A program made the translations under genes and the position numbers. Positions 1 to 64,000 of a stretch of 64,000 nt of DNA are shown one piece after another. The stretch covers positions 63,488,001-63,552,000 of the forward strand of contig NC_086100.1 of assembly GCF_963921235.1 (NCBI RefSeq), written 5' to 3'. The notes under the pieces are model-generated. The model saw only the letters and a program-made list of their open reading frames with translations. It was not told the DNA's origin and did not search any database. This DNA is from Mobula hypostoma (lineage: Eukaryota). Every line of letters starts with the position of its first letter. Position 1 is the first letter of the stretch.

Positions 1-335
1 TGAGGGGAAGGAGGACAAGCTGGAAGGTGATGTGAAGCCTGGTGGGAATGAAGTAAGAAGCTGGGAGTTGATAGGTGAGAAAGGTAAAGGAGTCCGATAG
101 GAGAGGAGAGTAGACCAAAGGAGAAAGGGAAGGAGGAGGGGCAGCAGTGGAGGTGAAAGACAGATGAGAAGAGAAGAGGTAAGAGGGAGCCAGAGTGGGG
201 AATAGCTGAAGGGGAAATGGGGAGGGGAAAGTACTGGAAGTTAGAGAAATCAATGTTCATGCCATCAGGTTGGAGGCTACCCAGACAGAACATGAACTCC
301 TGCGCCTCCATGCTAAGAGTAGCATGTTGTGACAG
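1..335 (-). mobile_element. Penelope-like element 3'/pseudo-LTR fragment
   Basis: Purine-rich tract plus ttagagaaatcaatgttcatgccatcaggttggaggctacccagacagaa, near-identical to the copies at ~11233-11282 and ~47759-47799. Confidence 0.75.
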
Positions 336-339
336 TAAA

Positions 340-616
340 GGAGGCCATGACATGCATCATTTGTGTCAAATCACATTAGCTGGGATGGTGCCGGGCAGCC
401 TGCAAGTGTCACAACGCTTCTGGTCTCAACATGGAATGCCCACAGATCACTAAGCTGAACCATATGTCTTTGGAATATGGGAGGAAACTGAAGCACCGGA
501 GGAAACCCACGGGGTGACAGGGAGAATGTACAAACACGGGCAGTGGCGGGACTTGAAGCCCGATCGGTGATCATTGGCTCTGTAATTACATTATGCTAAC
601 CACTACCCTACCATGC
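340..616 (-). mobile_element. V-SINE (HE1/DANA-like) tRNA-derived SINE
   Basis: gggaggaaactgaagcaccggaggaaacccac is the reverse complement of the V-SINE core; the degenerate tRNA head lies to the right (gacttgaagccc ... ctaaccactac). Confidence 0.7.
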
Positions 617-2604
617 TAGGCTCAGGCTGGGAATGACTTGTAATGTTTGGAAAAATGTACTATATTGACTCACTATATCAGCTGGATGCATTAGTGAGGT
701 TTAAGATCTCATTATTCAATTTTGATTTATATGGAGGCACTTTCTTTGCTGTCAGGGCATTAGCAGTGCAGACACACATCAACTTCATTGCAATAATGTA
801 TCGTTCAAACACTGAGATATTTTCAAAGTGCAATGATGTGTTTTGATAAAAAATGTGTCATGCATGATAGTATTCAGCAAAGATAGTTTTATAAAAGCAT
901 TTGCCAATTACCAAAGAGATTTCTTAAAAGAAAGCAATTGCCGATTACTTTTGGCTGAAGGTGAATTTTAAAAGACTTCATTGTCCTCTCATAATTTCAA
1001 AGTTGTCTTTTACTTTCATCTCAATCCACAGAAAATTCTACAAATATTTTAACCTTATCTAGTTAATGTCCAGCATAAATTGTAAAAGTGTGTCTAATAG
1101 TACTGTTTTACATTAATCTTGTCAAATCTGCCCAGTTCTCTTACCATTCATTGGGTACCTATAAAAATAAAAAAAATAAGTTTCTACTCTCATTAAACAG
1201 AAGCTTTAAAAATGAAACTTTGAGTAAATTCACTTGGGATAATCTTTGGGCAATGAATCATGAATAGATTCATGCAAGGACACTTCCTGCAATGGAATTT
1301 TTCTTTACAATAGTGGTTATAGTTGGAGAGAGGGAAGATTCAGCACTTTGAGTATTTTCAAAACATAATTACTAATGGTATTAAAGTTAAAATCAAGTTT
1401 ATTAAAATTCAATTTATTGGATTCTTTTTTAAAACAATTTATGTATAAATGCAAATAGCCATTCTCTTCAATATTTCAGGTTGCTGCATTAAATCAGTTA
1501 TCCATATTTCTCATCATATCAATAAAGGTCCAACCTACACACCTTCATGCATTCAATCACCGTTTTATTAGTGGTTTCTGGGAAATGCATATTGTAATGC
1601 ATTCATGAATATATTGAGAGCAATAAATAAATATCTGTGGTGTATTTACAAGACAACACATTAACTATTAACATGTTGATTCTCATGAAAAAAACGAAGT
1701 ACAACAATCAATGTGTGCAGTTTATCAACAAAAACTATAAATTAACTGGTGTTCAGAATTTTTTCTGATCTCCTCACAGGCTTTATCAATGTCGGGACTG
1801 TTTGGGTCTGGACTCTCAGAATGGTCTGCATCTTTGTTAGACTTGAATTTGATACTTCAGTTCCTAAAGTTGGCTCTGGATTGAAGTTGGACCCAATTTC
1901 CTGATGGAGACGTTTTCCATCTAGACTTGGTTTATCTGTAGTAGAGATCATTTAATCTCCATTAGCATGCTGCATTCTGGTGCTATTTTCCACCTAACAC
2001 TTTTGGATTGAGCAATCTCATCCACAGTGTCCTGGATCCCAGATGTGAGCTCAGATTCATGTATTTATTTAATTTTATTGTGAGGTACAGCAGGGTAACA
2101 GGCCATTTGGCCCATCTAGCCTGCACTGCCCGTCCATGTGACCATAAACCATAAACCATAGAAACTATAGCACCTACTAGACCATACTTGTTTGGAATGG
2201 GAGAGAAAACTGGAGCATCCAGAGGCTGGCGTTTGAGTTCCTTCTATTTAGTTTAATACATACATTCAGAAATAATTATTTCTGTCTAACTCTTGAAACA
2301 AAGTTTGTTTGAAGTGTGTCCTACCAGTTATGAAAAGATACGATTTAAGGGGAATAAACAATTTTGTCTTTCAAGCTGCTCTGCTGATATGACTGTAATC
2401 TCAGCTTTGTTTTCCTAACTGTCCTCGGAAACAAAAATATTTAAAGTCACTGCTTGAATAGCCTTTGAGAAAAAGAATTCCAAGAACTCACTAGCCTCTG
2501 AGAGAAATATATTGACCTCATACCTGTCCTTAAATGGGTGATGCCTTAATTTGAGCAGTGGCCATTAGTTCTGGATTCTCTCATGAGGAAACGTTCTCTC
2601 CACG

Positions 2605-2900
2605 TTCAGGGTGGCGGATTGGTATAGCCGGCAGGTCTGTTGTGTTACAGCTCCGGTGACCCAGGTATGTTGTCTGTGTAGAGATTTTATCGCCAGTGGG
2701 TGAATTCCCTCTGAATGCTTCGTGTTTTTTTTTCCAACATCCCAAAAACGTGAGTTAATAGGTTAAATTAGCGATAGTATGTGGGTGAGTGTTGGAGCTT
2801 GAGGATGGCACAGTGATCAAATGGAATTAGTCTCAATAGATGCCTGGTAGTTGGCACGTACTTGGCAGGTCGGACATTTTGTTTCAATGCCATATGATTA
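2605..2900 (+). mobile_element. degenerate V-SINE
   Basis: tRNA-like head (acagctccggtgacccaggt) followed by a degenerate V core (gtgggtgaattcc ... ccaacatcccaaaaacgtg ... taggttaaatt). Confidence 0.5.
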
Positions 2901-3004
2901 AGAATTTGTCTGATAAGATTCTTCAGGATCTTGTATCTTTCAAACAACAGTCACACTACTGAATTTCAGCATACACAAGTCTAACCTGTCAAACATTTAC
3001 CTGT

Positions 3005-3570
3005 AAGAGGTCTAGAATACAAGAGCAGAGATGTGATGCTGAGGATTTTTAAGGCTCTGGTGAGGCCTTATCTTGAGTATTGTGAACCAGTTTTGAGCTT
3101 CTCATCTAATAAGAGATATGCCGGCATTGGAAAGGGTTCAGAGGAGATTCACAAAGATGGTTCTGTGAATGAAACGGTCATCAAATGAGGAACTCTAGGT
3201 CTGTACTCATTGGAATTTGAGGGATGAAGGGGGATCTCATTGAAACCTCTTGAAAGTTGAAAGGCGTAGACGGAGTAGATGTGGAAAGGATGTTTCCAAT
3301 GGTGGGGGAGTCCAGGACAAGAGGGCACAGCTTCAGGATAGAGGGACATCCATTAAAACAGAGCTGTGGAGAAATTTCTTTAGCCTGAGGGTGGTAAATT
3401 TGGGTTAGATATGGAAGCTGCGTTGTATTTAATGTAGAGATCGATAGGTTTTGATTGGACATGGCATCAAATGTTACAGGGAGAAGTCCAGGGAATGGGG
3501 CTGAGGAGGGGAAAAAGGGAATTCTGCCATGATTGAATGGTGGAGCAGACTCAAAGGGCCAAATGGCATG
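3005..3570 (+). mobile_element. CR1-type LINE 3' fragment
   Basis: Degenerate ORF2 C-terminus (KALVRPYLEYC..., GDLIET..., GESRTRGHS) and the typical 3' UTR. Confidence 0.85.
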
Positions 3571-4070
3571 ATGCTCTATCCACTGTGTTCAATATATCCT
3601 CAAAGAACTCCAGTAAATTTGACAAATGGGACATACCCTTAATGAAGTCTGCCTTATGGAACCACTTCCATCCGGAGGTCTCACTATTTCTTCCTTAGTG
3701 ATAGGTTCAAGCATTTTCCTGACTGCAGATGTTAAACCAATTGGTCTATAGTTACCTGCATTTTGCCTACATCCTTTTTCAAACAGTGGTATGACTATTG
3801 CTGCCACCTGTTCCACCAGGATCAACTTAGAGTCCAGACAATTTAGGTAAATTATCACAAATGCATCTCTAAAACTTCTGCCATTTCTTTGAATGCTTGA
3901 GGATGCACCCCATCAGGACCAGTAGACTTGTCTACCTTCAGGCCCATTAGTTTTCTCATCTCTTCAGTGACAGTGATTGTATCAAGTTCCATATCTCCCA
4001 TTGTATCCATAACATCTCTGTTTTGCATGTTAGTCATGTTCTCCACTGACACAAAATAGTCACTCAAGCA
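3571..4070 (-). mobile_element. CR1-type LINE internal fragment
   Basis: Minus-strand ORFs contain LKVDKSTGPDGVHP and PLFEKGCRQNAGNYRPIGLTS (RT N-terminal region). Confidence 0.8.
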
Positions 4071-4268
4071 AGTTCCAAGGATGGAGGATGTATTCTGCGA
4101 GGTATATGGCTATCACACTAAATTCTAATCTTGATTCCATTTTGCAAGAAAATGGTGGAAAGTGTCAACAATGTTCACCTTAGATGTTCACATGTTACCA
4201 CCAATGGGGGAATCTTAAATGAGTGGACATTGTCAGAAGATAAGAGACCAATAATTTAAAATGAAAAT

Positions 4269-6179
4269 TGTTGTGTCTGTGAATGAAGTCACCAGAGAGA
4301 CACTGAAGCTGGTTATAAAGAAATCCTTATTCAGTACAACAAGCAGGCATCTTACTGGAGGTGTTTTTGGTACAGGCTACCAAACCCAAAGGTATAGTAC
4401 ATTACATTTTTATAGCCTTAAGGTCAAAGACAACAGCAGCTAATTCAGTACAATTTCAATAGTTACAAAGACATTGTTTACTTCAATACTTTGGAATGCC
4501 AAATGGTTCATTTGAGATACATAGTGGAAGCATATTATAATTGATAAGACACTTCTGAAGATCCAAACACCTTTGGGAGAAATTAATTAACACAAATATT
4601 CCAAAATCTTTTCATGATAGAGAGCCAGGCACCCAAACTGAATGTTGTCAGGGCTGTCTCTGAGTACAGGTGTCCCCCGCTTTTCGAACATTCGCTTTAC
4701 GAAACCTCACTGTTACGAAAGACCTACATTAGTACTCTGTTTTTGCTTTCAGAAGGTGTTTTCACTGTTACGAAAAAAAGCAGTGTGCGATAAAAAATCA
4801 GTGCGTGATAAAAGGCAGCGTACGCCCCGAGCAGCCGCTCTCCCCCGGATTCGGAACGGCACTGCTTTAACATGTGTCTGTGAGCAGCTGTTTGCAAGAT
4901 GAGTTCTATGGTATGGGAAAAGCCTAAAAGAGCTCTTAAGGGTGTTACACTTAGCGTAAAACTAGACATAATTAAGCATTTCGACCGTGGTGAACGAAGT
5001 AGGGACAAAGTGAGTTTGGGTTGTGGAAGCTGACGAACATGATGTTGAAGAGGTTTTGGCATCCCATGACCAAGAACTGACAGATGAAGAGCTGATGCAA
5101 TTGGAAGAGGAAAGGATAACAATCAAAACTGAATAGTACGACTTTAATTTTGAAAGGGTACGTCGGTTTAGGGGATATTTGCAAGATGGTTTGAGTCCTT
5201 AAAAAGAACTGTGTGATAGAAAAATGCACGAAGCTCAGCAGTCAAGCAAGCCTTCCACATAAGCCACAGCAGACGTCGAACCTCGACCTTCGACATCGAG
5301 GTGGGCAGTGATAGAAGATGACCTGCCTGCCCTAATGGAAACACACGATGACAAGATGACACCCCAGTGTCCCACCACCCCAACCCCCAGGCCACGGACA
5401 GATATCGATTCGCGGAGAATGCAACGGTAGCCAGGAGCACATCTTTAAGAAAAAAGCTGAAATAAACATGCTAATTAATTAGGTGCCGCCAACACGTAAT
5501 TGTCGGCTCAGATCAGAGACGATACAATCGGAGAACAGTTCAGTAACGATTGTGAAAAATTATTTCTACTTTATATAGGCTGTGTATTTATCATATCATT
5601 CCTGCTTTTACTATATGTTACTGTTATTTTAGGTTTTATGTGTTATTTGGCATGATTTGGTAGGTTATTTTTGGGTCTGCGAACGCTCACAAAATTTTCC
5701 CATATAAATAAATGGTAATTGCTTCTTCGCTTTATGAAATTCCGGCTTACGAACCGCTTCATAAGAATGCTCTACCTTCAGATGGCGGGGGAAACCTGTA
5801 CACAAATATGATTACACAAGAACTATTGATTGCCTATACCTGCGACCATGTTTGATATGCTAGGTGACAACATTTGTCTGGTCTGTTAGCTTGCACTCAA
5901 GTCACAATGGAGAAAATAATTTAGCCATATTGTCTGGTCTGATGCAGTGCAATGAACACAATCTGATTGTTTTAATGTTTGGCTCTTACATTTGCATGCT
6001 CTTAGTCTGTGGAACAGCCTATGCTTTTAACTTCAATTTACTGCTTGCAATTTATAAAAAAAAACACCAGAGGCTAATTGAGATCTCCTTGAACTTACTT
6101 ACATTTACAATAAACTGACGTCTGGTTCTTGTTTGCATTAATATCTGCTATATTCACATAACTTCCAGAATATTCCCAA
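4269..6179 (-). repeat. ERV-A 3' LTR (interrupted by a Tigger at 4667-5798)
   Basis: Colinear with 12600-13361, e.g. aagtcaccagagagacactgaagctg vs aagtcaccagatagacactgaagctg and ttgcactcaagtcacaatgg in both; TG at 4269 is the terminal CA on the minus strand. Confidence 0.85.
4667..5798 (+). mobile_element. Tigger (pogo-like) internal-deletion DNA transposon
   Basis: TIRs caggtgtcccccgc / gcgggggaaacctg; TA TSDs at 4665-4666 and 5799-5800; transposase remnants KPKRALKGVTLSVKLDIIKHFDRGERS and DVEEVLASHDQELTDEELMQLEEE; the empty site is visible in the other LTR. Confidence 0.92.
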
Positions 6180-6289
6180 ATATACCCTGCTCTAGGCCCC
6201 TGGACAGAAATCCATCCCAGGAAGGCTAAATTTTAAGGAGGACCAGTTAAGTGGGGCAGCATGTCATGATAAACTCTCGGTGGTGCTTC

Positions 6290-7032
6290 GACGTGTCGGT
6301 TTTCTGGAACTTGTGTTCCCTCGACTTGGAACACTAAATAATCAAATGCCGTCCATTCTATTCACCTAGGAAGTTCTCAACTCTTATCCTGAATGCAGTG
6401 TACATACCCTCAGTGGCTTGCCATAATCAAGTGCTCATGATACTGCATGATGCCATCTCCAACCAAGAAACAGTCCATCCTGACATGCTTCAGTCAACCC
6501 TAGCACATCTGAACAGCAAAGCTGCATACATCAGACTGTTCTTTATTGACTACAGCTCAGCATTCAATGCCATCATTCCCCAAAACTAATCAATAAGCTC
6601 CTAAACCTTGGTCTCGATACCTCCTTGTGCAATTGGATCCTGGATTTCTTCGCTTCAAGACCCTAGTCAGTTTGGACTGGCAACATCTCCTCCATGGTCT
6701 CCATCAGCACAGGTGCACCACAAGGCTGTGTGCTGAGCCCTCTGCTCCAATCACTTTACACTGTGAGGCTGAGTATAGCCCCAATGCCATATTCAAATGT
6801 TCTGATGACACCACTGTCATAGGCCAATTCAAAGTGGTGATGAATCAACATATAGAAGACAAGTTTGCTGTCTTCTGAACTCGGGTTGAACACCCTAGTT
6901 GGTCGGTCTTTCTCAGATTCTGTTATGGTTATTATTCTATAGATTTATCATGTATGCCCACAAGCAAATGAATCTCAGGGTTGTATATTGTGATATATAC
7001 ACTTTGTTAATAAAATTTACTTTGAACTTTGA
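6290..7032 (+). mobile_element. Rex1/Babar-type LINE, deleted remnant
   Basis: APE remnant (IKCRPFYSPRKFS...VYIP), RT remnant (RLFFIDYSSAFNAIIP, TGAPQGCVLSPLL, KCSDDTTVIG) and the tail aataaaatttactttgaactttga. Confidence 0.8.
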
Positions 7033-7684
7033 AAATACCTTCACTCTGGATCCCTTCCCCCATTACTAACTAATGTGTATCTATATCCACATACCTAACG
7101 TCGCTAACTGGATATTTCCAAGACTGTACAGAGATGGCAATAAAACATTCTGAAATTTGATTACACCCTCTAAGCCCCTTCAATCTCTGATAGCAAAAAA
7201 CTATCAGAAGTGGCTGTCAGTAATTCCTGCCTGTGGGAAGGGTCACAGCAAAGTAACTTCGTTTCTGATTCACAGGTAACAGTTCACATCCCATACTATG
7301 ATGGAAGATTACCAGAATGATCTTGACAACCAGTCGTTTTGATCAATCTACTGAATGGTTTTGGGTGGCTTCTATTCGGATAGCTGCAAGAACCTTGCCC
7401 TTGTGGCATCTCCTCCCATACTGTACTTTGGATCACTGGCACAACCACTTCAAGGGCCCGGCTTATTCATGCTCACTCCCCATCAGCTGGGGTGGCTGCC
7501 TTCTGATGCGGTGTGCAATTTCTTCCGCTTTCTTGGTCTGCCTTGCCATCAAGGTGGTGGAACTTGGATACCTCTGCCTTAACTTGGATTCCTTCTCCTT
7601 TATTTTCCCCAATATCTTTCTCATCTGATCTATACAACCAGTTATCTATCTCTAAGAACCAGTCTTCACTACAAAGTATAGCTA

Positions 7685-9628
7685 CTGTGTGTGAAGTTAC
7701 CATAAGTAGAGAGAAGGTTCTTGGGTAACTGAAGAGTCTGAAAGTAGGCAACTCACCTGGACCTGATGGTGTACATCCCACAGTTCTAAAAGAGATGGCT
7801 GAAGAGATTGTGGAGGCATTCGTAATGATCTTTCAAGAATCACTAGATTCCTGAATGGTTCCAGAAGACTTGAAAATTGCAAATGTCACTCCACTCTTCG
7901 AGAAAGAAGAGAGGCAGAAGAAAGGAAATTGTAAGCCAGTTAGTCTGGCTTCAGTGGTTGGGAAGATGTTGGAGTAAATTATTAAGGATGATATCTCAGG
8001 GTACTTGGAAGCTCATGATAAAATAAGCCATAGTCAAAATGTGTTGGTGCGTGGCCAAGTGGTTAAGGCGTTCGACTAGTGATCTGAAGGTCGCTAGTTC
8101 GAGCCTTGGCTGAGGTTGCGTGTTGTGTCCTTGAGCAAGGCACTTAACCACACATTGCTCTGCGACGACACTGGTGCCAAGCTGTATTGGCCCTAGTGCC
8201 CTTCACTTGGACAACATCAGTGGCGTGGAGAGGGGAGACTTGCAGCATGGACAACTGCCGGTCTTCCATACAACCTTGCCCAGGCCTGCACCCTGGAAAC
8301 CTTCCAAGGCGCAAATCCATGGTCTCACGAGACTAACGGATGCCTAGAAAAAGTCAGAATGGTTTCCCCAAGGGAAAATCTTGCCTGACAAATCCGTTGG
8401 AATTCTTTGAAAAAGTATCAAGCAGGATAGACGAAAGAAAATAAGTCGATGTTGTGTACTTGGATTTTCAGAAGCCTTTGACAAACTGCCACACATACAG
8501 CAGCATAACAAGCTATGAACCCATGGTATTACAGGAAAGATTCTAGCAGAAACAAAGCATTGGCTGATTGACAGGAGGCTAAGAGTGGGAATAAAGGGAG
8601 CCTTTTCTGACTGGCTGCCGGTGACTAGTGGTGTTGCACAGGGGACTGTGTTGGGACCGATTCTTTTTATGTAATACGTCAATGATCTGAATGATGGAAT
8701 TGATGGCTTTGTTGCAAAATTTGCAAACGATATGAAGATAGGTAGAGGAACAGTTAGTTTTGAGGAAATAGAAAGGTTACAGAAAGAGAGCTAAAAAGAA
8801 TGGGCAAAGAAATGGCAGATGGAATACAGTGTCGGGAAGAGTATGGCCATGCACTTTGCTAGAAGAAATGAAAAAGTTGACTATTCTCTAAATGGAGAGA
8901 GAATACAAAAAACTAAGGCACAAAAGGAACTGTGCAGGATTCCCTTAAGGTTAATTTGCAGGTTAATTCTGTGGTGTGGAAGGCAAATGCAATGTTAGCA
9001 TTCATTTCAAGAGGACTGGAATATATAAGAAAGGATGTAATATTGAAACTTTATAAAGCACTAGTGAGGCCTCACTTGGAGTATTGTGAACAGCTTTGGG
9101 TCCCTTATCACAGAAAGGATGTGCTGAAACTGGAGAGGTTTCAAAAGAGGTTCATGAAAATGATCTCGGGATTGAATGGCTTGTCATATGAAGAGCGTCC
9201 GATGGCTCTGGGGCTGTATTCACTAGAATTCAGAAGAATGAGGGGTGACCTCATTGAAACCTATCAAAAGGTTAAAGGCATTGATAGTATGATGTGGAGA
9301 GGATGTTTCCTATGGTGGGACAATCTAAGACCAGAGGACACAGCCTCAGAATAGAGGGCCATCATTTTAGAATGGAGATGAGGAAGAATTACTTTAGCCA
9401 GACAGTGGTGAATCTGTGGAAATCCACAGGTAGCTCTGGAGGCCAAGTCTTAATGTATATTTAAAGCAGAGGTAGAGAGTTTTGATTTGCCAGGGCACGA
9501 AGGAATACAAGGAGAAGGTAGAAGATTTGGGACGAGAGGAAAATTGGATCAGCCATGATGAAATGACGGAGCAGACTCGATGGGCCAAATGGCCCAATTC
9601 TGCTCCTATATCTTATGGTCTTATGGTC
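7685..9628 (+). mobile_element. CR1-type LINE, 5'-truncated, inserted in the ERV-A 3' region
   Basis: RT region (SPGPDGVHP, VTSGVAQG, LYKALVRPHLEYC) with stops; 3' tail (ttatggtc)n. Confidence 0.9.
8042..8351 (+). mobile_element. tRNA-derived CORE-like SINE inserted in CR1
   Basis: A box tggccaagtgg, B box gttcgagcc, core gtgtccttgagcaaggcacttaacc; TSD agtca(a/g)aatg at 8032-8041 and 8352-8361. Confidence 0.85.
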
Positions 9629-9824
9629 ATATTCATGGTTTCCTGACATGCTCTCTCTGTATTCTGCATTGGCATTACCATTCTCTTTCATCTCCGGGTC
9701 TACTCCCATCAGATGTGGTCAGATGTGATGCAGCAGGCTGGTGTTCATCACTTAGATTCTCTGTAATTACACTATAAATGAGTGGATTCAATCCCTTATT
9801 CTGTCTGTGAGAGCAACAAGAAGG

Positions 9825-10270
9825 TGGAGTCGTACAGTTTAATTTGAGTCCAATGTTTCCACTGGCTGCCTCGCCGGGTCTATACACAAATGCAAATGTC
9901 ATTTGTCAGATGCACCATCTAGGAGCGAACCCTGACTTTTCAGACAGCTCCCTCACCATGACTTGCTCACCCGGTTATGGGAGGACTATCTTCTCCCTCT
10001 CCAGCTCTCTCTGATCAGCTATGTTGCTGCTGCTGTGCACTGTCCCTCACTATGTTAACCCAGTTACAATGGTCCTTCACACTCCCACATAATCTTTCTA
10101 AACTGGCCCCAATACTTTCTTCCTCTAAACTTGCAATTTCTGTCATGCTATGCTCTTCTGTTGCTTTCTTTGTCTCGTGATTTGCACACTCATTCCCTTT
10201 CTGCAACTTTCTTTCCCCTTTCTGGGCTACCTCTGCAGGCAGCTGCACATCTTCAAACAACTCTTCACTG
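9825..10270 (-). pseudogene. pol: ERV-A pol remnant: RNase H C-terminus fused to integrase C-terminus
   Basis: EELFEDVQLPAEVA..QKG...KGNECANHETKKA (retroviral RNase H end) followed by PGEQVMVRELSEKSGFAPRW...LTNDICICV*TRRGSQWKHWTQIK (integrase C-terminal domain), with stops and frameshifts. Confidence 0.75.
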
Positions 10271-10394
10271 CATTTGTTCTGATATTATTCGCGATCATTA
10301 TCCCATCTTCTACTCCTGCTTGGGGCTGCAATCTTTTTTTGAGCCATGTTGTCTGCTTTGGGGATCACACGTGTTTGCTGTCCCTGTCTTGTCC

Positions 10395-10697
10395 GTGTTT
10401 TTCTCCCTTTCCTGAGTCTATGATAGCACCTGTTTTACTCAGTGTGCCTGTCCCCTCGACAGTACCCTCATTATTCGGACACACTCAAAAATTCACAGGA
10501 AGTTGCGCTCCCTCAATCTCAAGAACCTGAGGCTCACTGCTCTCTGCCCTCTTTGTTTCAGCCCCTCACTGTTAACGCACGTTACATCTCCTGTCAATGG
10601 CAAGGGCAGATCAGTTCCAGACACTGATGCTCCCATGTTAACTAACATTTCACATTGTCAGCCCCCTAAAAAACCTTTTGTGTACATCCATGGGTGA
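10395..10697 (-). pseudogene. pro: ERV-A retropepsin-like protease remnant
   Basis: CEMLVNMGASVS (degenerate LVDTGAS, 10625-10648) ... GTVEGTGTLSKTGAIID (degenerate LG-D-L helix motif). Confidence 0.7.
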
Positions 10698-10792
10698 CCA
10701 CAGCTCATAATCGAAGCTGCTGCCAGCCGTTTGGTCTGACCTCACCAGCTCTATATCTGGTCTGAAGTCAAATACGAGAAACAGGGCACTGC

Positions 10793-11602
10793 AAACACGA
10801 GGAATTCTGCGGATGCTGGAAATTCAAGCAACACACATCAAAGTTGCTGGTGAACACAGCAGGCCAGGCAGCATCTCTAGGAAGAGATACAGTCGATGTT
10901 TCAGGCTGGGACCCTTCGTCAGGACTAACTGAAGAAAGAGCTAGTAAGAAATTTAAAAGTGGGAGGGGGAGGGGGAGATCCAAAATTATAGAAGAAGACA
11001 GGAGGGGGAGGGATGGAGCCAAGGGCTGGACAGGTGATTGGCAAAAGGGGTATGAGAGGATCATGGGACAGGAGGCCCAGGGAGAAGGAAAAGGGGGAGG
11101 GGGGGAAAATCCCAGAGGATGGGAAAGGGGTATAGTCAGAGGGACAGAGGGAGAAAAAGGAGAGTGAGAGAAAGAATGTGTGTATATAAATAACGGATGG
11201 GGTATGAGGGGGAGGTGGGGCATTAGCGGAAGTTAGAGAAATCAATGTTCATGCCATCAGGTTGGAGGCTACCCAGACAGAACATAACGTGTTGTTCCTC
11301 CAACCTGAGTTGTGGCTTCATCTTTACAGTAGAGGAGGCCATGGATAGACATGTCAGAATGGGAATGGGATGTGGAATTAAAATGTGTGGCCACTGGGAG
11401 ATCCTACTTTCTCTGGCGGACCCGCCAATGAGGGGGGTGCTGTTGTAGTCCTATCATTTTGGATCTCCCCCTCCCCCTCCCACTTTTAAATCTTTTACTA
11501 GCTCTTTCTTCAGTTAGTCCTGACGAAGGGTCTCGGCCTGAAACGTCGACTGTACCTCTTCCTAGAGATGCTGCCTGACCTGCTGTGTTCACCAGCAACT
11601 TT
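10793..11602. mobile_element. Penelope-like insertion (3' fragment plus inverted pseudo-LTR) with 15-bp TSD
   Basis: TSD gaaacagggcactgc at 10778-10792 and 11603-11617; 11448-11602 is the inverted copy of ~10840-10995. Confidence 0.92.
11516..11551 (+). ncRNA. minimal type I hammerhead ribozyme in a Penelope pseudo-LTR
   Basis: AGTC-CTGACGA-AGG(GTCTCGG)CCT-GAAA-CG-TC-GACT: stem I AGTC/GACT, CUGANGA and GAAA cores, GUC cleavage triplet. Confidence 0.85.
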
Positions 11603-11617
11603 GAAACAGGGCACTGC

Positions 11618-12400
11618 TCTGGATTCTGCCTGCTTTGGTGAGTGACACTTACACCTTCCTCCTTCCTTTAGGATACTGCCTCCAACTATGGCCTAATAGG
11701 CCACAGCTGTAACATCATTTCCTTTACCATTCTCTGTCTAGTCTGGCAATCCCACTAGTTGCCCATGTATCATCCCACATTCCCTGGGACATACTATCCC
11801 CCATATTCCTTGGGCATTTCATTTTGACCTACACTTTGGAGTACTTCTGGTGAATTTCAATCATTTCCTCAAGAATGAGTGAAAGTTCTCTGCAGTGAAA
11901 GGCTTGTGAATGGTAGTAATTTAGGTCAGTGGCTAGCTCGGGTCATCAGGATTCTTGACCTGACGTTGTCTGACCTCAGTAAGTGCCATCCCAACAGCTA
12001 CACCTGGGTCAACAAACAAGAGAATATCTGTAGATGCTGGAAATCCAAGCAGCACAAACAAAGTGTTGGAGGAACTCAGCAGGCCAGGCAGCATCTAAAG
12101 AAAAGTGTTCAATCGACATTTTGGGCCAGGACCCTTCAGTAGGACCTGGGACTACCTGGGCATAACCTCTGCACTCTTCCACTTCTGTGCTCCTGAACCC
12201 ATGATGCCTGTTGTATTCCTTTCAATATAAAGGTCTGCTACCCTAAAGTGTCAAACTTATTCTTAACGCTCAAACAAGTATGCCACTATACATTTCTCCC
12301 TCATGAATATACATGCACTGTTCTGGCTTTCCAAATGGTCAGTAATCACCTTTTGGAACTGGTAGCCCTTTTTCACCAAGCTACCAAAGCTGGCTGATAG
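11618..12400 (-). pseudogene. gag: ERV-A gag remnant
   Basis: TTIHKPFTAE.LSLILEE (capsid N-terminus-like) and zinc knuckle CYSCGLLGHSWRQYP at 11670-11714 (last Cys changed to Tyr); interrupted by a Penelope fragment at ~12012-12145. Confidence 0.65.
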
Positions 12401-12410
12401 CTGGTCCCTT

Positions 12411-12457
12411 CCATGCCATGCCACGCCATGCCACACCATGTCACGTCACGTCACGTC
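12411..12457. repeat. pentanucleotide microsatellite (CCATG/CCACG/TCACG)n in the ERV-A leader
   Basis: ccatgccatgccacgccatgccacaccatgtcacgtcacgtcacgtc. Confidence 0.85.
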
Positions 12458-12579
12458 CGTGGATAATTCATGATCCTATGGTCATTTATCTGAACAGATC
12501 TAAGTGTGGTTGCTGCTCTTGAAAATACTCACCAGCATTGACTACTTAAATCGCTGACCACGCTGTGGGCCACGAACCT

Positions 12580-12597
12580 ATCCCAGACGAGCCCCCA
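12580..12597 (-). promoter_or_regulatory. primer-binding site, tRNA-Pro
   Basis: Minus strand reads TGGGGGCTCGTCTGGGAT, a 17/18 match to the canonical PBS-Pro TGGGGGCTCGTCCGGGAT, 2 nt downstream of the 5' LTR. Confidence 0.92.
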
Positions 12598-12599
12598 AA

Positions 12600-13361
12600 T
12601 ATTATGAGTATGAACTAAGTCACCAGATAGACACTGAAGCTGATGAAATAGAAGATTTTATTCGGCACACAAGCAAGCATCATACTGGAGACATTCTTGG
12701 AAGAGGCTCCCAAATACACAGCTACATCATATTTTTATACCTTTAAGATGAAAGGCAACAGCAGGTGATTCAGTACAATTTCAATAGTTACAATGACATT
12801 GTTTAATTTAATATTTTGGGATGACAAATGTTTCCTTTGAGATACATATTGGAAGCACATTGTAATGGAAAATACACCTCTGACAGTCCAAACGCCTTTG
12901 GGAGAAACTAATTAACACAAACGTACTAAAACCTTTTGGCGACAGAGCCAGACACCCAAAGTTAATGCTGTCAGGGCTTTCTCTGAGTACACAAATATGT
13001 TAAATACCCAAGAACTATTGATTGCTTATACCTGTGACCATGTTTTAGACGCTCAGTGGTAGCATCTGTCTGGTCTCTCAGCTTGCACTCAAGTCACAAT
13101 GGTGCAAATAATTTAGCCATGTTGCCTGGTTTAATGTAATCCAATTTACACAATCCCATTTCTCTTGCATGTGCAATCTCTTAGTCTGTGGAGAAGCATA
13201 TGCTTTTAACTTCAATTTACTGCTTGCAATTTACAAAAAAAAAATCAAGGCTAATTGCAAGCTTGCTGAACTTACTTACAAAACATATACTATAAACTGA
13301 AGCTTGGTGCTTGTTTGCATTAATAACTACTATATTCACATAGCTCCAGAATACTTCCTAA
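12600..13361 (-). repeat. ERV-A 5' LTR
   Basis: Homologous to 4269-6179 without the Tigger; AATAAA on the minus strand at ~12657-12662; PBS adjacent. Confidence 0.85.
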
Positions 13362-13779
13362 GAAAAATGTGTCGGTATTTCTCTTTGCAGAAGGTGTTTA
13401 TTCCTTGGACTTTTCTATCTCAAAGGATTATAGAGGCTAGATCATTAGAAATATTAAGTTTGAGATGGAAAGAGTGGGGAATTGAGGGCAAGGATATCTG
13501 GCATAGAGGAGAAGTTGGGGTTTGGGTAGATCCCCAATGATCATATTGAATGGAGGGGCAAGCTTGAAAGATCTGGTGGTCTTTGCCTAATTCTATTTTC
13601 CTGTAACACACAAAATGCAGATGGAACTCAGCAAGTCAGCAGCATCTCTGGAGAGGAATAAACAGTCGTCGTTTTCCAATCAGAATTTCTTCAGAAAGGC
13701 TCTGCTCAGCAATCGACCCTATGTATATTCTATAGGATAAACTGCAAGGGCAACATAAAGAAACTCACCAAACAATGAT

Positions 13780-15260
13780 CCATAGGAGAGTGGGATGGGA
13801 AAGGTGGATGACAGGAAACATATTGTTAATGTCAATCTGATACAAATGTGTGGTGATGCACTTCGTACAGAGGGATCATGGGTTGCAAGTGGACAGCTCC
13901 ATGAACGTGGAAATATAAATGGATATGGTGAAAAAGAAGGCATGTGGCATGCTTGCCTTCATCATTTGGGGCATTGAGTATAAAAATTGAGAAGTCCTGT
14001 TGCAGTTGAATAAAAACTTTGTCAGGCAACAGTTGGAGTGCTGTCTGCAGATTGGGTTGACAGACTGCAGTGAGGATAAGATCAAGATGCTGCCAGTGTA
14101 CAATGCTCCCTTGGTCAACATCTTCCAGGTAGTGCATGAAAATATCCGTTTAACTTCTTTTACATCTGTTATTCACCTTAAATGTGTTTCTGGGACTGTT
14201 AGAGTTGTAATTTACAGTTTGGAGATTGAGTGATCCAGCACTTTGCTGTCTCCAAGAGGATTCCGGGAAGTATATGTGTACTCACATGACCTCGATGTGA
14301 AGTGACTTTGATATGGGGCATGAGCCAATGTTCATTTCACCGTTTAAAGCAACTATCAATTGCCAATTAAAACGTCGAGGAAGATTGAGATATCAAGCTG
14401 AATGCAGGAGGCAAACAAGAGTTTCAGTGCCGACTGCATGCCTTTTGATGGCTGCCGGAGAAGGAGTCTGTGAGCAGACTATTGCTGTGTGGCTCACTGC
14501 GGCAAGTGGGTACGTCTCTCTGCGGTGTTCCTCTCTTTCAATGAACGTTGGTGATATCGTAGGATCGTATTGTGGTTCTGTATTTATGGATTGGACTAAT
14601 GCGTTTGTGGACTGCGGACTTTTTCAGACTTATTGTTTTCATATTCTGTGTATTTTATCACCAGATCATTTTCTGTTTTGTTGTGCGAAGGGCAGGCGTT
14701 TGGGGGTTGATGTTCTGTTGTGTTCTAACGTTTTTTTGGGGTTGATGCTCCAGAGTGGTTTGGGGGGATGTTGTGATCGGGATGCCATTCTTTTTGTATT
14801 GGGGGGTGGGCTTGATGTTCCTCACCGAATTACTTTCATGCTCTTTCTTTGTTTCGTGGCTATCTGGAGAATACAAATTTCAGAGTTGTATATGGATACA
14901 TGCTTTGTTAATAAATGAACCTTTGAACCTTTGATATGGAGGGTTTGGAGAGGATGTAGAAAAATTTTCAAAATTTAGTAAAAAAAAGATTTTGCCTGGA
15001 TTAGAGAGTATTAATCAGAAGTTGGACTAACCTGAATTGTTTTTTTTGGAAAGTCAGAGATCAAGGGGAACCTGTTAGAAACTTACTAAGCTATGAGAGG
15101 CATAGGGCTAGATAGTCAGAGTCCATTTCCTAAAGATGGAAATGCCATTTTATAGAGCACATCAATTTTAGTTAAGAGGGGAAAGTTTTAGCAAAACATT
15201 TGAGTTTTATTGTTCAGAGACTGGTAACTGCCTGAAATGTGCAGGTAGGGGAGGTGTTCA
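13780..15260 (+). mobile_element. old CR1 fragments interrupted by a non-autonomous element with a Rex1-like tail (~14290-14933)
   Basis: Degenerate CR1 3' ORF at 13780-14090 and 14935-15260; the intervening element ends aataaatgaacctttgaacctttga. Confidence 0.55.
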
Positions 15261-15283
15261 GAGGAATCGAATTCCTTTTCGTT

Positions 15284-15737
15284 ATAGAAACATAGAAAAT
15301 AGGTGCAGGAGTAGACCATTCGGCCCTTTGAGCCTGCACCGCCATTCAGTATGATCATGGCTGATCATCCAACTCAGAACTCTGTACCAGCCTTCCCTCC
15401 ATACCCCCTGATTTCCTTAGCCACAAGGGCCATATCTAACTCCCTCTTAAATATAGCCAATGAACTGGCCTCAACTGTTTCCTGTGGCAAAGAATTCCAC
15501 AGATTCACCACTCTCTGTGTGAAGAAGTTTTTCCTAATCTCGGTCCTAAAATGCTTCCCCTTTATCCTCAAACTATGACCCCTTGTTCTGGACTTCCCCA
15601 ACATCGGGAACAATCTTCCTGCATCTAGCCTGTCCAATCCCTTTAGGATTTTATATGTTTCAATAAGATCCCCCCTCAATCTTCTAAATTCCAACATATG
15701 AAAGTCCTGCCATCCCAGGAATCAATCTGGTGAACCT
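15284..15737 (-). mobile_element. CR1-type LINE 3' end
   Basis: ORF 15374..15697 LEFRRLRGDLIETYKILKGLDRLD...; tail catagaaa. Confidence 0.9.
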
Positions 15738-15738
15738 A

Positions 15739-16101
15739 TATCTTCTAACAAACAATTAACTCAGAGTGGATCAATCATAAGCACATTTATTTTATTTTTA
15801 GCAAGAGAAGACTAGCACTGCACAAAAGCTGGTGATAGCTTCAAAAAAACAGACAACATAGTCATTCCTTTACACACAAGTGTTGGTTCTGTTCAATCAT
15901 TCTGTTCATCTGCTTAATCAGTGTACTTGGCATTCTTCCAGTAACTGAATCTGCTTGTCTTTCTGCAGTTTGTCAAGGACTCAGGGTCTGTTGCATAATG
16001 TTGCACAGACACTATTAGCAAAGCGCTTTTGGTACATTACAGATCCCATTTGCTACAGACAAAATGCCATCTTGTTACTACAAGTAAAATACATTTCCAC
16101 A
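15739..16101 (-). repeat. ERV-B 3' LTR, with polypurine tract at 16102-16114
   Basis: Colinear with 25592-25959; the minus strand reads aaaaaggaaggaa|TGTGGAAATG. Confidence 0.9.
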
Positions 16102-16229
16102 TTCCTTCCTTTTTGTCATTTCATGACCACACTACATTTTAATAAATACAGTAATTGAAATATGCATATGTATATAAAAGAGTGATGTAGTTTCAAAGCC
16201 CTACTCAAAAATCCATCCACTTCCTTTCC

Positions 16230-17130
16230 TTAATATCCTCTCCTTCGTTCTGTTATTTCACACAAAAAATCATAAAAGACTAATAGCCAATTATAATACC
16301 AATAGTTATAGCATAATACAGAATAGTTGCCCACCATCCTTCCAGCACCCTGAATGGCCAACATCCACTTCCTGGATGTGCCATAGTTGTGATACTGATT
16401 CCCTACTTTCTTAATCCGTTTGGCAGCTTCTCGGATGTGATTTGCCAAGTCATATTTTCCTATTCATTAGGTATGTAAGTCCAGCAACACAAATACCTCC
16501 TTTTTCTGATAGAGTAAAATCCAAAACCAACCTGTTCTGTAAAGCTATGGCTCTCTTCACTACCCCTCATACTTGGAGGACATGCCCGTAGGCACAGTAA
16601 CCGCATAACCAGTAAATGCTGCTCGGCAGATGGGGGGGGGGGGAGAAACAGAGATTTGTCAGTTCTGTGCATTTACCTTTTCTACTCCCCAGTGACATGC
16701 TACCTGATCAACACCCTCGGCCACTGCACCAGACCGCTTCATGTGGGGAATCTGGTTCCCATACTTCTTGCAGATGCACCAATGCACTAAAAGTGGGGAA
16801 TGCACCATCCATTAAAGCAATCATAATGGCAATCAGTGACTATCCTGTGACAGCTCAGCTCCACTCATCCCTGAATTATTCATGAAAGTGTACCCTGAAC
16901 CCCATTCACCGGGATTAAAGAAACCATTCAGAGCCAAATCCTGCTTCACAGTGCAATGGAATGGGAGTACAAATCCAACAGGCTGAAATGGTCAGTTGTT
17001 AGGCGAATTCATAACCAAGCAAAAAGGAAGAGTTATGAGCAAGGGCACTGTTTATATATGCCAGGTCATCTGTTAGTTCCAGATTCACCAGTACGAGCAG
17101 GGCAATTTATGCAGTATTGAGGGATCTCAT
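16230..17130 (-). pseudogene. env: ERV-B gamma-type envelope remnant
   Basis: Hydrophobic leader, CWIC at 16969-16980, YWLCG, ISD ALQNRLVLDFTLSEKGGIC at 16489-16542, followed by CWTYIPNE; ATG overlaps the integrase stop (ATGA at 17127-17130). Confidence 0.9.
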
Positions 17131-17699
17131 GTTTTAATTGGCTTGGAAGTCTTCTTACAGTGCGAGCCGTGTATCCATGATGGTTTCTCTCTTACCTTGG
17201 TAGATGTATTAGTCACCAACAGTACATGGCATGGTCCTTCAAACTGATGTTGCAAACAATCCTTCTGACTAAATGTCCAGCCAACCACATAATCTCCAGG
17301 TTCTCTGTCATGAACTTAGTGTTGGCATCAGCCATTGTGCTTCCTTCAAGCGATACTTTTCATCAAGGATGCACAATAGGCCAACATGCTTTCGTCCAAA
17401 TTATGCACATCTGTTTGATTAACTCTTAGTGGTACATCAAACAGCAGGTACAATGGCTGTTCCATTATGACTTTGTGGGGGGAACAATTCTGTTGGCTAT
17501 GGCTCTAATGGTCATACAGACCAATGGTAATACTTGTTTCCATCTTGATCCACATTTTAACAAGCCTGTTTTTAATTGTTCCATTCATGCTCTCTATGAG
17601 GCCAAGGATGGTAGCTGCAATGGAAATGTTGGTCAATCTGTAAGGCCTTCTTTTATTACCTTCCCAGTAAAGTAGGGACTGTTGTCACTAGGGAGTTTT

Positions 17700-20600
17700 A
17701 AGAAGGAAGAGAAGCAGAAGAGAGGAAATTATAGGCCAGTTAGTCTGGTGTCAGTGGTTGGGAAAATGTTGGAGTCAATTGTTAAGAATATGGTTTCAGG
17801 GTACCTGGAAGCACATGATTAAATAGGCCATCCCAGCGTGGTTTCCTCAAGAGAAAATCTTGCCTGAAAAATATGTTGAAATTCTTTGAAGAAATAGCAT
17901 GCAGAACAGACAAAGGAGAATTGGTTGATGCTGTGTACTTGGTTATCAGAAGGCTGTGATGAGGTGCCACACATCAGGCTGCTTAACCAGTTAAGAACCC
18001 ATTGTATTACAGGAAAGATTCTAGCATGGATGAAGCAGTGTATGATTGGCAGGAGGCAAAGTGTGGGAATAAAGGGAGCTTTTTCTGGTTGGCTACCAGT
18101 GACTAGTGGTGTTCCACAGACGTCTGTGTTGGGACTGTTCCTTTTTGTGCTATATGTCAATGATTTGGATGACAGAATATATGGCTTTGTTGCAAAGTTT
18201 GCTAATGATATGAAGAGAGGTGGAGGGACAGGTAGTCTTGAAGAAGCTGAGTAAATACATCTATTGATGCTTCTGGACACATCTTCAGTGATGTTCCTGG
18301 AATCATTGGGTGTTTCGGGTCTTTCAACATCATACAACCTCCTCCAGGTGACCCAGCCGGGGCTGATCAGACCCCAGCTTGTGTCCAGATGGCTAGCTAC
18401 TTATGACTCTGTGGCTCCCCTCTTTTGAGCCAGAGCCATCTTGAGGCCCTCTCTGCCACATCAGTGGTACTGCGGATGGCTCTCCTCTTCCTCTCTCCCT
18501 CGATGCCCAAAATGCTGAAGGCTCTAACTAAAGAACGGGCTATGAATCCCCTACAACCAGCCTCCACTGGGAGACACCTCGCTCTCCATCCAGCCTGCTG
18601 ACAGTTGCTGACCAGTCCTGCGTACTTGGAGAACTTCCTTTCAAAGGCCTCTTCCAAGCTATCTTCCCATGGGACTGTCAGCTCCAGCAGCACCACTTGC
18701 TTAGTCGACTCAAACACTAGGACAATGTCTGATCACAGGGTGGTGGCTGCGATATGGTTGGGGAACTTCAGCTGCCCTTCGAGGTCCACCAACAGCTGCC
18801 AGTCCCTTGCAGAGGTCAGAATGCCTGCAGATGTTCTTTTGGCATGTATTGGCTGCTCCCCTGCTCTGACAAAGGCAATGGTCTGCTTGGAGGGTCGGGA
18901 CCGCTTCGCCCACTCAACTCCTGCACTGACAGCTTCAGCGATGGTCTTCAGGACCTGATCATGCTTCCACCTGTACCGTCCCTCACCAAGTGCCCTTGCA
19001 CAGCCGCTGAGGATGTGCTCCAGGGTTCCTCGCTTGGAGCACAGTGGGCACGCAGATGACTCTGCCTTGACCCATGTGTGCAGGTTTGATGGGCTTGGAA
19101 GCACATTGTACACTGCCTGGATGAGAAATTGGATGCGGTGTGGTTTGGCTTTCCAAAGATCAGCCCAGGTCACTTTCCTCTCAACTGCATTCTCCCATCT
19201 TGTCCAAGCTCCCTGTTGCTTCATTCCCACCACCTTGCAGGCTCTCACCTCCTCCTGAACTAGACGACGCCTTTCCTTCCCTCTGGTGTCCATCTGGGGA
19301 GTTGGAAAGGATCCTAGCCCAGTTCGGCCTCGTGTGACCACTCCCACCAGCCTCCTGTGACGCAGCTTTGCCTCTGCCTCCTGAACAGCTTCCTCTGCCC
19401 TCCACTTCCTGCCAGTACTTACTTGGATCCCTGCTGTAGCCACCTTCGGGTCACTTGAGTCCCTATACTGTAGCACTTCTCTGGCTCTTGTTACCTTGAA
19501 GTCTTCCTCCAAGGATTTGAAGGGCGGTTGCAGTTTGTTGTGGTGTCCATAGAGTGCGATGCTGCTCAGGCTCTTTGGCAGCCCCAGCCATCTCCTGAGG
19601 TGGTTGCTAACCCTCCTCTCTAAGGTTTCGACTGTCGAGATTGGAACTGCATAGACGAGGAGGGGCCATAGGATTCTGGGAAGAATGACATACTGATACA
19701 CCCAGGCTTTAAATTTCCCAGGTAGCCCAGACTTGTCCACAGAATTCAGCCAGCCATCCAACTCAGTGCAGATTGCCTGATGGATGTTGTGTCCAGTAAA
19801 GAGCTGTCAAAAACTTTGCCTAAGCTCTTGACTGGCTTTTCTGTGATGGTTGGGATGGCTGTGCCTGTGATGCTGAACTGGAACTTGTTCTCCACCTTCC
19901 CTTTCCTCAGCACCATCGATCTTGATTTGGCAGGCTTGAAACGCATCCGGGCCCACTCCACCAGCTTTTCGAGCCCTTGCAGAATCCTCCGGCAGCCTGG
20001 GACTGATTCTGTGGTGACTGTGAGGTCATCCACGAATGCCTAGAAAGTCTACGGAAGGACTTAGACAGATTCGGAGAATGGGCAAAGAAATGGCAGATGG
20101 AATACAGTGTCGGGAAGTGTATGGTCATGCTCTTTGGTAGAAGAAATCAAAGGGTAGACTATTTTCTAAATGGAGAGAAATTTCAAAATTTTGAGGTGCA
20201 AAAGGACTTGTGAGTCTTTGTGCAGGATTCCTTGAAGGTTAATTTACAGGTTGAGTCTGTGGTGAGGAAGCCAAATGCGAAGTTATCATACATTTCAAGT
20301 GGACTATAATATAAAAGAAAGGATATAATACTGATGCTTTATAAAGCACTGGTGAGGCCTCTTGTCTTGACACTGCAGAGGGTTCAAAGGAGGTTCATGA
20401 AAATGATTCCAGCATTGAGTGCTTGTCCTATGAAGAGCGTTTGATGGCTCTGGGCCTGTACTCAGTGGAATTCAGAAGAATGAGGGGTGACTTAATTGAA
20501 ACCTATTGAATGTTGAAACGCCTTAACAGAGTAGATGTTTCCTGTGGTGGGAGCATTTAGGACCAGAGGACACGACCTCAGAATAGAGGGGCGTCCATCT

Positions 20601-20893
20601 TAAATGGAGATGAGCTGGAATTTCTTTAGCCAGAGAGTGGTGAATCTGTGGAAATTATTGTCACAGGCAGCTTTGGGGGCCAAATCTTTATGTATATTTA
20701 AGGCAGAGGGTGATAGATTCTTGGCTGGTCTGGGCACCAAGTGATAAGGGGAGAAGGCAGGAGATTGGGGATGAGAGGAACAAAGGATCAGCCGTGATAG
20801 AATGGCGGATCAGCCATGATGAAATGGTGGAGCAGACCTGATGGGCCAACTGTCCTAATTCTGCTCCTATATCTTATGGCCTTATAGTCTTAT
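17700..20893 (+). mobile_element. CR1-type LINE inserted in ERV-B integrase, itself split by HERO
   Basis: RT motifs (NYRPVSL, VTSGVPQ, AKFANDMK) to 18251, continuing from 20041 to the tail tcttatggccttatagtcttat. Confidence 0.9.
18252..20040 (-). mobile_element. HERO (R2-superfamily, RLE-type) non-LTR retrotransposon, 5'-truncated
   Basis: AFVDDLTVTT (RT catalytic), DKSGLPGKFKAW, CPLCSKRGTLEHILSGC, WKHDQVL, ELTVPWE, PVEAGCRGF; only a few frameshifts. Confidence 0.9.
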
Positions 20894-21117
20894 AAACATT
20901 TAGCTCCTGTAACTGCCTCATTCTTTCTGAAAGGAAATACTTCAACCCATCCTGAAAAAATACATCAATAATGACCAATACATATTTATATCATTCATAT
21001 CATTGAAGGCAAGTCTATAAAATCTATTTGTAAATGCATGAGTAGTCCATCAAAGGATGATGCATGAGATGCTTCCATCTTCACTATTTTCCATGGATTT
21101 TGTGAAATATAGTACAT

Positions 21118-23655
21118 CAGGACCGGATTAAGCTAATGCCTTTACCATATGTTATAAAGGGGCCCTAAATTAAAAAGATGCACATGAGTATTAAAGCATA
21201 AATTATTTACTTGCATAGTAAAGTAATTCAATTTTTTTCATTTGCTATACAGCCAGATAATACAACAAATGTCTGACACTTCAGTAATAGTATTACTTCC
21301 ATGTAGGTATCAATTTCAAATGTCAAAAGTAATAAAACTACAATTTAAAAGTTTTATTTTCTAGATTTAGCATGAGCACGTTTGTTGATGGTACTGGAAA
21401 TGTCTATTTCACGCAGAAGTTCATGTTCAGTGCTCATTAGAGTGAGATTGTTCAATCTGTTTTGACCCATGGTGCTCCTTAGTTCATTTTTAATCCTTTT
21501 CAGTTTTGAAAATGAGCGTTCTCCACTGCAGTGGGTAACCATGAGTGACAAATAGATGCGCAAGGCATTTTCTACATTTGGAAAACATGACTCCAAAGAA
21601 TTGTCAGTTATCAAACGGTACAACTGTAACTCTACAAGGTCTTGTTTGGCGCCAATATGAGAAGCAAGATCAGTTTTCAACAGTTTAATAAACTGCACAA
21701 ATTCTTCATCAAGACTTTCTTCCAGATCTTCCAGATGTGATTTAATAAGATTTGATGACCTCTTTATGATTGCTTCAGGTGTAAATGACTGTAACTGATG
21801 AAGAAATCCAAAAACACCATTCACCTTTAGGCAACATACATCAAAGTTGCTGGTGAACGCAGCAGGCCAAGCAGCATCTATAGAAAGAGGTGCAGTCGAC
21901 GTTTCAGGCCGAGACCCTTCGTCAGGACTAACTGAAGGAAGAGTGAGTAAGGGATTTGAAAGTTGGAGGGGGAGGGGGAGATCCAAAATGATAGGAGAAG
22001 ACAGGAGGGGGAGGGATAGAGCCGAGAGCTGGACAGGTGATAGGCAAAAGGGGATACGAGAGGATCATGGGACAGGAGGTCCGGGAAGAAAGACAAGGGG
22101 GGGGGGTGACCCTCTTCCCGTCTTTCTTCCCGGACCTCCTGTCCCATGATCCTCTCGTATCCCCTTTTGCCTATCACCTGTCCAGCTCTCGGCTCTATCC
22201 CTCCCCCTCCTGTCTTCTCCTATCATTTTGGATCTCCCCCTCCCCCTCCCCCTCCAACTTTCAAATCCCTTACTCACTCTTCCTTCAGTTAGCCCTGACG
22301 AAGGGTCTCGGCCTGAAACGTTGACTGCACCTCTTTCTATAGATGCTGCTTGGCCTGCTGCGTTCACCAGCAACTTTGATGTATGTTGCTTGAATTTCCA
22401 GCATCTGCAGAATTCCTGTTATTCACCTTTAGATAAGCTTTCTGCCTTTTTGACAGGGCAGAAAGCAAGCTGTCAATAATGGCAAGAAATGTCTGGCTTT
22501 TAAACTTCTGAGAAGGCATTTGAAATTCAACAAGTGGATCAAGAGTGCTGGAACAACTGAAATCATCATACCTGCAAATTTGCTTGTGTTTACTTCAAGT
22601 TTGCTGTTGATAATCTTCACACTTAGTCAGATCCTTGGATTTTTGCTCAATGTCTGAAAAAGTAGACCACATAACTTGAATATATCCATGCAAGGATTCA
22701 CAGAGTGCACAAGTTGTGTTCAAGTCTTGACCAGAAGATTGCAAAGAAGCACTGGTCATTTGAAAACACTATAATACTTGATCTAACAATATGACCATTA
22801 TTCCTCTTTCCAACTTCGTCATGGTTGAAAGTAGTCCACGAGCCTGTTGTCAACACTCTGCCTTCTGATCATTGTTATTTGAAATGTCATCCAAGACTTC
22901 TTCTATTGAAGAAAAGCTGTGTAAAAGTGCTTTTGTTGCATCTGCACGAGCTGACCACCTGGTATCTGACATTATTTTCACAATGGGCAAATGAGCACCA
23001 CCATCAGAAAATGCAGCAGAAAGGAGATCCCACTGATAAGTAGAAGCAGAAAAAAATATGTACAGGCTTTCTACAAATTGAAAGAAAATTAATGCTTCTT
23101 GACCACATTCAGCAGCGCATTTTCCAACCAAATTTAGTGATTCAACTCATTCAGCTCTTTAATTCATGCTTGTAAGCCACTATACTTGCCACTCATGTTG
23201 CTGGCATTGTCATAACTTTGACCACGACAGTGTTTTATATCAATGTCATTTTCCTTTAAAAAGTCAAGTAAACTTTGAGCGAGCTCTTCAGCATTATGAT
23301 CTTCCATATCCAAAAACTTCACAAATCTTTCAACTGGTCCAGACGGCAAAACATAGCGCACAGTCAAAGTCAGCAGCGCAACTTCCAGCGGCGTAACAGC
23401 GCACGCTGCAGTGGCTTGGGAGTGTGGGAGATAGCACAAAGGTCACCACCACACAGCAAGGAGCCAACACACGCCTGCACACACATACCATGCAGCTCCC
23501 CCACCATGAAAACAACAGCGTTGCCAGATCGTCGTGAGAATACGGTGAGATCTCGATTTCACCAGACTGCAGCTTGCAACCATTTAGTGCAGGGCCCTCA
23601 AAAATGTGGGGGCCGTAGCGTATGCTACTTTTGCTACTCGGTTAATCTGGCCCTG
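21118..23655 (-). mobile_element. hAT DNA transposon (Tip100/ZMYM-like transposase remnant)
   Basis: TIRs caggaccggattaa / ttaatctggccctg; 8-bp TSD (t/c)agtacat at 21110-21117 and 23656-23663; motifs RGQSYDNASNMSG, SDTRWSARADA, CSGERSFSKLKRIKNELRSTMGQNRL. Confidence 0.92.
21831..22420. mobile_element. palindromic (inverted) Penelope pseudo-LTR dimer with 12-bp TSD
   Basis: TSD attcacctttag at 21819-21830 and 22421-22432; ~21831-22095 is the near-perfect reverse complement of ~22120-22389; hammerheads at 21894-21929(-) and 22291-22326(+). Confidence 0.93.
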
Positions 23656-23740
23656 CAGTACATATCACACATTGTACACAAACTTGATTTGCATCTTGCG
23701 ATAAACTAGGACATACCATGTTTGATTTATACATTCTATC

Positions 23741-23840
23741 AATCCTTTCTTTAGCCTCTGGGGAAAGAGTACTGTGCCCTGAAGGGTACTGGAGCATTTG
23801 AGTTGATTGGCCACTTTATGTGGCTCAGCTGTCAGCAATT
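23741..23840 (-). pseudogene. pol: ERV-B RT N-terminal stub
   Basis: LLTAEPHKV..NSNAPVPFRAQY.LSPEAKERI, joined directly to the integrase Zn-binding region. Confidence 0.7.
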
Positions 23841-23999
23841 GGCTAGAGGACCCAAATCAGCACAAAAACAATCCTCCAGCAACTTTCTTTTCAAAGGTTG
23901 CCTCTGCTCCTAGTGTACTAGAGAGTGATAAAAAAAAAAGCCCTTACCTCCTTAAAATTGCCAAATATTCCATCCAGTCATTTCCAGGACCTTCTGTCA

Positions 24000-24372
24000 T
24001 GGCAATTCTCAAAGACCCTTGACCATTAGTGCAAGGGCCTTTGCCACCTTAAATCTGGAAACTGCTAAAGTTAGGTGGGGTTCCCTATTCTCCTAATCTT
24101 GTACTGTGCACTGAACCTTGTGGGGAGTTCACAATACCAGAAACCCCCGCATGTATTTCAGAAGTGTATAGAACAATTTCCTTACTGATATAAGAGTTCA
24201 ATTTCCAATGCATAAAATGGTCATTTCCAGCCGGGTGAAGATAACAGTGCCACATACCCAGTTGTAGGTCTAACCAGAATTGAGAGAAATCTCCAGACAC
24301 TTTCAAACCACTATCATAAAAATGTACCAGATTCTTTGGTAAGTGGGTAGTGAGCGCCTGCCACTTATACAA
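24000..24372 (-). pseudogene. 2H phosphoesterase-like domain between protease and RT of ERV-B
   Basis: MWHCYLH at 24241-24252 (degenerate first HxT) and, after a frameshift, REPHLTLAVSRFKVAKALALMVK at 24060-24080 (second HxT). Confidence 0.6.
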
Positions 24373-24399
24373 AATAGGTTAACTCCTACTGAAATAGTA

Positions 24400-25123
24400 T
24401 AGTCTCTGGTATACACACATTAGTTGTCTCACAAGTGCAGGTAATAGTAGCTCACATTTTACACAATAAATCTCTTCTAAATAAGTTTACAGGCACAGGA
24501 TCCTGATATCCTGTGCTAACCTCTACTGGGTTTGATTTCAGGACATTAATAGGCTGTCCTCTGTGTGGCAAGGACAGAATGCAATTTGGGCTGAAGACAT
24601 TTGCAATGGAGCTAATTGTACGTCCCATAGCCTGCACTTTTGGCACACCTGAATATTGTTCTTTTCTGTACTACCTTTTTCATATACTCTTCTCCCTTGT
24701 GTCTCCATAACCTTAGACCAATTAACCCTTTTAGGAAAGTCAACATGTAATGCCCCATACATATTTTTATAAAAATCTTTATTTGGCATCGTGGCAGGTC
24801 CTGTTCCTGAAAGCCCTGAAATTTAACCTCATAAAATTCAACCTGGGAGCCTAACCATGCCCTTGTTAAGGTTTCCAAATCCATATTACTAGCTTTGTGG
24901 CACAAAACAGTAGTTGTATATTCTAGAATAGCCTTTTCCAAATCTGTTTCCAGATTGGGCCACTCTTCTACCATGGCCCGTAATTCTCCTGCCGTCCAAG
25001 GTCGATATATACTGCTTGGTTCCCTATCCATAGTTCTTCCACCAATCCCTTCCCATAATTATTAAACATATACTATACTGATGTCCCCTTATTTGGGACA
25101 GGGAAAGACTCTCCTTGTCCCAT
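24400..25123 (-). pseudogene. gag: ERV-B gag and protease remnants
   Basis: MGQGESFPVPNKGTSV*YMFNNYG (myristoylation-type start at 25123), YRPWTAGELRAMVEEWP, FPKRVNWSKVMETQ; protease C-terminus PVNLFRRDLLCKM*ATITC. Confidence 0.8.
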
Positions 25124-25591
25124 TATGACCAGTTTCTAGTCTCTCTTCCTCACCTTACTTACCATATTTTCTTTTTCTTTTGTTCACTACAGCATCCTGT
25201 AGGGATTAAATTTATGAGCCCAGTTTCAACAAATCCCACTCTTACATACTCTTTTTATAGTTGCGTCCCTGAGACTCATACCAATGCGTCCCTAACACCA
25301 TATATGTCTCTGACAGTCCTACCAGTCAAATCTAGTCCTTGATACCCAAATGTTTCTGGTTGCCGTGCCGAAAATGTTGGAATCATAGAGAGGGAAACTG
25401 ATCCACTCAACAGGTTGTGGCACAGATTGCATTGTATAGAAATAGAGCAGGGCAGAACCCAGTATTTCCTTCTCACCTGGAAAGGAAACTTACGTTTTGG
25501 TGATCACTCTTCCACTGCATTTCCCCCGGGAACAGGCAGTCACCAGGATTCCCCTTGGTCTGCTCCTTCAGCCAACACCTGAAAAGATCAG

Positions 25592-25959
25592 TGTCTTAAA
25601 ACAACCAACAATTAACTCAGAATGGATCAATCAGAAGTGCATTTATTTTACTTACAGCAAGGGAAGACAAGCACTACACAAGTGTCAGTGATAGCTTCAA
25701 AAACAGACAGCTTAGTCCCTCCTTTATACACAAGTGTTGGCTCAGTTCAAGGAGAGGGTGCATTCTGTTTGTTTGCTTAATCAGAGGGCATTCTTCCAGT
25801 ACTGAACCTGCTTGTCTTTCTACAGTTTGTCAAGGACTCAGGTTCCATTAAATAATGTTGCACAGACACTATTAACGAAGCAGTATGGTACAATGCAGGT
25901 TCCATTTTGTTATGGACAAAAATGCTATTTTGTTACTACAAGTAAAGTGCATTTCCACA
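25592..25959 (-). repeat. ERV-B 5' LTR
   Basis: Homologous to 15739-16101; AATAAA on the minus strand at ~25642-25647. Confidence 0.9.
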
Positions 25960-26129
25960 AAGCCACAATAACAGGTAGGGAATCGAGGAATACAGACCAT
26001 GTGAAGACAAAACATTTGGTTTAGTTGGCGTAGGTTTGGTGGGTTAGAAGGTCTGTTTCTCTGCTGACCTGTTCTGTGTTTTAAAGGGAGTGTTTGTACA
26101 TTGTCCCTGCAGTGAAGGGAGGGAGCACA

Positions 26130-29100
26130 CATTCTTGCTGTTGGATTAGCATGTGCACGTGCGCCGGTCGTGCATGCAGCCTGTTACAGTTGCTCCGTAG
26201 TTTCTTACTTTTAAACTTTATAATTTAGTTACTTCTTGTATTTTTTTTCTCACGGTAACACGTTGAAGCTGCACCCTCTCTAACATGCTGGTGGAGAGAG
26301 TTTTACTTGTTTTTTTAGCGCTGGAATTAGTTACATTCGGACATGTCTCGTTAGCGTGGCAGCAGGATGGCCGCATTGTGTATTCCAGGGACCAATTGAT
26401 TACGCTCATGCCCGCTGGTTTAGTGAACAGAGCAGCGGACATCCTGGCTGAAATCTGGAGGAAAGCACACAGAGGATTCAGAGGGGGGTCAAAAAGGCGA
26501 GGGAAGAGGACCGGGTCGAGACAACAGAGGCTTATGGAGAAGAGAAGTTATAAGCCGTGTCTCCCCTCTCTCATCATGGGAAATGTGAGATCGCTGGGGA
26601 ATAAAATGGACGAACTGACGGCGCTTGTCAGGAGTCAGAGAACATTTCGGGAGAGCAGTATCATGTGCTTCACTGAGACGTGGCTTCACGAGGACATACC
26701 CGATCAAAGCGTTTCCACAGAGGGCTTCTAGACCGTTCGAGCTGACCGGAATTGCACTGAGAGCGGTAAGCGTAAAGGAGGGGGGCTGGCGGTTCTGGTA
26801 AATAACAGATGGTGCAATCCTGGGCATATTACGATCAAGGAACGTGTCTGTAGCCCGGATATTGAACTTTTTGCTGTTGGACTCCGGCCGTATTATTTGC
26901 CAAGGGAAATCTCGCATGCAATTGTGGTTGTTGTGTACATCCCTCCCTCTGCAACCCGACGTTGGCGTGTAACATCATTTACACCGTCATAGCCAGACTA
27001 CAAACCCAGCACCCGAGTGCCCTCATTACCATCTCGGGTGACTTCAACCATGTTACCATGGCTAGAACACTGCCCAACTTCACGCAGTATGTGAGCTGTA
27101 CAACCAGAGGGGAGAGGACTCTGGATTTGATGTATGCTAACGTTAAGGATGCATAGAGCTCCTCTCCCCTCCCCCCACTGGGAAGGTCAGATCACAACCT
27201 GGTGCATCCAAAACCCTGCTACGTGCCTCTGGTGAAGAGTAAACGTGTAACCTCGAGGACAGTGAGGAAATGGTCGGAGGATGCTTATGAGGCACTCCAG
27301 GGTTGTTTTGAGGTGACAGACTGGTAGGCACTCTGTGAGCCACATGGAGAGGATATTGATCGGCTCACGGAGTGCATCACGGATTACATCAACTTCTGTG
27401 TGGACTGCAATATTCCGACAAGAACTGTCCGTTGTTATTCAAATAACAAGCCATGGGTGACAAAGGACATTAAAGACATCCTGAATGTTAAAAAGAGGGC
27501 ATTTAGAGATGGAAATAGGGAGGAGCTGAGGGCAATACAGAGAGACCTGAAAGCCAGAATCAGGGAGGCTAAAGACAGGTACAGAAGGAAGCTTGAGTGG
27601 AAACTCCAGCAGAACAACATGAGAGAGGTCTGGAGGGGGATGAGGACCATCACTGGGTTCCGGCAAACTAGCAACAGAGGAGCTGAAGGCAGTGTGGACA
27701 GGGCCAATGAACTTAACCTGTTCTTTAACAGATTTGACATTGTGGCCCCGGCCCATCCCCCACATGAGCCACTGTTGTCGGCCCCCAACCAACACATATT
27801 CCACTTTCCCCTCCTACCCCTCCTCACAGTCCCCCACCCTCCTCTCATGACTATACCCCTTCCCCACACGAAACCACCACGGTGGGCTTCACAGCTGAAC
27901 AGGTGAGAAGACAGCTGAAATGTCTCAACCCAAGCAAGGCTGCAGGACCGGATAATTTCAGTACCAGGGTGCTCAAAGCCTGTGCCCCTCAGCTATGTGG
28001 AGTACTTCGCCATGTATTCAACCTGAGCCTGAGGCTCCGGAGGGTTCCTGTACTGTGAAAGACGTCCTGCCTCGTTCCTGTGCCTAAGACGCCGCGTCCC
28101 AGCGGCCTCAATGACTACAGGCCGGTGGCATTGACTTCCCACATCATGAAGACCCTGGAGAGACTTGTTCTGGAGCTGCTCCGGCCTATGGTCAGGCCAC
28201 ACTTAGATCCCCTCCAGTTCGCCTACCAGCCCCAACTAGGAGTTGAGGATGCCATCATCTACGTGCTGAACCGTGTCTACGCCCACCTGGACAAGCCAGT
28301 GAGCACTGTGAGGGTCATGATTTTTGACTTCTCCAGTGCGTTCAACACCATCCACCCTGCTCTGCTGGGGGAGAAGCTGACAGCGATGCAGGTGGATGCT
28401 TTCCTGCTGTCATGGATTCTTGATTACCTGACTGGCAGATCACAGTACGTGTGCCTGCAACACTGTGTGTCCGACAGAGTGATCAGCAGCATTGGGGCTC
28501 CACAGGGGACTGTCTTGTCTCCCTTTCTCTTCACCATTTACACCTCGGACTTCAACTACTGCACAGAGTCTTGTCATCTTCAGAAGTTGTCTGATGACTC
28601 TGCCATAGTTGGATGCATCAGCAAGGGAGATGAGGCTGAGTACAGGACTACGGTAGGAAACTTTGTCACATGGTGTGAGCAGAATTATCTGCAGCTTAAT
28701 GTGAAAAAGACTAAGGAGCTGGTGGTAGACCTGAGGAGAGCTAAGGTACCGCTGACCCCTGTTTCCATCCAGGGGGTCAGTGTGGACATGGTGAAGGATT
28801 ACAAATACCTGGGGATACGAATTGACAATAAACTGGACTGGTCATAGAACACTGAGGCTGTCTACAAGAAGGGTCAGAGCCGTCTCTATTTCCTGAGGAG
28901 ACTGAGGTCCTTTAACATCTATCGGATGATGTTGAGTATGTTCTACGAGTCGGTGGTGGCCAGTGCTATCATGTTTGCTGTTGTGTGCTGGGGCAGCAGG
29001 CTGAGGGTAGCAGACACCAACAGAATCAACAAACTCATTCGTAAGGCCAGTGATGTTGTGGGGATGGAACTGGACTCTCTCACGGTGGTGTCTGAAAAGA

Positions 29101-29447
29101 GGATGCTGTCTAAGTTGCATGCCATCTTGGTCAATGTCTCCCATCCACTACATAATGTACTGGGTGGGCACAGGAGTACATTCAGCCAGAGACTCATTCC
29201 ACTGAGATGCAACACAGAGCGTCATAGGAAGTCATTCCTGCCTGTGGCTATCAAACTTTACAACTCCTCCCTTGGAGGGTCAGACACCCTGAGCCAATAG
29301 GCTGGTCCTGGACATTTCCTGGCACAATTTACATATTACTATTTAATTATTTATGGTTTTATTACTATTTAATTATTTATGGTGCAACTGTAACGAAAAC
29401 CAATTTCCCCCGGGATCAATAAAGTATGACTATGACTACTACTACTA
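26130..29447 (+). mobile_element. near full-length Rex1/Babar-type LINE (APE + RT), disrupted
   Basis: GNVRSLGNKMDEL, CFTETWL, SGDFNH, SDHNLV (APE); NDYRPVALTS, DFSSAFNTI, GAPQGTVLSP, LSDDS, YKYLG (RT); stop at 29300; aataaa followed by a (atgact)/(act)n tail. Confidence 0.92.
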
Positions 29448-29614
29448 TCCATTCGATTCAGAATGGGAATCACTAGCACCAGCTGACAAGATTTGATTTT
29501 AACTATGCCCACAACTTTTAAATCAGAGATGCTCATAGGCTCAGTATCTGTTGGGAAACATTTCAAGCATCCAGGAGATTAGGGTAAACGAAAGAGCAAC
29601 ATTGAGGGTGACAA

Positions 29615-30150
29615 AAATCAAAGTCAAATTGGAGTTTATTGTCATCAGCACAAGTAGATGCATGAAATGTGCGTGGAAAAACCTACTTACAGTAGCATGG
29701 CATGCACAAAGTATCACGTAGGATTTGCAAGAAAAGTGCAAATTAAACATAAATTATACACAATTTTTACCAGAAAACACGATTAGAATAATAAAAAGTT
29801 AATTTTTGTGCAAAGTGGTCGTTGTATTGTTAAACAGTAGTGATTAGGGTTTTGCCAGTTGGTTCAAGAATGCTGCTCTTCCAGAACCTGGAGGGATGGG
29901 ACTTCAGGCTTCTGTACCTGCTGCCTGATGGTAGCTGCAAAAAGATGGGAAAACCTGGATGGTGGTGATATTGCCTTCTTGGTGCAGCACCTCCTGTAGA
30001 TACCAACGACGGTGGGGGTGGGGGAGATCTGCCCGTTACACTCCTGCACATTTGAACTACCATTCCAGACCATGACGCAACCAGTCAGAATACTTCGAAC
30101 AGTACATTTGTTGAAGATTTTCAGTTGCTGTTTTCTTTTATTTGACAACA
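29615..30150 (-). mobile_element. Rex1-like LINE 3' fragment
   Basis: CTVRSILTGCVMVWNG and FLQLPSGSRYRSLK on the minus strand; typical tail at the left end. Confidence 0.75.
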
Positions 30151-30485
30151 TTTGTGATCCAACCACTGCTGCATTGACTTTCCCTTTACAGATAGCTCAC
30201 CCTGACTCCAGCTGCTGGTCACACCAGGAGGGCACAGTATAAATCTGTGTTTCTGTGTTCAGAGCTGCTCTAGGCTGTTATTCACTCCCATTTATTCCTC
30301 CCTCTCTTGCAAGTGAGTTGTCTTCCACCAGCTTGGGAGTGTTATATACAGTAGATAATGCTAGGACAGGCAAAGGCACAAGGAAATGGGTGCAAAGAGA
30401 ATGCACAAGCCGACTAACCAATGTATCATGTTCTTTTGTCATGATTGGTACTACAAAAATATTAGAAATATTAATTTGGTTAGAT

Positions 30486-31475
30486 CAGGGGTCCCCAACC
30501 TTTTTTGCACCGAGGACCAGTTTATTATTAACAATATTCTTGCGGACCGGCTGACCTGGGAGGGTGGGGGCAGGGTTGCCAACGGACAAGAGTAGCAGTC
30601 AAATACATTGTGTTTACCCGGAGAAAGACTACCATTACCATGAAGCCTTGCACGGGCACCTGTGTGCGCATGCGTGTACATGCCGATTTTTTTTTCTACA
30701 AATCATTTTTGTCGATTCTGTTCAGTGAAACTACACTATACATACATTATTTCTACTTTATATAGGCTGTGTATTTATCATATCATTCCTGCTTTTACTA
30801 TATATTAGTGTTATTTTAGGTTTTATGCAACACAGCGCATGAATATAGTGATAAGTCACTTATAAGTCAATAGAATCATAACATTTTAAGTAATGTTTGG
30901 ATATTAAACACACAGCACATATTTTCCTCGTATGAACATATAAAATCATTGCAACACAGCAATATCGCTGAATCAGTGGGAGCCCTGGGCTTGTTTCCTG
31001 CAGCAAGACGATGCCATCAAGGGATGAAGGGAGACAGCGATACTCAAAGGGGGTTCCTTATGTCCAGTCTATTCCGCAATTTAGTTTTCATTGCATTCAT
31101 TGCAGAAAAGTCCGCTTTGCAGAGATATGATGTTGGAAATGAAAGCAACGTTTTCAGTGCTTTCGTGGCTATCTCAAGATATTTAGCCTTGACTTTGATC
31201 CGGAATGCTGGCAGAGATGTTATGTCAAACATATTTTTCAGCCCGCCGTCATTTGCAAGCTCGAGGAGTTGATCTTCTTCCCACGCTGACATGGATGACG
31301 CGTGGGTAATGACCTCACTTGCGTAATGACCTCGCGTGCGTTTAAGTTCAACAGTGGGCATGTCAGGGAATGAGGAAAGGTGCTGCTGACTCATATCGTT
31401 TCATATCGCCAAATCATATCGTTTCCTCGTGGCCCAGTAGCACATGCTTTGAAGTCCGGTGGTTGGGGACTGTAG
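30486..31475 (-). mobile_element. hAT-Charlie-type non-autonomous element
   Basis: Termini caggggtccccaacc / ggttggggac; 8-bp TSD ggttagat at 30478-30485 and 31476-31483; dimerisation-domain remnant LLSFPTSYLCKADFSAM..KTKLRNRLD. Confidence 0.9.
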
Positions 31476-31679
31476 GGTTAGATCTTGTGTTCAGCTACCA
31501 TTGTGATGTAAGGCTAGAATCTGTGGTCTGATGAGACATACTGTTGCTTTAAATTTTTAATATTCATTGGATTACTGCTGCATTAAATTTTCAAAGATGT
31601 TTTCTAATTGCCTAGACAAGAGGCCCAAGGACCAGTTTGTTATCCTGCTGCTGTGCTGAAGATACAAGTATTCCCATTG

Positions 31680-33330
31680 GATTGAAACAAAAAATATGTT
31701 GGAGGAATTTAGTGGATTGAGCAGTATGTGGGAGGAAAGGAATTGTCGCCATTTTGGGCTGAAACACTGCATCAGAACGAAGAGGGGAGCAGCAGATTGG
31801 TCCGTGTAGAAAGGAGATGGGGAGTGGTGGGAAAGAAGCTCAAGGTGATTGGTGGACAGAGGAGGGGTGTAAGATTACAGGCAGTTGAGACATGCTGGCT
31901 GGTGAATGATGTGGTCAGAGAGTGAGAGTGAGAGTGAGAGAGTGAGAGAGTGAGAAAGATAGAGATAGATAGATATGGAGCAAGGTTGGGGGGGGCAAGG
32001 AGACAGCTGTTGAAAGGAGTTAAGCACGAACACAAAGGGCTAAAGTCTGGTTTATACTTTGCCGCAAACCCTACGCAAAGCCGATGCGGAACCCAATGCG
32101 AGAGCCTGCGTTGCTGCGCCACGCACCTCTCCCAAAATGTAACCATGCGTCACGGCAACGCAGAACGCAACAACTGTGATTGGTCCGCTTGGTAGCATCG
32201 CATGTCATCCTACGCTGCAATAGCTTCCCATTGGGTGACTGAAGGGCAGGGAAGGAACTCTGGCTGTAGTACTTTCCATAAAGCTTTACAGACCTCCGAA
32301 ATTATGGAGGACACATTTCGCACGAGAAAAGACGCTTGCGTCTGTTTACCCCAAGACAACCATGACCATGAAGCCTTGCGCAGGCAGGTGAGTACGCATG
32401 CAAATTGCCGAGCGATGCAGACACACCAACGCACAAGTATAAATGCTCACAACGCACGTAGGCCACTTGCGTAGGTTACAGCGTCCAGTTAACGCAGAAG
32501 TATAAACCAGATTTAACACTAAGAATGTGATAATGGAACCATTAGAGGAGGGGTAAATTACATTTGGAACCAGAATCAGATTGGAAGGGACAGCTGAACT
32601 GAATGTATTCAGTGGCTGGATGGAATAAAATGGGTAAGCAGGATGAAGGTGGGTGAGAGAGCTGAAGGATACGAGGGAAAGGGGGCAAAAATAGAAAGAA
32701 GAGAGGAGGATTGGAAGGGGCAGAAGGAGAAATGAACAATCCTCAAGAGGGGAATGTGGCATAACATTGGAAAACTCACCATTCATGCCATTGAATTGTA
32801 GAGCTCACAGGTGGAATATGAAGTGTTGTTTCTCCAGTTTTGCGATGGCTCTCATCCTGGCAGTAGAGAATGAACAGGTTACTGTAGGAATAGGAAGGGA
32901 AGTTGAAATAGCATGCAGCTGGGAGTTTGGGCTGGTTAATGTGGACCAAGAACAAGTGTCCTGCAGAATGATCATCCAGTCTGTGCTTGATCTTGCCAAC
33001 GTAGATGGAGCCCACGTCAACAGCACTTAATACAGTAGATGAAGTTAGAGGAGATAAACCTTTGCTCTTACGTGGAAGTGCTATTTAGATTGCTGGATGG
33101 TAGTAAAAGAAGAGATGTAAGTTCAAGTGGTAGACCTCCTGCGAGTGCAAGGCAAAGTGATAGGTGTCAGGGAGGGATGAGTGGGGAGGGTGAACAGACC
33201 AGGGAATTGCTGAAGGTGTGGGTTCTGCAGAAGACAGAATGGTTAGGGAGGAGAAGATGTGGATGGGTGGAAATAATGAAGGGTTGAATGGTAAAGTGTC
33301 TGTTGAAACATGAAGTAAACAGCTTAATCC
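31680..33330 (-). mobile_element. old Penelope-like fragment, containing a (GAGAGT)n/(GATA)n microsatellite at ~31918-31975
   Basis: GIY-YIG-like remnant IYVGKIKHRLDDHSAGHL and KLEKQHFIFHL on the minus strand; pseudo-LTR remnant at 31680-31780. Confidence 0.7.
32044..32513. mobile_element. PIF/Harbinger-type MITE
   Basis: TIRs agtctggtttatactt / aagtataaaccagatt; TAA TSDs at 32041-32043 and 32514-32516; CpG-rich interior. Confidence 0.85.
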
Positions 33331-36109
33331 AACTTCCAATAGCAGGTTTGTAACTTCAGCTCCCAATTAGGTGAAGAATCAGGGATCAAAAATAAACAGA
33401 ATTTAAGATAAATGAAACAAAGGTGCATGAAGAAAATCTATTTTTGGAACATTCTGTTAGTGTTTGGAATGCATTGTCCTCCAGGCTGCTAGAAACAGAA
33501 TCAAGTGAAGGGAAAGTATTTGTAGGATTAGAGAAAAAGAGCCAGTGAACTCACTGGATTGAATCACCTCTATTTATGCTGAAATAATTCTCTGGCTCTC
33601 ATGTGGAGTTTCTGAGGGAAAAGTGAGCTAGACATCAAAGCTTCAGAAATCCTACTTTTAAAAGGGCCTCAGCTGTAACAAGAACAATTTCCTTCATGCC
33701 CTTGGTAAATGTAGTTACAATAATAAACTAAGAAATTATGTAAAACTTCAATCCAAAAGCTTGTTTTAGTGTAGCACTAGAAAATTCAAAATACTAAAAT
33801 AAGCATTATCCTTCAAAAAAAATTTGATCTGTTGTCACCTGCTTCATTAAGCATATACTTGGCAATTTTGTGGAAATTTCTCTTCGTGTATACTTTTGAA
33901 ATCTCATAATTGATGACTATATCACCATTTCCTATAAGCTGGTGTGTTTAGCGTCAGCCATTCTCATTGATGATGTGATCAATAGCTGCAGCATTATAGC
34001 TTTTGCAACTGGTGCACAGCATCTGTTTCTGTGAGAATATTTGGGATCGAACTGTACTGCCGTCATGTTTGATTGGCACATGTCGAGTTATTTGGCAACT
34101 TTCATACATATAGAAGGAAGACATGAATGTTGGACTGCAGAGTTGTCACAACTTCTCAAAAATGATACTTTGACATGAGGCACTTGCATTAAGGAGGAGA
34201 GAGATAAGGGATGTGTATTGGAATCAAAAGCAAGAAAACCCACAGGCAATTTTCCACATGTTTGATCAATGTATTTAATCAAGGGTATTTTAAAAATCAT
34301 TTTTCTACAATGGGAATCAGAAATCAAAGTCAATATTTGACAAGCAGGTGAAGTTAGAACATTTTGCCGATGCTGAAATGCAGTTTCCTGACACTTTTTT
34401 TAAAGCAACGTGTCAATGGCAGTTATTATTCCTAGAACATTCATTTTACTGGGGGCTTTACCAAGAATTGAAAAATATGATTTTCTGCTAAGTCTTGCTG
34501 CCTGATTGTTGGTCTTTTTAGGATGACAATAATCACATGATGTCCATTGTTCTGGATTCACTCATTATGCCAAACAGTAACAGAAATGTTTTCTGGACAA
34601 TGGGCAATGCTTTCAGTGCCATCTTTCAAAATAGTCTGTTCGTCTCCAACATCAACCTTCCTTTTCATATGTTTCATCTTGAATACCAGGCAAGATGCCA
34701 CTGTGCTTCACAATGCTGGCCAACTTGTAGTCAACAAGGCACACAGGATATCAAATACAGGTATGTGCCATTGTGCTAGCTGTTGTCAAGCAATGGCATT
34801 TTAGTTGACCACAAAGATGTCAAGACTTAGAGGCATAAAAACTTGCTTTTCTGTGATCTTGCGCAAGTATTACCTGGATTCAGCTTGTGCCAAAAGCTAT
34901 GGATTATGCTTAGTAATTCGCAACAACTTTTACATTGCTGTTTTCTTCCCAAACAGAAAATAAGGTTATCTGCTAAAATGAATCTGGTGGAATGTAATGT
35001 GCTCTTTCAAAACTGACCCATTATAAGCTAGCACAAGAGGTACTAACCCCAGACATCCATGCACTTCAGAAGCCTTTGAATAGTTTGCTAGACTCAAAAG
35101 TTACGATGTTTATTTGTTTCTTTTCAAAGTCCATATGAATAACATTATCAAACACGGTTTTACCATGTGAAATTCATTATTTAATTTCACATACTTTATA
35201 AATTTTTGGATTATATGGGTTGTTTTCTGAAAAGTTCTATTTTCTTCTTTTTGTGACCATTAATACGACACTTTGTGTTCTTGTTTAGAACAAAGTAACA
35301 ATTTTTCTTTGAAAGACAAACAAAACTAATTTTGACGTTATTGCTAATAATTTTCAGTTGCTGCTACTTCCAAAGATTTTGAATGTGAGGTTAATTATCT
35401 TCAACAATAAACTAATTGAAAAACTGTTAGCATTTACTTTTTATTCATAACAGTGTTACCAAAGTCCATGCAACAATTAAATAAAAATATATTTTATCAT
35501 AGATTTGCATTGCATGATGAATTCAGTTCACATCAATCTGAACACATTTATGCAAAGCCATAACCCACACATATTAAAGATATGGGATATAACTCACAAA
35601 TAATGGCAGGGAATCTATTGCTTTTATTAATGTAGGTGTGGGTGAAGGGGATAATTTGGTGTGTCCAAAACAGGAACTTAGCCAGTATGTTGACTGGTTT
35701 CTGTAGGTAATGACCCAAGATGAAAGACAAATTTGAATAATTCATTGAAATTTTGCTGGTTCAACAGGATATGAGATTAGTTGGCCCGCTGTTAGATTTG
35801 GGAAGGACATGGCGATTGTGTGTCGAAGCTTGAATACTTTGGCAACAGTTCAGAGGTTTGTTATGGATCCTGGTTGAAAGTCTGACTACAGAAGTTCTTG
35901 GTTTCCTTTTGAGTGGCTCTAATGTTGGTTCTTCGGGTAAACAATTAGGTTATTCAGAGTCTACCATAGACACACTCCATTCACTTGTACCATTGTCAGT
36001 CTTACTCCTTCAGATTTGCTTTTGTCTATTTCAGACAATGGGGCTGCTTCCCTATTTGCTAGTGTGCTTGAATATGACATCATAGTCTTGGGTGTAACTC
36101 GGCTAGCTC

Positions 36110-38620
36110 TGCTTTCAGGCCACTGTCTCCCTAGCCATCACTAATCTCATCAACTCTGGAGATCTCCCATTGACTGCCAACAAACGCATAGTTCTCTTAC
36201 CATGCACTGCTCATTTCTACCCCCTACCCAGGATCCACAAACCTGACTGTCCGGATAGGCCCATTGTCTCAGCTTGCTCCTACCTCACCTCAACTCCATT
36301 CTATCCACCTTGGTTCAGTCTAATCCAATCCACATCCGTGATACTTCACATGATCTCATCAGCAACTTTCAATTCCCTGTCCTGATCACCTCAGTTTTAC
36401 CATAGATATCCAGTTCCTATGCACTTCTATTCTCCATCAAGATGGCCTTAAAGCCCCATGCTGCTTTCTCAACAAAAGACCAAACAAGTACCCCTCCACC
36501 AGCACCATCCTCTGTCTGGCAGAACTGGTCCTCACCCTCAACAATTTCTCCTTTGGTTCCTCCCACTTTCTCCAAACTCAAGAGGTAGCCATGGGCACTT
36601 GCATGTACCCCAGCTATGCCTGCCTCTTTGTTGGCTATGTGGAACAGTCCATATTTCAAGCATTTTCTGGTAATGTTCCTAAAATCTTGCTGTGTTACAG
36701 TTACGACTGCATTGGTGATGCTTCATGCACCCTTGCTGAGCTCTTCAATTTCATCAGCTTTGCTTCCAATTTCCACCCTACCCTTAAATTCACTTGGTCC
36801 ATTTCTGACATCTCTCTCCCTTTTCTTGATCTCTCTGTCTCGATTTCTAGAGACCAATTGTCCAGCAATATCGTTTTTAAACTGACCCATCGATTCCCAC
36901 AGCGATCTTGACTATACTTCTTCCCACCCTGTATTCTGTAAAAATCCTATTTCATTTTCTCAGTTCCTTTTGTTTCCATTGCATCTGTTCCCAGGATGAG
37001 GGTTTCCATTCCAGGACATCTTTCAAAGAATGGGGTTGCCCTTCCTCCACCATTGATTCAATGCTCACCCACATCTTCTTCATTTGTGGGAGATCTTGTT
37101 CATCCCATCTTCCCACCGCTTTAACAGGATAGAGTTTATCTTGTCCTCACCCTCCACCCCATGAGCATCTGCATCCAACATGATCCTCCACAACTTCTGA
37201 CGTCTTCAATGGGGTTCTATCACCAAACGTATCTTTACACCACCCCATCCCACCCCCACAACTCTTTTCTCTCCACTGGGATCGCTTCCTCCATGATTCC
37301 TTTGTCCATTCTGGCCTCCTCACTAATCTCTCTTCTGGCATGCTTCCCTGTAAGCTCCCTCCATGCTCACCTGCCCATTCACCTCCTCCCTCACATCCAT
37401 TCAAGGCCTCAAACAGTCCTTTCAGGTGAGGCAACACTTCACCTGTGAATCTAGTATTGTATCTAGTGTTCCCAATGTGGCCTTCTCTACACTGGTGAGA
37501 CCCAATGTACATTTGGAGACCTCTTTGTTGAGCACCTCTGGTTCATCTGCTAAAAGTGGACGCTCTTGCTTAAATGGAAGGACGTTGTTCCACTTACTCA
37601 CGCTCAATGGTTACGTGATGTTATGTCATGTTTAAATTTAGAAAAGATCCGTTGTTCAATTTCTGAATCTAGCCAAGACTTTCACACATTGTGGGGACCG
37701 TTTTTGAACTATTTTCAAAATCTTTGATTTGTTGTTAAAGTACAGATGTTGACTAATAGCATATTTCACTAAATGATAAGGATTTTTTTCTTCTTTCTTT
37801 CTTTACCAAGCAGCTTCAGTCTTGGTATAGTGGGTTAAGATTTTTTTTCTGTATAATAATAAAATCATCATATTTCAATATTATGATTAAATTAACTTAC
37901 ATGAACATAGAGTAATGAGGTTGCAAGTGTGATTCAAATATATGTTGGTATGATTTTATCTTTTTTTGACTTATAATATCTACTTCTCGCACTCTGTATT
38001 CTTTATGTAGAAATTAATAATAATAAAAATATCAAAATATTGAAAACGAGTAAGTGGAATTTCCCAGTGACTAGCCATTTTAATTCCTATCCCCATTCCC
38101 ATTCTGATATGTCAGTCCATGGCCTCCTCTTTGCCATGATGAAGCTGCTCTCAGCATGGGGAAGCAACACCTCATAGCCTCATATTCTGTCTGGCTAGCC
38201 TCCAATCTGATAGCATGAACTTTGATTTCTCCTTCTGGTAAACTTTTCCCTCCCCCTTCCCTCTTCTATTTCCCACTCTGGCCTCTTAGTTCTTCTCCTC
38301 ACCTGCCTATCAATTCCCCTGGTGCTCCTCCTTCTTTCCTTTCTCCCATGGTTCACTCTCCTCTCCTATCCTATTCTCCTCCAGCCCTTTTCCTTTTTCA
38401 CCTATCACCTCCCAGATTCTTACTTCATCTCCCCTCCCCCAGCTACCTGGCTTCATCGATCACCTTCTAGCTTGTACTCCTTTCCCCCCCCCCCCCATCT
38501 AATTTTTTATTCTGGCTTCCTCCCCCTTCGTTTCCAATCCTGATGAAGGGTCTTTGCCCAAAACATCGACTATTGATTCATTTCCACAGATACTGCATTT
38601 TGTGTGTGTTGCTCTTTTTT
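36110..38620 (+). mobile_element. Penelope-like element (RT + GIY-YIG remnant + pseudo-LTR), split by L1
   Basis: FYPLPRIHKPDCPDRPIVSACS, VAMGTCMYPSYACLFVGYVEQ, LPFLDL, QVRQHFTCES; degenerate hammerhead at ~38537-38571. Confidence 0.88.
37561..38051 (+). mobile_element. L1-type LINE 3' end
   Basis: LLLKWKDVVPLTHAQWLRDVMSCLNLEKIR...LWGPFLNYFQNL* (fish L1 ORF2 C-terminus pattern); AT-rich 3' UTR with aataaa; TSD aagtgga at 37554-37560 and 38052-38058. Confidence 0.82.
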
Positions 38621-39699
38621 TCTCTTCTACCAGACTTGCTGCTGTCAATGGTAAATATTCATTTGACAAAATGTTTAGGCATGAATGAATTTCTGGAGAT
38701 TAAAAAATCAGCACTTCATCGAAATTGATGAGGAGAGGTTAAATAATGCAAGCATTTTAATCATATTTGGACAAGGCATGCTGAAAGAGTGTAACAAGTG
38801 CACGTGAAGAGATATCTGTACCTGAAAAATATTAGGCAGCACTATTGTATGATCATTATGTAACTATTTGTCAATGTTCTTACTGGAGAAAAGGTAACAA
38901 ATCAATGATAATGATAAGATCAGAGTTCAGCATAATATCGCTGTGTTACATGCTTCAGAATCTCCATGTTGAAAAATATCAGGATGTTATAAAGGAAGGC
39001 TGTAATTGCCTGTTCAGATCTATGCTGGTCTATACCCAGCTAATAATGTGTAATGCACACCTGGAGTACAATCCATAGCTACGTTTAATAGAAATATTTA
39101 TACAATCACTATTTGACTCAGTGTGTTTGTGTTGGTTATAACAACCAATGGTACAAATGAAAGAACAACTGTGGGAACATAATCATGATTAAAATCTCCC
39201 TGCTGAAGAGAGCAGCATTTAAGAAATAGTTCAAAAAAACAATTTATTCAGTGATCTCTTTGCATTTTAACTTTATTGAATTATGTGCTCTTAACTGACA
39301 AAGCCAAAATTCTCCATGCACTACAAAACCCACTGTATTTGTCGGAAGACAAGATGTTGATTATGCTTAGTATGCATTCTTCATTTATTAAATATTTCCA
39401 TTAGATAGATACAATGCCCAATAATTTCCATGCTAATGCAATAATTACGTTGCATAAGGCTTTTACTTACAGAGGAAGCTTTCTGCTTCATCTTTTGTGG
39501 AGAATTATTAAAGTCAAAGTATATTAAAGTTGTCACTTTCAGTAAAAGTGGACACTAACTTGAGTATTTTATTATAGTGATATCCACATATTGAAGACTG
39601 AGAAATGTAGATCTTTAGAACACTCTGCTCTAGAGGATTAATTCAAATTAATTACAGCTGGATGGGATGATGGCTTACCTTCTGTAATGGTTTTAAGGA

Positions 39700-40010
39700 C
39701 TGCATAATAACAAGATATAGACATTTTAAAAAGGGAAAATGTACATTCGTGATAAATATCTTGACAATGAAAGAGCGCAGAAAGACTATCTTCACAATAT
39801 CTTAATTGGATCTTTGAATAGTTAAAATAGTTACCTCCTAGTTGAGGGGATATAAGAAACTAGTTGAACATAATTGGGGAGATAGCAACATACTTAAACA
39901 AGGCAGTTTTGATCTGGCGAAGGAGGCATAGAGCAACCTGGTTGGCATGGATAAATTGGGCTGAAGGGTTTATTTCCATGAATTTGTATTTTATGACTCT
40001 ATGACTCTAA
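39700..40010 (+). mobile_element. old CR1 3' end
   Basis: ttgggctgaaggg...tatgactctatgactcta tail. Confidence 0.6.
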
Positions 40011-41744
40011 TCCCTCTGGTTCCAGAGTAGGAGAAAGTTGCGCTCAATGTCAATGTCAAAAGAGTGGCCTCAAGAATGTGGGTATGGTCCTGCATGGAAT
40101 TGAATGAATTAACAGTTGTGGTCAAGGTCAATGAAGGTGCCATCAAATCCCATGTCACAGCAACTGTCTCATACATTATTCCATCAATAAATCACCATTG
40201 CTAACCTTCCAACAATGTTTATCTATTATGACTTCTTCCATAACATGTATATCCCTCTGTATATATTTACGAAGACTTGCACCAACATCTCTGTCTTCCA
40301 TATGTTCAACAATGGCATGAGTATCTTGCAAGTGCCTTACCAGTAGACAGTTTGAGGCAAGTGTCTAGAATCAAATCTCTGTTAAACTCTTTATATCTGT
40401 AAGTAGGTCGGCAGCAATGAACAGGCTTTCATCACTTTGTTTCAGCCTACACTTTTATCATTTTCCCACAAACGTATTTGCAGGTTTCCTTTTAGGAGTT
40501 TGGTTAAAAGAATGGTTTGGGAATTTTGGATTGGTAGGTTTATTGAAGCAGTGTTTGTGACTAATATGAGACTTCAGTAACATCTGTTAGAACAAGAGCA
40601 ATGAGTTCTCAGTGGTCTGTAGATGAATGTAGTATTATGCTGTGAAATGGAATGACTAGTCTAGCTTCAGAATGATTGAACTGCATATTCTCTCTAAACG
40701 ATGAAACTTCTGTGGTAATTGTGTTAGAGCATGCTGTACATGAATGTTGATGCTGTTGTTGTATTTTGTTTTTGTAATGGTTTCCTTCCAACTTAATTGT
40801 GATCTCTGAAGGTAGTTTAAATACTTAAAGGTTGGAAATGCAGCACCTTCATCTTTAAGATATTATTAGCTCTCATTTCATGACAAAATGCTTGTTTTGT
40901 CTCCTAAATATGAAGTCATTCAGTGAAAACCATAAAGAGGAAATGTTAAATTGAAATATGGTTATTGTTTAAGAGGTAGTGCTGTTTATAATTTCAGAAT
41001 AATATCCTGTAATAATTATTTTGTTTATTCTTTTCTATATAAATTTCCCTGACACTGTGAGAAAGGTCTCGTGAGACTTAATGGCTACTGTCACTCCATG
41101 ACAATGTCTATGAAGAATGCAGGGAAGTGTGATAATTACTCCTTGTCTGAGAACTAGTTGTGTATTTAATTGTATAAAAAAAGAAATATTGTTCTGTGGC
41201 ATGGAAAGGAAATAAATGTTTTCCTTTCTACGGTAAATATTTATTTAATGTGTTAATTGAAATGGCCAGGTTGGACACCAGGAAACATGCACGATGTCCT
41301 ATGATCTGATTAAGGGTCCAATGACCCTGCTGTACTGTTGACTGTTAATTTCCTTATTGTTACAATACATGTTCCATTGAATGAAACTGACAACGTGAAG
41401 GAGTTCTCTATGAGAGTGCGATCAGTTCTCAAGCCTTAAACTGATTGAAATTAATGCTGTAACAGAAAATAGACTATAAGGATTAAAGATAGTTTTCTGT
41501 TTTTCATTTCATACACAAGACTGGGTATTTTCTTAAAACATTCGGGGTAGAGTACTGAAATATCTTTGTATTGTTTATATAAATATAAAGTGCAGTTAAA
41601 AAGTAACTTACCTGAACTAATTTTCAAACAGGGAAATAAAATTTAAATTCATAGAATTTATTAGTTTCTGCAATTTATTAATTTACATAATTTATATACA
41701 ATTACATGAAAATGTTTTTGTATCAGAAAAAAGGCATGCATAGA

Positions 41745-42165
41745 ATATATTTTATATGACTTCAGCAATGTTTCACAGCACATTTCAGCCAGTGGTGTAG
41801 TTCATGAACTGTGGTCCCTTATTGAAAATTTAATAGTCGGTTTGGTTACTACAAGTTCAGCACATAGTAAAGCAATAATGATAAGATAACCTGATTTCAT
41901 GATGTTTATTGAGGGACCGCAGCAGTCACAACTGGGATTAATTCTCCTGTTACCTTTTAGAGAAGGATGTGTTGACCCGAGAGAGCAGTAGTAGGAATTT
42001 GGTTTAAAGTATTATCTGAAAGATCGGCCTTCTGACATGGCAGGACTATCTCAATGCTGTCCTAGTGTGTCAGTCTGCTATTCTTCATCTTGATATCTCA
42101 GCAGTGGAACCTGGGCCCACACTCTTCTGACTCAGAAACTTGAGTGTTAATGTATGAGCGATAGT
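41745..42165 (-). mobile_element. ancient Deu-domain SINE (SacSINE1/AmnSINE-like)
   Basis: ggtttaaagtattatctgaaagatcggccttctgacatggcaggactatctcaatgctg...gtgtcag...cttctgactcaga resembles the reverse complement of the Deu core and tRNA head. Confidence 0.65.
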
Positions 42166-45100
42166 GGACAGCTGTTGCTTAATGTGCAGCAGATATAACA
42201 TTCTGTTTTAAAAACTATGGCTTAAATAGTGAAAAGCTCCAAAAAGAAAAAAATATATGTGTGGTAATCCAAACAGTTGATGTGAGTTCTTGTCAATGTT
42301 GTTTGGTTTTCTACGTTGCTTATTCGTTATTCGCGCACATGGATGCTCTTAATTTCCACATATCCAACCACAGCGAGGCCTTGCGGATCTTTGCTTGGTA
42401 CTTCACTTACTACAAGTGAAATCGGTGGCAAAAAGGTGTGAACATTTATTTTCCAGAATAACTGATAATTTCTGCATGCCGATCGAATCTTGAGATATGT
42501 AATATTAATAGGAAACAATGTTAATGAAAAAAGACCTGTCGTTGAGTAGAAGAAAGCCTAAGTTGAGTAGTTGCCAATACATTAGCATCTGGGAAGCTGT
42601 GGTCAAATGAGCAGATTTTTTTTTATGAATGAAGAGCTTATTTGGAGGGAAAACAATCTGACTTCCAGAAATGACCAACAGCAGAAACACGTCTTTGGCA
42701 CAGAAGTTTCAATAATTCTTTTGTGTATATGTGTTGTCTTTTTGACTTGGCAGCATAGTAAAATGGATTTTCAATAATTAAGAACAGAATGTGGTTAATT
42801 TATGCAGAACAATAAACTAAAATTTATTAAGTCCATTTTCAGGAATTGAGGAATCTCGAAATTTGATGCTCTAGGGTTGATTTATTTGATATTGAATGGT
42901 TTATCACTGAGTAAAACAGAGTTTATTAAGGTTTATAGATTAGTTATCACTCTTATTTAACAAGTAAGGATTAAGCCAAAAGCAATCTGAATTGTATGGA
43001 ATGTTAATAATTCGTTTTGTTACTCAAATCCGACAAAATCTTTTTCAACTCTGAAACAATGCCAAGTTTTTATGCAGCTAAATTTCCAAAATTTCCTTTT
43101 TTTTGGTATGCTGAGCTAACTGTTAAATCATCCAACTCAGAGCACTTACAGAAAATTAGAGTAATTGGATTATTGAACAATCGATCCAAATAAACCACTA
43201 TTACAATTAATTAGCTATCTAAATTATGAGTGTCCAATCAACCCAGTTGGCTTTTAATTGGATTTACTGCTTTATTTATAATAATGACACAGGACATGAA
43301 CTTTGGTCAGGCATTTACATTTCCTTTGAATGTATCGTCTACTGTAAATAGACATCCAATGTAAGTGAGTCCACTTCCTTGAGGTTATTTGCTGATTGGA
43401 CATGGTCATTTTAGTCATTCAGAATCAGTGATATCAGCCATCTCATAGAACAAGCAGGGGGCTGTTAATGTCAAAACATTTAGGTAATTTACTTCCTGTG
43501 CTGAAATTGCTGCTTGTGTTTATGCACTCTACTCAGAGTGGATTGGAATAATTGTGGGAAGGGGCTTGGGATGTGGCAGTAACTGGTGACATGTGTTGCA
43601 GCATATTGGGAAGCACAAATAAATGGATGTATTTCCTGGCAAATGTACAGAAGTATGTCTTATTCATAGTGACAGGAAATGGACCATTCATTAGAAACAA
43701 TGGGAGAAAATTTAATGGAAGAATTTCAAGTTGCATTTGTCCTAAAATGGAAACAAAGTAATTCTTAGATTTCAGAGACTTGATAAATGCTTTTCTACAG
43801 GATGCTGAATTAGAACTCAGATTGTGTAAGTGACTAGTTCCCAAAAAGTGGACGCAACTGTATTTGATGGAAATACAAAACATAGGAAAAACAATGAAAA
43901 ATACACAGGTTATAAAACTTTAACAGCAATTTGGCCTTTGTCTATTTAAAAACATGTGCTTCTGGGATTCTTGTAGGAGAATGAACAATGATCCTTTTAC
44001 TTCAGTAATTCCAGGATTTATTTTCAAATTATTGAAGTATATTTGGAGAATGAGCTTGGTTGAGCTCCAAGAACCAGACCTCAGCTGTAAAGAAAATCAA
44101 CACAACAGAGGAATGACACTCTTAGAATTAGAACAAGCTGTTTTAGCAATTTTAGAAAGCATTGATTCTTGTGATTCTATGAGAACATATCAGATTACAG
44201 AGAGAGAGAGTTAGAGACAGAAAATAAGGCAAGAAGAAATTTGCTGAGATCCCTTGTAATGATTTCCATTCCACCATTTTCTAGAGAGTAGATTTGTTAT
44301 TTCTAAATTTCCTTGTCAATGTCCCAAAATACTTTGAGAATTCTGCCTGCAATACCCTTGGAAAGTCTCAGTGATCATTCGCAGGCCAATGAATGATAAC
44401 AGTTTTTCTTGAGTTTCACAAAGCATGAAAATCCTACTGAGATATAGCCTGAGTTGCCCTTGCATGCTCCTACTCAGATGATCTGGATTCGGAGAGATAA
44501 TATTGCTGGCTGTGCTCAGGTTCAAGTTGAACAGTGATGAAAGGACCCGAGGTGTGACCACTAGGGAACCCAGTTTCACTGCTGGCCTCTATGTGGTGTA
44601 CAGCAGTTGAGCACAGTGACTCATGCAATACCACCTCTCTTTAACTATGCCTCAGACTTGCAGGCTTGAAAGCATATTTGCAGAAGCCCAGGACTATTTG
44701 AAATTAAAATGGCTGAATTTTATGAGCTGCAGTGTGGTTATCTTAAAACTGTAATTTGGGATTTTGCCTGAGCCCCTTTGCTTAGTTGTAATTGGAAGGC
44801 AATGTGTAACTTGATCCAGTTGATATCCAAGGAGGGTGGTGGTAACACCAGAAACATGCCTAGCTCTTTATTCAAGTCAGCCTTAAAAAAAATTGCCTTT
44901 GTAAATTGTGACTACCTTTCAGATTTATTTAATGGTACCTACCAACCTGGTTTTCCGGTTGAAATAAATGCCAGCCACCTTTAAAAAGTAATGATTCGCT
45001 GGGGATCAAAGAGATGCAAAACCACTTAATTTGTTTATTTAAATGCTCAATAATCATTTGAGAAATGAACATTTACAACCATTCTTTTAACTTGTCCACA

Positions 45101-45266
45101 TAATGAACGAGATATATGAGTAATGCTTTTGTTCTCTGCTGCTGACGAAGTTATGGGGACATTCATGTGCCTAATAAATGGATAGGTAGCTGAATTTCTC
45201 AGTTGCAGTTCCTGTGACATTGCAATTATAAACTACAGTTTTTATTTAAGTTCTAATGATGCAATA

Positions 45267-45343
45267 ATTATTTTGCTCTACAAATTAATAGTGATTATTC
45301 TGCTCTACAAATTAATTGTGATTTTTTGTACAAATTAATAGTG
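45267..45343. repeat. short tandem repeat, ~27-bp unit, ~3 copies
   Basis: attattttgctctacaaattaatagtg / attattctgctctacaaattaattgtg / attttttgtacaaattaatagtg. Confidence 0.85.
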
Positions 45344-45692
45344 ATAAGGAGCAAATAAAGACAATCCTGATACTACAAATGAATTCTTATCTTGCACATT
45401 CTCATTTCTCCTTTGTGTAGTTTAGCTCCTTCAAATTATTTAAAGTTCAGGTGGCACAGCATAGTATAGTACATTTTTAGATTAGTTTTCCTGTGAGCTC
45501 CCTTGAGTTTGTTACCCTCCTGACTAAAGAAAATAGCTTGGATAAACTGGTTTTGGGAAGAATGCTTGTCTTCTCTGTCATTTTCCTGCATAACAGCTAT
45601 TTTCACCAGAAGTACTTCACATGTGAATGAAAACAAACAGTTGTGAGTTTCATGCTCTTCAAGACAAACCTAATGCCAAAGCAAACTGAATA

Positions 45693-46611
45693 CAGGTTGA
45701 AATTCCAAAATCCGAAAACATCTGAAATTAATTTTTTTTGAGCGCTGACATGACGTCACAAATGGAAAATTCCACAAGGCGCTGGGAAGGTTCCCAGTGG
45801 ATGTGCAGGTCTCTACACACCACAGACAGTTCTGAGAAGTGACCTCACATATGTAATAGCAGAAGTTAATGCAAAATAGAAAAACACTACATAAAGGGAG
45901 AAATGAAGATTGTGATTGTGTATTGAAAGAGGAGATTTGTCAGTGTCAGAGTGAACATATACTGTTTAACGGTATGATGATCATGAAGCAAGCAAAGATC
46001 TATCTCGACAAACTGAAAACTGAAGGTAATTGTGAATATTCAGCAGGGAGGTTGCGGAAACTTCAAAAAAAAGGCACAGCATTAAATTTTTAAAGATTTA
46101 AAAAAGTTTAAAGATGAAGTGCCTGCTGATCACAAAGCAGCAGAGAAATTCACTGAAGAGTTTGCAACCATTGTAGCTGATGAAAATCTAACATCAGAAC
46201 AAGTCTACATGGTGATTATTTTTATACTTTACATAAAACCTAAAAAATGTAAAATACAAATATAGTGTACTGTAAATTTTTAATCAAAATGCAGTATCGT
46301 AGGTGGAGACTGAAAGCCTGCCATTGTTTGTTGGTGTTCAACAGCTGATTCAGGTATTCTCCGGATACTATTGTGCTGCTTTTGTTACCCTGCACACATT
46401 ATATTGTCATTATGTTAATGGTATGTAATAATTCTTACTGTTAAGCACACATACGTGATGAACAAGAGCAAGACAAAGAAGGTAGCACATAAGCTCAGTC
46501 GGAAATGATGGAGATCCCAAGCTACTTCATTATATATTGCAAAATCAGAAAAAATCCAAAATCCAAAACACTTCCAACTCCAAGCATTTTGGCTAAGGGG
46601 TACTCAACCTG
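45693..46611 (+). mobile_element. Tigger/Jerky-like pogo transposon deletion derivative
   Basis: Termini caggttga / tcaacctg with TA TSDs; CENP-B HTH remnant GMMIMKQAKIY..CEYSAGRLRK and ENLTSEQVY. Confidence 0.85.
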
Positions 46612-47361
46612 TAATGTGGGCGGATTAAGCAAATTGCTTAGACAAATAACAATGAGATTTAAATGGAGCACTGAAAAGATTAACTACCAAAGGGGATAGA
46701 TTTCCACCATAAAATTTAGGTGATTGTTTGATTTCCAGTTACTACAGGTCACTTTGAATCATTGGATATTTAGAGTTCTGTAACTTGCACTTCATCTTTC
46801 ATTTTGGAGAGGGATTTTCAATAATATGACAGTGTGGCCTTATTGATCAATGAATCAATACCTTTTAATAATTTTATGTCTTATAAGCAATTCATTTGTG
46901 GCTGAAAGGGATCACTACAATTAAATTAAAATGCTACTATTACAGGAACGATTTTCCAAAAACAAACTGAATATCAGGCACACTTGAGAATTTAATTTTC
47001 GTCTTTTTTAGAGATCGAGACAACTTATCTCTCAGTTTGCACAAGCAAAAATTGCGTTAAATTTGAAAGTCCTTGTGTGTAAATCGATGCTTCAGAAGAG
47101 GAAAAAGAAAACATAGAGTGAGAAGGTAAAAGAGAAGGAATGACAGATGAATGAATACACAATTGAAAACTATGGTTTTAGGAAACGTTTGTTAAATTGT
47201 AAGAGATGGAGATTTCCAGAGCATGATATTTGGAAAAAAGCATCTGTCAAGAGCTAGGTTTGAGGAAAGTAAAATATTTGAAGATTGGGAAGTAGATGCA
47301 ATAGTCAAAGACGAAAATTTAGGGCAAGGTCACTGGAGAAAATGGAATGATAAAATGTAGT

Positions 47362-48153
47362 GCAACACACATAAAAATTGCTGGTGAACGCAGCAGGCCA
47401 GGCAGCATCTCTAGGTAGAGGTACAGTTGGCGTTTCGGGCCAAGACCCTTCGTCAGGACTAACTGAAAGAAGAGCTAGTAAGAGATTTGAAAGTGGGGGG
47501 GGGGGGAGATCCAAAATGATAGGAGAAGACAGGAGGGGGAGGGATGGAGCCAAGAGCTGGACAGGTGATTGGCAAAAGGGATATGAGGGGATCATGGAAC
47601 AGGAGGCCCAGGGAGAAAGAAAAGGGGGAGGGAGGAAAAAGACCAGAGGATGGGCAAGGGGTATAGTGAGAGGGACAGAGGGAGATAAAGGAGAGAGGGA
47701 AAAAGAATAATGGATGGGGTACGAGGGGGAGGTAGGGCATTAGCGAAGGTTTGAGAAGTCAATGTTCATGCCATCAGGTTGGAGGCTACCCAGACAGAAT
47801 CTAAGGTGTTGTTCCTCCAACCTGAGTGTGGCTTCATCTTTACAGTAGAGGAGGCCGTGGATAGATATATCAGAATGGGAATGGGACGTGGAATTAAAAT
47901 ATGTAGCCACTGGGAGATCCTGCTTTCTCTGGTGGACAGAGCGTAGGTGTTCAGTGAAACGATCTCCCAGTCTGCGTCAGGTCTTGCAAATATATAGAAG
48001 GCCATGTCGGGAGCATCGAACTCAGTATATCACCCCAGCCGACACACAGGTGAAGTGTCGCCTCACCTGGAAGGACTGTCTGGGGCCCTGAATGGTGGTG
48101 AGGGAGGAAGTGTAAGGGCATGTGTAGCACTTGTTCCGCTTAGAAGGATAAGT
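47362..48153 (-). mobile_element. Penelope-like 3' fragment with 16-bp TSD
   Basis: Same family as 10793; TSD aatgataaaatgtagt at 47346-47361 and 48170-48185. Confidence 0.88.
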
Positions 48154-49729
48154 ATAAAATGTAGTATAAAATGATAAAATGTAGTATTTGATACTTTTGA
48201 TAGTCCACAGTACTAAAAGTCAAAACTTAATTTTTAATTATAGATTACTGAGAAAGTATTTTTAAGGTGTATAACTGAAATTGTTAATAAAAACAAATAA
48301 TTAAATTCCCATTTAATACACTTGTTTTTGTGCCTTTCATGGGATTGTTATAAATCAGAAACTTCAATAAAAATAGCAATAATTATGAGTGAATATAGAT
48401 GTTATCATAATGCACTAAAACACTGAAGGTAGTGCATTGATCTTGATATTAATTCAACACTTTTAAAATTAGAAGTTAAAATATGTTGGATGGTGAATGG
48501 TTTTATTTTAAATTTTAATTTGTATTTTGTGCTATGCCTTTAAAAGCAAAGGTTCCGCATGTTGGTCTTCAACCCATGTTTAAATTACCTTGTGTTAAAT
48601 CAAAGCAAACAAGGAAACTGCTTTGAAAGATCAGACTGAATAGAAAATGGTATATATGTTTATGTGAGATAAATAAAATCTCTATTTCATTTAATCCCCC
48701 GAAAAATTAATTAAGTGTCACCTGTCTTGCCTAGTATGAGGATTGTTAGTGTGATTAGAAATACATTAATCTTAATAATGATTTATTTTGTATTTCCAGC
48801 TGCCTAGATAACCCAATTATGAGTTCAAGGTGTGCTCACGCTATCTCTCATTATTTTGTTTTACAAAGTTTCAGCCAGAATAAGATGCAAAGCTGTGGGG
48901 CGCCTCATTAAATGTAAATCTCTGGTCAGCCTATAGCATGAGATTAGTTGCATCAATTTAAAGCTCAACTATTAACTGAAGAATCAAATGAGATGCTTAA
49001 AAAATACCAAGTCTGGCTAACAAATAGCTTAATTCATTTCAGAGCTACCTTTGCTAATTAAGGCATTCAAACAGTGTACAACTTGAATGGGTCTAATTTA
49101 TTTCCTGCTCAAGTTAATCGAATGTATTTCCATGAATAAATGGAATTCAGCAACTGATTTGTTGTTAATATAATTGAACATTTGACACCATTCAGAAAAA
49201 GATATAAAAATGTATAAATAAATTATCATATCTGTTTCAATTGCTAAGAAATTTAGTTTCAGAAAAAAATATGCAAAATACATTAAAAGATAGAGGAACT
49301 GGAAATAATTTGATTGGCTTGCTTTAATCACTTTGGAAATGGTAAATAAGAATACAATTTAGAAAGTAAATATAGCGATTTGAGCAGGTAAATATAGATA
49401 CGTAGCTTACGGAATTAATCCAACAGGAATAATTAAAAAATAATTTGAAGGAACATTGATTAGTTAGCAGAAGGGACTGTATTATGGTATCATGAAGTGA
49501 TACTTAGATGGCACACTTACACCCATGAGACAGTGCAACTGAATTAGCTTCTATTTCATTGCCTTGTTATTGATCTAAAGCAGCATAATTGCTAATCAGT
49601 TTTATCATCAGATCTCTCAGTTGACTACTAATTAACCCATGAAAGCTGAAAGTGGCCAAGTGCATTCCCTGCTGGCTTGGAATGACTTGTAAATTATTTT
49701 AGATTGAGGACTGTACCCTTTTTAACATT

Positions 49730-50640
49730 ACAGACAATAGACAATAGACAATAGACAATAGGTGCAGGAGTAGGCCATTCGGCCCTTCGAGCCAGCACCA
49801 CCATTCACTGTGATCATGGCTGATCATCCACAATCAGTATCCAGTTCCTGCCTTATCCCCATAACCTTTGATCCCACTATCTTTAAGAGCTCTATCCTTC
49901 TCTTTCTTGAAAGCATCCAGAGACTTGGCCTCCACAGCCTTCTGGGGCAGAGCATTCCATATATCCACCACTCTCTGGGTGAAAAAGTTTTTCATCAACT
50001 CCATTCTAAATGGCCTACCCCTTATTCTTAAACTGTGGCCTCTGGTTCTGGACTCACCCATCAGCAGGAACATGCTTCCTGCCTCCAGCGTGTCCAATCT
50101 CTTAATAATCTTATATGTTTCAATAAGATCCCCTCTCAGCCTTTTAAATTCCGGAGTATACAAGCCCAGTTGCTCCAATCTTTCGACATATGACAGTCCC
50201 GCCATCCCGGGAATTAACCTTGTGAACCTACGCTGCACTCCCTTAATAGCAAGAATGTCCTTCCTCAAATTTGGAGACCAAAACTGTACACAGTACTCCA
50301 GGTGTGGTCTCACCAGGGCCCTGTACAGCTGCAGAAGGACCTCTTTGCTCTTATACTCAATTTCCCTTGTTATGAAGGCCAGCATGCCATTAGCTTTCTT
50401 CCCTGCCTGCTGTACTTGCATGCTTGCTTTTAGTGACTGATGTTGTACTTCCCCTTTTCCTAACTTGACTCCATTTAGATAATAATCTGCCTTCCTGTTC
50501 TTACCACCAAAGTGGATAACCTCACATTTATCCACATTAAACTGCATCGGCCATGCATCTGCCCACTCACCCAACCCGTCCAAGTCACCCTGCATTTTCA
50601 TAACATCCTCCTCACATTTCACACTGCCGCCCAGCTTTGT
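49730..50640 (-). mobile_element. CR1-type LINE 3' fragment (young)
   Basis: 262-aa ORF 49834..50622 (WPMQFNVDKCEVIHFG...LYRALVRPHLEYCVQFWSP); (acaatag)n tail. Confidence 0.93.
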
Positions 50641-51059
50641 ATAAGTTCTATTAGTATTAGTTTTCTAAATTATAATTAGTACAAAAACTTGAAGTTCGCT
50701 TCAATTATGATACTTAGTGTTAAATGGCTAATTTCCATATTTAAATTTGCATGTGTTCGCTTAATGCTCTGTTTACCGGCACGGATGAAGCAACATTAAA
50801 TGCCACTTTTGTGTCCATTTAGTTCTTTGGGGAAGTTTGCATCTACCTCATCATTTCTGTTTCCACTCTGAAAAGTGTACAACTATATAGGTGCACCAAG
50901 ACGAAGTCATTCAGCTGTTGATATCACTGTCCTTTGATGGCAGTTGAGATCAAAACATGGTAAAAATTATAGTAGAGTATTGGATGGTGTATAATGTCTG
51001 TTCCAGCACACAGTTTTGTATATCCTTACTTGCTTCATTAGAAGAAAGGGGCAGGATAT

Positions 51060-52040
51060 ACGTAGAAATTTACAGCACATTACAGGCCCTTCGGCCCACA
51101 ATGTTGTGCCAACCATGTAACCTACCTAGAAACTGCCTAGAATTTCCTTAGCGCATAGCCCTCTATTTCTCTAAGCTCCATGTACCTATCTAAGAGGCTC
51201 TTAAAAGACCCTGTTGTATCCGCTTCCACCACCACCACCGGTAGTGCATTCCACATACTCACCACTCTCTGTGTGAAAAACTTACCCCTGACATCCTCTC
51301 GGTACCTATTTCCAAGCACCTTAAAACTATGCCCCCTCATGTTAGCCATTTCAGCCCTGGGAAACAGCCCCTGGCTCTCCACATGATCAATGCCCCTCAT
51401 CATCTTATACACTTCCATCAGGTCACCTCTCATCCTCCGTCACTCCAAGGAGAAAAGGCCAAGTACACTCAGCCTGTTCTCATTAGGTAAACTCCCTACA
51501 ATCCAGAATATGTGGCCCATAAATTTGTTTGGCCATTCAGTAAGCTGGTGGCTGACCTCAATTTGATTTTCTGTGCCTGATTCTCATGTTTGATTTTACT
51601 GTGGCGTAAAATTTATTCTTGCCTAGTGTTTATCGCTCAGCAACTGCAGCTTTCTGGAGCAGATAAATTCAAAGATTTGCAACCCTCTATGAGGCTCTGT
51701 CTCAGTCTGTCATCTTAGTCTTTGTGGTTTCCCTATTCCTGAAAAAATGCATCCCATAACTGACTACCAATCAGGGAAACAGAACTTATACCACTTAACC
51801 TCCTCAAAATCATATACATTACATTCTTCTGATTCCCGAGAGTATAGATCTATAGTGTTAACGTTACTCCATAGCATTATCTGTCACACCTAGAATCAAT
51901 TTCATGAACAACTACAGTCTGCCTTAAATGAAGGGATTAAAACTTTAAGTCGTCATCGTAAGCACGGCAACACAACGGTTCTGTGATGTTGTAACCTGGC
52001 TAACAGGTACTTTTTCTCTTCTTCCCAAAAGGACCAATAG
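51060..52040 (-). mobile_element. two CR1-type 3' fragments (51060-51485 younger, 51490-52040 old)
   Basis: ORF 51137..51433 MRGDLMEVYKMMRGID...FFTQRVV; degenerate CR1 to the right. Confidence 0.75.
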
Positions 52041-52729
52041 TCCATTTGCCATCAGATTTAAACATGAATGCTGAAAATATTCAACAGGTCAGGCAGTGTC
52101 TGTGGATGTCGGAAAAGATTTAATGTTTTAGACGATCTTATTACTTTCTGCACTTGGAAGCCTAGTTTGTATTTAACGTGTGAGGATGACCAATAGGACA
52201 ATACCATTTAAACAATATTTAAAGCAAATAATCATAGCATCACAGAATTAACATAACTTATCTTAAGCAAAAGAAGGTTGACCATCCCGCACTTGCACCT
52301 GTGACTTCCAATGGTATGAGCATCACCATTCCTGCTCGTAACATCCTAAGAGTGGCCATGCGTCAGAAGCTGAAATGGACTCACCAAGAACAAGCAAAAA
52401 ACAAACTCTTGTGAGAACTCAGTGTGGAGGAAAAATGTGCAGTTGATATTTCAGGTTGTGACTGTACATCCTGCAGCAGTTTATTTTTTTCTCTAGATTT
52501 CAGCGTTTGCAGCATAAACATCTCTCCTACAAAAGTTTTCGAAGAGCTGGATACTCTGGCTTACCTTCTGACATCTGAAAGACTCACAGTCATCCACAGG
52601 ACTCTATTTAGGGTTGTAAGAAATTATTTGCCTTTCATCTGGATGTGTATGAGTAAGAAAAAAAACTGCTGTAATGCTTGAGTGAGCGATTAGCTTGGTA
52701 ACCTGCACTGCAGGATGCAATGTTAATTA

Positions 52730-53150
52730 GAACATTACAGCAAGTACAGACCCTTCGGCTCACAATATTGTGCCAACCTTTTAAACTATTCTGAGATCAA
52801 TCTAACCCTTCCCTCCTACATAGCCCTCCATTTTCTTATCATCCCTGTGTCTACTTAAGAGTTTCTTAAATTCTCCTGATGTACCTGCCTCTACCACCAC
52901 CCCTTGCATGATGTTTCACCACCCACCACTCTTTGTGTAAAAAAGAAACATACCTCTGACATCTCCCATGTATCTTCCTCCTATTACCTTAAAATTATAC
53001 GTTCTTGCATTAGCCATTTCTGCCCTGGGAAAAAGTCTCTGGTTATCCATTTTATCTATGCCTCTTATCATCTTGTACACCTCTATCAAGTGACTTCTCA
53101 TCCTCCTGCCCACCAATGAGAAAATCCTTACTCACTCAACCTATAACTCT
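52730..53150 (-). mobile_element. CR1-type 3' fragment
   Basis: ORF 52916..53116 MRSHLIEVYKMIRGIDKMDNQRLFPRAE. Confidence 0.85.
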
Positions 53151-53544
53151 TAATGTTAACACACTATGCCCTTGTCAATACATTGCAGTAGCTTCTCAGT
53201 GAACCTGTTGAACCTCTCCTTGTACATCAAAACCTCTTATTATGTAAATCAATTGAATGAATTTTCTTTGCTTTGTCTCCAAATCAAGCAAGGTCTTCCT
53301 TAAGTATGGAGACACCCTGACAAGGACTCCAGATTCCTTTATCCTGCAACATTCTACATCTTACTCCACCTCAATAACAATTTGCTTTAAACTTCCCAAT
53401 TTCACACATTATACGCCAACTTACCAACACACTATACCACCCTTATCCTTGCTGGCACTCCTTGTATCAGGAGCAAGCTTGGCCCCTTTATCCAACTCAT
53501 TAATATATACAGTTAAATTATTGAGGCACCAGCCCACAGATTAA

Positions 53545-53708
53545 GGTTTGTCCATCGCCATTAGTACTTTTATGAGGTCAAGTTGCTAGCTCGACACTCA
53601 ACCTGGCACGGATGGAAAGTGTGCCCCGGAAGCGGCTGGATTGGATTCGAACTCGGGAACCTTCGCTCCTGGAGTCCAGCGCTGATGTCACTGCGCCACC
53701 AGCCGGCT
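53545..53708 (-). mobile_element. short tRNA-derived SINE
   Basis: Minus strand gccggctggtggcgcagtg (A box) ... gagttcgaatcc (B box). Confidence 0.8.
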
Positions 53709-54170
53709 GATGGTGTCGAGACTAGCGCTTGATTTGGATTTAAGTGAGGGAGAGTTGTGCAGAGTCAGCCTCACTCTCTCTTCCCAATTCCCATCTGGAT
53801 CCGGAGGCAAGACAAGAGTCGAGACGGATGGAGATGGGACTAGGCGCAGTGGATGACCAGGACGTCTTCTGTTTCTTGTCCTGCTCTACGCGTTCCACGA
53901 CGCCTGCAGAGTCTGCCTTCTTGACCGTTGGACCTTCCATTGGTCTTGTCTGCTCAATCTGCCGGAGTCTGTCTTCACATGCTGGGATAGACAACTCCCT
54001 ATCTCACCGAAGGTTTGAGACCCGTCGGCTACCCTCACCTGGTTTAGCCAGCTTGTTGAAGCCGTTGCCCGGGGTGTGGCCGCTGTCGCATGCAAGCAGC
54101 TACGGGGAGCCACAGGTGAGAGCTGAGTGCCAGGTGGGGACCAAAGGTGGACTAACCGCCCTGAAAAGGA
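53709..54170 (-). mobile_element. RTE-type LINE 5'-UTR-like segment
   Basis: GC/CpG-rich block abutting the SINE; gtgaggctgactctgcacaactctcccctcacttaaatccaaat resembles RTE/BovB 5' regions (recognised from memory, not searched). Confidence 0.5.
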
Positions 54171-54641
54171 CACAAATGTTCCCCCACCAGAGGTGCTACC
54201 CCTCCCTGACACCCCATACACTCCAAACTCACTAGTTTCCAAAAGGCAATGTGAAAATGATCCATTTATCTGGATTCTCTGTTGGGGCTTTTCCTCAATG
54301 AAATTAAAGAGAGATTCTGAGAGCAATGGACAGGGTGGCTATTTCCCCTTGTGTAGGTATCCAGAACAAAGTGACAGTTTCAGAATAAAAAGTTGTTAAT
54401 TTAAGATATAAAATGAGGGGGAATGTTTCACTCATCAACCACGGAACTTCTGAACTTCTACTAAAGTTCAAGTCAAGGATTGAAGGATTTGAGAGGCCTA
54501 TTGCCATTGCTTCTTCCTCCTCTCTTGTTTATAATCTTATATTATCTTGATACCATCTTCAAAGCTCAAAACAAATATATTATGAAAATATATGTCATCC
54601 CGAGATTCATTTTCTTGCAGGCATTTACATTAGAACAAAGA

Positions 54642-56348
54642 AATAGACAATAGACAATAGGTGCAGGAGTAGGCTATTCGGCCCTTCGAGGCAGCACCAC
54701 CATTCACTGTGATCATGGCTGATCATCCACAATCAGTACGCTGTTCCTGCCTTCTCCCCATATCCCTTCATTCCACTATCTTTAAGAGCTCTATCTAACT
54801 CTTTCTTGAAAGAATCCAGAGAATTGGCCTCCACTGCCTTCCGAGGCAGAGCATTCCACAGAACCACAACCCTCTGTGTGAAAAAGTTTTTCCTCAGCTC
54901 CGCTCTAAATGGTCTACCCCTTATTCGTAAACTGTGGTCTCTGGTTCTGGACTCCGCCAATATCGGGAACATGTTTCCTACCTCTAGTGTGTCTAATCCC
55001 TTAATAATCTTATATGTTTCAATCAGATCCCCTCTCGTCCTTCTAAATTCCAGTGTATACAAGCCTAACCCTCTTGACGAAGGGTCTCGGCCTGAAACGT
55101 CGACTGTACCTCTTCCTAGAGATGCTGCCTGGCCTGCTGCGTTCACCAGCAACTTTGATGTGTGTTGCTTGTATACAAGCCTAGTCGCTCCAATATTTCA
55201 ACATATGACAATCCTGCCATCCCTGGAATTAACCCAGTGAACCTACACTGCACTCCCTCCATAGCAAGAATGTCCTTCCTCAAATTTGGAGATCAAATCT
55301 GCACACAATACTCCAGTTGGGGTCTCACCAGGGCCTTGCACAACTGCAGAAGGACCTCTTTGCTCCTATTCTCGACTCCCCTTGTTATGAAGGCCAACAT
55401 GCCATTGACTTTCTTCACTGCCTACTGTACCTGCATGCTTACTTTCAGTGATTGATGAACAAGGACACCCAGATCTCATTGTACTTCCCCTGTTCCTAAC
55501 TTGACACCATTCAGATAGTAATCTGCCTGCCTGTTCTTGCCACCAAAGTAAATAACCTCACATTTATCCACATTAAACTACATCTGCCATGCATCTACCT
55601 ACTCACCCAACCTGTCCAAGTCACCCTGCATTCTCATAACATCCTCCTCACATTTCACACTGTCACCCAGCTTTGTGTCATCTGCAAATTTGCTAATATT
55701 ACTTTTAATCCCTTCATCTAAATCATTAATGTATATTGTAAATAGCTGCGGTCCCAGCACTGAATCTTGCGGTACCCCACTAGTCACTGCCTGCCATTCT
55801 GAAAAGGACACGTTAATCCCTACTCTTTGTTTCCTGTCTGCCAACCAATTTTCTATCCATATCAATACCCTGCTCCCAATACCATGTGCTCTAATTTTGC
55901 CCACTAACCTCCTATGTGGGACCTTATCAAAGGCTTTCTGAAAGTCCAGGTACACTACATCCACTGGCTTTCCCATGTCCATTTTCATAGATACATCCTC
56001 AAAAAATTCCAGAAGATTAGTCGAGCATGATTTCCCCTTCGTAAATCCATGCTGACTCGGACAGATCCTGCTACTGCTATCCAAATATGCTGCTATTTCA
56101 TCTTTTATAATTAACTCCAGCATCTTCCCCACCACTGATGTCAGATTAACTGGTCTATAATTGCCTGTTTTCTCTCTCCCTCCTTTCTTAAAAAGTGGGA
56201 TAACATTAGCTACCCTGCAATCCGCTGGAACTGATCCTGAATCTAGAGAATATTGGAAAATGATTACCAATGCATCCATGACTTCTATAGCCATCTCCTT
56301 AAGTACCCTGGAACACAGACCATCAGGCCCTGGGGATTTATCAGCCAT
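54642..56348 (-). mobile_element. CR1-type LINE, 5'-truncated, RT domain largely open
   Basis: ORF 55599..56429 with NYRPVNLTS, YLDFQKAFDKVPH, SGVPQDSVLGP, FADD; (acaatag)n tail. Confidence 0.95.
55068..55169 (+). mobile_element. 102-bp Penelope pseudo-LTR insertion in CR1 with 14-bp TSD
   Basis: TSD tgtatacaagccta at 55054-55067 and 55170-55183; contains tgacgaagggtctcggcctgaaacgtcgact. Confidence 0.92.
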
Positions 56349-56770
56349 TAGAATAGAATAGAATTGATGAAAAACTACACACAAACCAAGACTAACAAGC
56401 AACAATGTGCAAAAGAAGATAAAATGCAAATAAAAAAAACTAACCTGATTAAGTAAGTAAATAATACTGAGAACATGGGTTGTAGAATCCTTGAAAGTGA
56501 GTTAATAAATTGTGGAACCATTTCAGTATAGAGTTCAGTGACGTAATCGACTCTGGTTAGGGATGGTTGAAGGGTAATAGCTGTTCCTGAACCTGGAAGC
56601 GTGTGACCTAAGGCTCCTGTACTTCCTTCCCAATGGCAACGATGAGAAGAGAGCATGGCCTGGGTGGTGGAGGTCCTTGATGAATGATGCTGTTTTCTTG
56701 TGGCAGAGTTCCTTGTAGATATGCTCAATGCCTCAATAGTGGGAAAGGCTTTCCCTGTGAAGGATGGAAT
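56349..56770 (-). mobile_element. Rex1-like LINE 3' fragment
   Basis: Degenerate C-terminal ORF (HPGHALFS.LPLGRKYRSL) on the minus strand; (tagaa)n at the left end. Confidence 0.7.
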
Positions 56771-58983
56771 TAATCATACAGTATATTACTGTACACTGAA
56801 ATGTAATATGTCATCAATATTATATCTACATAATATATAAAATCAAATTGATTATATATGATTTTGATCAGGAGGAAGAACATGAGGAGTATTGTGAAGG
56901 AGTATAGCTTCCTTTAAAACTTCCTTCAAGGCACACATCGTACTGAGTTAGATCTATGTTGTTGTCCTCAGATTGATGCTGAGAGAACTGAAACCATTTC
57001 TCCCTTATGAAATTGTGAAAATTACAGATTATATCAATTATGAAAAATGGTGTATTTTGTTTGTATATCATAATATATTTGCAACATAGTCCATGTTCTC
57101 TTTATATATAGTTAAAATTTTCTGAACATGATTTTCCCTTTAAATACACTTTTTTGAATGCTACGCATTAACTGATTTTATGTGCTTGGTCTTCATTGGT
57201 TCAAAATTTGAAGGAAGGTATATGTTAGAAAGTGGGAGTTATTACTCTGCTTTAGGCGATCATATCTGTAACACTTATTGCCACAAATAGCCAAAAATAT
57301 ATAGTGTATAGAAATACCAATAGAATATGACTGAATAAGATTATTTTCTGTTTAAATAAGCAGATAAACCATTTTGCTTGGACCATTTTCTCAGCTAATA
57401 ACCTTTGCATTTTAGTTTTACTTTGAGACAATATCCAAAAGGGTGGTTGCATAAAGAGAGCAGGCTCTGTTCATGAACATTATTCTTTGCTGCTGGATAT
57501 TATCTTATGGGTCTTGTACATACATCAATACGAAAAAAAATATGAACTGTTCATGAGAACAAATATTGCAGAAACGATTTAAACACAGGACTTCCATTTT
57601 GTGTGGATCTATGTCAAATGCGATTTCTCAGATTTTCTTCATGTTGTATCAGTCAGCTAGGAAGTGAAACAGTCAAAGACAGCACGCTGTTTTATATGGA
57701 CATGTGATGGTTTTAACAAGATTGCACATGAGTCAGGGATCAATTGAGAAAATTAAGGTATTCTAAGAAATAGAAGAATTTCCAGCTTTGATTTCATGCC
57801 ACTTTCACAATTGACTAGGTAGAATGTTTCTACCACATCAGAATGCATTTGCTAAGTATTTGGCATTGTATTGGATAATAAATTAATTTTGGTCTTTTAT
57901 ATACCATGCAACAATACAACCCAGAGACCTGCAATGATCCCCTGTGTTATATTATTCTGATAATGTAATGTTAAATATTTCTGTGCATAGTTCATCAACC
58001 TTTTACAATAAAAGTAGACATGCTTAGATCACCCTGTAGATTAACATTTATGAGGAGAATGAAACAAAGTTAATGTCCTTCATAGTAATTTGTTTTAAAT
58101 ATGAAGTTTGGGGCTGTGTTTTTAGTGATTACTTTTAAGTTTTCTTTCTAATTCTTTAAATTTATTTGAAGATTTTTCAAAACCTCTACCATATAAACAC
58201 ATTTGAAAATCATTGAACAGGGTGCAGTCATTGTTTTAACTTTCACTGACAGGCAGACTAGCGACAGTGGTGGTGGGGGGTGTTTTTGTTGTTTTACGTT
58301 TTCCCTATGTATTTTAGAATCTTTAATATCATTGTAATTGTGTGTTTGACTTAGGTGCTCTGTCATATTCTTTTTCTGGTTATTTTCTGATTGCATTCAT
58401 GTATATTTTATGGGGTTTGGGGTGGAATTTCTTCTTTCTCCACCAGCACTAAAATATGGACCATCGAGATCTTCAAAATGACCCTTCCACTCTTCCATTT
58501 TATTTCTGATTTATAGTAACTGAACTAAAATAAGCTGGGATTTCTACATTAAATGTGATGGAACTCTTGAGGATTTTACAAGGATCTTGACCTTTCCTTT
58601 TTGCAACTGAGGACTGACCACTATGATTCCGGCTTGTGTCAGTATGCTGATTATTCTCAACCTGCATTTTTTGGTAATGATTTGACTGAAATTTTGAAAC
58701 CCATTCAGAAGAACATTATCAGTAGTATTTAAAATAATATTTTTAGTTTGAATATTCAGGTTATAAAAATTGTCTCTAGTGATAGTCACAGAGAAAGGAA
58801 AGACATTCACCTACATCTGCAAGTGAAGTTGGAACTGCAAGAGCTGGAACAGAGTTGTAGTTGGACAGAGAGATTTTGAACATTCCTGTCCAAAAAAAGG
58901 AAATAGCTAAGATGATCTTACAGAGGAACTTACAAGGATATACAAATGAAATTCTAATAAAACTACCCAGGTGAAATAGCATA

Positions 58984-59930
58984 ATTCAGAATCAGATTTA
59001 TTATCACTATTTTATAAGACATGAGATTTGTTGTTTTGTGGCAGCAGTACAGTGCAAAGACATAAAATTACTATAAACTACAAAATAAATTAATAGTGTA
59101 TAAAGTGTAATAATGAGATAGTGTTCATAGACCATTTGGAACTCTGAGGGCAAAGGGGAAGAAGCTGTTAGTGAACGGTTAGGTATGGGTCTTCAGGCTC
59201 CTGTACTGTGTCCCTCATGGTAGTTAGGAGAAGAGGGCATGTCCCAAATGGGCACTGCCTACCTGACGCACTGCTTTTTGAAGTAGTTCTTGATGATGGA
59301 GAGGTTTGTGCCCATGATGGAGCAGGCTGAGACAGCTACTTCTCTGCAGTCTCCTGAAATCCTGAGCATTGGAGCCTCTATACATAGAAACATAGAAAAT
59401 AGGTGCAGGAGTAGGCCATTCGGCCCTTCAAGCCTGCACCGCCATTCAGTATGATCATGGCTGACCAGGCTGTTTTGCAACCAGTTAGAAAACTCTCCAC
59501 GATATATCTATCAAAATTTGCAGGAGTTTTTGGTGACGATGCAAATCTCCTCAGACTCCTAATGAAGTGGAGCCCTCGGCATGATTACTTTGTGATTGTA
59601 TTGTTCTGCTGAGCTCAGGATAGGCATTCTGAAATGTCGACACCCGGGATCTTAAAGCTGCTCACCCTTTCCAACACTGACCCCTCGATGAGGATTGTTA
59701 CATGTCCTCCTAACATGTCCTTCCTTGGTCTTGCTGATGTTGAGCCTCCTCATCGCTATCTGCCATTTTACCAACAACAATGGTGTCACCTGGGAATTGA
59801 TGAATGGCGTTTGTGTCAGTCATGAGTGTAGGGTGTAGAGCAGTGGGCTAAGCACACATCCTTGAGGTGCATCTGTGTTGATAGTCAGTGAGATGGAGAT
59901 GTTCTCACTTACCCATAATGTCTGTGGTCT
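58984..59930 (-). mobile_element. Rex1-like LINE remnant with a nested CR1 tail (~59381-59464)
   Basis: SLTINTDAPQGCVLSPLLYTL; tail attcagaatcagatttattatcact; nested catagaaacatagaaaataggtgcagg. Confidence 0.8.
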
Positions 59931-60261
59931 CTTCCAGTCAAACAAGGCACAAAGGTTCAAACAAAGCAGATACCAGAAAATGCAAGATAGGGCATCAAAA
60001 ATATTTAAATAATTGGCAGAAATTGAGATCCCACTGGTTGAATGAATTATAATAACTACCTCGTAGCTGATTATTTCATGATCTTGCTCATGTACTGACT
60101 GCCAGATTGCTGTTTTTGTGCAATTTGTCACTGATAGCTTCATTCAGCTGGTTTTTGTCTTTGGTCTCTCATTATTAGTTTCAGCATTGATTATTTCTTT
60201 CACTCATTAAAAGGCAAACTTCCCCTTAAAAGGTATTAAATACTAAATTTATGCAATTTTC

Positions 60262-60690
60262 AAACGTGAGAAAATCTACAGATGCTGGAAATCACACAAC
60301 GCACACAAAATGCTGGAGGAGCTCAGCAGGCCAGGCAGCATCTATGGAAAAAGAGTAAACAGTCGATGTTTTGGGCCGAGGCCCTTCATCAGGACCGGAA
60401 AAAGAGATGAGAAGTCAGAGTAAGAAGGTTGGGGAGGGGAGCAAGAAGTACAAGGTGGTAGCTGATAGGTGAAATCAGGAGAGGGGGAGAGATGAAATTA
60501 AGAGCTCCCCCCACCTACCTAGTTTCAGCTATTACCTTCGAGCTTGTACTCCTTCCTCTCACCCCTAACTTTTTCTGGCTTCTTTCCCCTTCCTTTACAG
60601 TCCTGATGAACGGTCCTGGCTCGCAATGTCAACTTTTTCCATAGATGCCAGCCTATCCTGCTGAGTTCCTCCAGCGTTCTGTGCGTGATG
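60262..60690. mobile_element. older inverted Penelope pseudo-LTR pair
   Basis: Minus copy ~60262-60505 and plus copy ~60505-60690; degenerate TSD atgcaat(t/g)tttca(a/g)ac at 60251-60265 and 60688-60703. Confidence 0.8.
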
Positions 60691-63549
60691 CAATGTTTCA
60701 GACTTGTTCACCACCTTTTCAATAGTGCTGCTTTAGTTATTAAATATTAAGTTGTTGTGTGCAACACAGGAATTTGTGTTCATATTCATTTATTGTGAAC
60801 TCATTATGCAATTTTCAGATATCTCGGGTCAAAAAAAAAGTAAATGCTGAAAACTGCAAAATCTTTAACACCTTTGGAATAAAGACTTTTCAGCCTTTCT
60901 TGCCTATTAGAACCTGTTTTGATAGAGACCCGTATGTGTTCATTCTTTCATGTGTGTTTCTAATACCAGGCCTGGAGCATGAGGCTCAATGAATTTGCTA
61001 TTAATGTACTCTGGATGCTAATTGGTGTGATGTGGATTTCTGAGCATTTTTGGTATCATAGTGTGTCTAACATTGGCTTTGGGAAGTCAGCAGTAAGTGT
61101 TTTGCTTTTGTAAACCGACAGAAGGGAAGAAGGATATTGTCATATCTATACTTGTGAATCACTAATTTGTTACCAGAATTTATTAATGCCATGTATTAAG
61201 AATCCAACATTAAGACCCACTCTATTCACTCCCTTCCTCATCCTATCTGTAGTATTTGAAAGGATCAGTTGCTTTCAGATTTGTTGATTGATTTGAAACA
61301 GACTTAGTTGTGAAGTCCTGTGGAACACTGATTTCTCTACTGTGAGTGGAGTTTTCACTAGATTTCAGTGGAGCTTGAGATGTTTTTAGGATTATTGTGA
61401 TTGCAGGCACACTTTAGCTTACAACTGTTTGAGCCAAATCATGAGGATGTCATGATGACAATGACAAACACATGTTGTATTTAACTAGTGAGTTCTGAAT
61501 CTTAGTGGTATTTGACTGGTGAGTGATAAAGTTGTATTACATGGAACAGTTTGCAAGGCCCTTAGTACGGTTGATGGGAGATGGGATTTGACAATATATT
61601 GACTAACCTTGACTTTGTCTGTCAGACCATCGAACTTTATGTGGCAGTGTGAAGTCTTTGGGCCATAACTCCTCTCATTCTTCTTTACTCACCTCTCCCT
61701 TTGTGATTGAGCTGTCCCTAACCTTTGTATTACATTTCATCTGATCTACTTGGGCCTTCTATATCATAACATTGTGGTCAGTGACTGCATACAAATAACT
61801 TTGTAGTGATTACAAAGAATAGATACTTTCCCTTTAAAAGTTGCAGAACTTAATGGAAATAATTGTTACCATGTGATTTGATCCCATGATCATCTCCCTG
61901 ATTTGCATTTTGGTTTCTGATCATGCTGAATTATACAGTTACCTGCTGCGACATTCCCTGGATGGATTGTGCTAAATGCCTCCATTCTGTGACCCTTCCT
62001 AGAAGGTGGGAGGGTCCCAAGTAGCAACTGGACTTGAAGTCTGTCTCCACCTGCTCCCCTTCTGTCAAAGGCTTTTTTTTTTACTGTATTAACTGCCTGT
62101 GATAATCAGAGATATTTAAGAACAATGGAAATGGATCAGAATAAAATAATTGAAAGTGAATTATTTAATTGCAACATAAATTTATAGTGATGTAAAGAAA
62201 CTAACAAAATGCTCAACTAAACAATGAAGGGTGCTTGACCTTATTCCAGGTTTAGGGTTAGTTGGCTGGTACAGTTGAGGAGAGCAATGTGAAATTTATC
62301 CAAGTCCTTTAGCTCATGATGTTGTGGAGCCATGGCTGCACTTGGTAGTGAGTCCATTCACAGAGTGGGAATTGGCATCTGCTCCTGTCCCTTCTTTACT
62401 TCTGTTCTGTAGCGGCAGTCACTTTAAGGAGTGGAGGGTGAATGGATTAACCATATTCTCTCCATCCTGTGTGAACTAATTTCAACAAATGCCAGCCTGT
62501 TATAATACTTGGTACCATGGGTATGTGGTGAGTTGAGTAATAGTGTGTTTAATAGTTCTTGATAGCATGCATGGGTTAATTAGAGATCCTGACTCTGATT
62601 ATTTGTCATTGCTATCCAACTTCATTCTCCATTTTTGGACCATTGTTGTTTTTTTCAGTCTCACTTATATAGTTAATGATCAATTTGTTTGATTGAATTT
62701 GCTGGAAAATAGATAAAGATGTCTGGGAATGTGGATGGGATGTTTTTTCTTACAATGATTGATGATCATGCTGAATTATGTTATTGCCCTGGGAGTAAAG
62801 TCTTGAGGTTTTGAAAAACACAATAACAATGCTTTTAAATGTTTTTAAATAAAAATGCTAGTTTTTTCCTTTTTTTTATTGTCCTGGCTATTCTTTCAAC
62901 AAGGCAGCAACACTTTTTTTCATTAAAAAGGCAAATCAGGTGGCTGTATCATAGACATCAATCTGTACCTCATGCTTTTTGTGCAGTAGTTAAGTTGAAA
63001 TCTATACATAGATGCTAAAGAGACTATGGTATTTGATGCAATAAATGTTCAGTTCTTTGCATTTTAGTTCTTTGTAGAATGGCACAGAGTTTAAGAAATA
63101 AAATATTCAAACAAAAAGATTATTGTAAGAAGTTATGTTTTTCTTGTGAATATGATTCTATATGCCCGTGATGCTGCTCCAAGTAATAGTTTCACTTCAC
63201 CTTTGCATACATATTTTCTTGCTTAATTTTAACAGAGTCAAAATTAAAATATTGTAAATCATGAAACCAATTGGCAGCTCTTAGAGAGAGATAACCATAA
63301 TATTAAAGTAAAAAATTTCCTTAAATCTTCTGTTTATGTAAAGATGAGCACATGTTACTTCTGTGTTCAGATTTTGTTAGAGGAATATCCATTCCTTCCA
63401 GGGTTGCTTGAAAATCATTGGGTTTAATTGTTGGATCCATGGTGGGATATTAGTTTTGAGTGGCTGTTTTGCTTCAGTTTCTTTGAATTTGAAATGGGGA
63501 AGTATAGCTTGAAATAGAATGTGTTCTGAACAATGTGCCCTTTGATTAT

Positions 63550-63880
63550 AAATTACAGGATGATATTGGTAAGTTGGTAAAATGGGCAGAGCAGTGGCAG
63601 ATGGAACTTAATCCTGATAAATGTAAGGTAGTGCACTTGGAGGAATGAGTAAGGGTAGGGCATACACAAAGAATGGAGGATACTTAGTGAATATTGAGGA
63701 AAGGAGGATTCTTGATGGACAAGCCCAAGGATTCACAAATGTGGCAGCAAAAACATGCAGTTGGGAAGTAAATCTCATTAGCCGGGGCATGGAATTTGAG
63801 AGAGGGTAGGCTACTCACCACACAATAGAAAGAACCCAAAATATCAAAAGTTCTGATGCATAGTTTGGCCTGAGACATTA
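63550..63880 (+). mobile_element. old CR1 fragment
   Basis: tgggcagagcagtggcagatggaacttaatcctgataaatgtaaggtagtgcac (WAEQWQMELNPDKCKVVH). Confidence 0.7.
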
Positions 63881-64000
63881 ACTCCATTTTTATTTCCAGT
63901 ACAATACATAATAATAAAAATAACATTTCAGGTTGAAGTCTTTTTGTTGGAACTAGGCAAGGGGTATTTAAAAAGTCAAATAAAAATTCCCTTTCTTCAT

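Follow-up and report, generated by a model that had tools for sequence, protein, structure and literature searches.

2H phosphoesterase domains are known from a fish retrovirus and from WDSV (PMC9503650, citing Mazumder 2002), and in ray-finned fishes some epsilon-like ERVs code for domains of the CNPase or macro type (PMC4977317, citing Basta 2009). The occurrence of such domains in fish retroviruses, which a preliminary description of the locus studied here had taken as established, is thus already in print. In the accessible text of these two papers no position of the domain within pol is given, and the primary papers, including their supplements, may cover both position and taxa. The literature that we searched, from which most subscription journals are absent, contained in its accessible text no functional test of the domain and no report of it from cartilaginous fish; in the main text of a paper on shark ERVs (PMC4422223) a term search returned neither 'domain' nor 'phospho'. 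CNPase is described as using paired His-x-Thr motifs to open 2',3'-cyclic phosphates into 2'-phosphates (PMC4643303). The retention of an extra enzyme in pol across a wide range of fish retroviruses is a tractable question, narrowed by comparison through a predicted CNPase-type fold and persistence in hosts without OAS-RNase L.

Here, we describe a CNPase-like 2H domain, real though decayed, in a dead provirus of Mobula hypostoma that belongs to a family without RT. The provirus lies on the minus strand of the window (the whole stretch of 64,000 nucleotides that was analysed) at 15740-25960, and its elements are still in the order LTR-gag-pro-pol-env-LTR, as established by comparison with 10-kb stretches at 20 sister loci (see the table). 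We infer that it is a class I (epsilon-like) element from the similarity of its spacer, integrase and env to those of fish class I elements; an RT phylogeny is impossible for this family because the RT core is missing. The 5' LTR matches 15747-16101 at 80.6% identity, and the K2P distance of 0.167 across 346 sites (0.17 when rounded) makes this an old copy. The gag remnant keeps a YRPW motif (25007-24981) and a Cys-rich remnant (24656-24630), both on the minus strand. No catalytic DTG motif was seen in the protease remnant of the window copy; in one sister (L053) LVDTGAT lies upstream in the protease. Two insertions interrupt the integrase. The first is a DNA transposon that we take, from its motifs, to be a likely hAT; inside it lies a 560-bp near-perfect inverted repeat (95%, 21831-22389), built from a common interspersed repeat. 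The second, an interspersed repeat, is likely a LINE. In env, LQNRLVLDF is presumably immunosuppressive-domain-like.

Table. Features of the provirus in the window, in the direction of the element (~, approximate).
Feature	Position	Strand	Remarks
5' LTR	25593..25960	-	starts TGTGG; TATA and AATAAA inside; right end ~
gag remnant, stops and frameshifts	~24600..25450	-	collinear with sister copies
Protease C-terminal remnant	24455..24560	-	PVNLF..LLCKM; LLCKM at 24469-24455
Decayed CNPase-like 2H phosphoesterase domain (protease-RT spacer)	~23870..24400	-	tblastn to single-frame sister, family profile tests, homologue fold
Motif-1 His	24235..24237	-	18-nt deletion directly after, in window copy
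Motif 2 (H-L-T)	24069..24077	-	intact; frame differs from motif 1
RT N-terminal stub	23750..23860, junction ~	-	FRAQYS 23783-23766; RT core and RNase H missing, family-wide deletion
Integrase remnant start, zinc-finger CxxC	23660..23750	-	QVCVQCVIC 23686-23660; sisters' integrase matches directly follow RT stub
DNA transposon within integrase	21118..23655	.	terminal inverted repeats, 8-bp target duplication (7/8 matching); sisters continuous across
Integrase remnant, continued	20892..21109	-	LQIDFIDLP 21033-21007
Second insertion into integrase, interspersed repeat	17699..20885	.	not in collinear sisters; repeats elsewhere match
Integrase C-terminal remnant	17040..17698	-	collinear sister comparison
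env remnant	16103..16950	-	LQNRLVLDF 16542-16516
3' LTR	15740..16102	-	polypurine tract precedes

The landmarks of the preliminary description could all be located on the minus strand: the end of the protease, WHCYLH (24252-24235), a second motif in a different frame (EPHLTLAV, 24083-24060) and the N-terminus of RT. The copy is also dead, as it had been called, with stops, frameshifts and a deletion after the motif-1 His. Other details had to be revised. WHCYLH does not contain the HxT/S motif ascribed to it. The motif His is its second one according to the sister copies, which read H-x-T; the window copy reads H-P-A owing to an in-frame deletion of 18 nt right after this residue. The distance of 57 codons between motifs had been counted from the first His (H-C-Y) and so not from the motif residue. 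By tblastn the spacer has a length of about 175-185 codons, by comparison with a single-frame sister (~24400-23870), instead of the proposed 120 or so, and the RT said to follow it does begin there, but after just ~35 codons gives way to the integrase zinc-finger region. Taken alone, the window copy does not raise the motifs above chance: against an independent profile of 47 fish retroviral spacers (see below) its frames score 3.1 bits in the motif-2 half and -2.2 in the motif-1 half, and Pfam gives no match in 9 translations. For the family as a whole the motifs do stand above chance, in comparisons of the profile with shuffled sequences. One sister locus (L013) shows the same 6-codon gap directly after the motif-1 His as the window copy, through either common ancestry or a repeated deletion.

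In the 3.5-Gb genome, searching with DNA gave at least 79 matches (from 40 scored among 478 candidates); with the protein sequence of one sister copy as query there were at least 95 (from 150 scored among 175). HxT/S is found in 12 of 37 aligned loci at motif 1 and in 22 of 35 at motif 2, with 6 of 35 carrying it at both, the denominators including ~7 truncated loci in which the alignment enters unrelated DNA. In the 32 copies without indel there, the third codon of motif 1 encodes Thr in 13 cases and Met in another 12, a pattern that CpG decay after integration is expected to give. Among copies of the family dN/dS is 0.58, computed on stretches that had been selected for long frames. In tblastn with eight pol queries, the matches listed, which cover four of the queries, place neither an RT core nor RNase H collinearly in any of the 20 sister loci (L021-L026, L042-L055); one of these (L026) matches weakly in the RT region, out of order. 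The RT-integrase junction region is matched in 17 of these loci and spanned in 16. Hence, a common deletion fuses the first ~35 RT codons to the integrase zinc finger, while the 2H spacer and the env remnants are retained. Since the family shares this loss of RT core and RNase H, it likely spread non-autonomously, without an RT of its own, and the 2H domain was likely a passenger between deletions. A third abundant element (L101-L110, L116-L118, L120) has a protease, no 2H spacer and a short RT start running into integrase-like sequence, and RT-less families seem common in the M. hypostoma genome. The window copy itself adds little: it is old, its active site is broken and it comes from an RT-less family.

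A protease search of the genome revealed a younger ERV family with an open protease-spacer-RT reading and LHCT...PHITL motifs. This family is abundant (L062-L091, L111-L114), and its closest named relatives are ray proteins with 71-90% identity. The two His are 61 residues apart in all 19 copies examined, against 63 in the single-frame sister of the window's family. Identity between the spacers of the two families is about 16-28%, and hhalign aligns their profiles with a probability of 84% (E 7.5e-6), spanning both motifs. When the younger pol was used to search the databases, at least 118 proteins were found (7999 candidates scored), of which 47 have a spacer domain of >110 residues that matches the profile of the younger family with E < 1e-5. 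Of these 47 spacers, 41 have HxT/S at both motifs, and so do 18 of the 19 named ray-finned-fish records. We built a reverse profile from the 47 fish retroviral spacers, with the window's family excluded, and it matches 15 of the 24 stretches of that family at 11.7-43.5 bits, against a maximum of 4.3 in 1200 shuffles. In the other direction, the profile of the window's family matches fish pol spacers at positions 53-137, the best E being 2e-9 among 119 proteins. These sequence comparisons show the homology of the window's family to the 47 fish retroviral spacers and the conservation of the paired His motifs.

When two subgroups of the younger family are compared, dN/dS is 0.27 in the spacer and 0.13 in the protease (40 non-independent pairs); by this measure purifying selection has acted on the spacer between them. 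In a tree built on the RT of 24 database proteins, from which those without a recognisable protease or RT core were excluded, 9 of the 10 spacer-bearing proteins fall in one supported group, which is compatible with a single or with multiple origins. Pfam on the 24 family stretches gave one LigT_PEase match, which is not significant (E 0.17). With a single decayed copy phmmer found no match in PDB, in 1.84-billion representatives or in a word-indexed database, because decay of the copies has gone too far. Searching the PDB sequences with profiles yielded nothing beyond cadherin-level noise, and scans of viral and metagenome contigs found no relatives.

Structure prediction, which the preliminary description had proposed, succeeded for the homologue. 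AlphaFold modelled a natural open spacer of the younger family (46-row alignment) with pLDDT 94.8 and pTM 0.90, and each Foldseek row listed for PDB, down to rank 50, is CNPase or RICH (CNPase E 4e-7). In a structural comparison with 48,161 representative chains, CNPase came out with Z 17.1 and rmsd 3.1 over 162 aligned residues, at 14% identity (VIA). The runners-up are bacterial CPDase (Z 9.7), MHV NS2 (8.2) and Acb1 (8.0), followed by AKAP18 (7.4), rotavirus VP3 (7.3) and the poxvirus cGAMP phosphodiesterase (6.5). Among predicted viral structures, the three best matches are the polyproteins of WEHV1 and of WDSV together with an entry of 1072 aa (TM 0.78-0.87). Thus the homologue's spacer is predicted to be a 2H domain nearest to CNPase, but the same approach failed on the family's own remains: for 24 decayed copies pLDDT is 50 and the low-confidence model is not 2H-like. 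We infer a CNPase-type 2H fold for the window's family through its homology to the folded spacer of the younger one. The 2H identity put forward in the preliminary description therefore holds up, on reciprocal profile matches, on paired motifs in the family and its homologues and on the homologue's predicted fold; that the spacer of the window's family is a CNPase-like 2H domain is, in our judgement, nearly certain.

The sequence relationship to CNPase is distant. The Pfam CNPase model (PF05881) finds nothing over its cut-off in the window frames, the 24 family stretches or the younger spacer, and in a search of the genome it matched the host gene alone. Alignment by hhalign to a host CNP exon covers motif 2 only and is not significant (E 0.21 and 0.12). 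The context of the motifs is similar to that in the host CNP gene (PYYFGWF, LHCTTKF, SHITLAC). Host CNP exons are found twice, with near-equal scores, within 185 kb (G000:C91 33.78-33.96 Mb, L056-L061), and in one of the two places their order is unexpected; either the gene is duplicated or the assembly is at fault. In Pfam the younger spacer is matched best by Acb1, which spans both motifs and stays below the cut-off (E 0.006, 16.7 bits vs 27).

What might such an enzyme do in pol? We lean, with moderate confidence, towards a 2',3'-cyclic-phosphate phosphodiesterase acting on RNA ends and likely supporting reverse transcription. By general retroviral biology, a domain located in pol would be produced and packaged together with RT. 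In the active virus it would thus have been made inside the Pro-Pol polyprotein and carried with RT into particles, where it might have converted 2',3'-cyclic phosphates into 2'-phosphates and free 3'-OH ends, as CNPase does. The end healed in this way would likely be that of a nicked primer tRNA or of viral RNA, letting reverse transcription go on; the step of primer-tRNA repair is a guess. The CNPase reading has to face the lack of a significant sequence match to CNPase and the fact that Acb1 is the best Pfam match of the homologue. 2H enzymes also switch substrate readily. The looser wording of the preliminary description, a phosphodiesterase of RNA ends or of nucleotide messengers, stands. 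A broader scenario is more tentative, and we would sooner bet against it than for it: an early capture of a CNP-type enzyme may have given fish-lineage retroviruses a companion to RT that they have kept in sharks, rays, sturgeon and teleosts, as a virion-borne counter-defence independent of OAS-RNase L that mended host-nicked primer tRNA or destroyed a cyclic-nucleotide alarm.

The strongest alternative to the processing of RNA ends is that the domain destroys a cyclic-nucleotide immune messenger, e.g. the 2'3'-cGAMP made upon sensing of reverse-transcribed DNA, so that an enzyme delivered with RT would damp the alarm. Fish possess cGAS-STING, which senses retroviral DNA. The weak Acb1 match over both motifs (E 0.006) and the fold common to Acb1 (Z 8.0) and the poxvirus cGAMP phosphodiesterase (Z 6.5) point in this direction. 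Yet, CNPase lies some 9 Z units above Acb1 and the Pfam score of 16.7 bits falls short of the required 27, and we consider this role unlikely. Cleavage of 2-5A, by which NS2 and VP3 block OAS-RNase L, is less probable still, and the parallel drawn with these proteins in the preliminary description fares poorly. It can call upon the common superfamily (NS2 Z 8.2, VP3 Z 7.3) and upon OAS1_C-type genes in the M. hypostoma genome. About three such genes are clustered at G000:C78 31.04-31.17 Mb (L092-L096), with stop-containing matches on C59. A Pfam KEN search of the genome gave 2 loci, which by their motifs are presumably IRE1; a host RNase L may still exist. The OAS-RNase L pathway works in cartilaginous fish and had disappeared by the common ancestor of ray-finned fishes (PMC10400998). 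The predicted fold is of CNPase type (Z 17.1 vs 7-8 for the AKAP7, NS2 and VP3 types), whereas the known viral enzymes that cleave 2-5A go back to AKAP7-like genes (PMC10835031). Moreover, 18 of the 19 named ray-finned-fish records keep both motifs despite the loss of the pathway, and this persistence in hosts without OAS-RNase L disfavours 2-5A antagonism as a general role; in cartilaginous fish, where the pathway is retained, such a role keeps some probability.

A third possibility is that the domain acts as a decoy of host CNP or competes with it. Host CNP restricts the assembly of retroviral particles; a table row in PMC7471995 gives it as a binder of HIV matrix and an inhibitor of particle formation. 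CNPase is indeed the nearest structure to the viral domain. However, at 14% identity common binding surfaces are unlikely, and the catalytic motifs kept in 41 of the 47 spacers would be superfluous for a pure decoy, which makes this reading rather improbable. Finally, that the motifs are there by chance in a spacer unrelated to 2H enzymes, as the lack of a significant match for the window copy alone and the low-confidence, non-2H-like model of the decayed copies might suggest, is largely refuted by the bit scores of the family stretches against the shuffles, is at odds with reciprocal profile matches over both motifs, the same position in pol and a similar His spacing, and strikes us as very improbable.

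Among known systems, phage Acb1 (7t27) and the poxvirus cGAMP phosphodiesterase (9bkq) are viral 2H enzymes too, and a weak Pfam match links the domain to the former; it differs from both by their low structural scores (Z 8.0 and 6.5) and by a Pfam match under the cut-off. The viral 2'-5' phosphodiesterases, MHV NS2 (4z5v) and rotavirus VP3 (4rpt/6o3v), share with it the superfamily fold and the catalytic motifs, as does AKAP7/AKAP18. However, these enzymes, of an AKAP7/LigT-like lineage, score at Z 6.9-8.2, in the same range as further distant members of the 2H group, and the retroviral domain persists in hosts without OAS-RNase L. With vertebrate CNPase (mouse 2xmi, human 1woj, goldfish RICH 2i3e) the domain has in common the fold and LHCT/HIT-type motifs. 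It departs from them in its 14% identity, in a His-His spacing of 61-63 residues vs 79 in mouse (H230-H309), in the lack of a Pfam CNPase match and in its place within a viral polyprotein. The closest systems are the epsilon-like retroviruses of fish (WDSV and teleost ERVs), which like the M. hypostoma family combine paired His motifs with a class I element. The homologue's model matches the polyproteins of WDSV (TM 0.78, E 5e-9) and WEHV1 (TM 0.83, E 4e-11). Two walleye retrovirus entries that match the spacer, Q9WHI8 (1317 aa) and A4GTG3 (1159 aa), are labelled 'envelope polyprotein', and their lengths would fit Pro-Pol better. Relative to these viruses, the window's family has lost the RT core and RNase H, has a cartilaginous fish as host and represents a divergent lineage. 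Its value lies there: it takes the domain into a second lineage in cartilaginous fish, a divergent one.
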